DNA from: a virus
Lineage: Duplodnaviria > Caudoviricetes
DNA: 58,866 nucleotides
Direction: 5' to 3' (one strand)
IMG/VR virus record: IMGVR_UViG_3300037423_000489
Span: 1 to 58,866 of that record
Shown here in pieces: positions 1 to 58,866 of this stretch. The number at the start of each line of letters is the position of its first letter. Within the stretch, counting starts at the first letter, position 1. Both the position numbers and the translations under genes were made by a program. The notes beneath the pieces are model-generated. The model worked only from the letters and a program-made list of their open reading frames with translations. It did no database searches and was not told the origin of the DNA.

Positions 1-59
1 GGCACGTACAGAAAAAATACCCTTTTTCAAAAGAAATCAGCAAATAGACGAGGCATGAA

Positions 60-479
60 ATGGCAGGCGTTAAAGGAAAAAGTGGCGGGCCACGCAAGAA
101 TGCGGGTGGCGCGCGTCCTGGAGCCGGCCGCAAGCCTAAAAACAAGCAGCAGGAATCAGCAAATATTCCGCTGACAGGTGGAGTTGGGGTGTCGCTTGAG
201 CCGCAGCCGCATGGTGGCGCCCTGAAACGTTCAAAAGCCGAGCCTGTCGTCATTGAAGGCGACGACACCTTAAAGCTGTTGCAAGACATTGCATTTGGCA
301 GGGTTGATGCCACAAATATTCAGGTTCGCGCAGCCATTGCGGCCGTTCAATATACGCACACGAAGCGCGGAGACGGCGGCAAGAAAGACGAAAAGAACAA
401 CAAGGCCAAGGAAGTCGCAAGCAGGTTTGCTCCTGCTGCACCGCCTAAACTTGTCGCGGCCGGCGGCAAGAAAGTTTGA
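60..479 (+). CDS. terS: Terminase small subunit
   Basis: Basic Gly-rich N-terminus (GGARPGAGRKPK) typical of phage TerS; stop overlaps start of terL; GAGG RBS. Confidence 0.8.
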   Translation: MAGVKGKSGGPRKNAGGARPGAGRKPKNKQQESANIPLTGGVGVSLEPQPHGGALKRSKAEPVVIEGDDTLKLLQDIAFGRVDATNIQVRAAIAAVQYTHTKRGDGGKKDEKNNKAKEVASRFAPAAPPKLVAAGGKKV

Positions 480-2164
480 AAGTGAAGTGGTCCACATCCT
501 GCAAAGATTGGGAAAGCAGGCTGATTGATGGTCGATCCATCATTCCGAAGCCTATATTTCCAGATCAAGCAGAACAGGCGCTTGCCATATTCAAGCAATT
601 GCGGGTTGTCGATTTGCCTGGAAAGCCGACCTTTGGCGAATGTAGCGAGCAATGGGTATTCGATTTTGTGGCGGCCATTTTCGGTGCGTACGACGCTGAA
701 TCCGGAAAGCAGTTGATCCGCGAATTCTTTCTGTTGATCAGTAAGAAAAACACGAAATCGACTATTGCGGCCGGAATCATGCTGACAGCCGTGATTTTGT
801 GCTGGCGCGAGGAAGAAGAGCATCTCATCCTTGCCCCGACCAAGGAAGTGGCAGACAACAGTTATAAGCCAGCTGCAGGCATGGTGCGCGCTGATGAAGA
901 ACTGAGCGCATTGTTCCATGTTCAGGACCATGTGCGAACCATCACGCACCGCGTGACGCGCGCATCGCTCAAGGTCGTGGCGGCAGATACAGAGACGGTT
1001 TCCGGTAAAAAGTCCGGTCGCGTGCTAGTTGATGAGCATTGGGTATTCGGCAAGCGTGCAAATGCTGATGCCATGTTCATGGAAGCCACAGGCGGCCAAG
1101 TATCACGCGATGAAGGATGGGTTATTTACTTGTCCACGCAAAGCGATGATCCGCCTGCCGGCGTGTTCAAGGAAAAGCTGAACTATTACCGTGATGTTCG
1201 AGACGGGATCATCGACGACAAAAAATCATTGGGCGTGCTGTACGAGTTTCCCACGCAGATGATCGAATCGAAGGCATATCTCGACCCGAAAAACTTTTAC
1301 ATCACCAATCCGAATATTGGTAGCTCAGTCAGCGCCGAATGGTTGGCAGACCAGCTGAAGAAAAATCAAACCAAGCAAGACGGCGCGTTTCAACAGTTTC
1401 TTGCCAAGCATCTGAATATTGAGATCGGCCTGAATTTACGGTCAGGTCGCTGGCCTGGCGCCGAGTTCTGGGAAAAGCAGGGCAGCAATGATGTATCGCT
1501 CGACACAATCATCGAGCGCTGCGAAGTGGTGGACATCGGCATTGATGGTGGCGGCTTGGATGACTTGCTCGGTATGGCAGTTGCCGGACGCGACAGAGAG
1601 ACACGCGAATGGCTTGGATGGACGCACGCGTGGGCGCATCCATCTGTTCTTCAGCGACGCACTGACATTGCGCCACGCTTGAGTGATTTTCAGCGTGACG
1701 GCGATTTGACGATGGTGCAAGAAATCGGCGATGACGTTGAAGAGGTCGCAGAAATCGCGGCGCGGATCCAGGAAGCCGGATTGCTCGACAAGATCGGCGT
1801 GGACCCTGCAGGGCTTGGCGGCATTCTGGATGCATTGGCCGAGGCCGGCATCCCTGAAGACAAGATCATTGGCATCTCGCAAGGCTGGAAGATGACCGGC
1901 GCCATCAAAACAACTGAACGCAAACTAGCAGAGGGCGTGCTGGTGCATGGCGGTCAGCCGATGATGGCCTGGTGCGTGAGCAATGCAAAGGTCGAGCCGC
2001 GCGGCAACGCAATCATCATCACAAAACAAGCAGCTGGCTCGGCAAAGATCGACCCGCTCATGGCGATGTTCAATGCAATTTCATTGCTATCGCTGAATCC
2101 TGAACCACCAGAAAGTGCGCTCGGCGGCGTTCTGCCGGCCGATTATGAAGTCATGACCGCATAG
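476..2164 (+). CDS. terL: Terminase large subunit
   Basis: Walker A-like SKKNTKST, Walker B VLVDEHW, nuclease IGIDGGGLDD and C-terminal KIDPLMA motifs. Confidence 0.95.
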   Translation: MKVKWSTSCKDWESRLIDGRSIIPKPIFPDQAEQALAIFKQLRVVDLPGKPTFGECSEQWVFDFVAAIFGAYDAESGKQLIREFFLLISKKNTKSTIAAGIMLTAVILCWREEEEHLILAPTKEVADNSYKPAAGMVRADEELSALFHVQDHVRTITHRVTRASLKVVAADTETVSGKKSGRVLVDEHWVFGKRANADAMFMEATGGQVSRDEGWVIYLSTQSDDPPAGVFKEKLNYYRDVRDGIIDDKKSLGVLYEFPTQMIESKAYLDPKNFYITNPNIGSSVSAEWLADQLKKNQTKQDGAFQQFLAKHLNIEIGLNLRSGRWPGAEFWEKQGSNDVSLDTIIERCEVVDIGIDGGGLDDLLGMAVAGRDRETREWLGWTHAWAHPSVLQRRTDIAPRLSDFQRDGDLTMVQEIGDDVEEVAEIAARIQEAGLLDKIGVDPAGLGGILDALAEAGIPEDKIIGISQGWKMTGAIKTTERKLAEGVLVHGGQPMMAWCVSNAKVEPRGNAIIITKQAAGSAKIDPLMAMFNAISLLSLNPEPPESALGGVLPADYEVMTA

Positions 2165-2172
2165 GTGAACAG

Positions 2173-2346
2173 TTGAACATCAAAATTTTTAATATTTGCC
2201 TGCTGATTGGCTGGCTAATGGTCACGATCGGCGGAATGCTTTTGAACGTTGGAGCCGGATTGTGCATTGGCGGCGCATTATTGATTGGATTGACCATCGT
2301 CATGAGCAAAATCGGCGGACTCTTCGTTCAAAAGGATAATCTGTAA
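2173..2346 (+). CDS. Small membrane protein (57 aa) between terL and portal
   Basis: Hand-translated from TTG (MNIKIFNICLLIGWLMVTIGGMLLNVGAGLCIGGALLIGLTIV...); two hydrophobic segments; TAA overlaps portal ATG. Confidence 0.65.
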   Translation: MNIKIFNICLLIGWLMVTIGGMLLNVGAGLCIGGALLIGLTIVMSKIGGLFVQKDNL

Positions 2347-3821
2347 TGTTCTTGAGCGGAATAAAAGCAGAGGACCGTTCGCCGTGGGGCCATTTCTGGT
2401 TTGAGCCAGTTGGCGTGCGTACCGGCAGCGGCGTGCGCGTCACCGCCGATACCGCGCTTACGTTATCTGCAGTATTTCGTGCCGTGTCGCTGGTATCTGG
2501 TCATTTGGCATTGCTGCCAATCCGCTTTTACAAGAAAGGCACACGCCAACAGATCGTCAATCATCCAGTATTGAACCTGCTCAACAAGCGCCCGAATCGC
2601 TGGCAGAACGCTTTCGAGTGGCGCGAGATGATGCAGGGGCATATTGAGCTGCGCGGGAATGCCTACAACGAGATTTATTCGGATGGGCGCGGCGAAATTC
2701 AAGAACTGATCCCGCGTCATCCTGATAAGGTCAAGATCAAGGTTCTTGACAATGGCGATTACAACTATTTGATCACCAATCCGGACGGAACGCAGCGCAC
2801 TGTACCGCGCGGAAGCATCTGGCACATTCGCGGGCTCTCTTCGGATGGAATTGTCGGCTTGGCCGTACTGGAATATGCGCGCGAATCGTTCGGCCTCGGC
2901 ATTGCGGCCAAGAGCTATGGCGCGCGCTTCTTTGCAAACGACGCGAAACCGACAGGCGGTTGGATTGAATACCCTGGCACCTATCGCGACAAGACGCAAA
3001 AGCAGGCGATCCGCGAAACGCTGCAAGACGCACAGAGCGGAATGAATCGCGGCAAGCTCATGATGCTTGACTACGGCATGAAGTATCACGAAGTCGGGCC
3101 CACAAATGAAGACATGCAGTTTTTGGGCACGCAAGAGCACTCGGTAACGGACGTTGCACGCTGGTTCGGCGTGCCGCCGCATAAAATCGGCGCACTGGAC
3201 CGCGCCACGAACAACAATATCGAGCAACAGGCACTTGAATATGTAACCGATGGCCTGATGACGCGCGCCAGCCGCAATGTAGCAGCGATCAAAGCTGATT
3301 TGCTGTTCGACGATGAAGAGTTTGATGTCGAATACGACTTTTCTGAATTCTTGCGCGGCGATTCCACGGCGCTGTCGAACTTTATCACCAAAATGACGAA
3401 CAGCGGCATCCTGACAAGGAACGAAGGTCGCGCGATGGTCGGCAAAGATCCATTGCCAGGACTCGATACACCGTTACTGCCATTGAACATGGTCGAAGAG
3501 CCTGGAAACGATGAGCCTGATAGCGACGATAAGCAACAAAAGCCAGTAAAACAGACACCATCAAGCGACGTTGAAGCATTGCGATCGATCCGACATGCTT
3601 CTGCTGCACGTCTTGCACGGCGCGCCGCCGGTGCATTGGAAAAGAAAAGCGCTGCTGAAGTATTTGATGACGATTTTGCCGAATTAATCGCTGAATCGAT
3701 GGCGGTTCCAGTTGAAAAGGCAAAAAACTGGTGCAGCGGCATGCGATCTTTCAAAAGATGGGATGAATCACAAATTCGCAGCGCATTGATCAGCGAATTC
3801 ATTTTAGAGGTAACAATATGA
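2346..3821 (+). CDS. HK97-family portal protein
   Basis: LLNKRPNRWQNAFEWRE, HIRGLSSDGIVG, ARWFGVPPHKIG, NNIEQQ, LTRNEGR motifs. Confidence 0.95.
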   Translation: MFLSGIKAEDRSPWGHFWFEPVGVRTGSGVRVTADTALTLSAVFRAVSLVSGHLALLPIRFYKKGTRQQIVNHPVLNLLNKRPNRWQNAFEWREMMQGHIELRGNAYNEIYSDGRGEIQELIPRHPDKVKIKVLDNGDYNYLITNPDGTQRTVPRGSIWHIRGLSSDGIVGLAVLEYARESFGLGIAAKSYGARFFANDAKPTGGWIEYPGTYRDKTQKQAIRETLQDAQSGMNRGKLMMLDYGMKYHEVGPTNEDMQFLGTQEHSVTDVARWFGVPPHKIGALDRATNNNIEQQALEYVTDGLMTRASRNVAAIKADLLFDDEEFDVEYDFSEFLRGDSTALSNFITKMTNSGILTRNEGRAMVGKDPLPGLDTPLLPLNMVEEPGNDEPDSDDKQQKPVKQTPSSDVEALRSIRHASAARLARRAAGALEKKSAAEVFDDDFAELIAESMAVPVEKAKNWCSGMRSFKRWDESQIRSALISEFILEVTI

Positions 3822-4828
3822 AACACGAACGCTTTATTGCTTGGTGCCTTGCTGAACCTTGGGCTTTGATGCCTGAACGTATGGCAGCTTATGCCGCAGT
3901 CCTGGCACGCAAGTTCGCATTGCCAGCTGCTGGCTTAACACATGAGCCGGACGACAATGCACCAAGTGCAGGCCCACGCCAATCAAGAGGCGGCGGTTCG
4001 CGCAGTGGTTCGATTGCAGTCATTCCCGTATATGGAATGATCGTTCAACGCGCAAGCCAGATCGACATTTGCGAAGGTGGAACAAGCACACAGCAAATCA
4101 GTTCCATGCTGGCAGACGCCAATGCAGATGACACCGTTGCGCAAATCCTCCTCGACATCGATAGCCCAGGCGGATCGGTGTACGGCGTGCAAGAACTCGC
4201 AGCAGAAATCATGCAATCGAAAAAACCTGTGATTGCAGTCGCCAACAGCTTGGCAGCCAGCGCCGCCTATTGGATCGGCTGCGCGGCAAATGAGTTTTAC
4301 GTGACTCCAGGCGGCGAAGTCGGCTCGATCGGCGTGTGGATGGCGCATCAAGATTGGAGCAAAGCGCTTGAAGAAGCTGGCGTCAATACTACGATGATCT
4401 CGGCGGGTAAATTCAAAGTTGAAGGAAACCCATATCAGCCACTTGATGCAGATGCGCGCGCATTCATGCAGTCCCGCGTTGATGATTACTACTCTGCATT
4501 CACCAAAGGCGTATCGAAAGGCCGCAAAGTTGGCATCGACGCCGTGCGCAATGGAATGGGGCAGGGGCGCGTACTCGGGGCCGATCAGGCTCTCTCTGAA
4601 AAAATGGTCGATGGCATCATGACGTTCGATCAGGTGGTCGCCAAGATGTCGAAAGCTATCCGTTCTGGTAATACTGCCAGCGCTTCTACTCAAATATCGA
4701 CAATCACGATCGACGCACGCACTGATGCCGAAGTTGTGCAAGCCGCTGTTTCCAATTACATCGCACAAGCAGAAGCGAATCCGAATGGACATCAAGCCGC
4801 ACTCTTGCGCCGCAGATTGGAAATTTAA
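3818..4828 (+). CDS. S49 (SppA-like) prohead protease
   Basis: LDIDSPGGSV, AASAAYWI, VGSIGV motifs; located between portal and capsid. Confidence 0.92.
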   Translation: MKHERFIAWCLAEPWALMPERMAAYAAVLARKFALPAAGLTHEPDDNAPSAGPRQSRGGGSRSGSIAVIPVYGMIVQRASQIDICEGGTSTQQISSMLADANADDTVAQILLDIDSPGGSVYGVQELAAEIMQSKKPVIAVANSLAASAAYWIGCAANEFYVTPGGEVGSIGVWMAHQDWSKALEEAGVNTTMISAGKFKVEGNPYQPLDADARAFMQSRVDDYYSAFTKGVSKGRKVGIDAVRNGMGQGRVLGADQALSEKMVDGIMTFDQVVAKMSKAIRSGNTASASTQISTITIDARTDAEVVQAAVSNYIAQAEANPNGHQAALLRRRLEI

Positions 4829-4916
4829 GGAATTGGGCCGCACAGCCCGCCCGCCAAGTCCGTTGATTTGGTGTTACCCGCCCGAAGGCGGGAAGTGCAA
4901 CCCGCAGTAACAGACA

Positions 4917-4971
4917 GCCGCCGAAAGGCGGTTTTTTTATGCCTATCGAACCCGCCGCGTGCGGGTTTTTT
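4917..4971 (+). terminator. Two tandem GC hairpins with U-tracts upstream of the capsid gene
   Basis: gccgccgaaaggcgg-T7 followed by aacccgccgcgtgcgggtttttt. Confidence 0.65.
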
Positions 4972-4990
4972 CATTTAAGGAACCGAAATC

Positions 4991-6349
4991 ATGAGTAAAA
5001 AACTCCGCGAGTTGCAAGCCAAGAAGGCGCAAGCTGCTCAAGCCAAATCTGAATCCCTGAAAGCCGCATCCGGCCTGCTCGACAAAGCAGCTGCCGAATC
5101 GCGCGATCTGACCGCAGAAGAGCAAGCCGAATTCGGCAAGCACAAAGCTGCAGCCGATGCCAAAGCTGGCGACATCGATCGCATTCAAACTCAGATCGAC
5201 ATCGAGCAAGAAATGATCGCCGCACAAGCACAAGCGCAAGGCGTTGTGCATATTGCTGGCAACGGCACCGACATTCGCGTTGAAGAAAACGTCGAGAAAG
5301 ACCCGAAGCGCGGATGGACAAGCAAGGGCGACTTCTTCAAAGCAGTTCGTTCCGCATCAAACGCTGCCGCAACTGGTGCACAGATCGATCCGCGCTTGCG
5401 TATTGGCGCAGCTGCGCCGACGACCTACAGCAATGAGGGCAATGGAGCTGACGGCGGCTTCGCAATTCCACCTGCATTTTCACAAGAAATCTGGCGCTTG
5501 TCGTTGGATGACGGCTCTTTGGTTCCAATGACCTTGAATACCGAAGTCTCCGGTAACAGCATGGTATTCCCAAAAGATGAAACCACACCATGGGGTGGTA
5601 ATGGGGTACAGGCATATTGGAAAGGTGAAGCATCTGCAGCCAACCAAAGCAAGCTGCTTTTGGGCACCGAGATGATGCGCTTGAAAGAGCTTATGGTTCT
5701 CGTCCCAGTGACAAATGAATTGCTGGATGACGCACCTGCGCTCGGAACATATATCACGCCACTGGCAGGTGAACGTATCCAATGGAAGACCAATGAGGCA
5801 ATCTTGTTTGGCCCAGGTGGACAACAACCTCAAGGCTGCATGAGCAGCAATGCTTTGGTCGTGGTCGCTAAAGAGAGTGGGCAGGCAACACAGACGATTT
5901 CTCAGCCTAACATTTCAAAAATGCGCAGTCGTCTTTTGACCGGCCAGCTGAAAAACGCAATCTGGATCGGAAACCCTGACATTTTGCCAGCACTGGAAGG
6001 TTTAACAGTCGGTCAAATCCCGATCTTCTTGCCACCTGGGACAGGTATTCGTGAAGGCGGTTATGACGGCACTCTGAATGGTCGTCCGCTGATCCTTTCT
6101 GAACATGCGAGCGCATTCAGCTCGCAAGGCGACCTTTCGCTGATCTCTCTGAAAGGGTATCGCACCATTACCAAGGCAGGCGGAATTGAAACTGCAACAT
6201 CCATGCATCTGTATTTCGATGCAAATGCTACAGCATTCCGCTTCATCTTCCGTATCGATGGTCAGCCTGTGATGCAAGCACCTGTCACACCTCCAGCTGG
6301 CAAGAGCACCAATACACGCAGCTATTTCGTGACACTCGGCGCTCGCTAA
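4991..6349 (+). CDS. Major capsid protein, HK97 fold with N-terminal coiled-coil delta domain
   Basis: Coiled-coil N-terminus, DGGFAIPP motif, AYWKGE, TLNGRP, C-terminal FVTLGAR. Confidence 0.95.
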   Translation: MSKKLRELQAKKAQAAQAKSESLKAASGLLDKAAAESRDLTAEEQAEFGKHKAAADAKAGDIDRIQTQIDIEQEMIAAQAQAQGVVHIAGNGTDIRVEENVEKDPKRGWTSKGDFFKAVRSASNAAATGAQIDPRLRIGAAAPTTYSNEGNGADGGFAIPPAFSQEIWRLSLDDGSLVPMTLNTEVSGNSMVFPKDETTPWGGNGVQAYWKGEASAANQSKLLLGTEMMRLKELMVLVPVTNELLDDAPALGTYITPLAGERIQWKTNEAILFGPGGQQPQGCMSSNALVVVAKESGQATQTISQPNISKMRSRLLTGQLKNAIWIGNPDILPALEGLTVGQIPIFLPPGTGIREGGYDGTLNGRPLILSEHASAFSSQGDLSLISLKGYRTITKAGGIETATSMHLYFDANATAFRFIFRIDGQPVMQAPVTPPAGKSTNTRSYFVTLGAR

Positions 6350-6420
6350 TCCTAGCGAATCTGCAAATGGCGGCTTGAAATAGCCGCCTCAATTGAATAT
6401 CACCGGAAAGGAATTTCATC

Positions 6421-6867
6421 ATGGAACAAAATGTTAAATTGTCCGAGCAAATGGCTATTCTCGGCACTATCAATCCTGCCAGTGTCGCCGCTGGAACAGT
6501 CGTATCTACTTGGGTTTCAGTCGCAAACTTCAATCGTTTGGCCGCGATCTTGCAAACCGGATCGCTTGGCGCATCGGCTACCGTTGATGCAAAACTGCGT
6601 CAAGCAACTGATTCAAGCGGCACTGGCGCAAAAGACATCACAGGAAAATCCATCACGCAACTTGTTAAGGCAAGTAACGACAACAATCAAGTTGTGTTGG
6701 ATTGCAGCGCGGAAGATGTGGATGCAACAAATGGATATGGATATGTTGCATTGTCAGTCACAGTTGGCACGGCGGCGTCCCTGCTGAGCGCGCTTATGAT
6801 CGGCGGCAATGCTCGTTTTGAGCCTGCTTCCGCCTTCAATCCGACTACCGTCGTGCAGGTTGTTTAA
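6421..6867 (+). CDS. Putative capsid decoration protein
   Basis: Ala/Thr/Val-rich beta-type 148-aa protein directly after the capsid gene, followed by a terminator. Confidence 0.55.
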   Translation: MEQNVKLSEQMAILGTINPASVAAGTVVSTWVSVANFNRLAAILQTGSLGASATVDAKLRQATDSSGTGAKDITGKSITQLVKASNDNNQVVLDCSAEDVDATNGYGYVALSVTVGTAASLLSALMIGGNARFEPASAFNPTTVVQVV

Positions 6868-6875
6868 CTAAGAAA

Positions 6876-6908
6876 ATAATGCCCAGGCTTCGGTCTGGGC
6901 ATTATTTT
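6876..6908 (+). terminator. Rho-independent terminator
   Basis: aataatgcccagg-cttcg-gtctgggcattatt followed by T-tract. Confidence 0.75.
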
Positions 6909-6927
6909 CACTAACACATAAAAATCA

Positions 6928-7779
6928 ATGGCCCTCCAGCTAATCACGCCGCCATCGGCAGAGCCTATCCATCTCAATGATGCGATCACGCATATTAAGC
7001 AGACATCTGGCGTAGACGATAGCCACATTACTGCATCGGTCATTGCAGCGCGGAAGTCTGCCGAAAATGCGACGTGGCGGCAGTTGGTATCTGCGAGGTA
7101 TAAGCAAGTACATGACAGTTTTCCTGGCATCGGTGTTTTCGGCGTCAATTGGGGCCACACCTATCAGATACCGAAGAATGCCATTTTGTTGGAGCGCCTG
7201 CCTGTTCAATTGGTAGAGAGCATCCAATACATAGCAATGGACGGCACGACGCAGACAGTCGATCCATCTATCTACACCGTCGATTATTCGACTGAGCCGT
7301 GCCGCATCACGCCGAAATTCGGGCAAATATGGCCAATTCCTTTGCCGCAAATCGGCGCGGTATGGGTGACATTCATTGCAGGCTTCGCAGCGCCTATCAC
7401 GGCAGACGCGACGGCAGACACGATTTCGATCTCGCTATGGAAAACGCTCTCGGTCGGTGATGCCGTTCGCTTTACCAATAGCGGTGGCGCATTGCCTTCG
7501 CCACTGAAAGTGCAAACAGATTACTACATTGCAGCCAATCCATCTGCTGGCGTGTATCAGCTCTCCGCGACTTCTGGCGGCGCAGTAATCGACATTGCCG
7601 ATGTGGGAACTGGGAACAGCTTTATAGGTGAAATGCCGGACGACATTCTGGCATGGATCAAATTGCGCATTGGCTCGCTCGACATATTCCGCGAAGAAGC
7701 GATCGCCATGAATCGCGGCAAGATCGAGACGCTGCCATTTGTTGACAGCCTGCTCGATAGCTACGCTCGCTGGTGGTGA
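6928..7779 (+). CDS. Head-tail connector (gp6-like) with inserted beta domain
   Basis: LITPPSAEPIHL..K.H N-terminus and PDDILAWIKL..LLDSY C-terminus; ~75-aa insertion. Confidence 0.85.
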   Translation: MALQLITPPSAEPIHLNDAITHIKQTSGVDDSHITASVIAARKSAENATWRQLVSARYKQVHDSFPGIGVFGVNWGHTYQIPKNAILLERLPVQLVESIQYIAMDGTTQTVDPSIYTVDYSTEPCRITPKFGQIWPIPLPQIGAVWVTFIAGFAAPITADATADTISISLWKTLSVGDAVRFTNSGGALPSPLKVQTDYYIAANPSAGVYQLSATSGGAVIDIADVGTGNSFIGEMPDDILAWIKLRIGSLDIFREEAIAMNRGKIETLPFVDSLLDSYARWW

Positions 7780-7780
7780 T

Positions 7781-8119
7781 ATGTCAGTCGTATTTAAAGC
7801 CGGTGATTACCGCAAATTAGTGACCATTCAGCAGCGTAGCCTGACGCAAGACAGCTACGGCGGACAGTCCGAAACATGGTCTGACGTGATGACCGTATGG
7901 GCATCGATCGAGCCGCTTTCATCGCGTGAGCTGATGGCGGCGCAAGCCGTTCAATCTGAAACAACACATCAGATTCGCATGCGCTATGTCGATGGCATTA
8001 CCGCTGACATGCGCGCTGTCTACAACGGACGGTATTTCAACCTTGCACGGCCGCTCAATACTGAAGAGCGAAACATCGAGCTAGTCATCCCAGCAATTGA
8101 GGGGCTGAACCGTGGCTAG
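7781..8119 (+). CDS. Head closure protein (SPP1 gp16-like)
   Basis: VTIQ..QDSYGG..W..VWASIEPLSSRE..IRMRY motif. Confidence 0.9.
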   Translation: MSVVFKAGDYRKLVTIQQRSLTQDSYGGQSETWSDVMTVWASIEPLSSRELMAAQAVQSETTHQIRMRYVDGITADMRAVYNGRYFNLARPLNTEERNIELVIPAIEGLNRG

Positions 8120-8459
8120 CATCGAAGAGCAATTGAAATCGACGCTGAACGGACTCGTCAGCAACAAGGTATTTCCGATGATTGCGCCAGACAGCACGAC
8201 TGGCTCATACATCACCTATCAGAACATCATCAATTCACCAGAAAACACGCTTGCCGATGGCATTTCGATCAACAACACGCGCATGCAGATTGACTGCTGG
8301 GCAGATGACTACAGCACTGTCAAAGCGCTTGCTGATTCAGTTGCCACAGCATTGGCCGCAGCAAGTTTTACGAATATCCCGAAATCGACTCGTGACGGAT
8401 ATGAACCAGTCGTCAAAAAGTTTCGCGTGATTCTCGATTATTCATTCTGGTGGAATTGA
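8112..8459 (+). CDS. Tail terminator (DUF3168-like)
   Basis: VFPMIAP, YITYQ, RMQIDCWA motifs; position before tail tube gene. Confidence 0.8.
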   Translation: MASIEEQLKSTLNGLVSNKVFPMIAPDSTTGSYITYQNIINSPENTLADGISINNTRMQIDCWADDYSTVKALADSVATALAAASFTNIPKSTRDGYEPVVKKFRVILDYSFWWN

Positions 8460-8474
8460 CCCACTTTTAACCCG

Positions 8475-8524
8475 CCCGCTTCGGCGGGTTTTTTTATTTC
8501 AACCCGCCGCGTGCGGGTTTTTTC
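8475..8524 (+). terminator. Two tandem GC hairpins with U-tracts upstream of tail tube gene
   Basis: cccgcttcggcggg-T7 then aacccgccgcgtgcgggtttttt, the latter identical to 4949-4971. Confidence 0.65.
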
Positions 8525-8540
8525 TTTTTAAGGAGTCATC

Positions 8541-9185
8541 ATGCCGTCAACAGCTATCAGCGCACAAGGATCAAAGTTCTATATCGGCACAGGAACTGGT
8601 GGAGCAAAAACAATTTCTGCCGTCACGGTTGGCAATCCTACTATTGTGACTGCTACTGCGCACGGCTTTAGCAACGGGGACGTTGTAACACTCGCTGGTT
8701 TTACCGGTGCAGACGCAGCTACTTTGAATGGTCAAACAGTTGTCGTGAAAAACGTTACAACGAACACGTTCGCATTCGACATCGACACGACTGGCAAGAC
8801 GATCACAATCGGTACCGTAACCGCTACACCAGTCACTTGGACACAAATCAAAAACCTGAAATCCTTCACTGGTTTGGATGGTTCGCCTTCCGACATCGAC
8901 ATCACCAATTTGGACAGCACGGCGAAAGAATACACGCCCGGTTTGGTTGATAACGGCATGTTTTCCGGAGAAGTCGATCGCGATCAATCTGATGCCGGCC
9001 AATTGGCATTCGATGCAGCTCGTGTGGCGGGCACAACCAAGAACTTCAAACTCGTTTTCCCATCCAGCGTGGCAACCGCAACATTCAGCGGCTATGTGAA
9101 GAAATTTGGCTTGGCCGGTGGCGTTGATCAGGTTCTGAAAACACCGTTCGACATCCGCATCACCGGCGCCGTCAGCTGGTCGTAA
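8541..9185 (+). CDS. Major tail tube protein (siphovirus)
   Basis: AISAQGSK, IDITNLDSTAKEY..GLVDNG, FSGYVKKF, IRITGAV motifs; strong AAGGAG RBS. Confidence 0.9.
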   Translation: MPSTAISAQGSKFYIGTGTGGAKTISAVTVGNPTIVTATAHGFSNGDVVTLAGFTGADAATLNGQTVVVKNVTTNTFAFDIDTTGKTITIGTVTATPVTWTQIKNLKSFTGLDGSPSDIDITNLDSTAKEYTPGLVDNGMFSGEVDRDQSDAGQLAFDAARVAGTTKNFKLVFPSSVATATFSGYVKKFGLAGGVDQVLKTPFDIRITGAVSWS

Positions 9186-9219
9186 TCCGGCATTTTTAAA
9201 TACTCAATAAGGAGATGAA

Positions 9220-9621
9220 ATGGGATTACTGACACGCGACCAGATTCTTGGCGCAAATGATTTGAAGGTCGAAACCGTCGAAGTGCCGGAATGGGGAGGC
9301 AGTGTGCAGGTTCGCACGCTGACCGGCAAGGATCGCGATGCATTCGTCGAATCCTTGCCGACCAAACCGGACGGCACCACAGATCCGAAAAACTATCGTT
9401 CCGCCTTGCTCGCTTTCACCCTTGTTGATGAAAACGGCGAACTTCTGTTCAGCGAAGAGGACGTGAACGCACTTGGAAACAAGAGCGCGACAGCGATCAT
9501 GCGCGTGTTCGCTGTCGCCAACAAATTGAACGGCATCAGCGCCAGCGCCGTCAAGGAAGAGGAAAAAAACTCCGACGCCGCCCAGAGCGGCGCTTCTACT
9601 TCCGACTCTGCCTCCAGCTAG
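9220..9621 (+). CDS. Tail assembly chaperone (lambda G analogue)
   Basis: VEVPEWGGSVQVR, LVDENGELLF, ends EEKN at a slippery site. Confidence 0.9.
   Translation: MGLLTRDQILGANDLKVETVEVPEWGGSVQVRTLTGKDRDAFVESLPTKPDGTTDPKNYRSALLAFTLVDENGELLFSEEDVNALGNKSATAIMRVFAVANKLNGISASAVKEEEKNSDAAQSGASTSDSASS
9564..9570 (+). other. Programmed -1 ribosomal frameshift site A AAA AAC
   Basis: In-frame X XXY YYZ heptamer; -1 frame is open (LRRRPERRFYFRLCLQLGFSHPDQMLASL...) into ORF ending 9947. Confidence 0.85.
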
Positions 9622-9947
9622 GGTTTTCCCATCCGGACCAAATGCTTGCTTCGCTCACGTCGAAGCAAGTGGCCGAATGGATGGCTTTCAACAATGTAGA
9701 AGGCATCGGCGGCGAGCCAGCGGAGAACTTCAGGGCTGGTCAAATCTGCTCGACAGTCGCCAACTTCAGCACATGGGAAATCAAGGAGCCGTTCAAAGGT
9801 TCCGACTTTATCCCCATGTTGGAAGACGAAAAGAAGTCGAAAGAGCCGATTTTACTAGCCGATCCGAAGGAACATGCGAAGTTGATCATGTCTCAGGTGT
9901 TCGGAACCACGATGGAAGCAGCCTACGGGAAGAAAAAGAATGGGTGA
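9570..9947 (+). CDS. Frameshifted C-terminal part of tail chaperone (GT analogue)
   Basis: LTSKQVAEWMAF motif, continuous with the -1 frame. Confidence 0.8.
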   Translation, partial: LRRRPERRFYFRLCLQLGFSHPDQMLASLTSKQVAEWMAFNNVEGIGGEPAENFRAGQICSTVANFSTWEIKEPFKGSDFIPMLEDEKKSKEPILLADPKEHAKLIMSQVFGTTMEAAYGKKKNG

Positions 9948-10530
9948 CTTTGCGCGCATTATGTTGACTGGATATGACGCGCTGAAAAAGCGGCTTCAAG
10001 ACATGGACACAGAATTGCGCGAGAACGCATTGCGCGCAGTGACGTTCGCCGGCGCCAATGTGATCTGCCAGCAGGCCATTAAAAACGCGCCGTATTACAC
10101 CGGCGAGGTATCGGAAGATGTGATCTGCCAGCAGGCCATTGAAAACGCGCCGTATTACACCGGCGAGGTATCGGAAGGCCACCCGCCGCCAGGAACGCTC
10201 AAGAAAAGCATCATCGTCAAGCGAATCGAAGAGCAATCCGGCCCGTATCGAGAAACGTACTACGTGACGGTACGTCGCGGCAAGGTCGGCAGCGATTCGG
10301 ATGCCTATTACGCTCACATGGTCGAGTACGGCCACTTTGCGCGTGGGCCAGGACAGAAACTGAAAGGCGGCGCACGCAGCAAAGCCGCCCAGCGCGTAGC
10401 ACTCGAGGCATCCGGCGCCAAGTTTGTGCCGGCACAGTCCTACATGCGCACCGCGTATGAAATGAAAAAGGATGATGCCGTGCGTGCCATGCAAGAAAAA
10501 TTGAACGAACGTCTCAACTCGGTGAAATAA
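9940..10530 (+). CDS. HK97 gp10-like tail completion protein
   Basis: AP..TG, GTLKKSI, YYAHMVEYG, PAQSYMRTA motifs. Confidence 0.85.
   Translation: MGDFARIMLTGYDALKKRLQDMDTELRENALRAVTFAGANVICQQAIKNAPYYTGEVSEDVICQQAIENAPYYTGEVSEGHPPPGTLKKSIIVKRIEEQSGPYRETYYVTVRRGKVGSDSDAYYAHMVEYGHFARGPGQKLKGGARSKAAQRVALEASGAKFVPAQSYMRTAYEMKKDDAVRAMQEKLNERLNSVK
10058..10177 (+). repeat. 60-bp in-frame tandem duplication
   Basis: 10058-10117 and 10118-10177 identical except A10081/G10141. Confidence 0.95.
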
Positions 10531-13112
10531 TGGATCAACTCAATATTGGCGTGACGACAGACGCGGCGAAAGCTGCGGATGACTTGACGAAAGTTTCAAC
10601 GTCGATCGACAAGGTTCAAACCGCGACCGAGAAAATGAATGCGGTCAACGTCAATGCGACGCGATTGATCAACCAGAACGAAGCGGAAAGCCGCAAATTC
10701 ATCGCAGCATTGCAGGAAGAGGTCAACACTTACGGTAAAGGCCGCGAAGCCGTGCTGCAGTATCGGGCATCGCAACTGGGCATTGCCAATGAAGCGAAAA
10801 CGCTCATTGATCAGCTCACGAAAATGAAAGCCGGCAGTGATGCCGTACAAGGAGCAGCGCATGAAATGGAGCAGTTCGGCTTTCAGACTGCCGGTGCCAA
10901 GCGCGAATTACTGGTGCTGGCGCATGAAGCCAGTCAGGGAAATTGGACTCGCTTGGGCGGATCGTTGATGGTGCTGGGCGAGCGCACTAATGCGATGGGC
11001 TTGATTTTCAATTCAACTGGCTTGGCAATCGGCGTGGCCGCTGCGGCTGTGGCAGCGCTTGGCTATGAAGTCATCAAAGGCGCGGAGGAATGGAAAAATC
11101 TAAATGATGCGATCGCGAGAACAGGCAATTCGATCGGCCTCACCGCGCACGATATTTCGGATATGTCCAACTATGTTGCGCAAAGCACAGGCCATACCGC
11201 AAAAGCGCATGAAGCGCTTGATTTGCTCGTTGCATCGGGCCGCGTCGGCAAAGATGTTCTCCGTGACTTTGGGCGCGCAGTCCTGGAGGCATCGAACGAT
11301 ACAGGGCAAGATGTTCAAACCATCACGGCAGAGTTTCTCAAGATGCAGGATGGCGCCCTAAAGTTTGCGCAGGAATATCAAAAAACACACCATTTGCTCA
11401 ATGCAGCGCAAGCCGAAACGATTATCAAACTGGATGAGGAAGGCAAGCAGGCCGAAATAGTCAAGGTCATTCTCAGCGCGATGCATGATGAGCATGTGAG
11501 GCTGATGGAAACGCAGAAGCAGGAAAATGGTCTCATCACGCAATATTTCCAGGATTGGGCTCGTGGCTACGACAAGATCAAGGCATCGCTCATGAGTTTG
11601 GGCGCACCAGAATCCAATTTCGAAAAAATTGGCGACAAGCTCAAGATTGTCGAAGCAATCAAAAGTAATATTGCAAATGCGGAAGCGCTCGGTGATGAGA
11701 AAGCGGAAGCCAGGTTCAAGAGGGAACTCGCACGCACCTATGCTGAAATTGATTCGCTGACCGCTCTCGAAAACGCGAAGAAGAAAACTGCGGAGGCGAC
11801 AGCCACGGAGAAAAAAGGCGGCGATGCGGCATTCGGATTATCCAGCTATTTGAATTCAGGCTATCAGACAGACGCGCAACGCCGTGCCGATTTGGTCAAG
11901 GAAGAAAACAAGACATTCAACGAAGTCATCGCTGCCTATCAGGTAGGTTCTGCCGAATATGAAAAGGCAGTGATCCATCATAAGCAAAACTTGGCGGACA
12001 TCGATAAGCAATTCCGGACAGAAGGAAAACTGTCACCCTACGATCAGCAGAAGCGTTCCTTTGGCGAAGACAAAGCACGCTTAGACGATCAAATCAAGCA
12101 ATACCAGGAGTTTGGAAAAGCGGTCGATAAAAGCAAGCTGGCAATTCTTGATTTGTTGATTGCAGACGGCAAATTTAAAGGCACCTCAAAGGCTGGCATA
12201 GACGATTTGCGCGCCAGGGCAGCAGCACTTGATACCGAGGAAAGGCAGCTTTCAGCCATTAAGGACAAGATAACTGCGCAAAAGGAACTCGATGATGAGA
12301 ATGAGCGCGCACGGCTTGCCATGGAAAAATCGGATCGTGCCTCTGCTGATGAAATCGCCAGGTTGAAAGAACAGACCGACGCGATCGGCAAGACGGCATT
12401 GCAAATTCGTGAAATGACCGAAGCGCGGAAGATAGACGCACAAACAGCTGAGTTGGTCGCAAAGTTTCCACGCCAGGAAGGAGAAATTCGGGCTAGCGCT
12501 GAGAAGCACAAAGCGGACTACAACACGAAAGCCGAATCCGCCGACGCGCAACTGAAATCATGGAATACAGGCATGCAAAATTCGATGGCAGATTTCATGG
12601 ATACCGCTTCGAATGATGCGGCCAATGCCAAGAAGCTGTTCACAGACGCTTTCCAAGGGGCAGAGAATGCTTTCGTAAAATTTGTTGAGACAGGCAAGCT
12701 CAGTTTTAAGGGACTGGCAGACAGCATCATTTCAGATCTAATCCGCATCGAGACGCAAAAGGCAGAAGCAGCTTTTCTGAAAATGATCAGTTCAGATACT
12801 TCCACAAGTCCCTATTCTTCTGCTGAAGAAATTTCCATGCTTGGTGGTGCCTTTGCCGATGGCGGTGATCCTCCAGTAGGTGTGCCGTCTTTGGTTGGCG
12901 AACAGGGGCCTGAAATATTTGTCCCGAAAACTGCCGGCACCATCGTCCCGAACAACAAAATCGGCGGCGGTCCGTCAGTGAATTACTCGCCGCAAATCCA
13001 TATCGATAGCAGAACCGACCAGGCGCAAGTGCATGCTCTGGTAACGGCTGCTGTGCAGCGAGGTAATGCGCAATTGGTAGAACATCTGCAACGTGCGAAT
13101 AAGCTGAGGTAA
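10530..13112 (+). CDS. Tape measure protein (lambda H-like)
   Basis: 860-aa helical Ala/Glu/Lys-rich; TGKLSFKGLADSIISDL and FADGG..VGEQGPEIFVP motifs. Confidence 0.92.
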   Translation: MDQLNIGVTTDAAKAADDLTKVSTSIDKVQTATEKMNAVNVNATRLINQNEAESRKFIAALQEEVNTYGKGREAVLQYRASQLGIANEAKTLIDQLTKMKAGSDAVQGAAHEMEQFGFQTAGAKRELLVLAHEASQGNWTRLGGSLMVLGERTNAMGLIFNSTGLAIGVAAAAVAALGYEVIKGAEEWKNLNDAIARTGNSIGLTAHDISDMSNYVAQSTGHTAKAHEALDLLVASGRVGKDVLRDFGRAVLEASNDTGQDVQTITAEFLKMQDGALKFAQEYQKTHHLLNAAQAETIIKLDEEGKQAEIVKVILSAMHDEHVRLMETQKQENGLITQYFQDWARGYDKIKASLMSLGAPESNFEKIGDKLKIVEAIKSNIANAEALGDEKAEARFKRELARTYAEIDSLTALENAKKKTAEATATEKKGGDAAFGLSSYLNSGYQTDAQRRADLVKEENKTFNEVIAAYQVGSAEYEKAVIHHKQNLADIDKQFRTEGKLSPYDQQKRSFGEDKARLDDQIKQYQEFGKAVDKSKLAILDLLIADGKFKGTSKAGIDDLRARAAALDTEERQLSAIKDKITAQKELDDENERARLAMEKSDRASADEIARLKEQTDAIGKTALQIREMTEARKIDAQTAELVAKFPRQEGEIRASAEKHKADYNTKAESADAQLKSWNTGMQNSMADFMDTASNDAANAKKLFTDAFQGAENAFVKFVETGKLSFKGLADSIISDLIRIETQKAEAAFLKMISSDTSTSPYSSAEEISMLGGAFADGGDPPVGVPSLVGEQGPEIFVPKTAGTIVPNNKIGGGPSVNYSPQIHIDSRTDQAQVHALVTAAVQRGNAQLVEHLQRANKLR

Positions 13113-13115
13113 CGG

Positions 13116-13730
13116 ATGAGCATCATCACATTTCCTTCCACGCTGAAAGTTGCAAAGTTCTCGTGGGGTCAGCAACGCCGCGATGTCGAATTCAGAAGTT
13201 CATTCGGCGCTCAGGCGCTTGAGGTAGATACGCCATTGTGGGTTGCTACTGTCACAGCTCCCACGATACAGGCGCAGGCTGACGGCGGCTGGCAGGTTTT
13301 GCTGATGCAACTGCAAGGCAGAACAAACCAGCTCGCATTGTATAACCGTGGTCGTCCACAGCCACTGGGAACCATGCGCGGCGCGATGCAGTTCAATGCC
13401 AATGCTGCCGCAGGCGATACAACAATCAGCATAGTCGCAACAGGTGAAACATCAAAAACGCTGCTTGCCGGTGACTATATCGGGTTCGGTAGCACGACGA
13501 CACAACAGGTAGTGATGGTGTTGTCCGATGCGACATCTGACGGATCAGGTGTGATCAGCGTGAATGTTCAGCCGCCATTGCGCAATGCATTTCTCGCAGG
13601 CGATGCAATCACATGGGATCAGCCGAAAGCGCTTTTCAGACAAAAGTCATCTAGCCCGATGAAATGGGATTATGAGCCGAAAATTGTCAGTGGTTTCATG
13701 CTCGACCTGATTGAGGACTGGAGAACGTAA
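13116..13730 (+). CDS. Putative distal tail protein
   Basis: Directly after TMP; PPLR motif; beta-rich. Confidence 0.6.
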   Translation: MSIITFPSTLKVAKFSWGQQRRDVEFRSSFGAQALEVDTPLWVATVTAPTIQAQADGGWQVLLMQLQGRTNQLALYNRGRPQPLGTMRGAMQFNANAAAGDTTISIVATGETSKTLLAGDYIGFGSTTTQQVVMVLSDATSDGSGVISVNVQPPLRNAFLAGDAITWDQPKALFRQKSSSPMKWDYEPKIVSGFMLDLIEDWRT

Positions 13731-14323
13731 TGACAACGCTCACCACTTCTCAACAAGCGGAAGTTGAAAAGCCAGTCACGCGTACTGCCTATTTCGCAGA
13801 ATTTCATTTTACGACTGGAATATTGCGGGTCTGCTCGCTCGGGCAAAACTACGATTGTGGTGGAAATACCTGGTTGGGTGTGGGCACATTGGGATCAATT
13901 TCCGATGTCGTGGAAACATCAACAACAGAATCCAGCCCCGTGACCTTCACGCTCAACTGTGCGCAAGCGTCCATGTTGGCAACCGGATTGAGTTCGCCGG
14001 ATACCTATCGCGGGCAAGCCGCGAAGTTGTATATGTGCCCTCTTGATGATCAATTCAGGCTTATCGACACGCCAGTGATCTGCTGGCGCGGGTTCATGGA
14101 CATGATGGCATTGAATATCGATAAGGATGGCACAGGCAATATCCAGTTGAAGTGCGAAACATCTGCATTCGGCCTGAGCAAGATGCCGAATTACCGCATG
14201 AATGCAGCACAGCAGAAGCTCACCTATCCGGAAGATACAGGCTTCGACTATTTGACATACCTGATTACCCAGCCACAAGTCTGGTTCTCTGTGGCGGCGC
14301 AAACAATCATTTTGCACAGATGA
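13730..14323 (+). CDS. Minor tail / hub-associated protein
   Basis: WLGVGTLGSIS and QQKLTYPEDTGFDY motifs typical of this tail-tip module. Confidence 0.65.
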   Translation: MTTLTTSQQAEVEKPVTRTAYFAEFHFTTGILRVCSLGQNYDCGGNTWLGVGTLGSISDVVETSTTESSPVTFTLNCAQASMLATGLSSPDTYRGQAAKLYMCPLDDQFRLIDTPVICWRGFMDMMALNIDKDGTGNIQLKCETSAFGLSKMPNYRMNAAQQKLTYPEDTGFDYLTYLITQPQVWFSVAAQTIILHR

Positions 14324-14679
14324 CAATCCAAGATTATTTGACACTCCACTTGAAGACGCCGTTCGAGTGGGGAAAGCACGACTGCGTGCTGTTTGTGGCG
14401 AATTGGATCAAGCAAAAGACTGGCACCGATCCCTTGGAAGGGTTGCCAACATGGTCGAGCGAGGAAGAGGCGCAGGCAGCCATCGAGCAGCTTGGCGGCA
14501 TTGCACATGTGCTTGACAAGAAATTCAACCGCATCAATCCAAATCTTGCAAGAGACGGCGACATCGCTATGGTTGATGGCCGTATCGCATTATTCAGTGG
14601 AGCACGGATAGTTGGGCCTAGCTTTGGCGGTCTACTTTATGTCAACAGATTGAAAGCATTATGCGCCTGGTCGTTCTGA
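14320..14679 (+). CDS. NlpC/P60-like tail tip protein (DUF6950-like)
   Basis: PFEWGKHDCVLF and ARDGDIA motifs; ATG at 14320 overlaps upstream stop. Confidence 0.75.
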   Translation: MTIQDYLTLHLKTPFEWGKHDCVLFVANWIKQKTGTDPLEGLPTWSSEEEAQAAIEQLGGIAHVLDKKFNRINPNLARDGDIAMVDGRIALFSGARIVGPSFGGLLYVNRLKALCAWSF

Positions 14680-17600
14680 TCCTTCTCGCATTGCATACGT
14701 CGCTATGCTTTGCCGCACCAGCCGTTGGCTATGTTATCGCTGCCATTGTCGCTTATGAGGGCTATGTGCAGCTTGCCATCATGATTGCGATGGCAGTTTA
14801 TGGCTATTCGCAGCAGAAGAAGGCGCAGCGGCAGGCAATGGATGACTGGTATGCAGGCCTGCGAGATAGAACGATTACCGGCGTCGCGTCTGATAATCCG
14901 TATGTATACGTGTACGGCAGAGCAATGGTCGGTGGCACCATTGTCGCGCTATTCAATGGCGACACAGCTGGGACATATAAATATGCCGTCATCGTTCTGG
15001 CAGCACATGAATGCGATGCGATTGAAGAAGTCTACATTGCTGGGCATGCCATCGAATTTCAGGAAAGGGATTTGATCACAGGGGATGTGGCGATCGGCTC
15101 TTATTTTTTTCCGCCGACCACGATGTACCCCACGAATAGATTCTTCACGACTAGCTATACAATACCAACACGTCATTTTGCTGGATCGGTAACTGTTACC
15201 TCTCTTAATGCAGATCTAGCATATGACAATGTTTCATATTCTGTCAGCGGGACATTTGTTACTGGCTCTACAACATTGTATGAAGCTGGGGCTGTTGTCA
15301 CTGTTTCATCTCTACCGCTTTATTACTACACAATTGGATACGCCGCGCCAGGAGATATTCCGCGTGTAAGCATTTGGCCACACCTAGGAATACCTGGTGA
15401 TACTGCTGATCCTGTATTGATGGCAGCAGTTCCTGATCTTTGGAAGAGCACCGCAACGCTGACTGGATTCTGCTATATAGTTCTGAAGCTTCACCTTGCC
15501 CAGACTGAATTTCAGACTGGCATGCCATCAGTAACAGCGCTTGTACGTGGCAAAAAACTGTTCGATCCGCGTAGCAACACGACATACTGGAACCAGAATC
15601 CTGCGCTTGTCGCTTACGACTACCTGACCAGTAAATTTTGTGGAAACATTTCTCCAGATGATTTGCCGCTGGCAGAATACATCACTGCTGCCAATGTCTG
15701 CGATGAGGATCATTCCGTCGATTCGACCATTCCTGCAGATTATGGTAATCGATATACCTTTAACGGAACGATCACTGCTGATCAGCAACAAGCATCAACT
15801 CTGGAAGCTATTGCGCAATCGATGGCGGGTACGATTGTCGCGACGACATGGAGTATAACTGCTGGCAAGTATGTTGCGCCGATCATGGATTTGTACCAGG
15901 AAGATATAGTCGGAAAGGTTGGTATTTCACCTGGGCTATCAGACAAGGATACATTCAATGGAATAAAGGGGCGGTTTTCTGGCTCAGAAAATAATTATGC
16001 AGCTACCGACTTCACGCCATATCAGGATGCAGGTTATCTTGCTATTGATGGCGTGGCGAAGTGGACGAATATCGATTTCCCGTTCACCGATTCGACGCTG
16101 CGCATTTTCAACCTGTCATCGATATTTATTGATGACGCACAAAATGCCTATTCGTTCACGGCTGAATTTGGCCTGAAAGTATGGGGTTTGCAAATCGGTG
16201 ATCGCATTACTTTTACCAGTACGTTCCTCGGGTTTTCTTCGAAAGTTTTTCGTATCACCGATAAGAAATACAATCAGAACTCGGCAGTGCAGCTGACGTT
16301 GAAGGAAGACGATCCATCGATATGGGAACTTGCGGCAACGAATATCCAGACCGTTCTTGTGCCGACAATTGAGCCGCAGCCAGCTCCTCCAGCGCCAGCT
16401 ACGCAGACATCATTTACATTGCCAACTGAATCGATTCTTGGAACTGTTTCTATTATTGATTCAATTCCTCCTGTCCCAGCAATATATAGTGTTGTCGGTA
16501 CTTTAGTGCCAGGCACAACAAATGTATATCAAGCTGGCGCGACGGTGACGCTTGATGTTTTTCCTGTCACTACAGCAGTATCGAATACTTATTGGTGCGT
16601 CTATGAGGCACCAGGCGCGCCGACACAGCCATCAGGTCCACTACCAGCTTCTAATCTGCCTGATCCGTATGTTGTGGATGCAATAGCATCGTTGACGCTC
16701 TCATCCGGTAATAATGATTTGCTGTTCATGTCAGATGGTACGGTTGTTTCGCGAATATATGCGACATGGCCTGAGTCAACCACTCAGGTGGTGATTACCG
16801 GAGGGCAGATTGAATTGCAGTGGATGCAAGTCGGCTCTGACGTATGGCATTCTTTTACTACGCCTGGAGACCAGACAAACGCCTATTTGTCACCGGTAAA
16901 GGATGGGCAGGTCTATCAAGTTCGCATACGTGCGATCAATACAGCGAACAATGCGCGCTCGGACTGGACATATGCTGCACCGCATACCGTGCAAGGTAAA
17001 TCGCTGCCGCCAGCAGACGTAACAGGCTTTTCCTATGTACTGGAAAACTTCGGTATCACGCTTTCATGGACAGCAAACACAGATCCAGACTTGCAAGGTT
17101 ATGAAGTTCGCATGGGAGGAACTGATTGGGCAAGCAGCACATTAGTTACAAAATTAACGTCGACGCACTATTTCACCAAGCCTACTGTCTCCGGAAATAT
17201 TCTGTACCGCATCAAGGCAATCGACACCAGCGGCAATTATTCCGTCAATGACGCCGAGGCGACAGTTGTCATCACTGTTCCGCCAGTCGTGAATGTATCA
17301 GCTGTTGTCTCTGGGCAGAATGCAGTTATCACTTGGTCGCCTGTTGTCGGCTCATCTGCAATCGATCATTATGAAATCCGTTATGGTTTTTCATTCGCTG
17401 CTGGCACGCTGCTAGGGAAAATATCAGGCACGACCTTCAGCGAGCACATTACTTATAGCGGCACGAGAAATTATTGGGTGGCTGCTGTCGATGTAGCCGG
17501 TAACGTAGGAAATGCAAGCGGCACCGCAAGCATTACGATTACAGCACCAACTGCTCCGACCGTCACATCGCAAGTCATCGACAACAATGTATTGCTGTTC

Positions 17601-18527
17601 TGGACAGATGCCACGCAGACATTGCCTATAGCAACCTATGAAATTCGAAAAGGCTCTGTTTATGCGAGTGCGACCATTATCGGAACAACGCAAAGCCGAT
17701 TCAGTGCACTATTTGAAAATACTGCAGGCTCATATACGTATTGGGTGACAGGCATAGACAGTGCAGGCAATTACGGAACGTCGCAGAGTCACACGGCAAC
17801 GGTTAATCAGCCGCCTGACTTCGTATTCCGCAATAATTTCAATTCGTCATTCAGCGGAACGCTATCTAATGCGCTTGTTGAATCAGGCGCTGTGATTTTG
17901 CCAGTAAATACGACGGAGACATGGACGCAGCATTTTTCAACACGTTCATGGACTGACGTGCAAGACCAGATCAATGCCGGTTACCCGATTTACATCGAGC
18001 CGGCAGATTCACCTGGATATTACGAAGAGACTTTCGACTGTGGTGCTGCACTCGGCTCCAATAAGGTAACGCTGTCATATACCAGCTCAGTGATTGCTGG
18101 TTCGCCAACAGTGGCGACGAAAATTTCTCTTTCTCCTGACAACATAACTTATACCGATTATTCAGGCGTCACGGAGGTATATTCGTCTGGATTCAGATAT
18201 ATAAAAATCAGGATCACTGTATCTGGCGGTTCGACAGATCTGCTGGAGATCAGTGCAATCAATGTGAAGGTGGATTCCAAACTGCTAAATGATGCTGGCA
18301 CTGTATCTGCATTGGCGTCAGATGTTGGTGGCACGGTGGTGAATTTCAATGTGCCATTCACTGAAGTGTCAAGTATCACAGGAACCGCAATGACGACATC
18401 ACCGTGCACAGTTGTAATCGATTTCACCAGCGTTCCGAATCCTACATCTTTCAAAGTACTTGTATTTGACAACACAGGAACTCGCGTGAGCGCTTCCGTT
18501 TCTTGGGCTGCTAAAGGTAATCAATAA
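14661..18527 (+). CDS. Central tail tip / host-specificity protein (J-like) with FN3 repeats
   Basis: YVYGRAMVGG, VRGKKLFDPR, NPALVAYDYL motifs; several FN3 ends (KAIDTSGN, AVDVAGN, GIDSAGN). Confidence 0.88.
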   Translation: MRLVVLILLALHTSLCFAAPAVGYVIAAIVAYEGYVQLAIMIAMAVYGYSQQKKAQRQAMDDWYAGLRDRTITGVASDNPYVYVYGRAMVGGTIVALFNGDTAGTYKYAVIVLAAHECDAIEEVYIAGHAIEFQERDLITGDVAIGSYFFPPTTMYPTNRFFTTSYTIPTRHFAGSVTVTSLNADLAYDNVSYSVSGTFVTGSTTLYEAGAVVTVSSLPLYYYTIGYAAPGDIPRVSIWPHLGIPGDTADPVLMAAVPDLWKSTATLTGFCYIVLKLHLAQTEFQTGMPSVTALVRGKKLFDPRSNTTYWNQNPALVAYDYLTSKFCGNISPDDLPLAEYITAANVCDEDHSVDSTIPADYGNRYTFNGTITADQQQASTLEAIAQSMAGTIVATTWSITAGKYVAPIMDLYQEDIVGKVGISPGLSDKDTFNGIKGRFSGSENNYAATDFTPYQDAGYLAIDGVAKWTNIDFPFTDSTLRIFNLSSIFIDDAQNAYSFTAEFGLKVWGLQIGDRITFTSTFLGFSSKVFRITDKKYNQNSAVQLTLKEDDPSIWELAATNIQTVLVPTIEPQPAPPAPATQTSFTLPTESILGTVSIIDSIPPVPAIYSVVGTLVPGTTNVYQAGATVTLDVFPVTTAVSNTYWCVYEAPGAPTQPSGPLPASNLPDPYVVDAIASLTLSSGNNDLLFMSDGTVVSRIYATWPESTTQVVITGGQIELQWMQVGSDVWHSFTTPGDQTNAYLSPVKDGQVYQVRIRAINTANNARSDWTYAAPHTVQGKSLPPADVTGFSYVLENFGITLSWTANTDPDLQGYEVRMGGTDWASSTLVTKLTSTHYFTKPTVSGNILYRIKAIDTSGNYSVNDAEATVVITVPPVVNVSAVVSGQNAVITWSPVVGSSAIDHYEIRYGFSFAAGTLLGKISGTTFSEHITYSGTRNYWVAAVDVAGNVGNASGTASITITAPTAPTVTSQVIDNNVLLFWTDATQTLPIATYEIRKGSVYASATIIGTTQSRFSALFENTAGSYTYWVTGIDSAGNYGTSQSHTATVNQPPDFVFRNNFNSSFSGTLSNALVESGAVILPVNTTETWTQHFSTRSWTDVQDQINAGYPIYIEPADSPGYYEETFDCGAALGSNKVTLSYTSSVIAGSPTVATKISLSPDNITYTDYSGVTEVYSSGFRYIKIRITVSGGSTDLLEISAINVKVDSKLLNDAGTVSALASDVGGTVVNFNVPFTEVSSITGTAMTTSPCTVVIDFTSVPNPTSFKVLVFDNTGTRVSASVSWAAKGNQ

Positions 18528-20236
18528 TGGCTGACTTTACAACGCTATCGGCAAGTACGGCATACCCATCGTTGCTTCCGCAAATCAGCGGACGCGATGA
18601 CGATCTGGCCATGATGCTTGACCCGACATATGCATCGCCGACGAATGTCAAAACAAATTTCCAAAGGCTAAATAGTGCACTCGGAAAAATTCAACGTTTT
18701 AACGGCACAAGCTGGGTCGATGCGCTTTCATCGTGGAATATCACAGGCACACTAAGTTCATCTGGCAATGCCACGTTCGGCGACGGAACGACTTCTGGTG
18801 CCTTAAATGTAAATATAAATGCCCCGCTGGCAAATAGCGCTGGATTGAATTGGCAAGCAGCAAGCTCCACAAAATGGAGCTTATATAGAGTATTAACAAC
18901 TAATGCACTCCAACTCGATAACAATAATAAATCCGGCGTTCTTTCTTTTGATAATACATCTGGAAATGCGACATTCGGGTACAGTGTTTCTATCGCAAAT
19001 TCTGCAACTGTTACGCAAAATGATTCAAGTGCTCAATTAAGGTTGGGTCGCACAAATTCATTTGTTGGATATGGCCGAATAGGCGCAGATTCAAGTTATG
19101 TTTTTGCTATATCCAATGATTCACTAACAACTACACCATTTTTGATTAATCAGAACACGCCTAACAACGCATTCTCTCTTTCATCCACAGGACTTGCTTT
19201 GGGTGTCGCATTTAGTGCAACCTTTAACGGCGTGAATACAACTTTCGGAAATGCATCAAACGATTCAGGTGTAGGTCTGCAGATTTTGGGTGGGAATACG
19301 CAAAAAAACTGGCTTGTCTCGAGTAATTTATTCACCGGCGGCAATTTTGAAATAACTCCATCAACGACAAATGGCGGATCTACTTTTACAACGCCAATTT
19401 TTAAATTATCGACAAGCGGCCTAGTTTTAACAGGAATATCTTTTGCAACACAGTACACATCAACATCGTCATCTTCTTCATTACCAGGGTTCGCTGTTAG
19501 CGCAGGAAATGGCTCATACAATAGCGGCGCAAATCAAGTTGGCATATCATGTAATAGCACTCAAGTAGCAAATTTCAGTACTTCTGCTATCACAGCCGTT
19601 GCTGTGCCGGTAAATGAAGCTGTAGGGTCAAGCATTGCATCGGCAACAACAATTAATCTTACGACAGCAACAGGCAATGGCATACATATCACCGGGACGA
19701 CAGCTATCACTGCAGTGACTCTTGGCGCAGGTATGCGCCGCACGGTGATATTTGATGGCACATTGACGCTGACGCATCACTCTATAAACAATAATCTGCC
19801 AGGTGGGTTGAATATCACGACAGCTGCAGGAGACCGTGCGACATATTGGAGCGATGGAACAACCGTTTATTGCACTTCATATGTGCGAGCAGATGGCACA
19901 ACGCCAACTTCATATATAAGTACTGGTAATGCATTGCCAGCAGCGAACACGGTCTTATCTGTCAATCATGGGCTTGGCTCAATGCCTTCCTCGTGGAGCG
20001 TAAGTATAGTATGCGCAACTGCTGATCAAGGTTATTCTGTTGGAGACGAAATTGATGTAAGTGGACTTATCGATGGCGATGGCGGACGCATGACTTCATC
20101 ATGGGCAAATTCAACCACAATCGGTTTTATCACATCGGTTGCAAGCTGCGCGCTTTCAATTCGAAGCAGGTCAATCAATGGCACTGCATCCATCACACCA
20201 GCAAACTGGACATTAACATTTAGAGCAAGGAAATAA
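18527..20236 (+). CDS. Tail fibre / receptor-binding protein
   Basis: Ser/Thr/Asn/Gly-rich 569 aa after J; AT-richer DNA; NHGLGSMP C-terminal domain. Confidence 0.75.
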   Translation: MADFTTLSASTAYPSLLPQISGRDDDLAMMLDPTYASPTNVKTNFQRLNSALGKIQRFNGTSWVDALSSWNITGTLSSSGNATFGDGTTSGALNVNINAPLANSAGLNWQAASSTKWSLYRVLTTNALQLDNNNKSGVLSFDNTSGNATFGYSVSIANSATVTQNDSSAQLRLGRTNSFVGYGRIGADSSYVFAISNDSLTTTPFLINQNTPNNAFSLSSTGLALGVAFSATFNGVNTTFGNASNDSGVGLQILGGNTQKNWLVSSNLFTGGNFEITPSTTNGGSTFTTPIFKLSTSGLVLTGISFATQYTSTSSSSSLPGFAVSAGNGSYNSGANQVGISCNSTQVANFSTSAITAVAVPVNEAVGSSIASATTINLTTATGNGIHITGTTAITAVTLGAGMRRTVIFDGTLTLTHHSINNNLPGGLNITTAAGDRATYWSDGTTVYCTSYVRADGTTPTSYISTGNALPAANTVLSVNHGLGSMPSSWSVSIVCATADQGYSVGDEIDVSGLIDGDGGRMTSSWANSTTIGFITSVASCALSIRSRSINGTASITPANWTLTFRARK

Positions 20237-20245
20237 GGAAACGAC

Positions 20246-20443
20246 ATGAACGCACCAACAGTAACATGGACATTTTCGCTTGAGCAGGCACAGCTCGTAC
20301 TTGCCGGCGTCGCTAAGCTGCCGATTGAAGTGGCTGGCAAGCTTCACAGAAGTATGGAACAAGACTTCATCAACACCATTGAAAGCGCCAACAAGGAAGC
20401 AGCAAAGCAGAAGCGGGAAAAGCCAGCACAAAAGCAGGAGTAA
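20246..20443 (+). CDS. Small fibre-associated protein
   Basis: AAGGAA RBS; LAGVAKLP motif seen after tail fibre genes. Confidence 0.55.
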   Translation: MNAPTVTWTFSLEQAQLVLAGVAKLPIEVAGKLHRSMEQDFINTIESANKEAAKQKREKPAQKQE

Positions 20444-20447
20444 TAAG

Positions 20448-20939
20448 GTGCGCCTTATTTGGGGAAACGATGCAGGGGCTATCGACAATGGCACAGCGAT
20501 ATGGTCAATCAGTGCAGCGCCGACGCTCTCATTTTCATTTGACGGCCTTTTCTATTGCACAGACAAAAACAGCTATCTGAAAAGGATTGGAGCGGGGCAG
20601 TGCGGCTTGTCAGAAGCCGAGAAGTCAGAAATTGCTACATATATTTCTGCCGCCACACCAATCTCTCCGACGCCATTGACGAAGGAACAGGTTGTCGCGC
20701 AGCTTGAAGCCAGCGTGCAGGCCTATATTGATTCTGTAGCAAACAGAAAGGGATATGAATCGGCAGAGCGCTGCATCAGCTACCTGAACTCAACAAATGA
20801 CACATGGAAGTCAGATGCGACTGCTATGAATTCGTGGCGCGATCAGGTATGGATGTACTGTCAGAACGAAGAAAACACTGCTAATACAGCGCCTACTGCT
20901 GATGAGCTGATTGCCGCATTACCAGCGGCGCCGTGGTAG
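20448..20939 (+). CDS. Putative tail fibre assembly chaperone
   Basis: GTG start; VQAYIDSVA..KGY..SY..S..WRDQVW..ELIAALP motif. Confidence 0.7.
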   Translation: MRLIWGNDAGAIDNGTAIWSISAAPTLSFSFDGLFYCTDKNSYLKRIGAGQCGLSEAEKSEIATYISAATPISPTPLTKEQVVAQLEASVQAYIDSVANRKGYESAERCISYLNSTNDTWKSDATAMNSWRDQVWMYCQNEENTANTAPTADELIAALPAAPW

Positions 20940-20958
20940 AAAAAAACGAATTCAAACC

Positions 20959-20982
20959 AAACCCGCTTCGGCGGGTTTTTTT
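20959..20982 (+). terminator. Rho-independent terminator
   Basis: aaacccgc-ttcg-gcgggttt plus T-tract. Confidence 0.8.
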
Positions 20983-20997
20983 ATGCCTGGGGGATTG

Positions 20998-21366
20998 ATG
21001 GAAGTCATAAAACACTTGGTGGATGTATCGAAAGGGAAGCATCCGATTGGAACCGCCAGGTCTAGCAAGTGGCCAACGGTCAGAAAAAATCATCTCAAAG
21101 AACATCCTGCATGCGAGGTGTGCGGAGGTACTGATAAATTGGAAGTCCACCATATCCACCCATTCCATTTGCATCCTGCTCTTGAACTTGAGCCGACAAA
21201 CCTTGTGACGCTATGTGAAGCGAACAAGGGCGGCGTGAATTGCCATTTGCTGTTTGGGCACCTTGGCAATTTCAAGAGCTTCAATGTGGATGTTCTCGCC
21301 GATGCATCGCACTGGTCGGAAAAAATCAAATCGCGGCCGCTTGCAGATGCTGAGGTGACAGCATGA
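20998..21366 (+). CDS. HNH endonuclease-like protein
   Basis: CEVCG..LEVHHI..NLVTLC..CH motif. Confidence 0.85.
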   Translation: MEVIKHLVDVSKGKHPIGTARSSKWPTVRKNHLKEHPACEVCGGTDKLEVHHIHPFHLHPALELEPTNLVTLCEANKGGVNCHLLFGHLGNFKSFNVDVLADASHWSEKIKSRPLADAEVTA

Positions 21367-21668
21367 ATTATGTCGAAATTGGCTTGGCACTTTTCAGTCT
21401 TCTCATATCAGGCATTTGCACCGTACTTTGGCAAAAAATAAACAAGATCGAAGCAACGGCGGAAAAGGCAGCAAACGACCTTGCTGATTTCAAGTTGTAT
21501 GTCGCTAAAGAGCACCCTACGCAAGACCACCTCAGCAAAGCGATCGATGGATTCAATGAATCCATAAAGGAAATGACCAAGGGTTTGACCGAGATACGTT
21601 CTGATATTCAAAAAATGTCTGAAACATTCCGTGACAAGCTGGAGCAGAAGGTCGACAAGGGACACTGA
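21363..21668 (+). CDS. Membrane-anchored coiled-coil protein (holin/antiholin-like)
   Basis: N-terminal TM helix, coiled-coil tail; immediately before endolysin. Confidence 0.5.
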   Translation: MNYVEIGLALFSLLISGICTVLWQKINKIEATAEKAANDLADFKLYVAKEHPTQDHLSKAIDGFNESIKEMTKGLTEIRSDIQKMSETFRDKLEQKVDKGH

Positions 21669-22129
21669 TGACGCCACAAGAATTCAATGCCGCACTCGAA
21701 ACAGACCTGCGCCGCGATGAGGGTGTTCGATACAACATCTATCCTGATTCAAAAGGCATTCCAACTGTCGGCATCGGGCATAACTGCAAGGCGTTTCCAC
21801 TCCCAAAGGTATGGAAATGTCCTCTTAGTGACAACCAAGTAGATCAACTCTTTGCACAAGACTTGCAGGTAGTTTTTACCGTCCTTGACCATAACCTTCC
21901 ATGGTGGCGATCAATGGATGACGTGCGACGCCGAGTCATCGCGAATATGTGCTTCAACCTCGGAATCACCAGACTTTTGGAATTCCATCATGCCATCGCT
22001 GCAATGCAGGCAGGGGATTACCAGAATGCTGCAGCAGAAATGAAAAACTCATCTTGGTACAGCGAAGTCGGCGAAAGAGCGGTTCGGCTTTGCGATGCCA
22101 TGCAAACCGGCGCCATGCCATTAACCTGA
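21668..22129 (+). CDS. Endolysin, GH24 / T4-lysozyme-like muramidase
   Basis: Catalytic E-x8-D-x5-T (DEGVRYNIYPDSKGIPTVGIG), NMCFNLG, SSWYSEVGERA. Confidence 0.92.
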   Translation: MTPQEFNAALETDLRRDEGVRYNIYPDSKGIPTVGIGHNCKAFPLPKVWKCPLSDNQVDQLFAQDLQVVFTVLDHNLPWWRSMDDVRRRVIANMCFNLGITRLLEFHHAIAAMQAGDYQNAAAEMKNSSWYSEVGERAVRLCDAMQTGAMPLT

Positions 22130-22139
22130 AGGAAACGAT

Positions 22140-22706
22140 ATGAACCAGACATCTAGTTTCATTACTGGAGGCGCAGCATTTACTGCCGTCTCTCTTTCCC
22201 CATTGGTCAGCTGGCTGATCAACGGATTTATCAACGGCTTTATCGCACCGCTACCTGATAACGTCACCAATGTAATTGCGGCATTGCTTTTGATGATCGC
22301 GCACGGCGTGTGGAACATCGTGCAAGCGAAATCCGGCACGAAGCCAGATGCGCCACAGGCTCCCGAAAATTCGCAGGGAGGATTCGCAACAGGCGGTTTT
22401 TTGCTCACCCTGTCGTTCCTGTCTGTATTGGCGCTTTCTTCCTGCACGACTACCCAATCTACCAAGCAGGGCTACGTACAGTCATGCGCGGCATACAACG
22501 CAGCATTCAGTGCAGCGCTTCAACTACGCATAGAAGGCAAGTTGAACAAATCGGAGATCGATTCGATCTCGTTGCTCGACTCGCAAATTACCCCAATCTG
22601 TACCGGCAAATTGCCAACCGATCCGGAAGCGGCAACGCAGCAAATCACAGCAGCAGTTACCACACTGACCATTCTCGAAGCAGCCAAGAAAGCGAGCCAA
22701 AAATGA
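22140..22706 (+). CDS. Membrane protein with internal lipobox (holin-like plus lipoprotein-like parts)
   Basis: Two N-terminal hydrophobic helices, polar linker, third hydrophobic stretch ending LALSSC. Confidence 0.55.
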   Translation: MNQTSSFITGGAAFTAVSLSPLVSWLINGFINGFIAPLPDNVTNVIAALLLMIAHGVWNIVQAKSGTKPDAPQAPENSQGGFATGGFLLTLSFLSVLALSSCTTTQSTKQGYVQSCAAYNAAFSAALQLRIEGKLNKSEIDSISLLDSQITPICTGKLPTDPEAATQQITAAVTTLTILEAAKKASQK

Positions 22707-23011
22707 CCACAACGACCGATACCTTCGTGAATACCGCTGTTCAGACAACTGAGGCTCTGCTGCCAGCGATTCTGGCTGCGGCCGGCGTAGCCAATCCTGC
22801 ATTGACCAGTGCCGCGCAGATTGCGCCGGCTGTCATCTCTGCTTTGCAGCTTGCCGCGACATTCCAGAAGTCCGGCTTCATGACGGCTGACCAGCTTGCT
22901 AGCCTGTTCGCCAGCATTGGCCAAGGTGTGCAATCGACGCATGATAAATGGGCGGCGATGAATGCTGCTGATAGTGGCATGCCTTCCACGTTGAAGCCAC
23001 AGGCCGCGTAA
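22703..23011 (+). CDS. Ala-rich hypothetical protein in lysis region
   Basis: ATGA overlap with upstream gene; stop overlaps next start. Confidence 0.6.
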   Translation: MTTTTDTFVNTAVQTTEALLPAILAAAGVANPALTSAAQIAPAVISALQLAATFQKSGFMTADQLASLFASIGQGVQSTHDKWAAMNAADSGMPSTLKPQAA

Positions 23012-23382
23012 TGAGCGCATTCGGTAGAAAACTTCGACTTGCAGAAGGTGGAATCTATCTTTTCTGGTGTCCAGGATGCAATCAAGGACACCACGTAAGG
23101 ATAGGGCCGAATGGATGGACATTCAACAATGACGGTGACAGGCCGACATTTTCACCTTCAGTACTTGTTACTGGAACCAAGTTCACTGAGAAGGGCGAGT
23201 CAGAATATCAGCAATGGTGCAACGATGGTTATCCAAATTTAGGTGGAAAAGCCTTTGATCACATGAAAACCGTATGTCATAGCTTTGTGACTGATGGGCG
23301 CATTCAATTTCTCAATGACTGCACACATTCCTTAGCTGGGCAAACGGTCGATCTGCCAGATTTTGACGAGAGTCCAATATGA
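23011..23382 (+). CDS. DUF6527-like metal-binding protein
   Basis: FWCPGC..H..WTFN..PTFSPSV..CHSFVTDGRIQFLNDCTH. Confidence 0.75.
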   Translation: MSAFGRKLRLAEGGIYLFWCPGCNQGHHVRIGPNGWTFNNDGDRPTFSPSVLVTGTKFTEKGESEYQQWCNDGYPNLGGKAFDHMKTVCHSFVTDGRIQFLNDCTHSLAGQTVDLPDFDESPI

Positions 23383-23741
23383 GTGCCTTTCTCACGAAGC
23401 TCTGCATGGAAAATGCAGATGATCAAGACGATGGCGAATGGCAGCTTGCTCTGCCGCTTCGCTATCGGTCTGACGTGGCAAACCGCATCATCGAAGTGCC
23501 TGCAGGGTTCCATACCGATCTTGCGAGCGTCCCGCGCTGGCCGGTTATTTACTTGCTCACTGGCGATACGAGCACGGAAGCAGCTGTAGTCCACGATTAT
23601 CTGTATTCAACGCATATCGTCAAACGCTCGGTAGCTGATGCAGTATTGCGCGAGGCGTCGAAAGTGACAGGTGTCCCGGCATGGCGACGCTGGGCGATGT
23701 GGGCTGCAGTCCGTGCATTTGGTGGTTCGCACTGGAGATGA
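23379..23741 (+). CDS. DUF1353-family protein
   Basis: VPAGFHTDLASVP, AAVVHDYLY, AVRAFG motifs. Confidence 0.85.
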   Translation: MSAFLTKLCMENADDQDDGEWQLALPLRYRSDVANRIIEVPAGFHTDLASVPRWPVIYLLTGDTSTEAAVVHDYLYSTHIVKRSVADAVLREASKVTGVPAWRRWAMWAAVRAFGGSHWR

Positions 23742-23950
23742 CCATGGACGAAGCAGACCGCTCTGATGAAAAGATCATGAACGCCGTGAATGACGCTGTG
23801 GAGCAGTTGCGTCGCGCGCCGGCGCTGGTGCCGAAAGGAACTTGTTGGTTTTGTGATGCGCCAGTATCTGGCAACCTTCGATTTTGTGATCGCGATTGCT
23901 GTGACGATTTCCAATATGAAGAGGAAGCGCTAAAAAGAGCGGGGCGATAA
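23738..23950 (+). CDS. Small zinc-finger protein (TraR-like)
   Basis: MDEADR N-terminus; CWFC..RFCDRDC; GGAG RBS. Confidence 0.7.
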   Translation: MTMDEADRSDEKIMNAVNDAVEQLRRAPALVPKGTCWFCDAPVSGNLRFCDRDCCDDFQYEEEALKRAGR

Positions 23951-24192
23951 TGGTCACATCCAGAAGAAAAAAGACAGAGAAGGAAGTGCAGTTTTCATGC
24001 GCTAACTGCAAACATAGGTTCTTGCTTCCTTCTTCTGAAAAGCGCCCTATGGAGAAGGACATTGCAGAATGTCGCCGTTTCCCGATGGTTTTCGTTCCAG
24101 TCGTTGAATCAGAGGATGGTGGCATGTGGGTCAGTCCACCGGCACCGAGTGACTTTCTTTGCGGCGAACACGTCTTGAAGTATAACAGCTAG
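23950..24192 (+). CDS. Cys-rich hypothetical protein
   Basis: CANCKH..ECRRFP..CGEH pattern common in phage small proteins. Confidence 0.65.
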   Translation: MVTSRRKKTEKEVQFSCANCKHRFLLPSSEKRPMEKDIAECRRFPMVFVPVVESEDGGMWVSPPAPSDFLCGEHVLKYNS

Positions 24193-24202
24193 GGGCTTTA
24201 TC

Positions 24203-25378
24203 ATGATCCCGACCTATATCGATCCACGCTTGAAAGACTATGCAGCCGGCAGACAGTTGAAATATCTTGAAGCCGTCGAAAAGCATGGAAGCGGCGGCGC
24301 GGCGGCGAAGGTCTTGGGAGTAGCCAAAACAACCATCAACGAGGCGATCAAGGCTGTCAAGCGCAAGGCCGCGAAAATGGGATATAGCCCCGACCACGAT
24401 ATGCTGCGGACGGTGCCGGATGGCTATATGGTGCGCGGCGTATCGACATATTACGACAAGGACGGCAAGCCAACAGCCCAATGGGTAAAAAGCCAGGTCG
24501 ATCAAGAGCGCATGGAGGCGATCATGCGCGAGGCATTTTCCGCGATGTCAGATGAATTGCCACGACAGAAATCGATTGCCACGCCCAAGAACACGATCGA
24601 TGCGCTTTGCAATTTGATCGTTTTCACGGACTACCATCTCGGGCAGTTATCCTGGGGAAAGGAAAGCGGTGCAGATTGGAACTTGAAGATCGCGGAGAAG
24701 CTGCTGACGGACAGTTTTGTGTACATGATCGAAGCGGCGCCACAGGCGAAATCATGCGTCGTTTGTCTGCAGGGTGACTTCCTGCACACCGATGGCCTAT
24801 TGCCACTCACACCCGCGCATAAGAACGTGCTCGATGCAGACAGTCGGTTCTCGAAGATCATTGCTTCAGCCATTAGAGTTATTCGCGTCTTGGTCAATCA
24901 CACGCTGGCAAAGCATCGCTCTGTGCACTTGATCATCTGTGAAGGGAACCACGATGAGGCTAGCTCAATCTGGCTCAGGCAGATGTTCACGGCGCTGTAT
25001 GAGAAAGAACCGCGTATCACCATCAACGATTCAGAATTGCCGTTCTATGTTCATCAGCACGGCGAAACAATGCTGGCTTTTCATCATGGACATAAAGTGA
25101 AAAACGAGCAATTGCCCATGCTCTTTGCTGCACAGTATTCGAAAATATGGGGCGAGACAACCAAGCGATACGCGCATTGCGGTCATAGGCACCACGTAGA
25201 CGAAAAAGAATACGCCGGCATGACCGTAACCCAGCATCCAACATTGGCGGCAAGGGACGCCCACGCTGCGCGCGGCGGCTGGATTTCAGAGAGAGCAGCA
25301 GCTGTGATCACCTATCACAAAAAATTCGGCCAGGTAGCGAGGACGATTGTTTGCCCTGAGATGTTCGGATCGAAATAG
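24203..25378 (+). CDS. HTH plus calcineurin-like metallophosphoesterase
   Basis: N-terminal HTH (GSGGAAAKVLGV); DYH, GDFLH, GNHD, HHGH, GHRH motifs. Confidence 0.85.
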   Translation: MIPTYIDPRLKDYAAGRQLKYLEAVEKHGSGGAAAKVLGVAKTTINEAIKAVKRKAAKMGYSPDHDMLRTVPDGYMVRGVSTYYDKDGKPTAQWVKSQVDQERMEAIMREAFSAMSDELPRQKSIATPKNTIDALCNLIVFTDYHLGQLSWGKESGADWNLKIAEKLLTDSFVYMIEAAPQAKSCVVCLQGDFLHTDGLLPLTPAHKNVLDADSRFSKIIASAIRVIRVLVNHTLAKHRSVHLIICEGNHDEASSIWLRQMFTALYEKEPRITINDSELPFYVHQHGETMLAFHHGHKVKNEQLPMLFAAQYSKIWGETTKRYAHCGHRHHVDEKEYAGMTVTQHPTLAARDAHAARGGWISERAAAVITYHKKFGQVARTIVCPEMFGSK

Positions 25379-25395
25379 CGCAACGGAGGTGTCAC

Positions 25396-25593
25396 ATGCA
25401 AGAACCAAGCAAATGCCAGTGCGGCAAGACACCGACCATCGATATTCGCCATGTGCCACACGGCCACATAATACAAGTGAAATGCCCATGCGGAAACAAA
25501 GGCATTGAGGCGCTCTACAAGCTAGAATCCGATCTTCAGAGAACGATCAAATCCGCTATCGATGCATGGGACATCATGAATATCCCGCTCTGA
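25396..25593 (+). CDS. Small Zn-ribbon protein (Lar-like)
   Basis: GGAGG RBS; CQCG..CPCG..AIDAW. Confidence 0.55.
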   Translation: MQEPSKCQCGKTPTIDIRHVPHGHIIQVKCPCGNKGIEALYKLESDLQRTIKSAIDAWDIMNIPL

Positions 25594-25611
25594 TAGTGCC
25601 ATAATGGGCAC

Positions 25612-25827
25612 ATGAAAATCCCACGCTGTAACCGCCCAGGCTGCCAACCGCATTACCGGCAGCGCGGCTTCACATCAGATACCCACGAAATATCGTGCGG
25701 CCAAACCGGCTGCTTGCGAAAAGTGTCAGAATCGACACAGGAGCAGGCCGTCATCAAATGGATTGAGCTGATCAACAAGCCATTGCCATCGGATTCATCA
25801 AGAGAGCGGTTCGATGACGGATGGTGA
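25612..25827 (+). CDS. Small Cys-containing protein
   Basis: C..C..C..C then AVIKW, similar layout to upstream ORF. Confidence 0.45.
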   Translation: MKIPRCNRPGCQPHYRQRGFTSDTHEISCGQTGCLRKVSESTQEQAVIKWIELINKPLPSDSSRERFDDGW

Positions 25828-25928
25828 TCAATCCGACATATCGTCTTCATCATCAATCCATGTGCGCTTCGTAGGCTTGAGCCAATACGCTGCTAGAAGT
25901 AAAACGCCAAGACCTAAAATCACTTCAG

Positions 25929-26882
25929 TCATTGAAACACCTCATCCATCAATTGTGCAAGCGAGCCGTTATAGGTAGCTTCGCGCAGCCCAGCATTCGG
26001 CACGCTGATACCAACCTGTGACAGATTTGAATAAAGAATGCGCACCTGGCCGTTGAACTCCACCAGATCGACATCCGATGCATTCATCGCCGGATCGCCG
26101 CCATCTAGTGGGGAAATCATTGTCTTGGCCGAGAATTGCCAATGGATCAAATCGGTTGAACGTGAAACATTGGTTGCGTAATAAGTGCCTGTGGCCGATG
26201 GATAGGCAGAAAGGAAGATCAAGTAGTAATAGCCGCCTGAATAACGAATCGTCGGGCATGCCGTGTAATAGCCGATTTCGTACTGGCTGCCTACATCCGA
26301 CCAGTGCACCAGATCAGACGACTGCGCAAATCGCGCATTGAAGCAGACAGCGCCCTGATCGCATACCTCATAGGTCATCGTGTAGCCGTTTGGTGATGTT
26401 GTGACAGAGGTGTTGAATACATGTCGTCCTGCCTGCGCTGAAAGCACGACCGTGCTGGGCGTCCAGGTAACTAGATCCGTGGTAGATGTCATGCTGATCT
26501 GCGTCCGGTTTGTCGTGCCGAACACGTACAGCGTGCCATTGCTGACGATCGCCGAGACAAATTGCAGATTGGCTAAGGTATCGGATAGCAGCGCGGCATC
26601 CGATTGGCGATAAACGACCAGGTGAACGCCGGCAGAATCTGGGCGCGTGCCGACATATAGCAGGTCATTGTTGAACACGACAGGCGTCGCTTCCATGCCC
26701 GATATGGCTGGAAACAGGTTGCCTTTTTGGATCGATGCAAGGGTCGTTGTTGATGCCGTTCGATAGGATGGTGAGGGGCCGCTGTCGGAGCCACCGCCGC
26801 CGCCACATGCCGCTAAAGATAAAGCCAGAAGTACGGTGTAAATCCTGTGTAAATAGAGATGCTTTTTGTCATTTATTGTCAT
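25929..26882 (-). CDS. Lipoprotein with glycosidase-like beta-propeller (moron)
   Basis: Lipobox LAAC plus Gly linker; three S/T-x-DL-x-x-W repeats (TTDLVTW, SSDLVHW, STDLIHW). Confidence 0.75.
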   Translation of the reverse strand: MTINDKKHLYLHRIYTVLLALSLAACGGGGGSDSGPSPSYRTASTTTLASIQKGNLFPAISGMEATPVVFNNDLLYVGTRPDSAGVHLVVYRQSDAALLSDTLANLQFVSAIVSNGTLYVFGTTNRTQISMTSTTDLVTWTPSTVVLSAQAGRHVFNTSVTTSPNGYTMTYEVCDQGAVCFNARFAQSSDLVHWSDVGSQYEIGYYTACPTIRYSGGYYYLIFLSAYPSATGTYYATNVSRSTDLIHWQFSAKTMISPLDGGDPAMNASDVDLVEFNGQVRILYSNLSQVGISVPNAGLREATYNGSLAQLMDEVFQ

Positions 26883-27040
26883 GTCTCGTCGCTAAATAAG
26901 TTATTAAATTCAATAACTTAGAGTGACGTGATATTATTTACTTGCCTTCACACGGCACTGCTAAGTCGTTATTTCATGCGGGTTTTCAGCGTTTCTGTGT
27001 AAATCTTTGTGTAATTTACGCTGAAACTTGAAAGTTTACA
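26836..27040. other. attP: core TGCCTTCACACGGCA (26943-26957) with arm-type repeats
   Basis: Core is a tRNA anticodon stem-loop (CAC); GTGTAAAT at 26836, 26847, 26997 and GTGTAATT at 27009; AT-rich IHF-like spacer; next to integrase. Confidence 0.75.
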
Positions 27041-27050
27041 AGGTTTATTT

Positions 27051-27127
27051 GGGCGGTTAGCTCAGTTGGTTAGAGTGCTGCATTCACATTGCAGAGGTCG
27101 CAGATTCGAATTCTGCACCGCCCACCA
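27051..27127 (+). tRNA. tRNA-Val(CAC)
   Basis: Full cloverleaf: GGGCGGT/ACCGCCC acceptor, CTGCA-TTCACAT-TGCAG anticodon arm, GCAGA-TTCGAAT-TCTGC T arm, encoded CCA. Confidence 0.93.
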
Positions 27128-28069
27128 TCATTTACCAAACGCCTTCTGCAACGCCTTCCTTTGTTGCTCGACTTCAATGTGCGCATAGCGCTCTGTCATC
27201 TTTGGCGTGCTATGTCCTAAAATCTTCCTGATCACTTCCAGTGGCACGCCTGATTTAATTAACAGCGATGCTGTGCTGTGACGGAGATCATGAAAGTTCA
27301 CGTGCTCCATGCCTGCCGATTTTCTGGCGCGCTGGAATCCTGATTTCAAGCCTTCCGCCGTGATTGGAAGCGGCAAGTAATTCAACCAAGGCCGCAGCTG
27401 CTTTGTGATTGGCACTGTGCGCCGCCTCAATGTTTTTGTGTTGCCTGACAAAATGGTGATTTCATCATCGCCAATTTCGGCTTCATTCAATTTCAGGATT
27501 TCGCCGCGCCGCATGCCGGTGTAGACGGCAATCCAGATAGCGGCGCGCACATTCATGCTTGCTCTATCAGCAATTTTCTTTACCTGTTCAATAGACAGAT
27601 ACACTTCACGATGGTTGTTCTCGGGCAGGCGCTTTACACGCTCACCATAATTTATGGAGATGATTTCTCGATCAAATGCAAGCGACAATCCTTTTTTGAT
27701 TGTGCCAAGTGTTCTGTTAATTGTGGCAGGCTTCAATCCCTCTTTGAGTAAACCGTCAATCATTAGCACAGCGCATTTCTTGAACTCGCTGGCACGATAA
27801 CCAACTATCCATTTTTTTGATCTGATGGCATGTAATTCTGCGCTCTCAGGGCTGCGCAAATTCTTTGCATGCTCCATATACAAGTCCATTATCTCAATCA
27901 ATGTTGGATCTGCCGAATATTTACGTGCTTTCAGTGATTGGATTATTTCGGCCTTGATAGTTTCTGCTTCTGTCTTTGTTCCGCCCTTTGGCAAGCGTCG
28001 ATGAACGCGCTGCCGGTCGATGCATACGTTGACATGCCAGTATCCCTCTTTGTCTTTAGTGATAGACAT
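27128..28069 (-). CDS. int: Tyrosine integrase
   Basis: YTGMRRGE, K, FHDLRH, LGH, YAH catalytic residues. Confidence 0.95.
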   Translation of the reverse strand: MSITKDKEGYWHVNVCIDRQRVHRRLPKGGTKTEAETIKAEIIQSLKARKYSADPTLIEIMDLYMEHAKNLRSPESAELHAIRSKKWIVGYRASEFKKCAVLMIDGLLKEGLKPATINRTLGTIKKGLSLAFDREIISINYGERVKRLPENNHREVYLSIEQVKKIADRASMNVRAAIWIAVYTGMRRGEILKLNEAEIGDDEITILSGNTKTLRRRTVPITKQLRPWLNYLPLPITAEGLKSGFQRARKSAGMEHVNFHDLRHSTASLLIKSGVPLEVIRKILGHSTPKMTERYAHIEVEQQRKALQKAFGK

Positions 28070-28236
28070 TTTTCCCTCGATTTAAGCCAGTTCATTACAG
28101 ATTCTAAACTGTATACTTTCTTCCTTTTTCCTGTAGGAATGAATGGAAGGCCTTCTTTCTCAAGGCGCTCGACTTGCCTTGAACTGACATGCAAAGTATC
28201 GGCAACTTCCTGTTTAGTTAAAAAAACTGCGCTCAT
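27943..28236 (-). CDS. xis: Excisionase-like HTH protein
   Basis: FLTKQEVADTLHVSSRQV..GLP MerR-like HTH; overlaps int 5' end. Confidence 0.75.
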   Translation of the reverse strand: MSAVFLTKQEVADTLHVSSRQVERLEKEGLPFIPTGKRKKVYSLESVMNWLKSREKCLSLKTKRDTGMSTYASTGSAFIDACQRAEQRQKQKLSRPK

Positions 28237-28318
28237 TTCCCTCTCCACCTAAAAATCCACTCAACCACCAGCCATCCAACCAGAGCCAACAGAGACACCC
28301 ATATTGGAACTGTTTGCA

Positions 28319-28534
28319 TTATGTGTCTCGCTCATCCATATACACATCACCATTCCACGCACGCCCAGCAGCATCACGCGGCCATGTTCCACCTAGCTTC
28401 TTGCGCGCCTCATAGCTTGGTCCTTGTGCACCACAATTGCCGCACTCGCCGTGATACGAGTGCCCAAATACGCCGAGTTCAACACTGACATCTGTTGATC
28501 AGCAAAACGGACATGCTCGTAGTTTTTCGCTCAC
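28319..28534 (-). pseudogene. Lar-like Zn-ribbon gene with in-frame TGA at codon 12
   Basis: Hand translation MSEKLRACPFC*STDV..CGNCGAQGP..AWN; TGA at 28499-28501. Confidence 0.7.
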
Positions 28535-28589
28535 TTCACACCCCACGCTTCCTTCGATTTTGCGATTACCTTCATAGCTTGTTGGATCA

Positions 28590-28763
28590 TCATTGTCCTT
28601 CCGGCCAAACAAGTGCATCAGCCTTACCGCGTAATACAAGCCATGCAGACTTCCACCTGTTTATAGAAGGCCCGCGTTCCGGCCTAGCTGGCACCCACTT
28701 GCCATTGATTTGTACGGAGCATGTACTTATGCTTGCTATGAGTTTTTGAAGTGTCCAAGTCAT
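28590..28763 (-). CDS. Hypothetical protein (57 aa)
   Basis: Hand translation MTWTLQKL..INGKWVPARP..AWLVLRGKADALVWP; AAGGA RBS. Confidence 0.65.
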   Translation of the reverse strand: MTWTLQKLIASISTCSVQINGKWVPARPERGPSINRWKSAWLVLRGKADALVWPEGQ

Positions 28764-28790
28764 ATCATTCCTTCCGTTGTGCTGCTTCAG

Positions 28791-29273
28791 TCATGCTGCC
28801 AATTTCTCTTTCGTGTTCATGAATGTTATCCAGTGCGTGTTTGCCTGCTTGCCTGACTTGTGACCGAATAGCGGCCGCCGATCTGTCAGGGCTAAAATCT
28901 CGCTGGTTTTGATTTGGACTTCTGCCCATTTAAAAATAAGAATCCCATCCTCTTCCAACACGCGAAAACACTCAGAAAATCCAAGCCGCAAGTCTGTTCG
29001 CCAATCTTCGCCAAGTACGCCGTATTTCTTTGCAAGCCAGCTATTTTTACCAGCCTTCATCAAATGTGGCGGGTCAAACACAACCAGCTTAAAACTGCCA
29101 TCGTCAAACGGCATCTTTCTGAAATCAATATTCATGTCTGGCTTGATTTCCAATGCGCGACCGTCACACAGGATATGATCTTCGCTTCGAATGTCACCAA
29201 ACAGAACACCTTGATTCTCAGGATCGAACCAGAACATGCGACTTCCGCAGCATGGATCGAGAATCTTTTTCAT
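28791..29273 (-). CDS. SAM-dependent (probably DNA amino-) methyltransferase
   Basis: ILDPCCGSRMFW SAM motif and VVFDPPH catalytic-type motif; GGAG RBS. Confidence 0.85.
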   Translation of the reverse strand: MKKILDPCCGSRMFWFDPENQGVLFGDIRSEDHILCDGRALEIKPDMNIDFRKMPFDDGSFKLVVFDPPHLMKAGKNSWLAKKYGVLGEDWRTDLRLGFSECFRVLEEDGILIFKWAEVQIKTSEILALTDRRPLFGHKSGKQANTHWITFMNTKEKLAA

Positions 29274-29328
29274 TAAGGCTTCTCCCGTCCTTGTATCTGA
29301 GATTCTGCGATTGCGGCTGCTGCGCGTA

Positions 29329-30168
29329 CTATTGCGCGGCGGGTTCTGGCATCCAGTGTGTCGGCTGATTAGCTCTACACCAGCCAACTCCCATAATGTG
29401 TTCTTGATCGCAGGACCAATAGGGCTTCGGCTTACTGTTATATTTTTGTTCGCACCAATATCCAAATATCGGCTTGTAACCGCCCATTAAAAGTATGATT
29501 CTGCTTCCATCCTTCGGCGCTGATTCAATAGGCAGCCACTGCGGCACCTGCGAAGGCAGCCGAGTAGCTGCTTGCCAAGCCATCAAAGCGCACTCTTTAT
29601 CTTTCGCATATCCTTTATCGCAGATTGCAGCCCAAGCGGTTTCAAAATCAATCGGTGCTTTGCTGTCTGTATGGGTGGATGCACTTTGAAACACGGAAGG
29701 CGCATGCATGCGCATCCAATAGCCGCCATACTTGTCACAGAATATGGCTTCGGTAATTCCGAGCTGCCCGATTGACACAAAGCAGGTGCGAGTCGTACCA
29801 GAATACAAAACTGATGTCGGAACTGGCTGATGATCTGGATCACCATTCCAATGCCAATACCAGCCTTGTTCTGTCGGTGGAGTTTTGTCCCATTTAGGCT
29901 CTTGCTCACTCCCCGCTTTATCGTCACGCCACTGGTCGATAGGCACATGTTTGGTTGATCCGTCTGGATTCTGGATATACATACCAGTACCGTGATTCAA
30001 AGCATCCTGCACTGCAAGTTCTTTGTCGTCACTGGATGGCGAGAGGGCGGCACGCTGTGAAATTTCAACAAGATAAAGTAACTTGTCTAGCATGTTCCAC
30101 CCATTAGCAGCTCCCACAGCTTGTGCCTCATCAATTAGCTTGATGGCGTCTTTTCGGTTACTTGCCAT
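29329..30168 (-). CDS. Mosaic early protein with DUF551-like C-terminus
   Basis: WLPIESAPKDG...PTHWMP. Confidence 0.7.
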   Translation of the reverse strand: MASNRKDAIKLIDEAQAVGAANGWNMLDKLLYLVEISQRAALSPSSDDKELAVQDALNHGTGMYIQNPDGSTKHVPIDQWRDDKAGSEQEPKWDKTPPTEQGWYWHWNGDPDHQPVPTSVLYSGTTRTCFVSIGQLGITEAIFCDKYGGYWMRMHAPSVFQSASTHTDSKAPIDFETAWAAICDKGYAKDKECALMAWQAATRLPSQVPQWLPIESAPKDGSRIILLMGGYKPIFGYWCEQKYNSKPKPYWSCDQEHIMGVGWCRANQPTHWMPEPAAQ

Positions 30169-30287
30169 TTGTTGGCTCCTTTAATTTCCATACTTTGCAA
30201 TAGCTGAAATGCTGCGTTCTGTATTCATACGCAGAACAAAACGGGCAAGGTCTAGTTGGTGGATAGATTATTGGCTTCTGATTATCG

Positions 30288-31970
30288 TTACTCATCATCC
30301 TGTTCCTTCCCCGTATCGCCTTTAGGCAAATTCAATGCTTGTGTCTGCTCCTTTACTTCATCTGCAAATACAGTTCCAGCTCGGCCAACAGGGTAATATC
30401 CTTGCTTCCCGCATCGCGTACACTTAATCAGAGATTTATCCGGCTCTCGCTTAATCTCTTTCATTGGCGGTCTAAAGTGATGACCTTCGCAGTTCTCATG
30501 CCAGAACGTACTACCTTCTCTGCGGATTTCAATCACAGCATTCCTTTGTTCCTTCCCCGTATTCGATTCTGGTGTTTGCTCCTTTAATTGACGGATGGCG
30601 TTAGCACAATCAATACCATCATCTGTTCTGTCTTCGCCGATTGATCCTTCGTATAACGCTTCGCACACCTTCGCGCATTCTTCAATCACATCAAGTCGAA
30701 GTTGTCGCGCATATTGCGCTTCAGGATCGTCAGCGTATACATTCTGTTTCTTTGCCTCCTTCGATGCGGGTGCGCAGCGGTAGAGGTCTTCGATAAAATC
30801 AGCAGCTTCATTGATGGCTGTATATGCCCATGAATGCAGGTCTGTTAGTTCGCGCAGATTTTCAATATGACGCTTTGCCTCCACCACTTCCTTGCTCTCA
30901 ATAGGAGAGGGTTGGGGTGCTGCGTTCAATGCCTGCAATTGTTCTCCTACAATCTTGAACAATCTGCGCTTGCATTCCTCATAGCCTTTTGTCCAATCAT
31001 CCATGACAACATCATCAGATACTGCATCTTTCAGATAGCCATACAAAGTTGTTTTGCCGTCCGCCATTACAGGCATCGCTCCATGCGTTTGCTCGACAGT
31101 GTTACCAATAGCAAATATACGTTCAACTTTATCGCTATGTGACGCTTGCCAAACTGATGCAATATTCCCGTCATGGCAAAAGTCAATCGCCAAAATCATC
31201 GGCTCAGTGATGGCAATGCGTTTGCCGCCATTTGACATTTTATTGTTTGCACAATCAGGATGCGCACAGTCACGCTGGTAAGCATCGCCAACGACATGCG
31301 GACATTGTTTGCATTCGCCTTGCTGATCAACAGTGGCATAAGGTTGTACCGAATGGCCGACGCCTAGCATGCCACGCTCGGTGCAACCATTGATTATTTT
31401 TTCGCCATTAATAGTAGGCTCGACTGGCTGCGCTTGCTCCGATTGCTGAACCCTACCAGCCAAGCCGTTACCTTCGTTGTGGTCGTAATGCGCTTGCTGA
31501 TCGACAGGGGCGTAATATGCCTTCCCATCTTTCAAGCCGCGAGCGTAGCCTTTTTCTTCTTCACGTCGCAAATCGGTTTGGTGCTTTGAGCGGAGCGCAT
31601 ATAACTCGCGATGCAAGTCAGTATCCTCTTCCTGATAGCGACGCATCAGCGCTTCAGTCTCGCGCAATTCTTTAACGTCAAACTGACATGCAGTTTTTTG
31701 CGCTTGGTTTACACCAAAATGAAGAGCAGCTTGTTCGCTATCAGTAAATACCTCATCACAGTGAAAGCAGCGCCATGATTGCTGCACGACTGGCTGCGCT
31801 TGCTGATCCTTTATGGCCTGTAGGGCGTCACAAATGGTCTTGTATATATCGCTAGCAAGCCAACTTATGCGCGATTTGGAATCTACTGCTAGAACTTGAT
31901 CCAAGTCGTCCTTCATTTCTTCCAACGCCAGCGCCACAGCATCGTTCTGTTGTTTTGGTTGGGCGGTCAT
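30288..31970 (-). CDS. Mosaic early protein (560 aa)
   Basis: Long ORF in tightly packed operon; WRCFHCDE, IEECAKVCE..CANAIR modules. Confidence 0.7.
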   Translation of the reverse strand: MTAQPKQQNDAVALALEEMKDDLDQVLAVDSKSRISWLASDIYKTICDALQAIKDQQAQPVVQQSWRCFHCDEVFTDSEQAALHFGVNQAQKTACQFDVKELRETEALMRRYQEEDTDLHRELYALRSKHQTDLRREEEKGYARGLKDGKAYYAPVDQQAHYDHNEGNGLAGRVQQSEQAQPVEPTINGEKIINGCTERGMLGVGHSVQPYATVDQQGECKQCPHVVGDAYQRDCAHPDCANNKMSNGGKRIAITEPMILAIDFCHDGNIASVWQASHSDKVERIFAIGNTVEQTHGAMPVMADGKTTLYGYLKDAVSDDVVMDDWTKGYEECKRRLFKIVGEQLQALNAAPQPSPIESKEVVEAKRHIENLRELTDLHSWAYTAINEAADFIEDLYRCAPASKEAKKQNVYADDPEAQYARQLRLDVIEECAKVCEALYEGSIGEDRTDDGIDCANAIRQLKEQTPESNTGKEQRNAVIEIRREGSTFWHENCEGHHFRPPMKEIKREPDKSLIKCTRCGKQGYYPVGRAGTVFADEVKEQTQALNLPKGDTGKEQDDE

Positions 31971-32245
31971 GATTTAGCCTTATATATGTGCTCAATACCG
32001 CCAGTCTCGGCAGCAACTTCAGTCCGCGTCAGATAGCCTTTATCGAATAGCTTCTTCAGCCTTGCTGATGCGGATTGAATCGATACGCCAAACACAGCAG
32101 CAACCTGTGGACTACCTGCACCATGCGTTTCAAGTGCAATCCAGCGAAACAAATCAAGCTGTGGTTGGCTCAACATAACAGCCTCAAACGCTTCGCAGTC
32201 GTTCAGGAATTCACGTTGAAGACGTGATAGCCGGTCTTTGCTCAT
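31967..32245 (-). CDS. Winged-HTH protein
   Basis: QVAAVFGVSIQSASARLKKLFDKGYL. Confidence 0.7.
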   Translation of the reverse strand: MSKDRLSRLQREFLNDCEAFEAVMLSQPQLDLFRWIALETHGAGSPQVAAVFGVSIQSASARLKKLFDKGYLTRTEVAAETGGIEHIYKAKS

Positions 32246-32649
32246 GATTGTTTATCTCCCTGCATTGCGATGGCGGCATCGATAGGTTCGAAATTTCTCA
32301 ACACGTTTTTCGTCATGCTATGCGGGTCTGAAAAGCATGTTACGCATGCTCCATTTGGAAAATCTTCCGCATAGTTATGCTTGCAACCACCGCACGATTT
32401 ACGTTGATTCGTTTCCGCATCCTTCTTGTCCTCTGCCTGTTCTGAATGTCCAACGGACGACTGGGCTGAGAGACAGTCACGAACAAACGCGATAACGTCA
32501 TCGTTGTATAAAAACGTTTCTCTTCCATCGAAATCAAAGCCAAGATGCTGCGATGCTTTATCTAAAATCATTTGATCCGTCATCGCATCAGATGCCTGCA
32601 CTTCAGGCTCCTTGTGCGTTGCGGTGTTGATTGTGATGGTCTTTAGCAT
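32242..32649 (-). CDS. Hypothetical protein
   Basis: AAGGA RBS, ATGA overlap; CxxC pairs, IDAAIA end. Confidence 0.6.
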   Translation of the reverse strand: MLKTITINTATHKEPEVQASDAMTDQMILDKASQHLGFDFDGRETFLYNDDVIAFVRDCLSAQSSVGHSEQAEDKKDAETNQRKSCGGCKHNYAEDFPNGACVTCFSDPHSMTKNVLRNFEPIDAAIAMQGDKQS

Positions 32650-32666
32650 TTTTGTTCCTTTAAACT

Positions 32667-32790
32667 TGGTGCTGCCGACTGGAGTCGAACCAGTACATTT
32701 AGTGCACTAAATATGAGATGTTTAACGGTGCTACCGTTACCCATTGCTCACCTCTCATTATGGAGCGCTCTACCATTAAGCTACAGCAGC
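32667..32790 (-). ncRNA. tRNA-like RNA (124 nt) with expanded anticodon region
   Basis: Acceptor GCTGCTG/CGGCAGC+ACCA, D arm TAGCTTAATGGTAGAGC, T arm ACTGG-TTCGACT-CCAGT; ~65-nt hairpin-rich insert in between. Confidence 0.8.
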
Positions 32791-32797
32791 GAAACTC

Positions 32798-33049
32798 TTA
32801 CTCGACTTGCGCCGCAGCCATCGAAGCTGCGAGAACGCGAAGCCAACAGGTCAACGATATTCCGTGGAATTTCTTATCGATAGCACCACGTTGCGCTGCT
32901 TCCTCTTCGCCACGTGCCCATCGTTGTAATGCATATTCAATCACCATTTTTGTTTCTGGTTCTATATATCCGCATGCTTCGAGTTCGCGCATACCTGCTG
33001 ATATGTCAAGTTGATCAACATTAAATCCGGGCACAAGTCCTATTCTCAT
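32798..33049 (-). CDS. Hypothetical protein
   Basis: GGAG RBS before MRIGLVPG; operon context. Confidence 0.6.
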   Translation of the reverse strand: MRIGLVPGFNVDQLDISAGMRELEACGYIEPETKMVIEYALQRWARGEEEAAQRGAIDKKFHGISLTCWLRVLAASMAAAQVE

Positions 33050-33071
33050 TTTGTTTCTCCGGTTGGCGGCG

Positions 33072-33464
33072 TCAGAACTTAGGACACCAGTTGTTATTAA
33101 GATGCATACGCAAGCCAATCAAATCGAAATCTGCCTCTTTGCAAAACGGGCAGATGGCGCTTTGTGCAGCACGCCAGATAGCAACAATATCGTTTGCCTC
33201 GGTGTGCATTGTGTGACCACTCAAAAGGTCGTCTGCAACCATTGGATTGGTGTGAGGCATAGCTGCCACAGCTAGGCGAATAATTTGCTTATCGCTCGCG
33301 TCATGCTGGCTGCTTGCTGGCTCTTCCTTGGATGTGGAGAGAAGTTCAATTGCATTTTGCAACTTGATCGCGTTGAACGTCGCCCCGTTAGTGCCGACTG
33401 GAATTGTCCGCTCGATCCAGTCGCGCACTTCTTCCAACGCCTGTCTAACTTTATCGTTGATCAT
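33072..33464 (-). CDS. Hypothetical protein with C-terminal Zn finger
   Basis: CPFC..DFDLIGL..HL..WC. Confidence 0.6.
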   Translation of the reverse strand: MINDKVRQALEEVRDWIERTIPVGTNGATFNAIKLQNAIELLSTSKEEPASSQHDASDKQIIRLAVAAMPHTNPMVADDLLSGHTMHTEANDIVAIWRAAQSAICPFCKEADFDLIGLRMHLNNNWCPKF

Positions 33465-33467
33465 GAT

Positions 33468-33596
33468 TTACTCAATCTCCGCTTGTTTTCTGCATTTCGA
33501 GCATTCAAGCCAACTGTCATAATTCACATAGCTGCCTTGCAGCTTTAAATCATGCCCGCCTGTCAATTGGCACCATATTCTTTTAAGTAATCTCAT
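33468..33596 (-). CDS. Small Cys/His protein (42 aa)
   Basis: Hand translation MRLLKRIWCQLTGGH..ECSKC; ATGA overlap with upstream stop. Confidence 0.55.
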   Translation of the reverse strand: MRLLKRIWCQLTGGHDLKLQGSYVNYDSWLECSKCRKQAEIE

Positions 33597-34063
33597 ACTT
33601 CACCTTTATTCTTTTCGATTGCTTGCAATGCGTATAAATCAATAGCGGGACAGCCAGCATCGCGCCATTTCTGTAACTGCTCATCTGTCATTTGGAAAGA
33701 TGGCACGTTGCCCAATGAATGCTCTCGGAGCGTTGCAACCAGCACAGGCAACGGCGGCAATTCAACAGGCTCTTGCGCCATCTTCTCGGCTTCGGCATTA
33801 CTATTTTCTGCATTTGATAATTTATTCAGAAATGCTTTTACATCTTCTTGGCTTGCATTACCTTCCGCTCTTGCTGCATCTGCCATAGCCAACCATCTTC
33901 TATCTTCAAGATACAATTCATCGACTTTATTTTTTGCTTCCTCGATGGCTTGATAAACTTTGGTTCCATACCAAAGATTTTGATCAGATATAACCTCGCT
34001 ATCATGAATAGCAAATATTGTCCTGATGATTTCGATCAGAACTTGTTCGCGTGGGGTGTTCAT
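33593..34063 (-). CDS. Hypothetical protein
   Basis: Overlap-coupled ORF in early operon. Confidence 0.6.
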   Translation of the reverse strand: MNTPREQVLIEIIRTIFAIHDSEVISDQNLWYGTKVYQAIEEAKNKVDELYLEDRRWLAMADAARAEGNASQEDVKAFLNKLSNAENSNAEAEKMAQEPVELPPLPVLVATLREHSLGNVPSFQMTDEQLQKWRDAGCPAIDLYALQAIEKNKGEV

Positions 34064-34617
34064 GATTTCTCTGTCTCCGCTCCGTGTGCCTCAAGCCATG
34101 TGTCAAGACGTTTCCTTGCATAGGGCGCAAGCGGCTTGTCACGCTCATATAAAGACACATGCGTGTAATCTACGCCGGCCTCTCTTGCGACATCGGTTTG
34201 TGTCATTCCGAAGGCTGTCCGCAACGCGAATAGTGTTTTCACGCTTCCAAAATCGGCATGCTCGTTTTTCATGTGCTCACGAAGGTTTGCGAAGCTACGA
34301 TTGCAGCATGGGCACACGCCATTCATTACGCGTTCGCGCATCTTCTTGTGAGCGCGTGTAATGTTATTGCGCTCGGTTTCTGCCTTTTCAGCTCTCAACT
34401 CGGCGGAATGGAGCATCTCTTCTTTCCTGTCGAGTTCTTCTCTAAGTTTTTGCGCCTCAGTCGGCCCGCTATATGCTTGACTATGGCCATTCGGGCAGTA
34501 AAAAGTCTCCCTGTCTTTTATGCGGCGTTCTCTATAGTCATTTGCTAATGCATATTGAACTCCGCAATTGGAGCAATTAATCACATGAAACCAAGTGTTT
34601 TCTGCAAAAGAGGCCAT
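34060..34617 (-). CDS. Zn-finger plus XRE HTH protein
   Basis: CSNC, FYCPNGH, CPCC..H..H, then LRTAFGMTQTDVAREAGV..SLYE. Confidence 0.75.
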   Translation of the reverse strand: MASFAENTWFHVINCSNCGVQYALANDYRERRIKDRETFYCPNGHSQAYSGPTEAQKLREELDRKEEMLHSAELRAEKAETERNNITRAHKKMRERVMNGVCPCCNRSFANLREHMKNEHADFGSVKTLFALRTAFGMTQTDVAREAGVDYTHVSLYERDKPLAPYARKRLDTWLEAHGAETEKS

Positions 34618-34953
34618 CACTTCCCTCCACCCAATAAATAAACAACACAATAAGCACCACGCACTAGACCAGTAATTTCCTCAACCGGACAGCCTCGCTC
34701 CTCATACCACCGCATCACGGCATAAGAGTTCGTTGTCGCCGGACCGGCTTTATTCGGTAGCTTGATTCGCCAGGTGCGGAGTGGGTCGGTCATGCTGGCA
34801 CCTTGTAAATAGTTGATCCCGTATGCCGAAACATAGCGTTATAAGAATTGAGTGATTCTGTGCGGTCATATCCACCGAACTCGTGCTGGCGCAAGCGCTG
34901 CAAGTAGCGGCTGCGTGCATACTTTCCTGCTGAGATATGGTTTGGCCAGATGA

Positions 34954-35253
34954 TCAGCATTTTGTAACCTTGATTTCTGATTCACATTGCTGACACTCTT
35001 TAATCGAAGGAATTCCATGTGAGCAATTGCGCAGTTCAAAAGCATCTTCTGCGGACATTCCGCGCTTCAGACGCTTGCCAATTGTCTGCGGAGTGAAACC
35101 ATACGTGCGGCACCATTCAGAAAGCGTCTTGGTTGCCCCGTTTAACGTAATCAGGTTATTGCGGCGCGTATTGCTGTTTTGCTCGACTGATGTCGCCCAA
35201 TAACAATTGCTCGGCTCGTAGTTGCCGTTGGTATCGCGTCGTTCAATGCTCAT
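34954..35253 (-). pseudogene. C-terminal half of an HNH homing endonuclease
   Basis: Begins abruptly at SIERRDTNGNYEPSNCYWAT..EQ..N, an internal HNH motif. Confidence 0.6.
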
Positions 35254-35531
35254 AGCGTCACTTCCGGAACTGTGATGAATTCACTTTTCGCGATAGCAGC
35301 GGCGCTGATCTTTGCGCGCAGATCGCTAGCCAGAGCAGGGTATTCATCAGCACAGGAATCGGCATACGTCGCAAGCGCAGCAATCGCATGTTTGTCCGTG
35401 GTGAGATTGAGCACAAAATATTCATCATGCTCATGCTTGCCGCCTGTTTGATCTTTTCCATCGGTGCGGCTGACATTGAATTTGTGGTAAAGGCCGATGC
35501 TCTTTTGATCGATTTCAGTTATTGCATTCAT
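35250..35531 (-). CDS. Hypothetical protein, probably C-terminally truncated
   Basis: GLYHKFNVSRTDG..YFVL..DKHA..YA domain; ends FITVPEVTL. Confidence 0.6.
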   Translation of the reverse strand: MNAITEIDQKSIGLYHKFNVSRTDGKDQTGGKHEHDEYFVLNLTTDKHAIAALATYADSCADEYPALASDLRAKISAAAIAKSEFITVPEVTL

Positions 35532-35564
35532 TTTTACTCCTTTGTTGTACATACACAGTTAAAT

Positions 35565-35642
35565 TGGTGGGGCTACTTCCGTTTCACTACTTCGCTTACG
35601 CCAGGGAGGAAAGCGGACTTTTCGCTAGTTTGTTTTCGCCCC
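35565..35642 (-). ncRNA. 78-nt structured RNA closing GGGGC/GCCCC + ACCA
   Basis: Terminal stem flanked by GAA/AGTA (loop-E-like), inner CGCTT/AAGCG stem; intergenic after ssb. Confidence 0.55.
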
Positions 35643-35651
35643 GGTGATTTT

Positions 35652-36134
35652 TTAAAACGGAATATCGTCGTCCATATCCGAAAAGTTCGGCGCAGGTTTG
35701 GATGCAGCCGGACGCGATGCACCACCGCCTGTATTTTGGCGCGCTGGCGGCGCACTGCCGTAATCATCATCCATCGATGCGCTGCCGCCGCCCATGCCTT
35801 GACGGCTGCCGAGCATTTGCATCGTGTCGGCGATGATCTCGGTCGTGTAGCGCTCGACGCCATCCTTGTCGGTCCATTTGCGCGTTTGCAAACGACCTTC
35901 GACATACACTTGCGAACCCTTCTTCAGATATTGCCCGGCGATTTCCGCCAGCTTGCGATAGAAGGTGATGCGATGCCATTCGGTCAGCTCTTTCTTTTCG
36001 CCGCTCGCCTTGTCTTTCCAGCTCTCCGTCGTCGCGACCGCAATATTGGTCACTGCCTCACCGTTCGGCATGTAACGTGTTTCCGGATCGCGCCCCAAAT
36101 TGCCGACGATGATGACTTTGTTTATGCTTGCCAT
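35652..36134 (-). CDS. ssb: Single-stranded DNA-binding protein
   Basis: [37 protein letters not shown] tail. Confidence 0.97.
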
Positions 36135-36142
36135 GATTTTTC

Positions 36143-36784
36143 CTATACCGTATGTTCAAGTTGAATTTTTTCCACCAAGTGTTCCAGGTACTGATTTGCC
36201 GCCTCTACCTTGAACTTGATTTTGTCCTCCAGTGATTTGTCTCGAACAAATGGAGCAATTGTGATGCGAAGCGTTTCTTCAATGTGATCAACGTAGTGCA
36301 GCTCTTCCTGTTCAAACTTGATTAATTCATCTGGGGTATTCACCATGCAGAACGCAACATCAAAATAATCAACGTCCCAAAGCATCATGTATGCACGGCC
36401 TTGCCAGTCGTAACCGCGTTCCTTGCATGCTGCGAGAGCCGATGCTGTGGTTGCCGGGAACGTTGCGAGTGACCAAGGCGCCTTGATGTCGATAATCTTT
36501 GTGCCTGTGAAGATGTCACATTCACCAGTCACCCAGTCGTTCTCTTTTCGCTCCTTGTTCTTCTTGTGATTGGTAAAAAACACGGAGTTGTATAGAGCTA
36601 TCGCCTCATCTTCAACAATGATCCCCTTGTCCATTTCCTTGCCTGAGATGACCTGATTGAAGCTATATACATATTCCTTCGCCATCTTTTCAAGAAACGT
36701 TTTTGCCCCAACGGAAAGAACCTCGGATTTCTCTTTTGGCTCTGTCATAATCTGACTCAAAGACGATGCGCGAATGCGGATCAT
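36143..36784 (-). CDS. YqaJ/lambda-Exo-like nuclease
   Basis: IRASS, TGECD, IIDIK, YDWQ..YM PD-(D/E)xK motifs. Confidence 0.8.
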
Positions 36785-37266
36785 GCTGTCTCCCTCAATG
36801 CTTCAGTTAGTTTTCGTTCCTGCTCATCGGTCAACGCAAAACCATCGCGTAGCTTTTCAGCGGTGTATCCCCCGTTTTTGACTGCTTGCAATGCCTTATT
36901 GAAGCGCGCTTCTGCGATGACAGGCTTTTGTTGTGTTGGAATCGCTGGTCTAATACGGATGCACTCAACAATTTCGCCCCCCATCTTCGTAGTGCTGGCA
37001 AACAAAGTAATTTGCTTTCCGCGCCAGTCTTCGATATACGGCCCATAGAGTTTGTGAATTGTTTTTGAATTGGTGACATTCAAAATTAGCGGCTTCGCGT
37101 TGACTAAATGTGCGACAGTACATTCATCTTCTTTTCCGCCAGGACCTTTTACTTTTTCAAGTCGCACAAAATCAATCGTCACGGTAATGTCATTCCCATC
37201 AGGTAGTGCATATGCGCCAATGTAGTCAGGGTTTACCAGTTGCTTCCAATGTGTCTTGTTGCTCAT
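36781..37266 (-). CDS. Putative recombination / ssDNA-binding protein
   Basis: THWK..PDYIGAY, KPLILNVTN, IEDW.GK.ITL; adjacent to exonuclease and ssb. Confidence 0.6.
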   Translation of the reverse strand: MSNKTHWKQLVNPDYIGAYALPDGNDITVTIDFVRLEKVKGPGGKEDECTVAHLVNAKPLILNVTNSKTIHKLYGPYIEDWRGKQITLFASTTKMGGEIVECIRIRPAIPTQQKPVIAEARFNKALQAVKNGGYTAEKLRDGFALTDEQERKLTEALRETA

Positions 37267-37314
37267 GTCATACCTTTCTGGCGGAGTTTCTAGCCGCCGT
37301 TGGTTTTAATGCGA

Positions 37315-37536
37315 TTACCGCAAAGCTGATCTGCGAGACCTAATCAACGCCGCCTGCATTTGGTAATGCGCAGCGTTATGACTGGATTCCTTCGCCTTCT
37401 TGTCCTCAGTCTCTGCGCACATCGTGTAGTGCTCTTCCCACTTGAGCAGATACCAGCGCTTTATTGGCTTGGTGATGAGGTCGAGCTGCAGTGCGAGAAG
37501 TTCTTTCAGGCTCATGGTCTTTAAGTTGTTCATCAA
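37315..37536 (-). CDS. Hypothetical protein
   Basis: ORF in early operon orientation. Confidence 0.45.
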   Translation of the reverse strand: MMNNLKTMSLKELLALQLDLITKPIKRWYLLKWEEHYTMCAETEDKKAKESSHNAAHYQMQAALIRSRRSALR

Positions 37537-37811
37537 AACACCGTGTGGATGAGGATGTCACCGAGAATGAAAACAGTCCAAATTGCGAGGACAGTCCCTG
37601 TGACTTTTTCTGTCGAGCTCATAGCGCGATTACCGTGACAGCGCACACGCCGAAAAGATCGATCGCATCTGCAGCAATGTCCAAGCTGCTGCGACCGATG
37701 GTCGCGTATTGAAAGTGTTCGGTTTCAGTTTTGACTTTTACGAGATACTTACTCATGGAATCTCCCTGTTTTATGCGCGGTCACAGCTGACGCCGTGACC
37801 TGTGACCCGTG

Positions 37812-38705
37812 TCAAGAGACCTTCTTGGTGCTGCGGAAGCCGACGTAGCCGTACCCGAGGTGCGGCCAGCCGAAGTTGAGATTGAACACGCCGGCACAGT
37901 CGCCCGAGTCCCAGTAGCCGCCGCGGATGAGCGCAAGGCCGGACCAATCACGAGCACCATCCGGACGCCAACCACCGCCTTGTTGTTGAGTGAATTGAGA
38001 ACCAACTGTGAGATAGGGAGAATCAGCAGAAATTTTCCCGGCCTGACTATCCGCATTGCCTGGAAGGTCGTTTAACATCCAACTGAATAAATGGCCGGAA
38101 AAATCATAGATGCGATCGCCAGTGGATAAAACATGCCAGCGGCGCTCCAAGGAATTGTGCGGCACGTAATCATTTCTCTGCGAGCCTGATACAGAACCTT
38201 TATGCAGTCCGCGATAGATATGACCTTTGCCGACTTTGCCGCCGGTCCAGTTCTCATCCTGATTGGCGATGTCCCATGCAAGTGCAAGATGCTGGCTGCC
38301 GCAAATAAGATCGCCGCCATCCGCTTGGCATGCCTTGCGCGAATCGTAGAAATTGATTTTGACGCGCGGCGTTTCCGCTTCAGAAACGTATGCCTTGCCA
38401 TCGGCATTGACGCAGTTCATATATTGCGCGACTTGGAATGCGGGAACGACGATGCCGTTCGGGAGCGTTGTGGTAGGGAAGTTCAAATAACCTGACGAAG
38501 CAACCGGTGCAAGCAGTTGCTCAATCACCGAAGGCGTGCCATCGACGATCAAACCGATCTCACGCATGACGATCAGATAGACTCCTGTCTCAGGATGAAC
38601 GAGCTTTGTCAGTCCATTCCACTCGCTTTCGATTTCCAATCCATGCAAAGTGATGCCTGGAAGTTTTGCACTCAGAATGCGCTTTTCGGTTAATTCGATA
38701 TACAT
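37812..38705 (-). CDS. C-type-lectin-fold (FGE/Mtd-like) protein with DGR-type variable C-terminus
   Basis: IYDFSGHLFSW and terminal ALIRGGYW..AGVFNL..VGFRS motifs. Confidence 0.75.
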   Translation of the reverse strand: MYIELTEKRILSAKLPGITLHGLEIESEWNGLTKLVHPETGVYLIVMREIGLIVDGTPSVIEQLLAPVASSGYLNFPTTTLPNGIVVPAFQVAQYMNCVNADGKAYVSEAETPRVKINFYDSRKACQADGGDLICGSQHLALAWDIANQDENWTGGKVGKGHIYRGLHKGSVSGSQRNDYVPHNSLERRWHVLSTGDRIYDFSGHLFSWMLNDLPGNADSQAGKISADSPYLTVGSQFTQQQGGGWRPDGARDWSGLALIRGGYWDSGDCAGVFNLNFGWPHLGYGYVGFRSTKKVS

Positions 38706-38724
38706 TTCTTCCCCTGTTTAAAAT

Positions 38725-38990
38725 TGGTTGTCGATGCATGCCTCCCATGAGGCAGGGTTCTAACTTGAGGGTTCCAACCACGCGGCCAAGGCGCGGCGCA
38801 TGCACCAACACAGAAGCGCCCTGACACGTCACGAACAGTCAGACCCCTACGGCCAGTGGACGGCTCCGGAACCGCTCCCCACCTCCGTTGCGCACTACGC
38901 CGATTTCGCCGCGCTTCTGTGTTGGTCCAGACTTCCTACTGCTTCGGGCACTGGATTCCCGACCGGCTTTTAACCATTTCTGGAGCATGT
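38725..38990 (-). ncRNA. Highly structured intergenic RNA region
   Basis: 13-bp closing stem TGTTGGTGCATGC/GCATGCATCGACA+ACCA (38725-38810); perfect 16-bp inverted repeat 38804-38819/38911-38926; several inner hairpins. Confidence 0.6.
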
Positions 38991-39007
38991 CCGGCATGCT
39001 TTGCTGC

Positions 39008-39370
39008 TTACTTCCTGACGGCGACATCAATCACTTCGTATGAAGTGTTTTGTACAAGAGGATTTTTAAATATGGATTGGCAGTACTTGACTGCGACTGT
39101 CCCACCTTGAAAAACTGCGTCGTCAATTTTCTTGGCCACATCGCTACGCAAAACAGAGAAGCGCCAGATGTTAGTAACAGCAACGCCATTTTTTGATGAG
39201 TGCGCTTTGACCCCATCCATTACCATTTCGCCTTCCCACGATTTATTGAGCAATCCCTTTTGCGAGAACTTCTGAATGGTTCCAACACGGACGCCTTCTG
39301 AATAGCATTCGGCTTGTGCCAGTGCTGGCAATGCAAAAACAATGGCTAATGCGAACAAACGTTTTTTCAT
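39008..39370 (-). CDS. Secreted protein with signal peptide
   Basis: MKKRLFALAIVFALPALAQA signal; YSEG.R.G..QKFS.KG..KSWEGE. Confidence 0.75.
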   Translation of the reverse strand: MKKRLFALAIVFALPALAQAECYSEGVRVGTIQKFSQKGLLNKSWEGEMVMDGVKAHSSKNGVAVTNIWRFSVLRSDVAKKIDDAVFQGGTVAVKYCQSIFKNPLVQNTSYEVIDVAVRK

Positions 39371-39388
39371 CTCACTTCCCCGGTTGAA

Positions 39389-39574
39389 TTACGATTGATT
39401 ACCTTGTGCTTGCGCGCACTTATGGCAACGGCGGCTCTTTACTTTCGATGGCTTCATTGCAAATTCACCCAATCCAAGTGGGCGCACAATCGTGTGTCCG
39501 CATTCAAGCGTTTCAAGCATGGTTTCAGGACGATCTACGATTCGACGCAGTGGTGCAGGTGTATGTACGCTCAT
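39389..39574 (-). CDS. Small Zn-binding protein
   Basis: GGAG RBS; LECGH..RRCHKC. Confidence 0.6.
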   Translation of the reverse strand: MSVHTPAPLRRIVDRPETMLETLECGHTIVRPLGLGEFAMKPSKVKSRRCHKCAQAQGNQS

Positions 39575-39589
39575 ATCAATCTCCGATGG

Positions 39590-39778
39590 TTAAACCGTTT
39601 CCAGCAACTCATCGCGAATTGCTTCAGCGAGTTCTTTCGATACAGGGATGTCATGCCCAAACAGCTTCACGCTCACCAGCTCCACCGATGCAGGCTCGCC
39701 AGCATCGGCAGGCACTTCGATAAATTGCACTTCCATAGGAAGGTCTTTTTCGAGGTGTGCGATTTGGATGGTTGCCAT
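39590..39778 (-). CDS. Hypothetical protein, first gene of PL operon
   Basis: AAGGGA RBS; acidic 62 aa. Confidence 0.55.
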   Translation of the reverse strand: MATIQIAHLEKDLPMEVQFIEVPADAGEPASVELVSVKLFGHDIPVSKELAEAIRDELLETV

Positions 39779-39805
39779 TTTGTTTCCCTTTGCATTCATT
39801 CATAA

Positions 39806-40317
39806 CTTTGATAATTTGAGATTCAAGGGAGAGGGCGGATCAGCTTTGCTATACTTTCCGCGCCGGTACTGTTAATGCCGGTTGCGGTCTAACAAGCCGC
39901 TAAAGGTGAGCCGATGATGCTTGCCAGTGAAGACTCAAACAGAGTGCCAGGTGCACCTGCAAAGAGGATCTTCATAGTACGCATCTACGACAAGCCATAC
40001 TGCGCCACCATCGAACCCAAAGGTTCGAATGTGATGTAGTAGCGAGAAGCCATCCTAGGAACGCGACTCGCAAGCGCCGGGCATGGCGCTATACAAATCC
40101 TGGGCTAATTGCCCGTGGCCACGGGCTTTCAAGGTCAAACCATGAAAGTTACCGTTGCTGTGAAGGTGGATTTGAAAGTCGATCTCGCCAAGTGTTGTTA
40201 TTACTTGATGCTGATCGTCTTGCTCATCGTTACCTAGGAAAAGCGGGGATGGTTGATAAGGCCATCTCCGCCAGCCCTAAAGCTGCGCCCTCTCTCTTGA
40301 ATCCCAAATTGTCAAAG
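39806..40317. repeat. Long imperfect inverted repeat (39806-39847 / 40279-40317) with boxA-like sequence
   Basis: ctttgataatttgagattcaagggagagggcg..cagcttt versus aaagctgcgccctctctcttgaatcccaaattgtcaaag; minus strand reads GTTCTTTGACAAT. Confidence 0.9.
40142..40237 (+). CDS. 31-aa hydrophobic peptide, type I toxin-like
   Basis: MKVTVAVKVDLKVDLAKCCYYLMLIVLLIVT; AAGGT SD within a CTTTCA/TGAAAG hairpin; GC hairpin after stop; extended -10 TGCTATACT at 39847-39855. Confidence 0.6.
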   Translation: MKVTVAVKVDLKVDLAKCCYYLMLIVLLIVT

Positions 40318-40371
40318 AACTGTTTGCTGCTTCATCAACTGCGTTTTGCTGTTTGTTGATGCGATGGATTC

Positions 40372-40412
40372 ATAATATCCCATAAACGGGAAAAGAACAA
40401 CCCAAAAATGGG
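40372..40412 (-). promoter_or_regulatory. PL promoter with two operators
   Basis: TTGTTC-17-TATTAT on minus strand; operators CCCATAAACGGG (40379) and CCCAAAAATGGG (40401). Confidence 0.8.
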
Positions 40413-40526
40413 AAATAAATTTAAATATTTGGTAAAATACCCACACCGCCCGAATTTCAGACAACAAAAAACCGGCTCAAGGCCGGTTAGGTGGTGATGC
40501 TAATATGCTTGAATTACGGAGAGCAC

Positions 40527-40697
40527 ATGAATAAGCAACTTGTATTTAGCTGCATGGCATTGCCTTTAATGATCGGGCTGGGATTGGATCGCATCGCGAT
40601 AGGGCGCTACGTCTGGGCGATTATTTGGCTTGCTGCTGCATACTGTCATGCGTACCTGATCTATGAAAGCGTTAGACGTAAAAAAGCCCCGCGCTAG
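40527..40697 (+). CDS. Small membrane protein
   Basis: GGAGAG RBS; two hydrophobic helices and basic tail. Confidence 0.55.
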   Translation: MNKQLVFSCMALPLMIGLGLDRIAIGRYVWAIIWLAAAYCHAYLIYESVRRKKAPR

Positions 40698-40715
40698 GGC
40701 AGGGCTGGTGAAAAA

Positions 40716-40958
40716 TTATTTATTGAGTTGTCTGTAAAATTCTTTTTTTGAAACGCCTGCTTGATCCGCCATGAAACCTATAAGAATCTGACTGAAAGGA
40801 GCCTTAGGACAATCAACGGTGACTTTATAAAGTCTTCCATTAACCGTTTTAACCCACTGTTCATGAGAGGTTGATTTCTGTGGTCGCGACTCAAACCCAA
40901 GATTCTTTAATATCCTCTTTACATCCTTACAGGTGAGAGGTGGATAAACACCGCTCAA
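40716..40958 (-). CDS. hicA: HicA-family toxin
   Basis: LTCKDVKRILKNLGF..TSHEQW..KVTV..QAGVSKKEF. Confidence 0.85.
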   Translation of the reverse strand: MSGVYPPLTCKDVKRILKNLGFESRPQKSTSHEQWVKTVNGRLYKVTVDCPKAPFSQILIGFMADQAGVSKKEFYRQLNK

Positions 40959-40960
40959 GA

Positions 40961-41284
40961 TTATGCTGGAACAAGTTGCATTGGCTCGCAGAAAGCCTCT
41001 TCATGCTTATTAGCGTGTCCGACCAAGCGAGTGCGTGCAAGACTTAAATACCACTTAAGCCAGTATTTTAATGGAGCGCGGCGCGAGAGCAGTCTATGTG
41101 CGTGCTGCTTGTCCTGACCTACCATAGCGTCATAAATATATTCTTTAATTTGCTCTTCAAGTTTGGATTTTGCCTCATCTAATGAGGGCGCTTGAGAGGC
41201 CAGCGAAAAATCGAGGCAAATCAAAGACCATTGTCCTTCGCTTTTCTCGCCATAAATCTTAAGAAAGAAGCGGTCGGCTTTCAT
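40961..41284 (-). CDS. hicB: HicB-like antitoxin lacking DNA-binding domain
   Basis: W..ICLDFSLASQAPSLDEAKSKL..I.EY partial RNase H fold; directly upstream of hicA. Confidence 0.7.
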   Translation of the reverse strand: MKADRFFLKIYGEKSEGQWSLICLDFSLASQAPSLDEAKSKLEEQIKEYIYDAMVGQDKQHAHRLLSRRAPLKYWLKWYLSLARTRLVGHANKHEEAFCEPMQLVPA

Positions 41285-41494
41285 GATGTATTCCCGTGTG
41301 TGAATATTGCATTTATTATAATTTTAGTATATGGCTTATTAAAACATATGTGATGATGAATGTCACTAAGCATATGTCTATGACGGCAAAACTGTGGCAA
41401 AGTTTAATTCGACCAATCCTCCATTACCAACAGTCTATTCAACAAAACACCCCATAGCCTCACACTGCTTGAGCTAAAGGTAGATGCAAAGCAG

Positions 41495-41923
41495 TTAATG
41501 TATTCCGGCTATTTTCACTTCAAGCAAGATCAGATCTGATAGAGAATTGACCCAGCGTGGGTAGCTTAGGAATGTTCCTTGCAATTCATCGCTGCTCACG
41601 TATTTGATCTTATAGCCATGCGTGTCATAGATGACATCCACGACAAGAGGCTGAGACTCGGATGCGCGATCAAGTTTTGCGCGTGCAACGCCTTGTCCGT
41701 CGGCAAGGATTACCCATCCATGACGCAGAATGCCGGTCAATACGCCTTTCCTGACATCTGCCAAAGAGTAATGTGCGTCATCTGGAAATTTTATCGGGCC
41801 GACAATAGCAGGTGTTTCAGTTGGGGCCGGAAGAAATTGTGCTCTTATTTCACTGAATAGGAAAAAGCTGATCGCAAGAATTGCAAGCGCCAATGCATGT
41901 TTCGTTTTCAATTTTAATTGCAA
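41495..41923 (-). CDS. Exported protein
   Basis: N-terminal hydrophobic helix; GW..IKYVSS..Y.RWV..L pattern. Confidence 0.65.
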   Translation of the reverse strand: MQLKLKTKHALALAILAISFFLFSEIRAQFLPAPTETPAIVGPIKFPDDAHYSLADVRKGVLTGILRHGWVILADGQGVARAKLDRASESQPLVVDVIYDTHGYKIKYVSSDELQGTFLSYPRWVNSLSDLILLEVKIAGIH

Positions 41924-42270
41924 TTTTTAGTCATGAAATTAACGGAATAGCTTGGCGTAATGATCGCTGTGCTACCTAAATATAAAGCCGCTTCTGAGCC
42001 TGTATCTGTAGGTTTAATTTGTACTACCGAGTAAATAGAATCCGCTTTACGTACAAGCACTTCTATAGGCTGTCCTACCACATTCGTTATGCTTGCATTA
42101 GTGACATTTGCAAAGCTGCTATTAGCGTTGTTCTGAATGCAAACGGCTAAAGCCCCGGCAGTCTTTGTGCTTCTAAAATAATGCACATCATTATCATTCA
42201 AAATATCTTCTCTGGAAGCGCATCCTGATATTAACAATGCAATTGCGCTGATCACTATAATTTTCTTCAT
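41914..42270 (-). CDS. Lipoprotein
   Basis: MKKIIVISAIALLISGC lipobox. Confidence 0.75.
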   Translation of the reverse strand: MKKIIVISAIALLISGCASREDILNDNDVHYFRSTKTAGALAVCIQNNANSSFANVTNASITNVVGQPIEVLVRKADSIYSVVQIKPTDTGSEAALYLGSTAIITPSYSVNFMTKNCN

Positions 42271-42349
42271 TTTTAGCATCTGTGTTTAATTTTTCTTGTT
42301 TGAACTGAATGAGAATGGATCAAAATTGCGCATGTAGTTCATGCATTTT

Positions 42350-42619
42350 TTATTTTCCCTTATGACCCAACTCGATAAAAATATTTTCTCGACCCCATCT
42401 GAGAATCAATTCTTGAATCAACTCGCCATCACTGAATTGCTGCAATTCGTTGCGAACTTCCATGCTTTCCTGCAGTCTGGCGACTAGCTCAGCATTCAAC
42501 GATCGATGATGCTCTTTTGCCGACGCTTCAATTTGCTCTCGCAGCTTGGTAGGTATCCGTAGGCCGAACGGGTTGATGTCTTTGTACATGCGGCCAATCG
42601 TATCGACTGACTTCATCAT
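42350..42619 (-). CDS. Arc-family ribbon-helix-helix protein
   Basis: FGLRIP..LRE.I..SA..HRSLNAELVARL; start may be 42589. Confidence 0.88.
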   Translation of the reverse strand: MMKSVDTIGRMYKDINPFGLRIPTKLREQIEASAKEHHRSLNAELVARLQESMEVRNELQQFSDGELIQELILRWGRENIFIELGHKGK

Positions 42620-42722
42620 GTAATAGACACATCATGTAACTATTTCTCCTTCTGACTGTCCAATTGTTAAATTTAATTTTGTGTATTCCAATCTATGGTT
42701 TTAGCTGAAAAGATGAAATATA

Positions 42723-42738
42723 CTGTTTGTTCATACAG
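42723..42738 (+). promoter_or_regulatory. LexA (SOS) box overlapping a -10 element
   Basis: CTGT-TTGTTCAT-ACAG in taCTGT..ACAGt context; TATACT at 42719-42724. Confidence 0.75.
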
Positions 42739-42807
42739 TGCTTTGTTCCCCGAAGGCAATTGCTGGAACCACCAAGCGCTACAAGATCGATTGCATTAGG
42801 GGGGGGC

Positions 42808-42987
42808 ATGACGAAACAAGAACAAGATTTAATTGATCAGTTACCAGCGAAATACCAGTTACTCTTCGATAATTTTTTTAATATGTCGCATGAAGCGAAA
42901 GAATCGCTTCTTCTTATTTCTTGCGGATTGGCAGAGCATCATCCCTTAAGGAAACCTCCTGAGCTTTATCTCGTTCCAAAGATTTAG
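42808..42987 (+). CDS. Putative SOS-induced antirepressor (59 aa)
   Basis: Downstream of SOS box, G-rich SD, similar to repressor C-terminus. Confidence 0.6.
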   Translation: MTKQEQDLIDQLPAKYQLLFDNFFNMSHEAKESLLLISCGLAEHHPLRKPPELYLVPKI

Positions 42988-43312
42988 CCGACATTAAAAG
43001 TGCGTTCTTCGCATTCGCACTCATGGCACGGAATTCTGCTAACAGTTCTTGTTCTTGCTGGTTTGCCACAATCACATACATCCCCAAGTCTGGCTGTATT
43101 AACTGCCAAGGATGTAATTTGAAGGCCTTTGCCACATCATCAAGCGTATCCAATGTAATAGCCGTTTGAGCTTTTTTCATACGGTCTATCGTTCCCCGGC
43201 CCAAACCAGATTTGGCCGCCACCTTGTCCAAGGTATCCAGCTCGGCTTTCTTTGCCATTAATTTAGTCAGATTATCCGACGCAAATTTCTTTGATGGTTG
43301 CATTTTATTCAT
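42914..43312 (-). CDS. CI-like repressor (XRE HTH, no S24 peptidase)
   Basis: VAAKSGLGRGTIDRM..TLDTLDDVAKAF HTH; divergent from cro-like gene; exact start uncertain. Confidence 0.8.
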   Translation of the reverse strand: MNKMQPSKKFASDNLTKLMAKKAELDTLDKVAAKSGLGRGTIDRMKKAQTAITLDTLDDVAKAFKLHPWQLIQPDLGMYVIVANQQEQELLAEFRAMSANAKNALLMSAKSLERDKAQEVSLRDDALPIRKK

Positions 43313-43323
43313 GTGCATAGAAT

Positions 43324-43378
43324 CCCACAAATGAATTCCCATTTGTGGGTTGACTAAATCCCGTTTATGGGAAATAAT
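43324..43378 (+). promoter_or_regulatory. PR promoter with operators
   Basis: TTGACT-17-AATAAT; CCCATTTGTGGG (43338), CCCGTTTATGGG (43360), partial CCCACAAATGAA (43324). Confidence 0.82.
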
Positions 43379-43384
43379 GACTTC

Positions 43385-43630
43385 ATGAATACTCACACTG
43401 AATCTCGCACTGAATATGTCGCGCGCAAATTACGCGAAGCTGCGCATAGAAATTGGCCTGAAATTTCTGAAAAATCAGGCGTACCCGAAAAAACTCTTAG
43501 CAAGATTGCATACGAAGAAACAAAAGATCCTAGAGAGAGCACGGTAAGCGCCTTGTTTTCATATTTTGAAAATCAGGAAGTGCTGAAAAAAAAATCCCGC
43601 CGCTCCACAGACAAGGGGGCTGCGCAATGA
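43385..43630 (+). CDS. Cro-like repressor
   Basis: WPEISEKSGVPEKTLSKIAY.ETKDPR..TV..L..YF. Confidence 0.8.
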   Translation: MNTHTESRTEYVARKLREAAHRNWPEISEKSGVPEKTLSKIAYEETKDPRESTVSALFSYFENQEVLKKKSRRSTDKGAAQ

Positions 43631-43636
43631 AATATA

Positions 43637-43873
43637 TCAATGCCGATCTTTGTAATGAATACCACTCATCGGATCTGCAATTGCTTTCTGAATCTGAAGT
43701 AGCGCTTGCACTAAATCTTCTATCTGCATTGAGGGGATTAAGAGGCGCAATGCCTTTGACTGATCTTGCATGTGAAGAAAGTCCACGACCGCAAACTGCC
43801 CATCTTTGCTCGTCGTAGCTGAAATTGGTTGAAGTACTGGGTATTCGATTTCTACTTTGTATTGATGATTCAT
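43637..43873 (-). CDS. Hypothetical protein antisense in PR operon
   Basis: GGAAGG upstream; competing + strand ORF 43627-43818 also possible. Confidence 0.35.
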   Translation of the reverse strand: MNHQYKVEIEYPVLQPISATTSKDGQFAVVDFLHMQDQSKALRLLIPSMQIEDLVQALLQIQKAIADPMSGIHYKDRH

Positions 43874-43949
43874 TGGGGTTTCCTTCCGTGAAATTGATGT
43901 ATGAGAAACAGCAATTTAACACGGTGGGAAATTCCGCCCAGTAAGTAAC

Positions 43950-43977
43950 ACCGCTGCAAACCACAGCGGTTTTTTTG
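43950..43977 (+). terminator. tR1-like terminator
   Basis: accgctg-caaacca-cagcggt plus T-tract. Confidence 0.75.
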
Positions 43978-44163
43978 AAGCAAATCACTGAGATTTGATT
44001 TTTCTCAAATTGAGATCGGTCAAGAAATGTGGAAGTTTGCATAGACAGTTTTAGTTTTTAGTGAATTAGAAAGTGAATTGCGTAACTGCATTCTCTTTTT
44101 TTTAAGAAAAAAAGTCTGTACGAAGTTGTCCGAATAAAAAAATGAAATTCGGGAGATGTCGGA

Positions 44164-44577
44164 ATGCCAAACAAAATTGCAGAACAACCGCCGCTGTTTT
44201 ATGAATCAATCAATGACGTGTTGCGCGAAATCGTGCATGCACTCGGGGGAACAAAAAAGGTCGGCAATCTTATGCGTCCACAAAAGACCATCGATGATGC
44301 TGGCCGTTGGGTTTCTGATTGCTTGAATCCTGATCGTCGCGAAAAGTTCGACCCAGATGACACGATGTGGTTACTCCGCGAGGCGCGGAAAGTTGGATGC
44401 CACGCAGCCATCAATTTCATTTGCAGTGATGCTGGCTACTCCAATCCACTGCCAATTGAGCCTGAAGACGAACTCGCACAGCTGCAGCGTGAATTCATCG
44501 AATCAACAAAATGCCTCTCACGCATGGCTAGTCGGATCGAGCAGCTTTCTGGTGGACAGATACGGAGCGTCGCATGA
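44164..44577 (+). CDS. CII-like regulator
   Basis: ALGGTKKVG..CLNPDRREKF; position after cro. Confidence 0.65.
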   Translation: MPNKIAEQPPLFYESINDVLREIVHALGGTKKVGNLMRPQKTIDDAGRWVSDCLNPDRREKFDPDDTMWLLREARKVGCHAAINFICSDAGYSNPLPIEPEDELAQLQREFIESTKCLSRMASRIEQLSGGQIRSVA

Positions 44578-44734
44578 ACGAACAAATCATCCCAATCGAT
44601 CGCTTCCGCGCACTCGTTGCAGAACAGGCCATGTCAGTGAATCCAGTTTGCCCAGCAGAGCTTGCCGGGTTCGAAGACGTGTTTTGGTATGAACTACGTA
44701 TCGCGCAATTCGAACAATCCTGTGAGGACGAACC

Positions 44735-45103
44735 ATGCTCACTGTAAAAGTCATTCTGCTTCTGATATTTGCTGCGCTAGGGTTTTACATTTTGGTGCGC
44801 ATTCATAAATCCAACACTGAATATTGGGATCGCAAGATTTATGAAATCAGTGCGTTCCATATTGAACTGTTTAAGTTGCCACCAGAAACAGAATGGTTCG
44901 CTTCGAACTTCGTACCGTTCAATCACGGCCTTTATCGCGTGCGCCGCAAGTTCAAATTCAATAGCGTGGCGAAATTCAAGGGCGAAGAATACATGCGAGA
45001 TGCCTGCATATGGAACGGAAAAGAGTGGCTTTCGACTGATGGCAGGCCATCTTTTTTTCAGGATTGGGAGTTTCAGGGATTGACAAAAAAGGTGACGCCA
45101 TGA
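44735..45103 (+). CDS. Membrane-anchored hypothetical protein
   Basis: N-terminal TM; TEWF..P..G.Y..WNG..W..GL domain. Confidence 0.6.
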   Translation: MLTVKVILLLIFAALGFYILVRIHKSNTEYWDRKIYEISAFHIELFKLPPETEWFASNFVPFNHGLYRVRRKFKFNSVAKFKGEEYMRDACIWNGKEWLSTDGRPSFFQDWEFQGLTKKVTP

Positions 45104-45294
45104 CCATCGAAAAACTTCAGGAAACCATCGCGCAGCAAAACCGCTTGATCTCTTCACAGCAATTGACCATTTACGAGCTGCAGCGGCAAAACGCAGATAA
45201 CCGCTCGACCATTAACAACATGGCTGAGTACATCAAGATCATTGAGGATCAAAAGCACCGCCTCGAAGCACAGCATGCACAGGTGCCAGCATGA
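45100..45294 (+). CDS. Coiled-coil hypothetical protein
   Basis: ATGA overlaps at both ends. Confidence 0.55.
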   Translation: MTIEKLQETIAQQNRLISSQQLTIYELQRQNADNRSTINNMAEYIKIIEDQKHRLEAQHAQVPA

Positions 45295-45563
45295 CGACAT
45301 TCATTCTAAGCGCTATGCCATCCGAAACTGTGAAGGGCAAGACATACAAAGGCCGCTTGATTCTCGATGAGGTCAACCACGGCGATCTGATCGAAACGGT
45401 TGATGCCGATCCTGTGATGGGTTACTGCTCGATTCAAGAAAAGGACGTTCCTATCGTCTCAGCTTGGCAAGTCGCACGAGAGAAGATCGGCTATTCGAAA
45501 TATGAGCATCGGCCTAATGCTGGATGGTTTGTTGTTGATGAAAAAAAGAAGGCGGAAGTATGA
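45291..45563 (+). CDS. Hypothetical protein
   Basis: ATGA overlaps at both ends. Confidence 0.55.
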   Translation: MTTFILSAMPSETVKGKTYKGRLILDEVNHGDLIETVDADPVMGYCSIQEKDVPIVSAWQVAREKIGYSKYEHRPNAGWFVVDEKKKAEV

Positions 45564-45886
45564 AAACCAACGTGGCGCCCAATAGCTTGGCAGCTTTCTG
45601 GCAGATGCGCGATGCAGGAGAACTGCCTGAGCGTGAGCGCGAAGTCTATGAAGCCTTGCGCAAATACGGCCCCATGACTCGCGAGCAATTGGCAGCGCGC
45701 ACAGGGCAGAAAGAAGGCTCAATCGCTGGCCGTGTGTTCAAACTCAAAGAGCGTGGCATCGTGGTCGGCGTCGCTAACAAGATCAATCCTCACACTGACA
45801 AGCTGAATGAGATCGTTGATCTCGCTCCGCATCGCAAAACGCCAAAAGTTCAAGAGCCACTGTTTCCGGAGATGGCAGAGGCATGA
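45560..45886 (+). CDS. Winged-HTH protein
   Basis: GPMTREQLAARTG..SIAGRV..L.E.G. Confidence 0.75.
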   Translation: MKTNVAPNSLAAFWQMRDAGELPEREREVYEALRKYGPMTREQLAARTGQKEGSIAGRVFKLKERGIVVGVANKINPHTDKLNEIVDLAPHRKTPKVQEPLFPEMAEA

Positions 45887-46320
45887 CCGCAATCGTCATC
45901 AACAGCGACATTGGCCTACAAAAGTGCTTTGGCATTTTGCGCGAGGCCTATGCCAAGCATCATTTCTTGCGCCTGAATCTTAAGACTGGAAAGGATCGCT
46001 CGCTTGACTTCAATGCGCTGAGCCATTGCTGGTATGAGCAGCTTGCGCGCGAACTGCCAGATGATGACGCTCTCGGATGGAAATCTTATTGCAAGCTCAA
46101 TTTTGGCGTGCCGATCATGCGCGCCGAAGACGAAGAGTTCCGTTCGTTCTATGACGCGGCAATCAAACAGTCATTGAGCTATGAGCAGAAGCTGACGGCG
46201 ATGAAATATCTGCCTGTCACGTCGCTTATGACCAATCCTCAATTCAAAAAATACTGCATTGAACTGCAAGCGCACTTTGCGACTTGCGGTGTCATGCTCG
46301 AATTTCCGAGGGAAGAATGA
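45883..46320 (+). CDS. NinB-like protein
   Basis: RSLDFNALSH.W and TSLM..F..Y motifs. Confidence 0.7.
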   Translation: MTAIVINSDIGLQKCFGILREAYAKHHFLRLNLKTGKDRSLDFNALSHCWYEQLARELPDDDALGWKSYCKLNFGVPIMRAEDEEFRSFYDAAIKQSLSYEQKLTAMKYLPVTSLMTNPQFKKYCIELQAHFATCGVMLEFPREE

Positions 46321-46498
46321 GCGAGCTTTGCACATACATCAAGACGTGCCCTTCAAGGATTGCATTCGGTGACGCACCAAACGGCTGTAACAAGACCGAT
46401 GAATCAACCTGCAGCTCTGCCAGTGATTTCTATCGGTGGTATCAGGAAGAGCATATAGAGCGGTTTCATGTGGAACAGGATGAGAAGCGGAGGGTGGC

Positions 46499-47575
46499 TT
46501 GAATGAGCTGGAGCTATTCGCGGGCGCTGGAGGAGGCATTCTCGGAAGCATGTTGCTCGGACATAGACCAGTCTGCGCCGTTGAATCCAACGCCTATGCC
46601 AGATCAATATTATTGGCCAGACAAAACGACGGAACACTCCCGCCTTTCCCGATTTGGGATGACGTGCGCACCTTTGACGGCAGACCGTGGCGCGGAATTG
46701 TTGACGTGGTATCAGGCGGCTTTCCATGCCAAGACATCAGCGCAGCAGGTCGAGGAGAAGGAATCGACGGAGAGCGAAGCGGCCTATGGTCGGAAATGGC
46801 AAGGATTATTGGCGAGATACGACCGAAACTTGTCCGTGTGGAGAACTCCCCAAAGCTCACTAGTCGAGGGCTTGGACGTATTCTCGGAGACTTGGCCGCG
46901 ATGGGGTTCGATGCGGAATGGGGAGTCATATCTGCGGCAGACGCCGGTGCTCCACATCTGCGAGAGCGCATCTGGATTGTGGGCTACTCCAACAACAATG
47001 GACAAGTTGCCGCCGAAGTCAGAAGCAGCATTGCATCGGGAGGCAACGATTGCACGACCTGGCAGAAGCAAGCCGGCGAACTTGCGCGATCAGGTGAGCA
47101 ATATGCACAGATGGCCAACACCGAACGTTTGCGGCGGTGTCAATACGGGGCCTTTGATCCAGAACGGAAATCACTATATCCGAAAAAGTGGGAAGAAGGC
47201 GCATCTAGGTTTAGATCAGGCTGTGAAGATGTGGCCGACTCCGACGCACGCCAGCGCGCACAAAGAAGTTGTGGCAAGCCAGAAATGCAACAACCTAGTG
47301 GCGTTTGCAAAGATGTTTCCGACACCAACTGCAACGGACAGCAAGGGCGCACCTTCTTTGGAATCGGTTCAAGCGCGTGCCATGGAGAGCAAACGAGGAG
47401 TGCGACTGCCGGAACAATTGGCGCGAGATGGAGCAATTGGCCAGCTGAACCCGAATTGGGTCGAGTGGCTAATGGGGTGGCCCATCGGGTGGACAGACTT
47501 AAAGCCATTGGAAACGGCCAAGTTTCAAGAGTGGCTGCAGCAGCATTCCTTGAACTCGCAAGCAGATTCGAGTGA
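46499..47575 (+). CDS. C5 cytosine DNA methyltransferase, alpha chain
   Basis: LFAGAGG (I), GGFPCQD (IV), VENS (VI), HLRERIW (VIII), DRLKAIGNGQV (X); motif IX absent. Confidence 0.9.
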   Translation: MNELELFAGAGGGILGSMLLGHRPVCAVESNAYARSILLARQNDGTLPPFPIWDDVRTFDGRPWRGIVDVVSGGFPCQDISAAGRGEGIDGERSGLWSEMARIIGEIRPKLVRVENSPKLTSRGLGRILGDLAAMGFDAEWGVISAADAGAPHLRERIWIVGYSNNNGQVAAEVRSSIASGGNDCTTWQKQAGELARSGEQYAQMANTERLRRCQYGAFDPERKSLYPKKWEEGASRFRSGCEDVADSDARQRAQRSCGKPEMQQPSGVCKDVSDTNCNGQQGRTFFGIGSSACHGEQTRSATAGTIGARWSNWPAEPELGRVANGVAHRVDRLKAIGNGQVSRVAAAAFLELASRFE

Positions 47576-47585
47576 GGCCGCATGA
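46503..47585 (+). CDS. Overlapping-frame methyltransferase beta chain (TRD repeats plus motif IX)
   Basis: 360 codons open in +1 frame; W/F-x-T-P repeats and LNPNWVEWLMGWP. Confidence 0.75.
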   Translation: MSWSYSRALEEAFSEACCSDIDQSAPLNPTPMPDQYYWPDKTTEHSRLSRFGMTCAPLTADRGAELLTWYQAAFHAKTSAQQVEEKESTESEAAYGRKWQGLLARYDRNLSVWRTPQSSLVEGLDVFSETWPRWGSMRNGESYLRQTPVLHICESASGLWATPTTMDKLPPKSEAALHREATIARPGRSKPANLRDQVSNMHRWPTPNVCGGVNTGPLIQNGNHYIRKSGKKAHLGLDQAVKMWPTPTHASAHKEVVASQKCNNLVAFAKMFPTPTATDSKGAPSLESVQARAMESKRGVRLPEQLARDGAIGQLNPNWVEWLMGWPIGWTDLKPLETAKFQEWLQQHSLNSQADSSEAA

Positions 47586-47965
47586 TCTACAACAGCACAT
47601 TCTTCAAGCCAAGGGTGCCAATGAAGCGCGGGACGAAGCGCATGAAAACCGGACGCAGCACTTCGGCGCCAAACAAGGAAGAAAAGGCATGGATGGCTTT
47701 TATAACCGAATTTGGCTGTGTGGTCTGCTGGCTACACCACGGCGTCAAAACGCCTTGCGCTGTGCATCACATTGTTGAAGGATCTCGCCGCCTCGGTCAT
47801 CTGTTCACGATCGGGCTGTGCGACCCTGGGCATCATCAAAACGGCGATCAGCAATTGAAGATCAGCCGGCATCCATACAAAGCCAGGTTTGAGGCTGAAT
47901 ATGGGACTGAATACGAATTGCTTGCTTATTTGCAGGCAGAGAAAAATAAATTGGAGATGCGGTAA
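47582..47965 (+). CDS. Ref-like / HNH-type nuclease
   Basis: GCVVC..HH..GHLFTIGLC..HH..FEAEYGTE.ELL. Confidence 0.75.
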   Translation: MIYNSTFFKPRVPMKRGTKRMKTGRSTSAPNKEEKAWMAFITEFGCVVCWLHHGVKTPCAVHHIVEGSRRLGHLFTIGLCDPGHHQNGDQQLKISRHPYKARFEAEYGTEYELLAYLQAEKNKLEMR

Positions 47966-48834
47966 TGGCGCGCGCACGAAACATAAAACCTTCATTTTTC
48001 CAGAATGAGGAGCTTGGCGAGCTTTCACCGCTTACCAGGCTCGCATTCATTGGCATGTGGACTATTGCCGACTTCAAAGGATGTATTGAGTTTCGTCCGA
48101 AACGGTTAAAAGTTCAATTAATGCCATACGACGATTGCAACTTTGAACAAATCGCGAATGATCTAGATAAATCTGGATTAATCGCGATTTATTCGGTACG
48201 AGGTCAACGCTACATCAAGATAATCAATTTTGAGAAGCACCAGAACCCGCATAAGAACGAAAGGGAGTCTGGCAGCGATATTCCAGACATCACAGAAAAA
48301 GACAATGAAATCAATGATTTGTCTAAAGACGGAAATAATCGCGATAAAAACGGAACTGATCGTGCTGATTCCCTTAACCCTCTTCCTGATTCCTTAATCC
48401 CTTCTTCGGATTCAACTTCGTTGCCGGCAAGCGGCACCGCGCCAAAAAAGAAAATCGAATCCGATAGTTCACAGACTTGGAAAGCATACAGCGATGCTTA
48501 CTTTGCTCGCTACGGAACTGACCCAGTGCGCAATGCAAGCGTGAACGCAAAGATGGCGCAATTTGTCGGCCGGCTTGGACGTGATGAGGCTCCGCACGTC
48601 GCAAAGTTCTTTGTTGGCCACAACAACGGTTACTACGTTCGGGAAATGCATGCAGTTGGCGCGATGCTGAAAGACGCCGAAAAGCTGCGTACTGAGTGGG
48701 CGACCAACACACGGATGACAAACGCCAAAGCCGTTCAAGCCGATAAAACACAAACCAATCTTGACGCCTTTGCTCCGCTAATCGCCGCGGCTAAAGCGAA
48801 GGAAGAAGCCGAAAGGAAAGCAAATGCCGAGTAG
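47965..48834 (+). CDS. Replication initiator protein
   Basis: MARARNIKPSFF..RLAFIGMW..AD..G; F.KHQ N-terminal domain. Confidence 0.85.
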   Translation: MARARNIKPSFFQNEELGELSPLTRLAFIGMWTIADFKGCIEFRPKRLKVQLMPYDDCNFEQIANDLDKSGLIAIYSVRGQRYIKIINFEKHQNPHKNERESGSDIPDITEKDNEINDLSKDGNNRDKNGTDRADSLNPLPDSLIPSSDSTSLPASGTAPKKKIESDSSQTWKAYSDAYFARYGTDPVRNASVNAKMAQFVGRLGRDEAPHVAKFFVGHNNGYYVREMHAVGAMLKDAEKLRTEWATNTRMTNAKAVQADKTQTNLDAFAPLIAAAKAKEEAERKANAE

Positions 48835-49462
48835 CCAAGTGATCGAAGCCATCGCTGTGACTGCGGAACTATGCGGCCGTACTTTCTCGCCGGCCGCGGC
48901 AATGGTATTTGCCGGCGATCTTGAGGGGTTTCCAGATTCGGCCGTACTTGCCGCACTAAGCCGTTGCCGCAAAGAGGTTAAGGGATTATTGACCGTGGAG
49001 GACGTTGTTTCGCGTATTGATGACGGTCGGCCCGGTGTCGAAGAGGCATGGTCAATGTTGCCGCATGACGAGGAAGGGTCAGTCGTTTGGACTGATGAAA
49101 TGTCCGCGGCGTGGGGTGTGGCGCTTCCTTTGTTGAATGATGGCGATCGGATCGGCGCGCGCATGGCATTTAAAGAGGCGTACGCAAAACAGGTTGCAGA
49201 TGCGCGAAATAAAAAAACACCTGCGAAATGGACGGTTTCTTTGGGACACGATGCCGCGGGGCGCCAATCTGCTCTTGTCGAAGCCGTACGCCATAACCGA
49301 ATTGCACTTGATCACGCCGTGAATCTCTTACCAATGGACGCCGCGGAAGGACTGCTTTTATCGCTTGGTGTCAAAAACCATCCATTGCTTGCTGCACCCA
49401 GCAAAGAAGGCAAAAAGAAACTGGCCGACTTAATGCTGGTATTGAACAGAAAGTCTACATGA
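48824..49462 (+). CDS. Replication accessory (helicase loader-like) protein
   Basis: Follows initiator; DGRPG.EEAW, ARMAFKEAY, SLGHD. Confidence 0.65.
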   Translation: MPSSQVIEAIAVTAELCGRTFSPAAAMVFAGDLEGFPDSAVLAALSRCRKEVKGLLTVEDVVSRIDDGRPGVEEAWSMLPHDEEGSVVWTDEMSAAWGVALPLLNDGDRIGARMAFKEAYAKQVADARNKKTPAKWTVSLGHDAAGRQSALVEAVRHNRIALDHAVNLLPMDAAEGLLLSLGVKNHPLLAAPSKEGKKKLADLMLVLNRKST

Positions 49463-50109
49463 GCGATTTCGATAAATTTTTGGCGATCAGAAAAGCGTAC
49501 GCAGAGATTCTGCCTGTATGGATGGCTGAATATGAAGCAACCGGCGATATGCGGCAAGACCCGTATTTCATGGATTGGGATTTCACGCCAATCGAGCAAA
49601 ACGTATGGAGCGACATCCGCGGCCTAGGCTTGCCGTTTTATCCGCAAGTTCCGGTACTCAATTACTTCGTCGATTTTGCCTGCCCATTCCTGAAAATCGG
49701 CATCGAATGCGATGGCAAAGCATGGCACAAGCATGATCTTGATAAAGCCAGAGATGCGCGATTAGCCGCGGCTGGATGGATGATCTTCAGGATAGAAGGC
49801 CATGAATGCAAGCGTGTGATAGAGCCGTTTTACGAGTCCGAATACGAGGAGTTGGACGAACAGAAAATCTATCATTTTTTTCTGACGACTTCTGAAGGCG
49901 TGATGACAGCAATTAAAAATCGATACTTCGATGAGAACCCGACGGACAAATACAGCTATTTCATGGATGCGACTTTATTTGAGCACAGATCGACGCCTGA
50001 GACTTTTCCGGTGCGACGAAAAATAGCAAACACAGATCCGGTTTTATTGAGGATTTCACTTGCAGGTTATTTGGACGTTCTATTTAGCAGAATGACGCCC
50101 GCAGCATGA
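49459..50109 (+). CDS. DUF559 / Vsr-like endonuclease
   Basis: PQVPV..YFVDFA..IECDG..WH..D.ARD..L..GW..R. Confidence 0.85.
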   Translation: MSDFDKFLAIRKAYAEILPVWMAEYEATGDMRQDPYFMDWDFTPIEQNVWSDIRGLGLPFYPQVPVLNYFVDFACPFLKIGIECDGKAWHKHDLDKARDARLAAAGWMIFRIEGHECKRVIEPFYESEYEELDEQKIYHFFLTTSEGVMTAIKNRYFDENPTDKYSYFMDATLFEHRSTPETFPVRRKIANTDPVLLRISLAGYLDVLFSRMTPAA

Positions 50110-50297
50110 CCTGCAAATGCGGCACAAAGCGCTACATGGAGTTCGAGTGCGTTTTGTGCTGTGTCCGCTGATTATCACAGATGACGACCGAGGAAATGCA
50201 GTTAAACGCACCTGTAATAGCAATCGTTGCAGGTGAAGAGCAGTTAAGCAGGGTTCGCAAGGCATGGGCCGAGCGGAATTTAAATAAGGAGAAGTGA
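50106..50297 (+). pseudogene. Small Cys-rich gene with in-frame TGA at codon 22
   Basis: MTCKCG..CVLCCVR*LSQM..VRKAW..; fills the slot between 50109 and 50299 exactly. Confidence 0.5.
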
Positions 50298-50298
50298 G

Positions 50299-50541
50299 AT
50301 GCATTATCGAAATGGTCGTGAAGCAAAGAATGGCGACAAGATCGTCAAGCTGGAAGGCGGAAAAGTGGTTTCCTATGGCGTGCTGCATAGCGCCACGCCG
50401 GGAAATGACTACTGCAATGGAAATATCGCTGTGATTCAACCAGCAAGCGATTACGCATGCATGGTTGATTGTCTGCATATCGACGATGTGGCAGAACTAC
50501 TTGCTGAAAAAGGTTTGGACAAGCGACCAGAAGGTAAGTAA
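50299..50541 (+). CDS. Conserved hypothetical protein
   Basis: AAGGAG RBS; MHYRNGREAKNGD..CLHIDD. Confidence 0.75.
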   Translation: MHYRNGREAKNGDKIVKLEGGKVVSYGVLHSATPGNDYCNGNIAVIQPASDYACMVDCLHIDDVAELLAEKGLDKRPEGK

Positions 50542-50597
50542 CAGGCTCATGTTGCGACCTGCGCGCCTGCGTGCGCAGGAATTCATAGGAGATTTAA

Positions 50598-51164
50598 ATG
50601 AAAGCTGAAATTATTTGTATTGCAGACCGCAGCGGCTCGATGCAATCGATTCGCAATGATGTGATTGGGGGATTTAATTCATTCCTCAAAGACCAGCAAT
50701 CAGTCCCTGGCGAAGCGCGAATGACATATACCCAGTTCGATGCTGAACATGAAGTCGTGTATCAAGGAAAGCCATTGAGCGAAGCACCACAGCTTGACGA
50801 TAAGACATTCGTTCCACGTGGATCAACTGCATTGCTAGACGCAATCGGCATGACGATGAATACGCAGGGAAAGCGCATTGCGGAAGAAAAGTGGGCTGAC
50901 AAAGTAATCGTTTGCATCATCACTGACGGCGGCGAAAACGCTAGCAAGGAATACAAACTAGATCAAATTAAAAGCATGATCGAGCACGCTCAAAAAAATG
51001 AATGGAGTTTTATTTTTCTAGCTGCCAACCAAGACGCTTTTGCGGTCGGTAGCACAATGGGAATTTCAGCCGCCACGACGATGAATTTTTCTGCAAATGC
51101 CGCTGGTACTGCGCAAGCATATGCATCCACAAGCGCGATGACTCGCTCTCTCAGATCCAATTGA
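50598..51164 (+). CDS. vWA-domain protein
   Basis: MIDAS DRSGSM, T.LLDAIG, ITDG.ENAS.E. Confidence 0.9.
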   Translation: MKAEIICIADRSGSMQSIRNDVIGGFNSFLKDQQSVPGEARMTYTQFDAEHEVVYQGKPLSEAPQLDDKTFVPRGSTALLDAIGMTMNTQGKRIAEEKWADKVIVCIITDGGENASKEYKLDQIKSMIEHAQKNEWSFIFLAANQDAFAVGSTMGISAATTMNFSANAAGTAQAYASTSAMTRSLRSN

Positions 51165-51172
51165 GGGAAACC

Positions 51173-51457
51173 ATGCAAACACAAACATACGATCCAAACA
51201 AATTGCTAGACGCTCTCATTGAGCGCATGCACCTCAAGAACGACGCTGCGCTTGCTCGCATGCTGGAAGTTGCGCCGCCGGTGATCAGCAAGATCCGCCA
51301 CGGCCGATTGCCGGTCGGAGCTTCGTTGCTTATCACGATGCACGAAGTATCGAAGTTTAGTATTCGTGAGCTGCGTGACTTGATGGGAGATCGGCGCGGA
51401 ACATTCCGCATGGGACATATGGTCAATCCGAATCGCGTTCCTGCGGAAGTGGGATAA
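51173..51457 (+). CDS. Small HTH protein
   Basis: LKNDAALARMLEVAPPVISKIRH; family I recall from Oxalobacteraceae genomes. Confidence 0.75.
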   Translation: MQTQTYDPNKLLDALIERMHLKNDAALARMLEVAPPVISKIRHGRLPVGASLLITMHEVSKFSIRELRDLMGDRRGTFRMGHMVNPNRVPAEVG

Positions 51458-51484
51458 CGACATTCAAACAACAGAAAGGTCATC

Positions 51485-51754
51485 ATGAAAATAATAAAGG
51501 TAAAAGATTTTTCTCCGACTCCAGGTGCTGAATGGAGTCCAAGCGCATACCCAGGGGACGGAGCATATATCACTCCCACTATTGGATTGGTTCTCGTTGC
51601 GGGAGGAGGTGTATATCAAGCCGGAATAAATGCGCTTTCCTTGATTTCACAGAGTGCAAGTGACGAGGCTTCAGGCGGCGTATCAGGCGACGTTCTGCTG
51701 AAAGCAATCGCCATCGCACAAGATCCAAATCTGGCCGCAACGCTTTGCAAATAG
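51485..51754 (+). CDS. Hypothetical protein
   Basis: AAAGG RBS; operon context. Confidence 0.55.
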   Translation: MKIIKVKDFSPTPGAEWSPSAYPGDGAYITPTIGLVLVAGGGVYQAGINALSLISQSASDEASGGVSGDVLLKAIAIAQDPNLAATLCK

Positions 51755-51760
51755 AGATGA

Positions 51761-52063
51761 ATGATGCGCCACGCAAAGCGAACTGACCATAACCATTCAG
51801 AAATTCGTGACGGCTTGCGCGCCGCCGGCTATGTCGTCGCGGACTTGTCGGCAATAGGACACGGCGTGCCGGATCTGCGCGTATTGGTAAGCACTGAGCC
51901 GATGCGCTGCCTATACCTTGAAATCAAGGTTGGCAACGAGGGCTTGACCGATAAAGAACGGGATTGGTTCAAACACAATCCGGAAAACAGCCGCATGGTC
52001 AATTCATTGGAATCGGCATTGACGGAAATTGAAAAATTCAAGGATGAATATGTCACGCAATAA
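51761..52063 (+). CDS. VRR-NUC-like nuclease
   Basis: D.NH.EI..LR..G..GVPDL..LEIK..LT..E..W. Confidence 0.8.
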   Translation: MMRHAKRTDHNHSEIRDGLRAAGYVVADLSAIGHGVPDLRVLVSTEPMRCLYLEIKVGNEGLTDKERDWFKHNPENSRMVNSLESALTEIEKFKDEYVTQ

Positions 52064-52499
52064 GAAAACACGCAAAGCATACCGTCCGCGCGCCGTGCAT
52101 GTACCGATGATGGCCGAAACGCATGAACGATTGGCGCTGACTCTGCACATGGCCGTCGAAACGCTGATCAGCCGCCCATCGTCAACGGCATACAACGAGA
52201 TGACCAAGAAAATAGCATCTCTGACAGATGCCGTCGGCAACATGCGCAACACAAGCGATTTATCCGGCCATCGTGACGCCACGGCAAATGCGCTCCGTAC
52301 CGCTGTCATGGTTCTTGATTCTGTTTGGAAGCGCTGGGAGCGCACAGGAGCGGTAGCAGTGACAGAGATCGAGGCAATCAGCCTGCGCAATGCCTGCGGC
52401 GTTCTGGACAACGCGATCAAGGAAATACCCAAGAACGTATTTGATGCATGCGTCCTGCAGGTAAATCAGGATGCGTTTTATCGGCAACAGGGGGTTTGA
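52050..52499 (+). CDS. Hypothetical protein
   Basis: RK.RKAYRPR N-terminus; overlap-coupled. Confidence 0.65.
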   Translation: MSRNKKTRKAYRPRAVHVPMMAETHERLALTLHMAVETLISRPSSTAYNEMTKKIASLTDAVGNMRNTSDLSGHRDATANALRTAVMVLDSVWKRWERTGAVAVTEIEAISLRNACGVLDNAIKEIPKNVFDACVLQVNQDAFYRQQGV

Positions 52500-52501
52500 A
52501 T

Positions 52502-52843
52502 ATGGCAATTGCGAATTTCAATTTCGAATCTGCGCTAAGCAAAGAAAGAATGCTGGAAATCCAATATCAGACACGGCATCGCGCTATGACAGTGGCACAG
52601 ATCGCCAATGAGATGGAGCTAACGGCTTCGTGCGTGTCTCCGTATGTCGCCTACATGCGCGATAACGGCCTGCTGATCATCGAAAGGCAGGAGTTCGTGC
52701 AAGGCGGTAATAACAAACCTTTGAATTTTTATCGATTCACCGGCCATATGCCGGATGTTGAGAGAACGCCAAAAGGGCGGCGTAAAAAGGAAAAGCCCAT
52801 ACGGCGCGATCATCTTGTAGCTGCGTTATTTGGTGCCGCATGA
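52502..52843 (+). CDS. HTH protein
   Basis: MTVAQIANEMEL..; RRDHLVAALFG C-terminus. Confidence 0.7.
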   Translation: MAIANFNFESALSKERMLEIQYQTRHRAMTVAQIANEMELTASCVSPYVAYMRDNGLLIIERQEFVQGGNNKPLNFYRFTGHMPDVERTPKGRRKKEKPIRRDHLVAALFGAA

Positions 52844-53014
52844 AAGCTGAATGGTGGGAAAAGATTGATGTGCAGGCTTTGAAGGAAGTCAGGCGGAATA
52901 AGCCGCCTAGCAGGGCAAGAGAAGCAAGGTATTACAAAGATCCGGCATTATCTTTTGAGTTAGAAAGTGCGCGGAAGAGGAAATCAGAAGCAAAGAAAAC
53001 GAGGAATAAGTGAC

Positions 53015-53674
53015 ATGTCTGATGTTGACGATTCTGGCAGGCCACATAAAAAAGTTTATGCGCGTGGGTATTTTGATGGGCTGCGTGCGGCTGGAATAGA
53101 AACGTCTGGCATGTCTATTATAAGGAGCGGTATGACTGAATCAAAATTTAATTCGTTGTTTTCTGGCTTAACTTCGATAGCTAGAAAAGTGTACGAATGT
53201 GTTCCTATATCCGCTCCATGGACCGCAAGCCAAATTTATTCCGAGATCAAGAGGCAAGGTAGTAGCTTGGACATTAAATCAATCGCCGGATGCTTATGCT
53301 CACTTGTTAACCAAGGTTTAGTTCTTGAGCGTAAAAAAGGCGAGTTCATTCGCGCAAGCGTGAAAAAGAAAATTGAATCTACAACGATTCCTACTATTTC
53401 TGTAAAAGCACCAACAACGATTGAAAGCAAATCAACTAACAGCATGGAGATAAATATGGATGTAAAGGTGAGCGCAAATAAAAAAGACCCTATTAATAAA
53501 TTGGGCGACATATCTACGCGAGCCTTGCAAATTAGCGCGGATTTAAAAAGCTTGGCTAACGATATTGAAAACACTGCACTCGAAATTGCTGAGCATATGT
53601 CATCACGTGACGCTGAAAATGCAAAGCTTAAACAGTTGCAGCAGTTATTGAAAAGCCTTGGAGTAGGAGATTAG
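53015..53674 (+). CDS. Winged-helix plus coiled-coil hypothetical protein
   Basis: ARKVYECVPI..W; KLKQLQQLLKSL; start uncertain. Confidence 0.6.
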   Translation: MSDVDDSGRPHKKVYARGYFDGLRAAGIETSGMSIIRSGMTESKFNSLFSGLTSIARKVYECVPISAPWTASQIYSEIKRQGSSLDIKSIAGCLCSLVNQGLVLERKKGEFIRASVKKKIESTTIPTISVKAPTTIESKSTNSMEINMDVKVSANKKDPINKLGDISTRALQISADLKSLANDIENTALEIAEHMSSRDAENAKLKQLQQLLKSLGVGD

Positions 53675-53675
53675 C

Positions 53676-54164
53676 ATGCCAATTATTTTTCCAGATAGGT
53701 GCAAAGGAACCACAGCAGGAGCATTGAGAGAGCTAAAGAGGGATGGATTTACACGGGCGGCTGGCGGATGGTTTAGCCAAGATTTTTTGAGCAATAACCT
53801 TTTAGTCGGTAATAATTTTGATTTGTACTTAAGTAAAAATGAACCATTGGGAGAATTTATGAATAAGGCTGAAATTACAAAAGAAAATATTGATAACGTA
53901 AGCGATGCAATCAGAAAAGCGTCTGTAAATATGGTTGAAACAGCACGCGAAGCCAACAAACAATTGAATGATGCATCAGGAAAGATGCGTGACGGCACAG
54001 AAAAACTCAGCGTCGCAATTGAAAAAATGATGAAGATTGCAGGAAGGGCAGATTTTGCCAACACGGTAAAGATCACCGAATCATTTGTTTCTTCTCTTGA
54101 GAGACTTGCAGAGCTTGAAGAAAAAGGTCTGCTTGATAAGGTAATGAAGGCGATGTCGAAATAG
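53676..54164 (+). CDS. Coiled-coil hypothetical protein
   Basis: Helical C-terminal half; start may be the internal MNKAE. Confidence 0.5.
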   Translation: MPIIFPDRCKGTTAGALRELKRDGFTRAAGGWFSQDFLSNNLLVGNNFDLYLSKNEPLGEFMNKAEITKENIDNVSDAIRKASVNMVETAREANKQLNDASGKMRDGTEKLSVAIEKMMKIAGRADFANTVKITESFVSSLERLAELEEKGLLDKVMKAMSK

Positions 54165-54285
54165 ATTTAAAAAAATGCCGCGTCCAAAGAGGCGCGGCAA
54201 TAAATTGAGTAAAGCGATCCGATTATATATAAGGGGGTCGCATGGAAAAAGTTCTTTCTAGCTTCCCATCACTGAAAGGGACGCT

Positions 54286-54693
54286 ATGACTGATCAAGAA
54301 TTGCATGCTTATTGCATCGAGTGGGTTCAATGGTGCCGGACTCGCGGCTTTTATCTAAAGCCTGGTGCAAAGAACATTTTGGCGCGCATGCAGCCAAGTA
54401 AATCAGGGCGTGAGCCGAATGCGCGGAACAGTCCAGATATGCAGTTCTTTAATATGGCGATTCATGCAATTGCGGATATGAAGGAAAACGATGCTTTGCT
54501 GGCGTGCTTCAATCTGTATTATGTCGATCATGCGCCGAACGTGAAAGCCGAGGCGAACAAGCTGGGAATCAGTCGTCCGACCTACTACAACAGAGCAAAG
54601 GCGTTCGCTCGCAAGGCATATTCCATGTCATTGAGTTTGAAGCAGGCGCACAAGCACATGATGGCTTCAGACGTGGAGATGATAGTAGATTGA
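54286..54693 (+). CDS. Late gene regulator (Q-like, C-terminal HTH)
   Basis: W..W N-terminus, A.KLGISRPTYY HTH; last early gene before structural cassette. Confidence 0.65.
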   Translation: MTDQELHAYCIEWVQWCRTRGFYLKPGAKNILARMQPSKSGREPNARNSPDMQFFNMAIHAIADMKENDALLACFNLYYVDHAPNVKAEANKLGISRPTYYNRAKAFARKAYSMSLSLKQAHKHMMASDVEMIVD

Positions 54694-54808
54694 GTGTAAA
54701 GGATTTGCTTTACAAAATAATCCGGAAAATTTTTTACACTTAGCCTATTATTTATTCATTCTATGACAGGCTTAAAAACTGTCACTTTGAAAAGAAGAAA
54801 ACATAGCC

Positions 54809-54997
54809 ATGAGCGTCACTGAAAAGGTCATTGAGGAAATGGCCGACGCTTTCGCCGCGATGGGCAGCCTGCAGGACAGGCAGATATATGCCGAAGGTTT
54901 AAAACAAGTCGCAATGCTGGCAGAGGCAGAGCTGATCAACCGAATGCAGCTCCAGTACGTCCAAATGTCGATTCCAGTCGGCTACCAGAAACACTGA
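54809..54997 (+). CDS. Hypothetical protein
   Basis: 62-aa ORF after putative late promoter. Confidence 0.45.
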   Translation: MSVTEKVIEEMADAFAAMGSLQDRQIYAEGLKQVAMLAEAELINRMQLQYVQMSIPVGYQKH

Positions 54998-55033
54998 ACA
55001 GAGTCTCCTTCCACCGTCACTAGCGGCGGATCT

Positions 55034-55068
55034 CGCCCGATGTCGGATTACCGATGTCGGGCTTTTTT
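55034..55068 (+). terminator. Terminator in late leader
   Basis: gcccgatgtcgg-atta-ccgatgtcgggc plus T-tract. Confidence 0.7.
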
Positions 55069-55089
55069 ATTTGAAAGTCAGGAAAAATC

Positions 55090-55548
55090 ATGGCCAGAGG
55101 CGATGTCCACTTATTTGCAGCTTACGAACTGAAATCGAAAGCCGGCACAGGCTTTAATTTGACTTCCGACACGATCAAACTCGGCATTGTTACCAGCACG
55201 ACCGTTCCGACTGTATCGACTGCTGATCCGAGATGGGGTGCTGGCGGGACAACTGACTTTTCTGCAAACCAGGTTGCGACCGCAACAGCATATACCGGTC
55301 CTATCGCGCTGACATCCGTTTCTTACACGCGGACTAATGGTGTTAACACCTTCTCCGCTGCCAATATCACAGTAGCGCAAGACGCATCCGGTTTCACAAA
55401 TGCCGCATATGGCATTCTTTACGATGACACAGTAGCTGGTAAGTTCGCTATTGGTTTTGTGGATTTGGGCGGACCTGTATCGATTACGGGCGGCGCATTA
55501 AATATTAACTGGAATGCATCTGGAATCTTCACTGAAACAGCTGCGTAA
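55090..55548 (+). CDS. Putative virion fibre subunit
   Basis: DTIKL..; A.YG.LY.DT..IGFVDLGG..I.WNASGIF pattern of small beta-sandwich structural proteins. Confidence 0.6.
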   Translation: MARGDVHLFAAYELKSKAGTGFNLTSDTIKLGIVTSTTVPTVSTADPRWGAGGTTDFSANQVATATAYTGPIALTSVSYTRTNGVNTFSAANITVAQDASGFTNAAYGILYDDTVAGKFAIGFVDLGGPVSITGGALNINWNASGIFTETAA

Positions 55549-56021
55549 TGACGCCAGATCAACTCACTGCACTCAAGTCTGAGCTGCAAAACGATCCAAA
55601 AGCCATCGGGTACGGCGCAATGCCGCCATCTAATCCGATGGCGATCGTGAATTTGATCAATGCACCGACGCAATCGATGATCAAGCAGATTACTTCTGCT
55701 GTCGCGATGACATGGGCCGCTGCGGGCCCGTATGCCGAAATTGTTGATGCTGCAAATAATGCGCAGCATCCTTGCAGGTCTTCATGTCTTGTCGTGCAGC
55801 AGACTTTTGCATCCGGTCAGGATATTCATCTGGAAGATCCGAAGGTGAAGTCGATGTTTGACGCTTGGGTGACAGCCGATTTGATCACACAGGCTCAACA
55901 GGATTCACTGATGGCTTTGTCAAACCAAATTGTTAGCAGGGCGCAGGTAATCGGCCTGCCTGAAGTCACTTATAAAGACGTGTGTGACGTGTTCTGGAAC
56001 ATTGATGGATCACTTAAATAA
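55548..56021 (+). CDS. Hypothetical protein in fibre cassette
   Basis: TAATG coupling; LKSELQNDP..GY, SRAQVIGL. Confidence 0.6.
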   Translation: MTPDQLTALKSELQNDPKAIGYGAMPPSNPMAIVNLINAPTQSMIKQITSAVAMTWAAAGPYAEIVDAANNAQHPCRSSCLVVQQTFASGQDIHLEDPKVKSMFDAWVTADLITQAQQDSLMALSNQIVSRAQVIGLPEVTYKDVCDVFWNIDGSLK

Positions 56022-56401
56022 TGTCTGCTACTAAAAGTTACACACTCACTATTGTGAATGCAGCGGCAAGTGCAGCAGGGTCAACTTATGCTTCCCCCTC
56101 TGCTGGATGCCAAAGCTCATGGATTGACTTGACAACAGTCGATCACGCTCTTATCTCTGGCATCATGGTAAATAGCGGTTCGGCTCCTACGGTCGGATGC
56201 ACGATGCAGATCGACCAGTCACCAGACAATGGAACAACAGTTCGTCAATATGCAACCATTACGGCCGGCATAGCTGCGAGCACGACATATCCGTTCAATG
56301 TGCCTATTGATGGTGCTATTGGATATGCTCGCGTGACGTTCTATGGCAATGCAACAAACTCAGTTACCAATACTGCTGAGGTTCAAAAAATAGTGTACTA
56401 A
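56021..56401 (+). CDS. Beta-rich structural protein
   Basis: TAATG coupling; QSPDNG, Thr/Ser/Ala-rich. Confidence 0.55.
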   Translation: MSATKSYTLTIVNAAASAAGSTYASPSAGCQSSWIDLTTVDHALISGIMVNSGSAPTVGCTMQIDQSPDNGTTVRQYATITAGIAASTTYPFNVPIDGAIGYARVTFYGNATNSVTNTAEVQKIVY

Positions 56402-56402
56402 C

Positions 56403-57860
56403 ATGCCGCGCATAACCAAGTCCGCGGTATTCGATTTAGGCAAATTCAAGACTGGATTAGCCAAGTCGATTGGTGTTCAAAACCTGTTCCTGTTCGACCA
56501 GGCATCAGGTCGTATTGTGGATTTCATGAATCCGCAGCTGATTGCCTCACCTTTGGCGTCTGGCATGTCAGCGGTCCCTGATACTGAAGGTGCGGCGATC
56601 AAATGTAATGGATCGTCTGGCGCACAGTCGGTGACTCTGCCGACACCGATGCAAACTGCAACTGGCAATAATTTGGTGGTAATTGGCCGGATCAAGGCAA
56701 ATGCAGCGCAAACTAATAATCCTGGGCAAGCGTTTGGCTTTTCTTCATCGCTTGGATCAAATCCATCATTCGGTATCGGGTTTGATAACTCCAATCCGCC
56801 CAAAGCTGGATTAACATATTTGACAAGCGCAGGTGCCGGAACACTGGCATATTCGCAAAGCGCACTCAATACATGGGTGACAGTAGCTGCCCAAATAACG
56901 AATATCACGACATTCAGTGCATCTGGTGCAAACTATGCATGGATTAACGGTCAGCCGGCAACGACTGGCCAAGGTTCGTTAGGATTTGGATCTGGCGCCA
57001 ATACCATGAATGAATTGGTATTTGGCGGTCAGCACAGAAGTTCCGGATATTTGCGTTGGTTGAATGGTGCAGTTGAGTGGGCTGCAATCATTGCGGTTCC
57101 GCAGACGCCAATGCCGGATGCATGGCACTGGCAGTTATATGCGGATGACTTTCCGTACAACTTATTTAGTAACGAGCCTGATTTTGTAATCAGCGCGGCA
57201 GGCGGGACAACTGTCGCGTGTTCGTTAGGCACTGTAACGCAAACAGGCTTGGCAGCCTCAGTTGCAATTTCAACAGATGTTGCCGGAAATCTTGCAACGG
57301 TCACGGGTGCAGGAAATGCAGCATCTATCAGAATTTCGACGGATATTGCTTGCGCACTAGGTACCGCAAGTATTGCAGGACAATCAGCGGCAGTCTCAGT
57401 CTCAACAAATGTTGATGCATCGCTAGCAACCATATCTGATGCGGGTTTATCCGCAAGCGTTAGCGTATCAACGGATGTAAGTTGTGCAGAAGCGCAAGTA
57501 ACTTGTGCCGGACTGACGGCAACAGTATTAACAGCGACAACTATTGACTGCGCTCTTGCATCGGTTGCTGTGGCTGGATTATCTGCATCAGTTTTGCAGC
57601 CAACAGATGTTTCATGCATTCCGGCCGGATTGACATCAGCTGGATTGTCCGCCGATATAGTCATTCCAACTGCAGTTTCTTGCAATGCGGCACAGATCAC
57701 GATAACTGGCCTTAATGCAACGGTAACGAGTGCTAGTTACATATGCTCAGCATCTGTTTCTGATTCTGCCTTGTTTAGCATGGCGTTAAGCGACACGAGT
57801 TCATTAATGACCATTAACGATAGCACTGTATTCACAATGACATTAACCGAACAATCATGA
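56403..57860 (+). CDS. LamG/ConA-like domain plus eight 22-aa repeats
   Basis: NTWVTVA..WING..FGG..LNGAV lectin-like N-half; repeats T-D-V-x-C-x-L-A-x-V-x-x-A-G-L-x-A-x-V at ~57207-57735. Confidence 0.7.
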   Translation: MPRITKSAVFDLGKFKTGLAKSIGVQNLFLFDQASGRIVDFMNPQLIASPLASGMSAVPDTEGAAIKCNGSSGAQSVTLPTPMQTATGNNLVVIGRIKANAAQTNNPGQAFGFSSSLGSNPSFGIGFDNSNPPKAGLTYLTSAGAGTLAYSQSALNTWVTVAAQITNITTFSASGANYAWINGQPATTGQGSLGFGSGANTMNELVFGGQHRSSGYLRWLNGAVEWAAIIAVPQTPMPDAWHWQLYADDFPYNLFSNEPDFVISAAGGTTVACSLGTVTQTGLAASVAISTDVAGNLATVTGAGNAASIRISTDIACALGTASIAGQSAAVSVSTNVDASLATISDAGLSASVSVSTDVSCAEAQVTCAGLTATVLTATTIDCALASVAVAGLSASVLQPTDVSCIPAGLTSAGLSADIVIPTAVSCNAAQITITGLNATVTSASYICSASVSDSALFSMALSDTSSLMTINDSTVFTMTLTEQS

Positions 57861-58135
57861 ATCAGTACACCGCAAATACGCTTGTGAGATTGTCGGTTGC
57901 AGTCGCAACCATTGCTGACTCCGCGATCGATCCGACAACCGTCACCATGAAAGTAAAGCTGCCGGATAACTCGGTATCGGACCAGACTGCCAATGTAGTT
58001 AAAGACAGCACGGGTAATTATCACGTTGACTATCTGCCTACTCAAACTGGCACATACACATACGAGTGGATCGGAACTGGAGCGGCTCAGGTTTCCACAA
58101 CTGGTAAGTTTCTGGTGAGTCCGGGGACGTTCTGA
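57857..58135 (+). CDS. Ig-like small structural/adaptor protein
   Basis: DPTTV...VK.PD..STGNY..DY..GTY.YEW..TG. Confidence 0.6.
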   Translation: MNQYTANTLVRLSVAVATIADSAIDPTTVTMKVKLPDNSVSDQTANVVKDSTGNYHVDYLPTQTGTYTYEWIGTGAAQVSTTGKFLVSPGTF

Positions 58136-58141
58136 CATTCA

Positions 58142-58480
58142 ATGGCCCTCAAAACACTAAAGCCTCGCATCAAGACCGCAACCAACCGCATCAAGACAAT
58201 GTCCGCCAATCCAACGGCAACGCCAAGGTTACGCGGTCGTGCTGGCGTTGAAGCACGTGCCAGATGGTTGCGTGCGCATCCACTGTGTGTCATGTGCCAT
58301 GCGGACGGAGTGATAGCGGCGGCATCAATAGTCGACCACATCATTCCATTAGCGTTGGGCGGCAGGGACGACGATACGAACAAGCAGTCGCTGTGCGATG
58401 CCTGCCATATAGAGAAGACCAAGACTGACGGTAGCCAGCGATGGCGCGAGCAGTCATGCGTAGGGAGTAATCTGAAATGA
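58142..58480 (+). CDS. Packaging-associated HNH endonuclease
   Basis: PLCVMC..VDHIIPL..GG..N.QSLC..CH..KT; precedes terS on circularisation. Confidence 0.9.
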   Translation: MALKTLKPRIKTATNRIKTMSANPTATPRLRGRAGVEARARWLRAHPLCVMCHADGVIAAASIVDHIIPLALGGRDDDTNKQSLCDACHIEKTKTDGSQRWREQSCVGSNLK

Positions 58481-58686
58481 ATGACAACGCTATGCAAACC
58501 CAATTGGACGATCTGCATTCTCATCGTACTGGACAATCATCACAACGCTGCCATGTGGCAGGTAAAGAGATTGATGTGTCGCGCCTTCCATTTTTAAAGA
58601 GCGAGTGGCAAATATGTAATAAGGGTTGTTTGTGTCTATCACAGTGCAGTCGAGTAATGGATGTCGAAGATTGCCAACACTCGTAA
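58477..58686 (+). CDS. Hypothetical protein
   Basis: ATGA overlap with HNH; GGGAG upstream. Confidence 0.35.
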   Translation: MNDNAMQTQLDDLHSHRTGQSSQRCHVAGKEIDVSRLPFLKSEWQICNKGCLCLSQCSRVMDVEDCQHS

Positions 58687-58866
58687 ATCCGTCATTGTTC
58701 CCATTGGAATAAGGACACCTGCTGGCGAGGCAGCATCAAGAACGACTAGGTAGCGCATAGGTGTATTGGATAAGCATGCAATCAATGGCCCATGTTTGGA
58801 TTATAGCTGCGCAACACGTTGGATGGTACGGGGGTTGAAATCTTTGCAATCTGACAAGTCGGACAT

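Follow-up and report, generated by a model that had tools for sequence, protein, structure and literature searches.

In its integration region, the temperate phage described here combines a short attachment core with a tRNA gene of its own. The window, which corresponds to the full 58.9-kb record, contains at positions 26836-28248 a temperate-phage integration module that very probably supports tRNA-dependent lysogeny as a whole. By recombination at a 15-bp core, the host tRNA-Val(CAC) gene is split without being rebuilt, and a complete tRNA-Val(CAC) encoded beside the phage integrase is presumed to be the replacement. The core, the repeats around it and the downstream tRNA that a preliminary description had placed in this region are all present in the sequence.

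The attP core and its flanks

The attP common core (26943-26957, plus strand) is the 15-mer TGCCTTCACACGGCA, consisting of a 4-bp stem and a 7-nt loop (TGCC-TTCACAC-GGCA), and it is identical to the anticodon arm of host tRNA-Val(CAC). Presumably, the loop is the region of strand exchange. As the preliminary description had proposed, the core comprises the anticodon arm only: ARAGORN and Rfam revealed no 3' part of a tRNA after position 26957, and the sequence at that location reads CTGCTAAGTCG... instead. Non-tRNA phage sequence flanks the core on both sides, beginning CTGCTAAG... on the right and ending ...TATTTACT on the left.

Four co-oriented copies of a GTGTAAWT repeat bracket the core. 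The P arm holds two GTGTAAAT copies (26836-26843 and 26847-26854), while the P' arm holds one GTGTAAAT (26997-27004) and one GTGTAATT (27009-27016); all four are on the plus strand and are putative arm-type binding sites for the integrase. Both P-arm repeats fall within the first codons of an open reading frame (ORF) on the minus strand (25929-26882). In related elements, two or three GTGTAAWT/GTGCAAWT copies are located approximately 70-130 nt to the left of the core, and the P' repeat pair between the core and the integrase is present in all relatives read.

The integrase is a tyrosine recombinase of 313 amino acids encoded on the minus strand (27128-28069), with a match to PF00589 at an E-value of 2.3e-25 (89.8 bits against a cut-off of 27.1). 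Overlapping its start, on the same strand, is a 101-amino acid helix-turn-helix ORF (27943-28248) that is a weak candidate for an excisionase. It matches phrog_66 (excisionase, E 3.6e-6), phrog_57 (small terminase, E 2.4e-7) and PF12728 HTH_17 (E 3.2e-4, below the Pfam cut-off). Candidate lambda-type features of the module are the co-oriented repeats on either side of the core, kept in relatives as putative sites, and a weak excisionase match nearby. A megablast search of positions 25900-28100 against a phage collection returned no match, and a blastn search of the whole window against 80 genome loci returned tRNA and weak integrase matches only.

The 15-mer by itself is weak evidence. With up to two mismatches allowed, it has one match where 0.20 would be expected, and a match or more turned up in 18 of 100 shuffles. 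The count of GTGTAAWT sites (five, against 2.81 expected) is unremarkable as well, with 12 of 100 shuffles reaching five. What goes beyond chance is the clustering of these repeats, four of the five sites in the entire window being in the arm cluster, together with the homology to the attP sites of relatives and the junction contigs presented below.

Junctions between phage and host tRNA

Prophage junctions were found in run X3, an independent soil metagenome from another sample and study that has 0.96 of words in common with the window. A 289-nt contig from this run is composed of 106 foreign letters ending ...GGTCGGTTAGCTCAGGGGTAGAGCAC, followed by window positions 26943-27125 with no differences. 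In a 203-nt contig, window positions 26791-26957 come first, with one difference, and after them stand 36 foreign letters that start with GGGGTCGCAAGTTCGAAACTTGCACCGACC. Put together, the foreign stretches make up both halves of a single tRNA, whose acceptor strands are complementary. The switch between tRNA and phage falls exactly at 26943 in one contig and at 26957 in the other, and the attL contig runs on into non-tRNA phage DNA. Since one contig reads as 5' part, 15-mer and phage, and the other as phage, 15-mer and 3' part, the common core is exactly the 15-mer; attB is located within the host tRNA gene, where the 5' and 3' parts flank the same 15 letters. It follows from these junctions that the host tRNA-Val(CAC) gene was split and not rebuilt. 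They uphold the earlier proposal of non-restoring integration, with the crossover at the 15-mer and not at the 3' end of the phage tRNA. The junctions come from two Logan contigs of one run among the records listed, and an attP-form contig may also be present there. In runs X1 and X2, the attP form is unbroken, with positions 26000-27125 on a single contig, while runs X5-X7 hold small shares only. A search of metagenome_contigs for the exact 32-mer on the right-hand side of the core gave no match, and no longer attL contig was obtained.

A prophage in a 3.7-Mb Rhodoferax metagenome-assembled genome (MAG; G001) provides a second view of the integrated state. This related element of approximately 45 kb has the same layout as the window. 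On contig C4, the 5' part of the host tRNA (121940-121980) is followed by a complete tRNA-Val(CAC) with the stem CCACA/TGTGG (122062-122136) next to the integrase, and the 3' part of the host tRNA (166864-166911) is followed by a terminator. The core common to both junctions, GCATTCACACTGCA, is homologous to the window core, flanks included, and attL and attR have a short core with no tRNA rebuilt, as in the window phage. A search of the MAG for a further tRNA-Val(CAC) gave no match, leaving the spare as the only complete one found. RecT, RecE-like and methyltransferase proteins are encoded beside the integrase.

The preliminary description also predicted that the host gene would carry the core, and this agrees with the genomes sampled. 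Within the GTDB order of a Duganella genome, the core was found in 176 of 401 sampled genomes (reversed control, 0), and all 30 of the loci read from this sample place it inside tRNA-Val(CAC) genes. Of 48 genome loci read, all 48 have the 15-mer as the anticodon arm of tRNA-Val(CAC). The host tRNA halves match two genomes from the GTDB family of Duganella sp. CT11-25, save for one compensated acceptor pair, and a betaproteobacterial, Oxalobacteraceae-like host, as originally suggested, is plausible.

The neighbors of homologous integrases suggest a rival arrangement, a conventional attP inside the phage tRNA (27051-27127), with the core in the 3' part of that tRNA, the host tRNA rebuilt and the 15-mer a chance occurrence or relic. 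Several features make this arrangement attractive: the tRNA is placed directly against the integrase stop codon in an orientation typical of attL, integrase homologues with 45-55% identity adjoin complete tRNA-Val(CAC) genes in other genomes, and the 15-mer alone is statistically uncompelling. However, the flanks and the junction contigs contradict it, and it is very hard to credit. The X3 contigs switch at the two ends of the 15-mer and are unbroken through to 27125, and the 15-mer aligns with the attP cores of G001, L088, L093 and L096, whose flanks and repeats are also similar. Breaks at 27096-27127 do occur in the metagenomes, but they come from short, very deep contigs of other tRNAs with a common T arm and represent no single host-locus junction.

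The phage tRNA and the proposed mechanism

The complete phage tRNA-Val(CAC) is located at 27051-27127 on the plus strand, 93 nt from the core and co-oriented with it. It is 77 nt in length with an encoded CCA, which directly abuts the integrase stop codon, and has its anticodon at 27085-27087. In keeping with the preliminary description, its anticodon arm (CTGCA-TTCACAT-TGCAG, 27078-27094) has another stem and differs from the core at three of 15 positions. The tRNA scores 69.6 bits against RF00005 (Rfam) and takes a cloverleaf fold (-30.4 kcal/mol, z -3.2). ARAGORN and Rfam, applied to the window or region, identified it as the single tRNA, making it the sole tRNA of the phage.

The same layout recurs in four attP-form contigs (L088, L093, L096 and L179). 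As L179 is nearly identical to L096, these are three distinct elements; with the window and G001, there are six entries and five elements. All six entries lacking the tRNA 3' part at the core have a complete tRNA-Val(CAC), in each case placed after the P' repeats and before the integrase gene. Among the attP-form entries keeping that 3' part, a complete tRNA was found in none of 14 within the fetched DNA (L047, L090, L091, L092, L097, L098, L099, L165, L167, L168, L171, L172, L180 and L182). The two forms of attP, restoring and non-restoring, are interleaved within one integrase clade. The spare tRNA is constant in position and orientation, immediately inside attL, and the integrase gene abuts it with 0 nt between in the window, L093 and L096. 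In each of the five distinct elements, the anticodon stem of the tRNA differs from that of its own core by compensated changes, and in four of them the change falls among the 3 bp adjoining the loop, the minimal core shared by the clade. The G001 spare has the host 5' acceptor strand, D arm and most of the 3' acceptor strand, with changes in the anticodon and T stems. The L093 tRNA is identical to that of L048 in its acceptor strands and D arm, again with the anticodon and T stems changed, and it retains 13 nt (GCATTCACACTGC) of its core.

As shown above, the tyrosine integrase, presumably of the lambda type, recombines the 15-bp attP core with the identical arm of host tRNA-Val(CAC). Since attP has no tRNA sequence past the arm, integration leaves the 5' part of the host gene at attL and its 3' part at attR, and neither junction is a tRNA. 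In the steps proposed to follow, the phage tRNA would come to lie downstream of the host 5' part at a distance of 93 nt, both pointing the same way, and would replace the lost gene. Probably, it would be transcribed from the host tRNA promoter, a geometry that fits all five elements. A promoter scan found no sigma-70-like site between the core and the phage tRNA. Since the scan was also empty in the stretch leading up to the host tRNA of L084, in which an ATAAT motif can be made out by eye, it has little weight for or against a promoter of the phage tRNA. A weak terminator-like hairpin (26952-26969), at the level of chance, would lie between the host 5' part and the phage tRNA after integration. 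The altered anticodon arm would probably make the phage's own tRNA unavailable to the integrase as a partner for attP. The 13 nt retained in L093 weaken this idea of integrase exclusion by stem changes.

In some bacteria, tRNA-Val(UAC) with a modified wobble base can read GUG, and a host might therefore tolerate losing tRNA-Val(CAC). In a rival reading, the phage tRNA is no replacement, but supplies codons during lytic growth or counters a host nuclease that cuts tRNA-Val, and lysogens survive without it, GUG being read by another tRNA-Val. Roles of this kind are proposed for phage tRNAs in the discussion of PMC10865867, and the 77-nt window tRNA has a D loop unlike that of the 75-nt host tRNA and a loop ending in T, not C. 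Such a role is nonetheless improbable in view of the strict association within the clade, always with the same anticodon, the invariant placement right inside attL, the sole tRNA in the phage and the lack of any other complete tRNA-Val(CAC) found in G001. Much closer to balance is the question of whether the altered stem is an adaptation. That the tRNA was instead captured from a bacterium with a naturally different stem is only slightly less probable than its opposite. The window stem, CTGCA/TGCAG, is natural in the tRNA-Val(CAC) of Duganella, Curvibacter and Rhodoferax, and the CTGCC form was found in only the 176 sampled genomes noted above, so that a random donor would often differ. The retained core letters in L093 are in line with capture, as are other studies in which the phage copy is reported to be nearest to the tRNAs of other species. 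Against it stand the compensated changes in every element, mostly beside the loop, and the two cases in which a tRNA that is largely host-like (G001) or L048-like (L093) has the same two stems changed.

The cassette of core, P' repeats, tRNA and integrase gene could further be read as an evolved promoter-capture module, although this joint reading of four suggestions is tentative and, taken together, rather unlikely. A promoterless spare tRNA may be expressed only behind the host promoter, coupling its supply to integration. Read-through past the tRNA, being antisense to the integrase gene, may damp integrase in the lysogen, and the compensated changes in the anticodon and T stems may protect the cassette from recombining with the split host gene, whether through the integrase or by homology. 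Finally, the module may have arisen or moved repeatedly among Burkholderiales phages.

Comparison with known systems

The conventional sites of the same clade (L047/L007, L090, L092, L098, L099, L165, L167, L171, L172 and L182) resemble the window in their integrases (45-55% identity), tRNA-Val(CAC) target, GTGTAAWT arm repeats and crossover region, with identity starting 3 nt to the left of the loop. They differ in that attP extends through the tRNA 3' part to the CCA, usually with a terminator, and in having no extra tRNA; since attP reaches the CCA, attL holds a complete tRNA. The distance from the core to the P' repeats is approximately 75-115 nt in these sites versus 38-49 nt in the variant form. 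An anticodon-loop class of conventional, tRNA-restoring attP was reportedly recognized by Williams in 2002. Conventional sites carry the tRNA from the crossover to the 3' end in attP and a complete tRNA at attL, and neither is found in the window phage.

tRNA-dependent lysogeny was first published in 2024 (Guerrero-Bustamante & Hatfull, mBio; PMC10865867). As defined there, the integrase attB lies in an essential host tRNA gene, and a phage tRNA complements its loss and is required for survival of the lysogen. The phenomenon is established by experiment in actinobacteriophages, and the systems covered in that paper are Fionnbharth (K4), Cluster L, Cain (K6), Gaia (X) and Gordonia phages of CQ2/DL. 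By its account, these systems have in common with the window phage a tyrosine integrase with arm-type sites (putative here), an attB at the tRNA anticodon loop, a short core with no tRNA rebuilt (8-17 bp there, 15 bp here) and a phage tRNA with the anticodon of the target. In both settings, there are close relatives whose core is long and which lack a phage tRNA, and the trait occurs at scattered positions in the integrase tree. The hosts are of the Gram-negative Burkholderiales type for the window phage and its relatives, as opposed to Actinobacteria, and the target is tRNA-Val(CAC) rather than Lys-TTT, Ile2-CAT or Leu-CAA (PMC10865867). Whereas the P' arm here invariably contains the spare tRNA, which is located between the repeats and the integrase gene and co-oriented with the split host gene, the tRNA of Fionnbharth is reported to overlap gene 37 and to have its own demonstrated promoter. 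The requirement of the tRNA for lysogeny was demonstrated in the actinobacteriophages (PMC10865867); here, the phage tRNA is a presumed replacement. Bioinformatic reports also describe prophages that carry their own tRNA of the same kind as the gene they interrupt and do not rebuild, which in S. meliloti is tRNA-Leu(UAG); as reported, their hosts, tRNAs and integrases are all different from those of the window phage.

The frequency of this strategy outside actinobacteriophages was raised as a question by its discoverers (PMC10865867). With the phage described here, tRNA-dependent lysogeny, so far shown by experiment only in actinobacteriophages, would also include soil phages whose hosts are Gram-negative and of the Burkholderiales type, with tRNA-Val(CAC) as a new target. 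For prophage annotation, tools that define boundaries by an extended repeat of the tRNA 3' part would assign attL to the phage tRNA, approximately 100 to 170 bp away from the true 15-bp junction, and as a small cassette the module is a potential integration vector for these bacteria. The interleaved attP forms provide natural pairs for studying how the switch evolved, and the overwriting of a host tRNA gene by a diverged copy would be one route of tRNA gene turnover.

Genome organization around the attachment site

The window, an entire IMG/VR viral record (58,866 bp) with an estimated completeness of 96%, has a gene order that is, by sequence, that of a temperate tailed phage. The large terminase (476-2164) and portal (2346-3821) genes lead into long tail genes, and further along lie a minus-strand ORF of 317 amino acids (25929-26882), a 168-bp intergenic stretch between 26882 and the tRNA at 27051, a plus-strand tRNA-Val(CAC) gene (27051-27127), a minus-strand tyrosine integrase gene (27128-28069; PF00589, E = 2.3e-25) and an early region running leftward, with a DNA methyltransferase among its genes. 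The tRNA, the only one that ARAGORN finds in the whole window, scores 69.6 bits with Rfam and folds as a cloverleaf. Its CCA is encoded and directly abuts the integrase stop codon, which lies on the other strand.

The preliminary description had proposed an attP core reduced to an anticodon arm, paired repeats around it and a complete tRNA with a different stem in the same orientation, and each of these elements was found on inspection. The core, TGCCTTCACACGGCA, lies at 26943-26957, and the sequence directly to its right (CTGCTAAGTCG...) contains no tRNA 3' part. The repeats GTGTAAAT (26836, 26847 and 26997) and GTGTAATT (27009), all on the plus strand, flank it on both sides and account for four of the five GTGTAAWT sites in the window. 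The complete tRNA, recognized by both ARAGORN and Rfam, carries the arm CTGCA-TTCACAT-TGCAG at 27078-27094. By chance, 0.20 matches to the 15-mer are expected at up to two mismatches, and 18 of 100 shuffles contain one. Since the 15-mer alone is weak statistical evidence and the total count of the repeat motif is unremarkable, the case rests on context and comparison.

The ORF at 25929-26882 starts 60 bp from the core, with the P-arm repeats inside its first codons. Its N-terminus is of the lipoprotein type (...LLALSLAACGGGGG), similarity to glycosyl hydrolase family 43 is weak and below the cut-off (E = 2.6e-4), and a PHROG search returned no match. In the prophage, where it would lie at the attR end, the gene may function in lysogenic conversion.

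Host target and prophage junctions

The 15-mer is present in 176 of 401 sampled genomes from the GTDB order of Duganella sp. CT11-25 (173 of 398 without three unpublished genomes), while the reversed 15-mer has no match in the same 401. Some 23 of the 176 positives, counted by hand, hold two or three copies, and the double sites read (L143, L144 and L146) are tandem genes. As the proposed host target predicted, all 33 sites in the 30 order-level loci read lie inside tRNA-Val(CAC) genes, two of them cut by contig ends, as do all 18 sites from the 18 of 121 genomes positive in the corresponding GTDB family.

Seven soil or rhizosphere metagenome runs contain parts of 25000-29000, and four of these (X1-X4) were examined as Logan contigs. 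In X1 and X2, from which the record may derive, a single contig spans 26000-27125 in the attP form. Run X3, from a different sample and study, holds the prophage junctions in two contigs among the matches listed. One (record 19) has 106 foreign letters ending ...CTTCGGTCGGTTAGCTCAGGGGTAGAGCAC and then 26943-27125 of the window with no differences; the other (record 18) has 26791-26957 with one difference and then 36 foreign letters starting GGGGTCGCAAGTTCGAAACTTGCACCGACC. The foreign letters belong to a single tRNA, whose 5' part has the acceptor strand GGTCGGT and whose 3' part has ACCGACC, so that host and phage exchange at 26943 and 26957, where the preliminary description had placed the core. 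The bases on either side are T (26942) and C (26958) in the window but C and G in the host, which limits the common core to exactly 26943-26957. As Logan contigs are, by the description of the word index, assembled from 31-letter words, we infer that mis-assembly over a 15-letter overlap cannot produce such joins. The host is probably a member or neighbour of the Duganella sp. CT11-25 family, because the tRNAs at two loci of that family (L149 and L152) equal the X3 halves save for one compensated acceptor pair.

Several further observations concern these tRNA genes. Run X4 contains a relative that diverges by a few percent, each record showing 16-20 differences over 26670-28000; in it, G>T at 26944 breaks one stem pair of the core and 26958-27127, tRNA included, is identical to the window. 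In all four runs, the T arm and acceptor end (27096-27127) are covered by many very short contigs at a depth of 85-390, versus 7-29 for the phage, with loose ends from other tRNA-like sequences (e.g. ...AATACTTGGTCGACATCCAAGG before 27096). Abundant soil tRNAs of other organisms are therefore identical to the phage tRNA over its 3' third, a match that may hint at where this tRNA originated. Some order genomes (among L117-L124) have a 77-nt tRNA-Val(CAC) with a longer D loop, adjoining a tRNA-Asp gene in the three checked with ARAGORN (L119, L122 and L123), and others have a 75-nt form; the phage tRNA is of the 77-nt class and its host tRNA of the 75-nt class. At three genome loci (L151, L154 and L162), repeats of the type GTACGGAAAAAGTACG follow the terminator of the tRNA-Val(CAC) gene; these probably serve as arm sites for another integrase family that targets this gene.

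Integrase relatives and the two attP forms

A scan of species-representative genomes with the integrase gave 80 loci, of which 11 were scanned with ARAGORN. A tRNA-Val(CAC) converges with the integrase in eight (L002, L003, L004, L005, L007, L008, L009 and L048), a more distant integrase (L006) has a tRNA-Phe, and ARAGORN found no complete tRNA in L010 and L047. The integrase-adjacent tRNA had pointed to a conventional attP located within the phage tRNA, a reading dropped once the flanks of L005, L047 and L007 were read. L047 is a conventional attP, with anticodon arm, remainder of the tRNA and integrase gene in succession, and L007 is the matching attL. In L005, from a Rhodoferax MAG, about 80 bp with GTGTAAAT and GTGTAATT repeats precede the tRNA, and a tRNA-Val 5' part ending after the anticodon arm lies to their left. 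The integrase clade therefore recombines at the anticodon arm.

Searching this MAG with a Curvibacter tRNA-Val gave three matches, all on contig C4: tRNA positions 1-41 (121940-121980), a complete but diverged tRNA (122062-122136), and positions 28-75 at 100% identity, followed by a terminator (166864-166911). The two halves have GCATTCACACTGCA in common, hence the tRNA gene is interrupted by a prophage of about 44.9 kb; the same query found no further tRNA-Val(CAC) match in the 3.7-Mb, possibly incomplete MAG. The prophage integrase adjoins genes for RecT, a RecE-like exonuclease and a methyltransferase, and GTGTAATT-type repeats lie on the left side of attR. Directly left of the core, TTACTG corresponds to TTACTT in the window, and directly right of it ATGCGCTAAGG in attL resembles the window's CTGCTAAGTC; the window's 15-mer region is thus homologous to a proven attP core. 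A compensated stem change from GCA..TGC to GCC..GGC separates the two cores and fits a host with a CTGCC/GGCAG stem. Just inside attR is a transposase ORF (L082:4-1044; phrog_5749, E = 2.9e-95).

The layout survey covered 12 of 29 IMG/VR loci and 19 of 80 metagenome loci together with the genome loci and the window. A core without tRNA remainder, P' repeats, a complete tRNA-Val(CAC) and the integrase gene occur in the window, L005, L088, L093, L096 and L179, six rows representing five distinct elements as L179 nearly equals L096. Fourteen attP-form rows keep the tRNA 3' part, and the DNA retrieved for them contains no complete tRNA (L047, L090, L092, L098, L099, L165, L167, L168, L171, L172, L180, L182, L091 and L097), where L168 equals L167 and L180 is nearly L098. 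In L091 and L097, both from IMG/VR, the 3' fragment and arm repeats run opposite to the integrase gene, the attP being inverted relative to it. An attL form with complete tRNA and host flank was read in L002, L003, L004, L007, L008, L009, L048, L095, L166, L169, L170, L173, L175, L176, L178, L183 and L190. Left out as uninformative were L089, L094 and L174 (contig ends cut), L177 (3' part present, 5' side cut), L010 and L006. A spare tRNA thus accompanies the absence of the tRNA 3' part in 6/6 rows and its retention in 0/14; these rows are not independent by descent. When the integrases of 19 rows were placed in a tree, spare-tRNA rows were scattered among conventional ones, L005 pairing with L098 (support 87/94) and L093 with L095 (88/77), and the window integrase sits on a long, unresolved branch. 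Guerrero-Bustamante and Hatfull (PMC10865867) found this pattern in actinobacteriophages too.

The spare tRNA and lysogeny

Core and own tRNA differ by compensated changes in all five distinct elements. The window core TGCC-TTCACAC-GGCA is matched by TGCA-TTCACAT-TGCA in the tRNA (3 of 15 positions, one in the loop); the other pairs are GCA..TGC and CCACA..TGTGG in the Rhodoferax prophage, CTGCC..GGCAG and CTACC..GGTAG in L088, TTGCA..TGCAA and TCGCA..TGCGA in L093, and ACA..TGC and CCACC..GGTGG in L096. In four of five, the change falls among the three base pairs adjoining the loop, the minimal attP/attB identity across the clade, which in conventional attPs starts at GCA or GCC. The differences are consistent with selection that disfavours recombination with attP or the host gene. 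The stem may instead have come with the capture of a naturally different tRNA, and that of the window tRNA is indeed a common natural one. The Rhodoferax spare tRNA matches the host tRNA in the 5' acceptor strand, in the D arm and over most of the 3' acceptor strand, with altered anticodon and T stems. The L093 tRNA, which retains 13 nt of its core, bears the same relation to that of L048.

As the spare tRNA is downstream of the core and co-oriented with it in all five elements, integration puts it 80-95 nt past the 5' part of the host tRNA in attL. The distance from the last arm repeat to the tRNA, 1-13 nt in four relatives and 34 nt in the window, would leave little room for a dedicated promoter. 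By eye, the host tRNA genes read have an ATAAT motif 30-60 nt upstream, and a promoter scan found no promoter-like site anywhere, even there. That the host tRNA promoter drives the spare tRNA is thus no more than a reasonable supposition.

Lysogeny dependent on a phage tRNA was defined in 2024 (PMC10865867), and the window phage shows four of the five defining features outlined in that text, the fifth being the need for the tRNA. Similar reports concern S. meliloti prophages (PMC11476347, PMC12429752) and Lj965 (cited in PMC10865867). Judged by the titles listed, the literature searched includes no betaproteobacterial phage or tRNA-Val(CAC) case, neither for tRNA-dependent lysogeny nor for prophage integration at the tRNA-Val anticodon loop. 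The initial observation is confirmed, and its interpretation is supported in its main claims by the split host tRNA in X3, the Rhodoferax relative and the 6/6 versus 0/14 association. Sequence comparison supports tRNA-dependent lysogeny in the window phage, with a tidy cassette of core, P' repeats, tRNA and integrase gene.

What the first reader, a model, noticed from the sequence alone, without database searches (positions are those of the whole stretch)
32667..38990. A set of ACCA-ended structured RNAs spaced through the early leftward operon
Seen: three minus-strand intergenic segments (32667-32790, 35565-35642, 38725-38810), unrelated in sequence, each fold into a closing stem followed directly by ACCA and then a short TTTAA tract before the next gene's RBS (ACCAAGTTTAAAGG, ACCAATTTAACTG, ACCAATTTTAAACAGGG). 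A weaker fourth candidate is CCAGA/TCTGG+ACCA at 38923-38983. Known: RNase P and tRNA 3' enzymes recognise stem+NCCA ends, and P1 C4 and P4 CI RNAs are cut out of phage transcripts by RNase P. Inference: the phage uses tRNA-maturation signals to punctuate its early mRNA and release several stable small RNAs, possibly regulators or decoys for tRNA-targeting defences.
Basis: partly seen in the sequence, partly recalled or inferred. Interest (0 to 1): 0.82.

Follow-up and report, generated by a model that had tools for sequence, protein, structure and literature searches.

The report
tRNA-like gene and shared intergenic motif
One of the three intergenic elements in this soil phage's early operon is a tRNA-derived gene with no usable anticodon arm, and all three sites share a short motif that looks like a host tRNA-end cutting signal, but no data show that RNAs are released there.

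Summary
The sequence features are real, but the three elements are not equivalent.

- **E1 (32667-32790, minus strand)** is a tRNA-type gene (Rfam 44.2 bits). Its acceptor, D and T arms are intact and CCA is encoded. Its last 29 nt match tRNA-Arg(TCT) genes of Burkholderiales-type bacteria. A 72-nt structured segment replaces the anticodon arm, and no single excision restores a canonical one.
- **E3 (38725-38810)** has the best ACCA-adjacent stem in the window (13 bp). It is the second half of a 300-nt composite spacer, and its stem overlaps a 19-nt helix. A related spacer in another phage has the same layout, with that helix enclosing a true tRNA-Tyr. There the E3-like stem is not followed by CCA.
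- **E2 (35565-35642)** is weak: a 5-bp stem and a fold no better than shuffles.
- **The fourth "ACCA"** is the start of a helix arm, not an end.
- **The motif ACCAA(N)TTTAA** occurs three times against 0.24 expected, only at these sites. It puts an RNase E-type site 1-2 nt after CCA, as in E. coli tRNA precursors.

There are no RNA data, and no relatives carry E1-E3. Processing punctuation is plausible but unproven. This is a new variant of a known kind.

The parts
32667..32790 (-). E1: tRNA-like gene of 124 nt with encoded CCA. Acceptor 32790-32784 / 32677-32671, D arm 32781-32767, non-canonical middle 32766-32695, T arm 32694-32678, discriminator A 32670, CCA 32669-32667.
   Evidence: Rfam RF00005 scores 44.2 bits against a cut-off of 29, with 65 nt in place of 15 model positions. 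ARAGORN finds it only with introns allowed and reports a mismatched anticodon stem. The cloverleaf-constrained fold is -40.0 against an MFE of -40.1 kcal/mol. No single excision gives a canonical anticodon arm.
32666..32694 (-). 29 nt (T arm, acceptor 3' strand, ACCA and one more A) identical to bacterial tRNA-Arg(TCT) genes.
   Evidence: A 22-nt exact scan gave 17 genome contigs (Alcaligenaceae, Burkholderiaceae, Methylopumilus). All 17 are called tRNA-Arg(tct). The identity extends to 29 nt in 16 of them and 28 nt in 1.
32660..32670 (-). Motif copy 1: ACCAAGTTTAA, followed by the RBS and start codon of the 135-aa gene (32242-32649).
35565..35642 (-). E2: spacer between the SSB gene and the 100-aa gene. 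5-bp closing stem (35642-35638 / 35573-35569), then ACCA.
   Evidence: Fold -21.0 kcal/mol, z -0.99, with 28 of 200 shuffles as good. A 5-bp stem is found at 201 of 447 ACCA sites. No Rfam hit.
35559..35568 (-). Motif copy 2: ACCAATTTAA, 30 nt before the start of the 100-aa gene (35250-35552).
38725..38810 (-). E3: helix S2 (38810-38798 / 38741-38729, 13 bp including 2 G-T) enclosing two hairpins, then ACCA.
   Evidence: Against L052, 9 aligned pairs: 4 the same, 2 changed on one side, 3 changed on both sides, 0 broken.
38718..38728 (-). Motif copy 3: ACCAATTTTAA, followed by the RBS and start codon of the 297-aa FGE-like gene (37812-38705).
38801..38929 (-). Helix S1: arms 38929-38911 and 38819-38801 (19 nt, 95% complementary) around a 91-nt multi-hairpin core. 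Its 3' arm overlaps the 5' arm of S2.
   Evidence: the repeat finder I1 and I2. S1 forms in the MFE of the whole spacer. Against L052, 16 aligned pairs: 10 the same, 1 one-sided, 4 both-sided, 1 unpaired. In L052 this helix encloses a true tRNA-Tyr.
38923..38987 (-). Its 'ACCA' (38926-38923) is the start of the S1 5' arm.
   Evidence: Its loop aligns with the hairpin upstream of the tRNA in L052.
38706..39007 (-). The whole 300-nt untranslated spacer that holds the fourth candidate, S1 and S2/E3.
   Evidence: ORF list. Fold -111.1 kcal/mol, z -0.12.

Best explanation
The operon holds one tRNA-derived gene and three copies of one short signal, not three or four equivalent ACCA-ended RNAs.

**E1.** It descends from a tRNA-Arg(UCU)-type tRNA. 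It keeps the acceptor stem, D arm, T arm and encoded CCA, but a 72-nt structured segment stands where the anticodon arm should be, so it cannot decode. Inferred: like any tRNA embedded in a transcript, it is cut out by RNase P at its 5' end. RNase E then cuts in AG|TTT just after the CCA, exonucleases trim the rest, and a stable tRNA-shaped RNA remains.

**E3.** It is half of a composite spacer with two mutually exclusive helices, S1 and S2. A related phage keeps the same layout, with S1 extending the acceptor stem of a real tRNA-Tyr.

**E2.** It is probably just a spacer that carries the motif.

**The motif.** ACCAA(N)TTTAA is most likely a single-stranded cleavage or entry site copied from the tRNA-end context: CCA, then an RN|WUU site 1-2 nt later. 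It sits at the 5' edge of the next cistron. The early transcript would be cut at three places. Release of a stable RNA is likely for E1, possible for E3 and doubtful for E2.
For: - E1 is tRNA-like: Rfam 44.2 bits. All 16 stem pairs of the acceptor, D and T arms are paired and the T loop is GTTCGA-type.
- E1's last 29 nt are identical to tRNA-Arg(TCT) genes in 16 of 17 genome hits.
- E1's 5' acceptor strand differs from those genes at two positions and still pairs 7 of 7.
- No canonical anticodon arm can be obtained by any single excision.
- Motif: 3 sites against 0.24 expected. AC precedes 3 of 3 sense-strand intergenic sites and 0 of 4 other CAA[N]TTTAA sites.
- The motif fits the RNase E consensus RN|WUU (PMC5222698, passages).
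- It also fits the E. coli model in which RNase E cuts 1-3 nt after each encoded CCA and RNase P makes the 5' end (PMC2190699, abstract).
- S1 and S2 are both kept between the window and L052 through changes on both sides: 4 of 16 pairs for S1 and 3 of 9 for S2.
- In both phages the two helices overlap.
- No promoter- or terminator-like site on the minus strand coincides with the elements.
Against: - No RNA data exist for this phage.
- No relative carrying E1, E2 or E3 was found, so there is no covariation test for E1 or E2.
- The motif was defined after seeing the three sites.
- The one homologous S2-type stem (L052) is followed by TTCAATTTA, so CCA is not conserved there.
- E2 folds no better than shuffles.
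- The whole spacer folds no better than shuffles (z -0.12), and its MFE lacks the E3 stem.
- RN|WUU is a loose pattern, expected about once per 64 positions by my arithmetic.
- An AT-rich tract just upstream of an RBS could equally be a translation enhancer.
- The host, and whether it has RNase E, is inferred only from tRNA and SSB similarity to Betaproteobacteria. The four candidate genomes tested are not the host: the phage tRNA-Val is only 73-80% identical to their tRNAs.
Confidence: 0.42

Rival explanations
1. All three (or four) elements are tRNA-end mimics cut by RNase P and 3' tRNA enzymes. They are released as stable small RNAs that act as regulators or as decoys for tRNA-targeting defences.
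For: - Helix plus ACCA at all three sites. E3's 13-bp stem is the longest next to any of the 447 ACCA sites.
- AC is part of the motif at 3 of 3 sites.
- RNase P cuts non-tRNA substrates that resemble pre-tRNAs, including the C4 antisense RNA of P1 and P7 (PMC2190699, passage).
- RNase P cleavage of a pseudoknot substrate depends on a 3' RCCA motif (PMC12710915, abstract in the search listing).
- Other phages carry tRNA-shaped genes with large inserts.
Against: - E2 has a 5-bp stem and z -0.99.
- The E3 stem is out-competed by S1 in the full spacer.
- CCA is absent after the homologous stem in L052.
- The fourth ACCA lies inside a helix arm.
- No Rfam family other than tRNA matches at E <= 10.
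- There is no evidence for any target or decoy role.
Confidence: 0.15
2. Relics at the DNA level, with no dedicated RNA function. E1 is a decaying phage tRNA-Arg gene or an old attachment-site fragment disrupted by an insertion. The shared motif is a junction or linker sequence between exchangeable gene modules, or simply an AT-rich translation-initiation context.
For: - The 3' 29 nt of E1 equal a bacterial tRNA-Arg(TCT) 3' end.
- Another viral contig (L283) carries the 3' 45 nt of the same tRNA about 200 nt downstream of an integrase gene, a classic int-attP layout.
- The genes after E2 and E3 look like accessory or broken cassettes. The 100-aa gene is only the N-terminal domain of a protein that is fused to the FGE-like domain in other phages, and an HNH-like gene follows it.
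- Similar AT-rich linkers (CAATTTA-type) follow structured elements in L052 and L081-type loci.
Against: - All 16 stem pairs of E1's three retained arms are intact, and its 5' acceptor strand differs from the bacterial gene yet still pairs, which random decay does not predict.
- E1 lies about 4.6 kb from the only integrase gene (27128-28069), which abuts a complete tRNA-Val.
- Enrichment of the motif with the AC prefix needs some cause.
- S1 and S2 show compensatory changes.
Confidence: 0.25
3. E1 is a working tRNA with a non-canonical intron that is removed to give a decoding tRNA.
For:
- 'Enigmatic introns' in phage tRNAs were reported for Lak megaphages (bioRxiv 10.1101/356790, passages).
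Against: - The ARAGORN anticodon stem has a C-C mismatch and the intron sits at 31/32.
- No single excision yields 5 paired stem positions with T33 and a purine at 37.
- Known bacterial tRNA introns are group I and far longer (recalled, not tested).
Confidence: 0.03
4. Only E1 is real. E2, E3 and the shared motif are coincidences of AT-rich ribosome-binding regions.
For: - E2 is not distinguishable from shuffles.
- The motif was chosen post hoc.
- CAA[N]TTTAA alone is not enriched: 21 of 200 shuffles reach the observed 7.
Against: - Three matches against 0.24 expected, with 0 of 100 shuffles reaching 3.
- All three are on the sense strand, in the three longest spacers of the operon.
- E3's helices are conserved with compensatory changes.
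Confidence: 0.12

Closest known systems
Phage-encoded tRNA genes embedded in operons, processed by RNase P and RNase E (E. coli model, PMC2190699)
   Same: E1 has acceptor, D and T arms and an encoded CCA. An RN|WUU site lies 2 nt after the CCA. It is co-oriented inside an operon.
   Different: E1 has no canonical anticodon arm, is 124 nt long, and cannot decode. E2 and E3 are not tRNAs.
C4 antisense RNA of P1/P7 and CI RNA of P4: phage regulators cut from transcripts by RNase P (C4: PMC2190699 passage; P4 CI: recalled)
   Same: The idea of a stable non-tRNA phage RNA released from a longer transcript through a tRNA-like helix plus CCA.
   Different: No Rfam match to any such family at E <= 10. 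No antisense target was identified, and cleavage is untested.
tRNA-like domains with the anticodon arm replaced (tmRNA tRNA-like domain, YrlA, engineered 'tRNA scaffold' RNAs; all recalled)
   Same: The top half and elbow of a tRNA are kept while the anticodon arm is replaced by another RNA domain.
   Different: No homology was shown, and E1's insert has no known family. In YrlA the RNA ends lie at the other side of the molecule (recalled).
'Enigmatic introns' in phage tRNAs (Lak megaphages, bioRxiv 10.1101/356790, passages read)
   Same: Oversized tRNA genes in phage genomes with inserted sequence of unknown meaning.
   Different: Those genes were resolved into a tRNA plus an intron with an assigned anticodon. 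E1 cannot be resolved this way. This phage is a 59-kb temperate-type phage.
tRNA 3'-end fragments at phage attachment sites (attP)
   Same: Exact identity of E1's 3' 29 nt to a bacterial tRNA-Arg(TCT). L283 shows that this tRNA end is used next to an integrase.
   Different: E1 also has a matching 5' acceptor strand and a D arm. It is not next to the integrase, which abuts a tRNA-Val.
RNase III intercistronic hairpins of T7 and lambda early transcripts (recalled)
   Same: Long helices (S1: 19 nt) between early genes could punctuate the mRNA.
   Different: S1 encloses a 91-nt multi-hairpin core (a tRNA in L052) and overlaps a second helix. RNase III cleavage is untested.

Membership tests
tRNA (Rfam RF00005), for E1 | Score above the curated cut-off | tested here: met
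   44.2 bits against 29
tRNA (Rfam RF00005), for E1 | 7-bp acceptor stem, D arm with GG loop, T arm with GTTCGA-type loop, discriminator plus CCA | tested here: met
   Acceptor 7 of 7, D stem 4 of 4 and T stem 5 of 5 pairs
tRNA (Rfam RF00005), for E1 | Anticodon arm: 5-bp stem and 7-nt loop with T33 and a purine at 37, directly or after removing one intron | tested here: not met
   0 solutions over all single excisions. ARAGORN's best arm has a C-C mismatch.
tRNA (Rfam RF00005), for E1 | Aminoacylation and decoding | not testable with these tools
   Needs biochemistry
tRNA (Rfam RF00005), for E2, E3 and the S1 core | Any tRNA model match | tested here: not met
   No hit at E <= 10 in 32300-39400. 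ARAGORN at relaxed thresholds finds only E1. Their 3' ends match no tRNA in 4 candidate host genomes.
RNase P non-tRNA substrates (C4-type) | Helix ending directly before a 3' RCCA | tested here: inconclusive
   Present in isolation at E1 (7 bp), E3 (13 bp) and E2 (5 bp). E3's helix is displaced by S1 in the full spacer, and 5-bp stems are common.
RNase P non-tRNA substrates (C4-type) | Sequence or structure match to a described family (C4 and others in Rfam) | tested here: not met
   No such hit at E <= 10
RNase P non-tRNA substrates (C4-type) | Cleavage by RNase P | not testable with these tools
   Needs an in vitro or in vivo assay
RNase E site after a tRNA CCA | RN|WUU core 1-3 nt downstream of CCA in a single-stranded AT-rich stretch | tested here: met
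   The sequence at all three sites fits, read against PMC5222698 and PMC2190699. Those bases are left unpaired in the folds.
RNase E site after a tRNA CCA | Actual cleavage, and a host with RNase E | not testable with these tools
   Host unknown and no RNA data
attP core (tRNA 3' fragment) | Exact identity to the 3' part of a bacterial tRNA gene | tested here: met
   29 nt in 16 of 17 genome hits
attP core (tRNA 3' fragment) | Adjacent to the integrase gene | tested here: not met
   The integrase gene is 27128-28069, next to tRNA-Val at 27051-27127. E1 is about 4.6 kb away.

The most novel reading that the evidence does not exclude
Phages use the top half of a host tRNA as a chassis for unrelated RNA domains. 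E1 would be a tRNA-Arg(UCU) acceptor, T arm and elbow carrying a foreign 72-nt domain. Phages would also reuse the host's tRNA-end signal (helix, NCCA, RNase E site) as a general device to cut structured RNAs out of early mRNA. The released tRNA-shaped RNAs would serve as decoys or sponges for enzymes that recognise the tRNA elbow or acceptor, such as tRNA-targeting defence nucleases, integrases or modification enzymes. The switch between helices S1 and S2 around an embedded tRNA would time this release.
Probability: 0.15. Interest if true: 0.8.

Novelty: new variant of a known kind. Interest (0 to 1): 0.5.

Why it matters
If E1 is made and stable, it is a natural tRNA chassis carrying a foreign RNA domain, in an ordinary temperate-type phage. 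Similar oversized tRNA-shaped genes occur in at least 13 other viral contigs, so this could be a neglected class of phage RNAs.

The shared motif would be a simple, testable example of a phage borrowing host tRNA-end processing to punctuate an operon. The conserved pair of mutually exclusive helices around an embedded tRNA or tRNA-like core (this window and L052) suggests regulated release.

None of this is shown by RNA data. At present the finding is a well-defined hypothesis with one solid element (E1).

Tried and rejected
**Searches for relatives that found nothing usable**
- blastn of 32300-39400 against 50,697 phage records hit only the SSB gene: 420 records, none covering more than 5% of the query.
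- The 213-aa exonuclease-like neighbour gave 51 viral loci, none with E1-E3. blastn-short gave 5 hits of 13-18 nt with E 0.29-0.70. ARAGORN with introns found one tRNA-like gene, in L012.
- The 135-aa and 560-aa neighbours gave no viral relatives.
- The 297-aa gene gave 9 viral loci, of which only L052 is full length at 67%. It gave none in genome contigs. It gave 11 metagenome loci at 51% identity or less, all lacking the N-terminal part.
- An E1 pattern found nothing in metagenome contigs.
- G001, the phage that holds L052, shares only a handful of genes with the window.

**Sequencing runs**
- No RNA holder is listed.
- Three soil-metagenome DNA runs hold the stretch with 0 differences outside the SSB gene, so they give no variation to analyse.

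**Ideas set aside**
- Promoter or terminator at the elements: nothing on the minus strand.
- E1's insert as a repeated mobile element: no other copy in the window.
- E2 and E3 ends as tRNA fragments: no tRNA match in 4 candidate genomes.
- The motif as a conserved 5' UTR of the 100-aa gene family: present in 1 lineage (L057, L136) of 10 distinct upstream sequences printed.
- E1 and the L127 tRNA-like gene as one family: alignment z of 3.4 is driven by the acceptor and T arm, so this is inconclusive.
- The abundant lambdoid pL-proximal RNA family as HK022 put RNA: no similarity to the HK022 pL region, only two 14-15-nt matches. The put paper was read in passages only.

**Literature**
- Word searches and sequence-string searches found no description of these elements.
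- Supplementary files of papers were not consulted. The Lak phage Table S6 (tRNA introns) and the put alignments may bear on the comparisons.

Full report
**Setting**

The window is a complete-looking 58,866-bp virus record with a lambda-like layout.
- Structural genes lie on the plus strand up to about 25 kb.
- A tyrosine integrase gene (27128-28069, Pfam PF00589) abuts a complete tRNA-Val (27051-27127).
- A long minus-strand operon (about 43 to 28 kb) holds an exonuclease-like gene, an SSB gene and small genes. A plus-strand operon starts at about 44 kb.
- In the minus-strand operon most genes abut or overlap.
- Three soil-metagenome DNA runs hold the stretch without differences, and no RNA run is listed.

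**Observation**

Each of the three spacers ends in a helix followed directly by ACCA, then A, an optional base, and TTTAA.
- The pattern ACCAAN{0,1}TTTAA has three matches in the window, which are these three. 0.24 are expected and 0 of 100 shuffles reach three. The pattern was defined from the sites, so the figure is generous.
- The shorter CAA[N]TTTAA occurs seven times (4.0 +/- 1.9 in shuffles). Only the three sense-strand intergenic copies carry the AC prefix.
- 722 kb of related loci hold four copies of the full motif, none in a comparable place.
- A stem next to ACCA is not special in itself. Of 447 ACCA sites, 201 have an adjoining stem of 5 bp or more, 44 have 7 bp or more, and only E3 has 11 bp or more.
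- Fold z-scores are modest: E1 -1.99, E2 -0.99, E3 -2.01, fourth candidate -2.33.

**E1 is a tRNA-derived gene**

- Rfam's tRNA model scores 44.2 bits at 32670-32790 (cut-off 29). Model positions for the acceptor, D and T arms align perfectly, but 65 nt stand in place of 15 model positions.
- Default ARAGORN misses it. With introns allowed it calls tRNA-Asn(att) with a 45-nt intron at position 31/32 and a mismatched anticodon stem.
- I enumerated every single-segment excision of the 72-nt middle. None gives five paired stem positions with T33 and a purine at 37.
- A fold constrained to the cloverleaf arms costs nothing (-40.0 against -40.1 kcal/mol). The middle forms hairpins of its own: -19.0 kcal/mol, z -2.2 against mononucleotide shuffles.
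- A 22-nt scan with E1's T arm and acceptor strand found 17 bacterial contigs (Alcaligenaceae, Burkholderiaceae, Methylopumilus). All 17 matches lie in tRNA-Arg(tct) genes. The identity runs for 29 nt (T stem to CCA plus one A) in 16 of them and 28 nt in one.
- E1's 5' half is different. Its acceptor strand differs at two positions yet still pairs 7 of 7. Its D arm is closest to a tRNA-Gly(TCC) in four of those genomes, at 18 of 20 nt.
- So the top half and elbow of a tRNA are fully intact while the decoding arm is gone.
- The insert is not repeated elsewhere in the window.
- A relic attachment site is a serious rival. Viral contig L283 carries the 3' 45 nt of the same tRNA-Arg about 200 nt after an integrase gene.
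- However, E1 has a matching 5' half and lies about 4.6 kb from the only integrase gene, which sits beside the tRNA-Val.

**E3 and the fourth candidate belong to one composite spacer**

- The repeat finder shows two overlapping helices in the 300-nt spacer. S1 has arms 38929-38911 and 38819-38801 (19 nt, 95% complementary, 91 nt between them). They share 38801-38810, so they exclude each other.
- In the fold of the whole spacer S1 forms and the E3 stem does not, and the overall z is -0.12.
- The fourth candidate's ACCA is the start of the S1 5' arm.
- The one full-length relative of the downstream 297-aa gene (L052, 67% identity, in an otherwise mostly unrelated 57.8-kb phage) has the same layout. 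A 16-nt helix (2807-2822 / 2895-2910) overlaps a 9-nt helix (2904-2912 / 2968-2976).
- There the first helix extends the acceptor stem of a genuine tRNA-Tyr(GTA), which scores 57.4 bits in Rfam.
- Anchored on the shared CCAACA / TGTTGG core, S1 keeps pairing through 4 both-sided and 1 one-sided change in 16 columns, with one terminal pair open in the window. S2 keeps pairing through 3 both-sided and 2 one-sided changes in 9 columns, with none broken.
- With only two sequences this is suggestive, not proof.
- L012 has a third version: a 17-nt perfect helix around a tRNA-Leu-like gene with a large insert.
- After the S2-type stem L052 reads TTCAATTTA, not NCCA. The AT-rich tract before the RBS is shared, but the CCA is not.
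- The 91-nt core inside the window's S1 is not recognisable as a tRNA.

**E2 is weak**

- It has a 5-bp closing stem and a fold no better than shuffles (28 of 200 as good), with no Rfam hit and no homologue.
- The gene after it encodes only the N-terminal domain of a protein that other phages fuse to the FGE-like domain. An HNH-like gene follows it. The same motif upstream of homologous genes appears in only one other lineage.

**Mechanism (inferred)**

- The RNase E consensus is RN|WUU (PMC5222698, passages).
- In the E. coli model RNase E cuts 1-3 nt after each encoded CCA, RNase P makes the 5' end, and exonucleases finish the 3' end (PMC2190699, abstract).
- All three motif copies place such a site 1-2 nt after CCA: AG|TTT, AA|TTT and AA|TTT.
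- For E1 this is simply the expected fate of a tRNA-shaped unit in an mRNA.
- For E2 and E3 the same short signal may direct cutting just upstream of the next RBS.
- RNase P does accept tRNA-like non-tRNA substrates such as the C4 RNA precursor (PMC2190699, passage).
- Alternatives are an AT-rich translation enhancer or a module-junction sequence.

**What is known and what is new**

- Phage tRNAs, their processing, RNase P-processed phage regulators, tRNA fragments at attP, and oversized phage tRNAs with 'enigmatic introns' are all known. The last is from the Lak phage preprint, read in passages.
- New here:
  - a tRNA-Arg-derived, non-decoding tRNA-shaped gene in a small temperate-type phage;
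  - a phage-specific motif that copies the tRNA-end context at two further junctions;
  - a conserved pair of exclusive helices around an embedded tRNA or tRNA-like core.
- A pattern scan for a consensus D arm and T loop separated by 50-80 nt found 13 more viral stretches.
  - 8 of the 11 sources given to Rfam score as tRNA over 114-120 nt.
  - Of the 11 distinct sequences, 6 have no canonical anticodon solution and 1 encodes CCA.
- Oversized tRNA-shaped genes are therefore not rare in phages.
- My searches found no description of these elements. Supplements were not available.

**Verdict**

- E1 is solid as a tRNA-like gene. The motif is statistically real within this phage. E3 is real but was read out of context. 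E2 and the fourth candidate do not stand on their own.
- Function rests on inference, and there are no RNA data.

Noticed in passing
L078-L133 (e.g. L126:2121-2144, L082:5141-5164); absent from the window: The 18-mer CAGCCGGAGAGACGGCGC, usually preceded by GTGA, occurs in 56 viral stretches. It looks like a small hairpin with a GAGAGA loop, and variant copies keep the pairing (for example CAGCCGGGAGAGACCGGCA in L104 and L111). It is often followed directly by a tRNA, a tRNA-like gene or a stem-closed cassette, and it is sometimes repeated on both sides of one (L109, L127, L132). It has no Rfam match and no hit in a sequence-string literature search.
   Followed up: partly
Its conserved ends are GGTGAATGCGCAGGCTGATGCGC ... 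GCCGGAGATCAGCACCGGCCACC, closed by a 7-9-bp stem, with a variable middle of about 40-130 nt. TGCTCTTTCCGTTGT often precedes it; the resemblance to boxA is recalled, not tested. In mEp460 it lies just downstream of the repressor gene at the start of the leftward operon. It is present in 135 phage records (Escherichia, Klebsiella, Stx2 phages). It is not in Rfam and not similar to the HK022 pL/put region..
   Followed up: partly
L240:3948-4080: One member of that lambdoid family carries a tRNA D arm and T arm in its variable middle. The Rfam tRNA hit is partial: 34.2 bits, model positions 5-66.
   Followed up: no
L065-L077 (e.g. L068:825-940, L070:27-144, L067:3180-3293): Thirteen viral stretches hold oversized (114-120 nt) tRNA-shaped genes with 65-71 nt between the D and T arms. 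They fall into several unrelated insert families. Two of the families share AGTAGGGAG in the insert.
   Followed up: partly
window 35250-35552 and 34954-35253 (minus strand); 37812-38705: The 100-aa gene matches only the N-terminal part of phrog_9572 (sulfatase-modifying-factor-like). The 297-aa gene matches the C-terminal part. In L056, L057, L059 and L060 both parts are one protein. In the window the N-domain gene is followed by an HNH-endonuclease-like 99-aa gene. This looks like a truncated duplicate or a gene split by a homing-type insertion.
   Followed up: partly
window 27051-28069: A complete tRNA-Val(CAC) with encoded CCA directly abuts the start-distal end of the integrase gene on the opposite strand, and is probably the attachment-site region. 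It is only 73-80% identical to tRNAs of four Burkholderiales-type genomes.
   Followed up: partly
L283:382-1721: An integrase gene is followed about 200 nt later by the 3' 45 nt of the same tRNA-Arg(TCT) whose 3' end E1 carries. This is a classic int-attP pair in another viral contig.
   Followed up: yes
window 37779-37807 (minus strand): An 8-bp hairpin (GGTCACAG ... CTGTGACC, 13-nt loop) sits in the 55-nt spacer between the 297-aa gene and the next small gene. It has no ACCA motif.
   Followed up: no
L081:3060-3720, L094, L110, L117: These are long non-coding regions of more than 600 nt. They string together the GAGAGA-loop hairpin, stem-closed cassettes, two copies of the lambdoid-type element and true tRNAs, joined by AT-rich linkers such as AACAATTTAAC and ACCAATTCA that resemble the window's motif.
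   Followed up: partly

What the first reader, a model, noticed from the sequence alone, without database searches (positions are those of the whole stretch)
32667..32790. tRNA body with the anticodon arm replaced by a ~65-nt multi-hairpin
Seen: canonical acceptor stem, D arm, T arm (GGTTCGACTCC) and CCA, but between D and T arms lie an ATGAGAgGT/ACaTCTCAT stem enclosing a TAACGGT-AGC-ACCGTTA hairpin, and a perfect ATTTAGTGCACTAAAT palindrome in the variable-arm position. The insert is paired rather than random, which argues against simple decay. It is too short for a group I intron and there is no G3:U70 pair or tag ORF, so it is not tmRNA. Inference: a tRNA mimic with a new functional domain.
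Basis: partly seen in the sequence, partly recalled or inferred. Interest (0 to 1): 0.8.

Follow-up and report, generated by a model that had tools for sequence, protein, structure and literature searches.

The report
Orphan phage tRNA-shaped RNA without anticodon
A soil phage carries a gene with a complete transfer-RNA outer shape but a folded rod and hairpin where the codon-reading arm should be; it is real, but no relative was found, so its function is unproven.

Summary
On the minus strand (32790..32667) lies a 124-nt gene with a 7-bp acceptor stem, canonical D and T arms, A73 and an encoded CCA (Rfam tRNA 44.2 bits). About 71 nt of self-paired sequence replaces the anticodon arm and variable loop.

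It is not a decoding tRNA, an intron-bearing tRNA, a tmRNA or a Y RNA:
- ARAGORN does not call it.
- No single excision restores an anticodon arm.
- Position 3:70 is U-A.
- The Ro60-binding motif and any TROVE gene are absent.

It sits 7 nt after one ORF and 17 nt before the next, in the accessory early-left operon of a temperate siphophage from soil, with no promoter or terminator of its own.

I found no homologue, with or without the insert. The closest relative phage (portal 92% identical) has packed ORFs at that place. Pattern scans show the general design (tRNA shell plus foreign middle) is common in phages: 84 insert clusters among 168 sequences. This scan noted the same design before on other DNA.

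Best reading (0.45): a non-decoding "tRNA-scaffold" RNA cut out by tRNA-processing enzymes. Main rival (0.33): a remodelled, dead tRNA gene.

The parts
32667..32790 (-). Whole tRNA-shaped gene, 124 nt, 5' end at 32790, encoded CCA at 32669-32667
   Evidence: Rfam RF00005 44.2 bits, E 3.5e-6, 32670-32790 minus strand; sequence read
32784..32790 (-). Acceptor stem 5' strand GCUGCUG; pairs with 32671-32677 (CGGCAGC); 7 bp, one G.U, 3:70 = U-A
   Evidence: sequence; alignment
32767..32781 (-). D arm GCUU-AAUGGUA-GAGC (4-bp stem, G18G19 present)
32752..32765 (-). Linker CUCCAUAAUGAGAG after G26; only weak pairing predicted; CUCCAU could alternatively pair with AUGGG inside the rod (pseudoknot, inference only)
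   Evidence: fold; direct reading
32713..32751 (-). Rod in the anticodon-arm position: GUGAG/CUCAU, 2-nt bulge, AUG/CAU, internal loop, 7-bp hairpin UAACGGU-AGC-ACCGUUA (32723-32739)
   Evidence: cloverleaf-constrained MFE -40.0 kcal/mol; hairpin located
32697..32712 (-). Perfect 16-nt palindrome AUUUAGUGCACUAAAU, a 6-bp hairpin with a 4-nt loop in the variable-arm position
   Evidence: only perfect copy in the window
32678..32694 (-). T arm ACUGG-UUCGACU-CCAGU
32798..33052 (-). Upstream 84-aa ORF (longest frame reaches 33118); its stop codon ends 7 nt before the RNA's first base; real gene with 4 relatives at 70-74% identity
32242..32649 (-). Downstream 135-aa ORF with a CxxC...CxxC motif; ATG 17 nt after the CCA, AAGGA 8 nt before the ATG

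Best explanation
It is a non-decoding, tRNA-shaped small RNA: a natural 'tRNA scaffold'.

Proposed steps (all inferred):
1. The gene has no promoter or terminator of its own and is transcribed as part of the phage's leftward early/accessory operon.
2. The intact tRNA shell makes the transcript a substrate for the host's tRNA-processing enzymes. The shell consists of a 12-bp acceptor/T stack, the D/T-loop elbow and ACCA at the 3' end. RNase P would cut at the 5' end. An endonuclease followed by exonuclease trimming would cut at the AU-rich stretch after the CCA.
3. Excision releases a stable 124-nt RNA and, in the same act, cuts the operon mRNA between the 84-aa and 135-aa genes.
4. The roughly 39-nt rod and the 16-nt hairpin sit where the anticodon and variable arms would be. 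They are the working part, most likely a binding site for a protein.

Shown: the shape, the lack of any anticodon arm, the operon position, and the fold compatibility.
Inferred: transcription, processing, stability and a trans-acting role.
For: 1. The shell is complete while the anticodon arm is wholly absent. No single deletion among all those tried restores a 5-bp stem with a 7-nt loop; the best give 4 of 5 pairs. So this is a replacement, not a simple insertion.
2. The insert is structured and does not disturb the shell.
- The constrained cloverleaf energy (-40.0) equals the global MFE (-40.1).
- 4 of 400 shuffled inserts reach that constrained energy.
- 28 of 400 reach the native ensemble probability of the shell, 0.15 against a shuffle median of 0.005.
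3. It is tightly embedded between two co-directional ORFs, with gaps of 7 nt and 17 nt. No promoter- or terminator-like site lies beside it.
4. The design recurs.
- The pattern 'D arm, 58-88 nt, T loop' gave complete tRNA shapes without a second tRNA arm inside in 86 of 116 viral hits, 60 of 120 genome hits and 21 of 27 metagenome hits.
- These fall into 84 insert clusters, one with 31 members.
- Some are Y-RNA-like and lie next to Ro60 genes, so a protein-binding helix in the anticodon-arm position is an established natural use.
5. Engineered tRNA scaffolds with the anticodon stem-loop replaced are processed and accumulate in E. coli (PMC3753655, passages read).
Against: 1. It is a singleton. 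No homologue was found in any of these searches:
- the phage collection;
- IMG/VR patterns (0 hits each);
- metagenome patterns (0 hits; 27 hits, none alike);
- 236 other inserts (best E 2.9);
- 400 genomes of the Gammaproteobacteria class (4 genomes, matching only 28-30 nt of the 3' half).
2. The closest relative phage lacks it. None of the 17 relative records searched holds a tRNA shape with an insert.
3. There is no expression data; no RNA run holds the sequence.
4. The fold statistics are modest. Whole-molecule z is -1.99, with 8 of 200 shuffles as good. 36 of 400 shuffles have as small a gap between the constrained and the global energy.
5. One 16-bp perfect palindrome per 59 kb is about what chance gives (my estimate, 4^-8 per position). 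Palindromic DNA folds as RNA without any selection on the RNA.
6. Ascertainment: it was noticed because the shell is intact.
Confidence: 0.45

Rival explanations
1. It is a dead tRNA gene. A phage tRNA, with a body closest to tRNA-Thr, lost its anticodon arm to recombination or to insertion of palindromic DNA in a highly mosaic accessory region. What remains is neutral, and the pairing reflects DNA palindromes rather than RNA function.
For: - It is a singleton with no conserved relatives.
- The region is mosaic: the relative G001 shares only islands of similarity between window 26.8 and 38.7 kb.
- The body resembles ordinary tRNA-Thr(UGU) and tRNA-Leu(GAG) 3' halves at 87-89% over 28-30 nt.
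- Fold statistics are only modest.
Against: - The shell shows no decay at any conserved position, while the whole anticodon arm is gone without remnants. Simple insertion would leave both half-arms.
- No second copy of the insert or of its hairpins was found in the window, in IMG/VR or in the metagenome scan, so there is no sign of a repeated mobile element.
- The insert leaves the cloverleaf competitive with the global fold.
Confidence: 0.33
2. It acts mainly in cis, as a tRNA-like processing signal ('punctuation') whose job is to have RNase P cut the operon mRNA between the 84-aa and 135-aa genes. That would uncouple their stability or translation. The released RNA would be a by-product.
For: - Gaps of 7 nt and 17 nt to the flanking ORFs, same strand, no promoter or terminator of its own.
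- The shell has all the features that RNase P recognises (direct reading plus textbook knowledge).
- M. smegmatis YrlA, another tRNA-like RNA, is cut by RNase P RNA in vitro (PMC4201824, passages read).
Against: - A plain tRNA or a minimal acceptor/T hairpin would serve the same purpose. This reading does not explain the 71-nt structured middle.
- The closest relative manages the neighbouring genes without it.
Confidence: 0.14
3. It is a decoding tRNA with an unusual intron that is spliced out.
For: - Phage tRNAs with 'enigmatic' introns have been reported in Lak megaphages (PMC6784885, passages read).
- Archaeal tRNAs with introns of this size appeared in my pattern scan.
Against: - No excision of one segment restores a canonical arm; the best candidate has 4 A-U pairs and needs a 41-nt removal directly after position 26.
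- No group I intron or other Rfam family matches at E <= 10.
- The phage's nearest cultured relatives by terminase infect bacteria, and bacteria are not known to have the bulge-helix-bulge splicing enzyme (my knowledge).
Confidence: 0.03
4. It is a Y RNA (YrlA-type) that tethers a Ro60 protein.
For: - It has the same D-arm sequence type as YrlA; a 21-nt exact match to a weak YrlA-like element in Gordonia phages.
- Ro60-adjacent RNAs with the same tRNA topology exist.
Against: - The GNCGAAN0-1G motif is absent.
- The phage has no TROVE gene at E <= 1.
- Rfam YrlA scores 12.8 bits against a threshold of 69, and that hit is not on the insert.
Confidence: 0.03

Closest known systems
YrlA / bacterial Y RNAs (Chen et al. 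2014, PMC4201824; passages read)
   Same: - A tRNA-like shell (acceptor, D and T arms) joined to a non-tRNA helix in the anticodon-arm position.
- Also found in phages.
- One member is cut by RNase P and receives CCA.
   Different: - YrlA is circularly permuted: T arm, closed acceptor hairpin, D arm, with the RNA ends in the Ro60-binding helix.
- YrlA carries GNCGAAN0-1G and lies within 4 kb of a Ro60 gene.
- Here the ends are at the acceptor stem, the motif and Ro60 are absent, and the insert is unrelated.
Engineered tRNA scaffold for recombinant RNA (PMC3753655, passages read)
   Same: The same architecture: acceptor stem, T and D arms kept, and the anticodon stem-loop replaced by a hairpin-closed insert. 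In E. coli this gives processed, stable RNA.
   Different: That one is man-made. This one is natural, sits inside an operon, and also carries a hairpin in the variable-arm position.
Phage T4 RNAC and RNAD, stable small RNAs from the T4 tRNA region
   Same: Phage-encoded small RNAs of still unknown function (PMC9697503, passage read). Their tRNA-likeness and their location come from earlier notes of this scan and from recall; I did not check them here.
   Different: - T4 is a lytic phage with a tRNA cluster; here it is a lone gene in the accessory operon of a temperate phage.
- I made no sequence comparison.
Other tRNA-shaped RNAs with foreign middles in uncultured phages and bacteria
   Same: A complete tRNA outer shape, 58-88 nt between the D stem and the T loop, and often a small hairpin just before the T arm.
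   Different: The insert matches none of them (best E 2.9). It is a singleton among 84 clusters.
tmRNA
   Same: A tRNA-like acceptor/T domain with CCA, and no anticodon.
   Different: - Position 3:70 is U-A, not G.U.
- Only 124 nt, a true D arm, no tag frame.
- Not called by ARAGORN or by the Rfam tmRNA model.

Membership tests
Decoding tRNA (Rfam RF00005) | 7-bp acceptor stem, discriminator base, D and T arms with the conserved tertiary nucleotides | tested here: met
   44.2 bits against a threshold of 29; positions read
Decoding tRNA (Rfam RF00005) | 5-bp anticodon stem with a 7-nt loop (U33, purine 37) | tested here: not met
   65 nt replace 15 model positions; ARAGORN makes no call; no arm is present even after any single excision
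Intron-bearing tRNA (group I or bulge-helix-bulge) | Removing one segment restores a canonical anticodon arm; for group I, an intron core | tested here: not met
   Across all single excisions leaving a 20-40-nt remainder, the best give 4 of 5 stem pairs (3 candidates). No Rfam intron family matches at E <= 10
tmRNA | G3.U70 alanine identity pair, tag reading frame, pseudoknots, detection by tmRNA models | tested here: not met
   3:70 is U-A; ARAGORN tRNA/tmRNA scan and Rfam find none here
YrlA / bacterial Y RNA | GNCGAAN0-1G Ro60-module motif (PMC4201824) | tested here: not met
   Absent from the insert; present in 11 of 168 tRNA-shaped inserts compared
YrlA / bacterial Y RNA | Encoded within 4 kb of a Ro60 (TROVE) gene on the same strand | tested here: not met
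   No TROVE match in the 58.9-kb record at E <= 1, while the control genomes gave hits; the neighbouring ORFs have no such Pfam hit
YrlA / bacterial Y RNA | Match to the family covariance model RF02553 | tested here: not met
   12.8 bits against a threshold of 69, E 7.2, covering only the D arm and upstream sequence
Phage tRNA-shaped RNAs with a replaced anticodon arm (informal class) | Complete tRNA outer shape with a long structured middle and no second tRNA arm inside | tested here: met
   By direct reading, the element meets the criteria applied to the comparison set
Phage tRNA-shaped RNAs with a replaced anticodon arm (informal class) | Sequence relation of the insert to a recurring cluster, or conservation across phages | tested here: not met
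   Singleton among 84 clusters; best E 2.9; absent from the 17 relative records searched
RNase P substrate / stable processed RNA | Cleavage at +1 and accumulation of a discrete RNA | not testable with these tools
   No RNA run holds the sequence; only DNA contigs could be laid on it

The most novel reading that the evidence does not exclude
A temperate phage uses a tRNA chassis as a delivery vehicle. Host tRNA-processing enzymes cut a stable 124-nt RNA out of an operon mRNA. Its rod-and-hairpin module then acts in trans, for example as a decoy or tether for a host or phage protein that handles tRNA ends or shapes, in the way Y RNAs tether Ro60. This would be one of very many independent inventions of the same trick in phages.
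Probability: 0.3. Interest if true: 0.65.

Novelty: new variant of a known kind. Interest (0 to 1): 0.4.

Why it matters
Taken alone, this gene is an unproven singleton. Its value is as one more clean, small example of a design that my scans show to be very common in phage DNA and that standard tRNA finders and Rfam do not separate from tRNAs. That design is a tRNA shell with a foreign structured middle.

If such RNAs are made and stable, they form a large, mostly unstudied class of phage small RNAs that borrow host tRNA processing. This one is short, sits in a simple operon context and would be easy to test in a laboratory host.

Tried and rejected
Homologue searches that found nothing alike:
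- blastn of 1.6 kb and of the 124 nt against 50,697 phage records. One search matched only 21-36-nt pieces of the tRNA body.
- Exact or degenerate patterns in IMG/VR: 0 hits each.
- A metagenome 21-mer from the insert: 0 hits.
- A metagenome D-arm/T-loop pattern: 27 hits, none alike.
- The generic pattern in genome and viral contigs: 120 and 116 hits.
- The 124 nt against 400 scored genomes (401 drawn, one not scored) of the class reached from one gammaproteobacterial handle.
- All pattern scans need exact matches, so relatives diverged at the chosen positions would be missed.

Synteny:
- The 135-aa and 560-aa neighbours have no relatives by the peptide-pattern method.
- The 84-aa neighbour has 4 relatives. 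They show no tRNA-like element and share nothing else with the window.

Expression: no RNA holder is listed. Three soil DNA runs, possibly the source of this record, hold it without any variant.

Other negatives:
- Target search: no complementarity to the rest of the phage beyond chance (best E 0.33).
- Operator idea: the palindrome has no second good copy in the window.
- Defence link: PADLOC names only a DNA methyltransferase at 28791-29465.
- Host: terminase is 79% identical to that of a Burkholderia phage, but window G+C is 49% and the best tRNA-Val identity among 400 genomes is 86%. The host is not assigned.

Limits:
- Supplementary tables of PMC4201824, which list the phage YrlA RNAs, could not be opened and might list similar RNAs.
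- Not in print as far as my searches went: searches returned no paper describing this RNA. They are word searches of open-access text only.

Full report
**What the window is.** The window is a whole IMG/VR virus record of 58,866 bp, estimated 96% complete. Its genes mark it as a temperate siphophage:
- large terminase, portal, head protease and major head protein at the left end;
- a tyrosine integrase at 27128-28069 (-), abutting a complete tRNA-Val(CAC) at 27051-27127;
- an HTH repressor-like protein at 34060-34650 (-);
- an exonuclease, a DNA methyltransferase and a replication initiator.

The terminase is 79% identical to that of Burkholderia phage phiBt-TXDOH. However, window G+C is 49%, and the best tRNA-Val identity among 400 sampled genomes of one proteobacterial class is 86%, so I do not name a host. 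Three soil-metagenome DNA runs hold the locus with no variant. They may be the source of the record.

**The observation.** Read on the minus strand, 32790..32667 is a 124-nt tRNA-shaped gene. Rfam's tRNA model matches all 71 positions at 44.2 bits (E 3.5e-6 for the window) but reports 65 nt where 15 anticodon-arm positions belong. ARAGORN finds only the tRNA-Val and no tmRNA. By direct reading:
- The acceptor stem has 7 pairs, one of them G.U, and 3:70 is U-A.
- U8, A14, A15, G18G19, A21, G53-C61, U54, C56, A58 and U48 are all in place.
- The discriminator is A, and CCA is encoded.

**Shape of the middle.**
- With the three shell helices enforced, the best fold is -40.0 kcal/mol, practically equal to the unconstrained optimum of -40.1.
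- That fold places a continuous rod in the anticodon-arm position: GUGAG/CUCAU, a 2-nt bulge, AUG/CAU, an internal loop, then a 7-bp hairpin with an AGC loop.
- The palindrome forms a 6-bp hairpin in the variable-arm position.

Fold statistics:
- The insert alone has z = -2.4; 21 of 1000 shuffles fold as well.
- The whole molecule has z = -1.99; 8 of 200 shuffles fold as well.
- With shuffled inserts, 4 of 400 reach the native constrained energy.
- 28 of 400 reach the native ensemble probability of the shell, 0.15 against a shuffle median of 0.005.
- 36 of 400 have as small a gap between constrained and global energy.

The insert is therefore better folded and less disruptive than most random inserts, but not overwhelmingly so.

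**What it is not.**
- Not a decoding tRNA or an intron-bearing tRNA. Across all single excisions that leave a 20-40-nt remainder, none gives a 5-bp stem with a 7-nt loop. The three best have 4 of 5 pairs and odd geometry.
- No other Rfam family comes near at E <= 10. The three remaining hits score 12.8-15 bits against thresholds of 44-69.
- Not a tmRNA: U3-A70, a true D arm, 124 nt, and no model hit.
- Not a Y RNA of the YrlA type as defined in PMC4201824 (passages read). The GNCGAAN0-1G motif is absent. The phage has no TROVE gene at E <= 1, while control genomes gave hits. The YrlA model scores 12.8 bits against 69.

**Context.**
- The RNA begins 7 nt after the stop codon of an 84-aa ORF, which has four relatives at 70-74% identity in other viral contigs.
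- It ends 17 nt before the ATG of a 135-aa ORF, which has an AAGGA 8 nt upstream of the ATG.
- No promoter-like or terminator-like site lies next to it, so it must be co-transcribed with its neighbours.
- It lies in the accessory stretch between the repressor-like gene and the integrase. That stretch also holds a type II-like DNA methyltransferase (PADLOC 3.2e-71) and several ORFs without any family.

**Relatives.** I found none.
- The phage collection gives no match to 1.6 kb around the element and only 21-36-nt pieces of the tRNA body for the element itself.
- Exact or degenerate patterns from the element give 0 hits in IMG/VR and 0 in metagenomes for an insert 21-mer.
- The 27 metagenome hits to its D-arm/T-loop pattern have other inserts.
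- Among 400 genomes of one class, 4 match, and only over 28-30 nt of the 3' half (87-89%). Those genes are tRNA-Thr(UGU) and tRNA-Leu(GAG). This hints that the shell descends from an ordinary tRNA, perhaps a Thr type.
- The closest relative phage (portal 92% identical) is syntenic on both sides, with the 92-aa ORF 85% identical. At the corresponding place it has tightly packed ORFs and no tRNA-model hit anywhere in its 45.8 kb.
- In all 17 relative records searched with the tRNA model, only two ordinary tRNAs passed the threshold. Many of these records are fragments.
- The four loci with the 84-aa gene share nothing else and hold no tRNA-like element.

- After removing hits with a second tRNA arm inside, and requiring at least 6 of 7 acceptor pairs, complete tRNA shapes remain in 60 of 120, 86 of 116 and 21 of 27 hits. 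The genome set includes archaeal intron-bearing tRNAs.
- Together with this element, the inserts form 84 clusters among 168 sequences. 64 are singletons and the largest cluster has 31 members. This element is a singleton, with best similarity E 2.9.
- Rfam calls the 18 such loci I tested nothing but tRNA.
- Some carry the Y-RNA Ro60 helix closed by a loop, and two of them lie within about 1-2 kb of a TROVE gene on the same strand.
- So a tRNA shell carrying a protein-binding helix instead of the anticodon arm is a real, recurring natural design. Earlier notes of this scan describe further cases on other DNA.

**Mechanism I commit to (0.45).** The gene makes a non-decoding RNA on a tRNA chassis. 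The shell recruits RNase P and 3' trimming. That both releases a stable 124-nt RNA and cuts the operon mRNA. The rod and hairpin are the effector, probably a protein-binding site. This mirrors the engineered tRNA scaffold, in which the anticodon stem-loop is replaced by an insert and the chimera is processed and accumulates in E. coli (PMC3753655, passages read). Only the anatomy and the context are shown; transcription, processing and trans action are inferred.

**Rivals.**
- A remodelled dead tRNA gene (0.33) fits the singleton status and the mosaic region. It fits less well with an undamaged shell beside a fully replaced arm.
- A purely cis-acting processing signal (0.14) fits the operon position but does not explain the structured middle.
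- A spliced tRNA (0.03) and a Ro60 partner (0.03) fail direct tests.

**Verdict.** Function is undemonstrated. It is a new variant of a known kind, of moderate interest mainly as a compact test case.

Noticed in passing
G009:C1:78830-78975 (= L043:6830-6975, minus strand); G010:C26:162700-162860 (= L033:2700-2860, minus strand); L021, L036, L041, L028: These are tRNA-topology Y-RNA-like genes in Deinococcus marmoris, a Polyangiales MAG and Nostoc-type cyanobacteria. They have an open acceptor stem and D and T arms, and in the anticodon-arm position a helix reading CUUGNC-loop-GNCGAAG, like the Ro60-binding helix but closed by a loop. Rfam calls them only tRNA. In the first two genomes a TROVE ORF lies about 1-2 kb away on the same strand. 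They look like circular permutations of published YrlA. I could not check the paper's supplements to see whether they are already listed.
   Followed up: partly
L126-L241 (IMG/VR), e.g. L126:745-837: 86 of 116 viral pattern hits are complete tRNA shapes with foreign middles. One cluster of 31 near-identical members (insert starting GGTGCAGGGATGCGAAATAG) recurs in many contigs of one large data set. Another recurring type has a hairpin followed by ACAGCAA.
   Followed up: partly
L342:1454-1551 (Gordonia phage Octobien14, NC_060134.1 about 57705-57802): An unannotated YrlA-like element (Rfam 29.5 bits, below the threshold of 69) lies between tRNA-Lys and tRNA-Leu in the phage's tRNA cluster. The same 21-nt D-arm match occurs in phages Sephiroth and Kudefre.
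   Followed up: partly
window 27051-28069: A complete tRNA-Val(CAC) on the + strand ends exactly where the integrase ORF on the - strand ends (27127/27128). This is probably the attachment site. The closest relative phage has a different integrase region and no tRNA.
   Followed up: no
window 28791-31970 (-): A type II-like or orphan DNA methyltransferase (PADLOC 3.2e-71) sits beside 279-aa and 560-aa ORFs that match no Pfam, PHROG, NCBIfam or PADLOC family and have no relatives by the peptide-pattern search. This may be an accessory or defence-type module in the lysogeny region.
   Followed up: no
L055, L079, L092, L124 (gammaproteobacterial contigs): These tRNA genes keep an apparently normal anticodon arm (loop CUUAUAA) but carry an extra arm of about 40 nt, with a GC-rich hairpin, between the anticodon arm and the T arm. 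They form a 4-member cluster.
   Followed up: no
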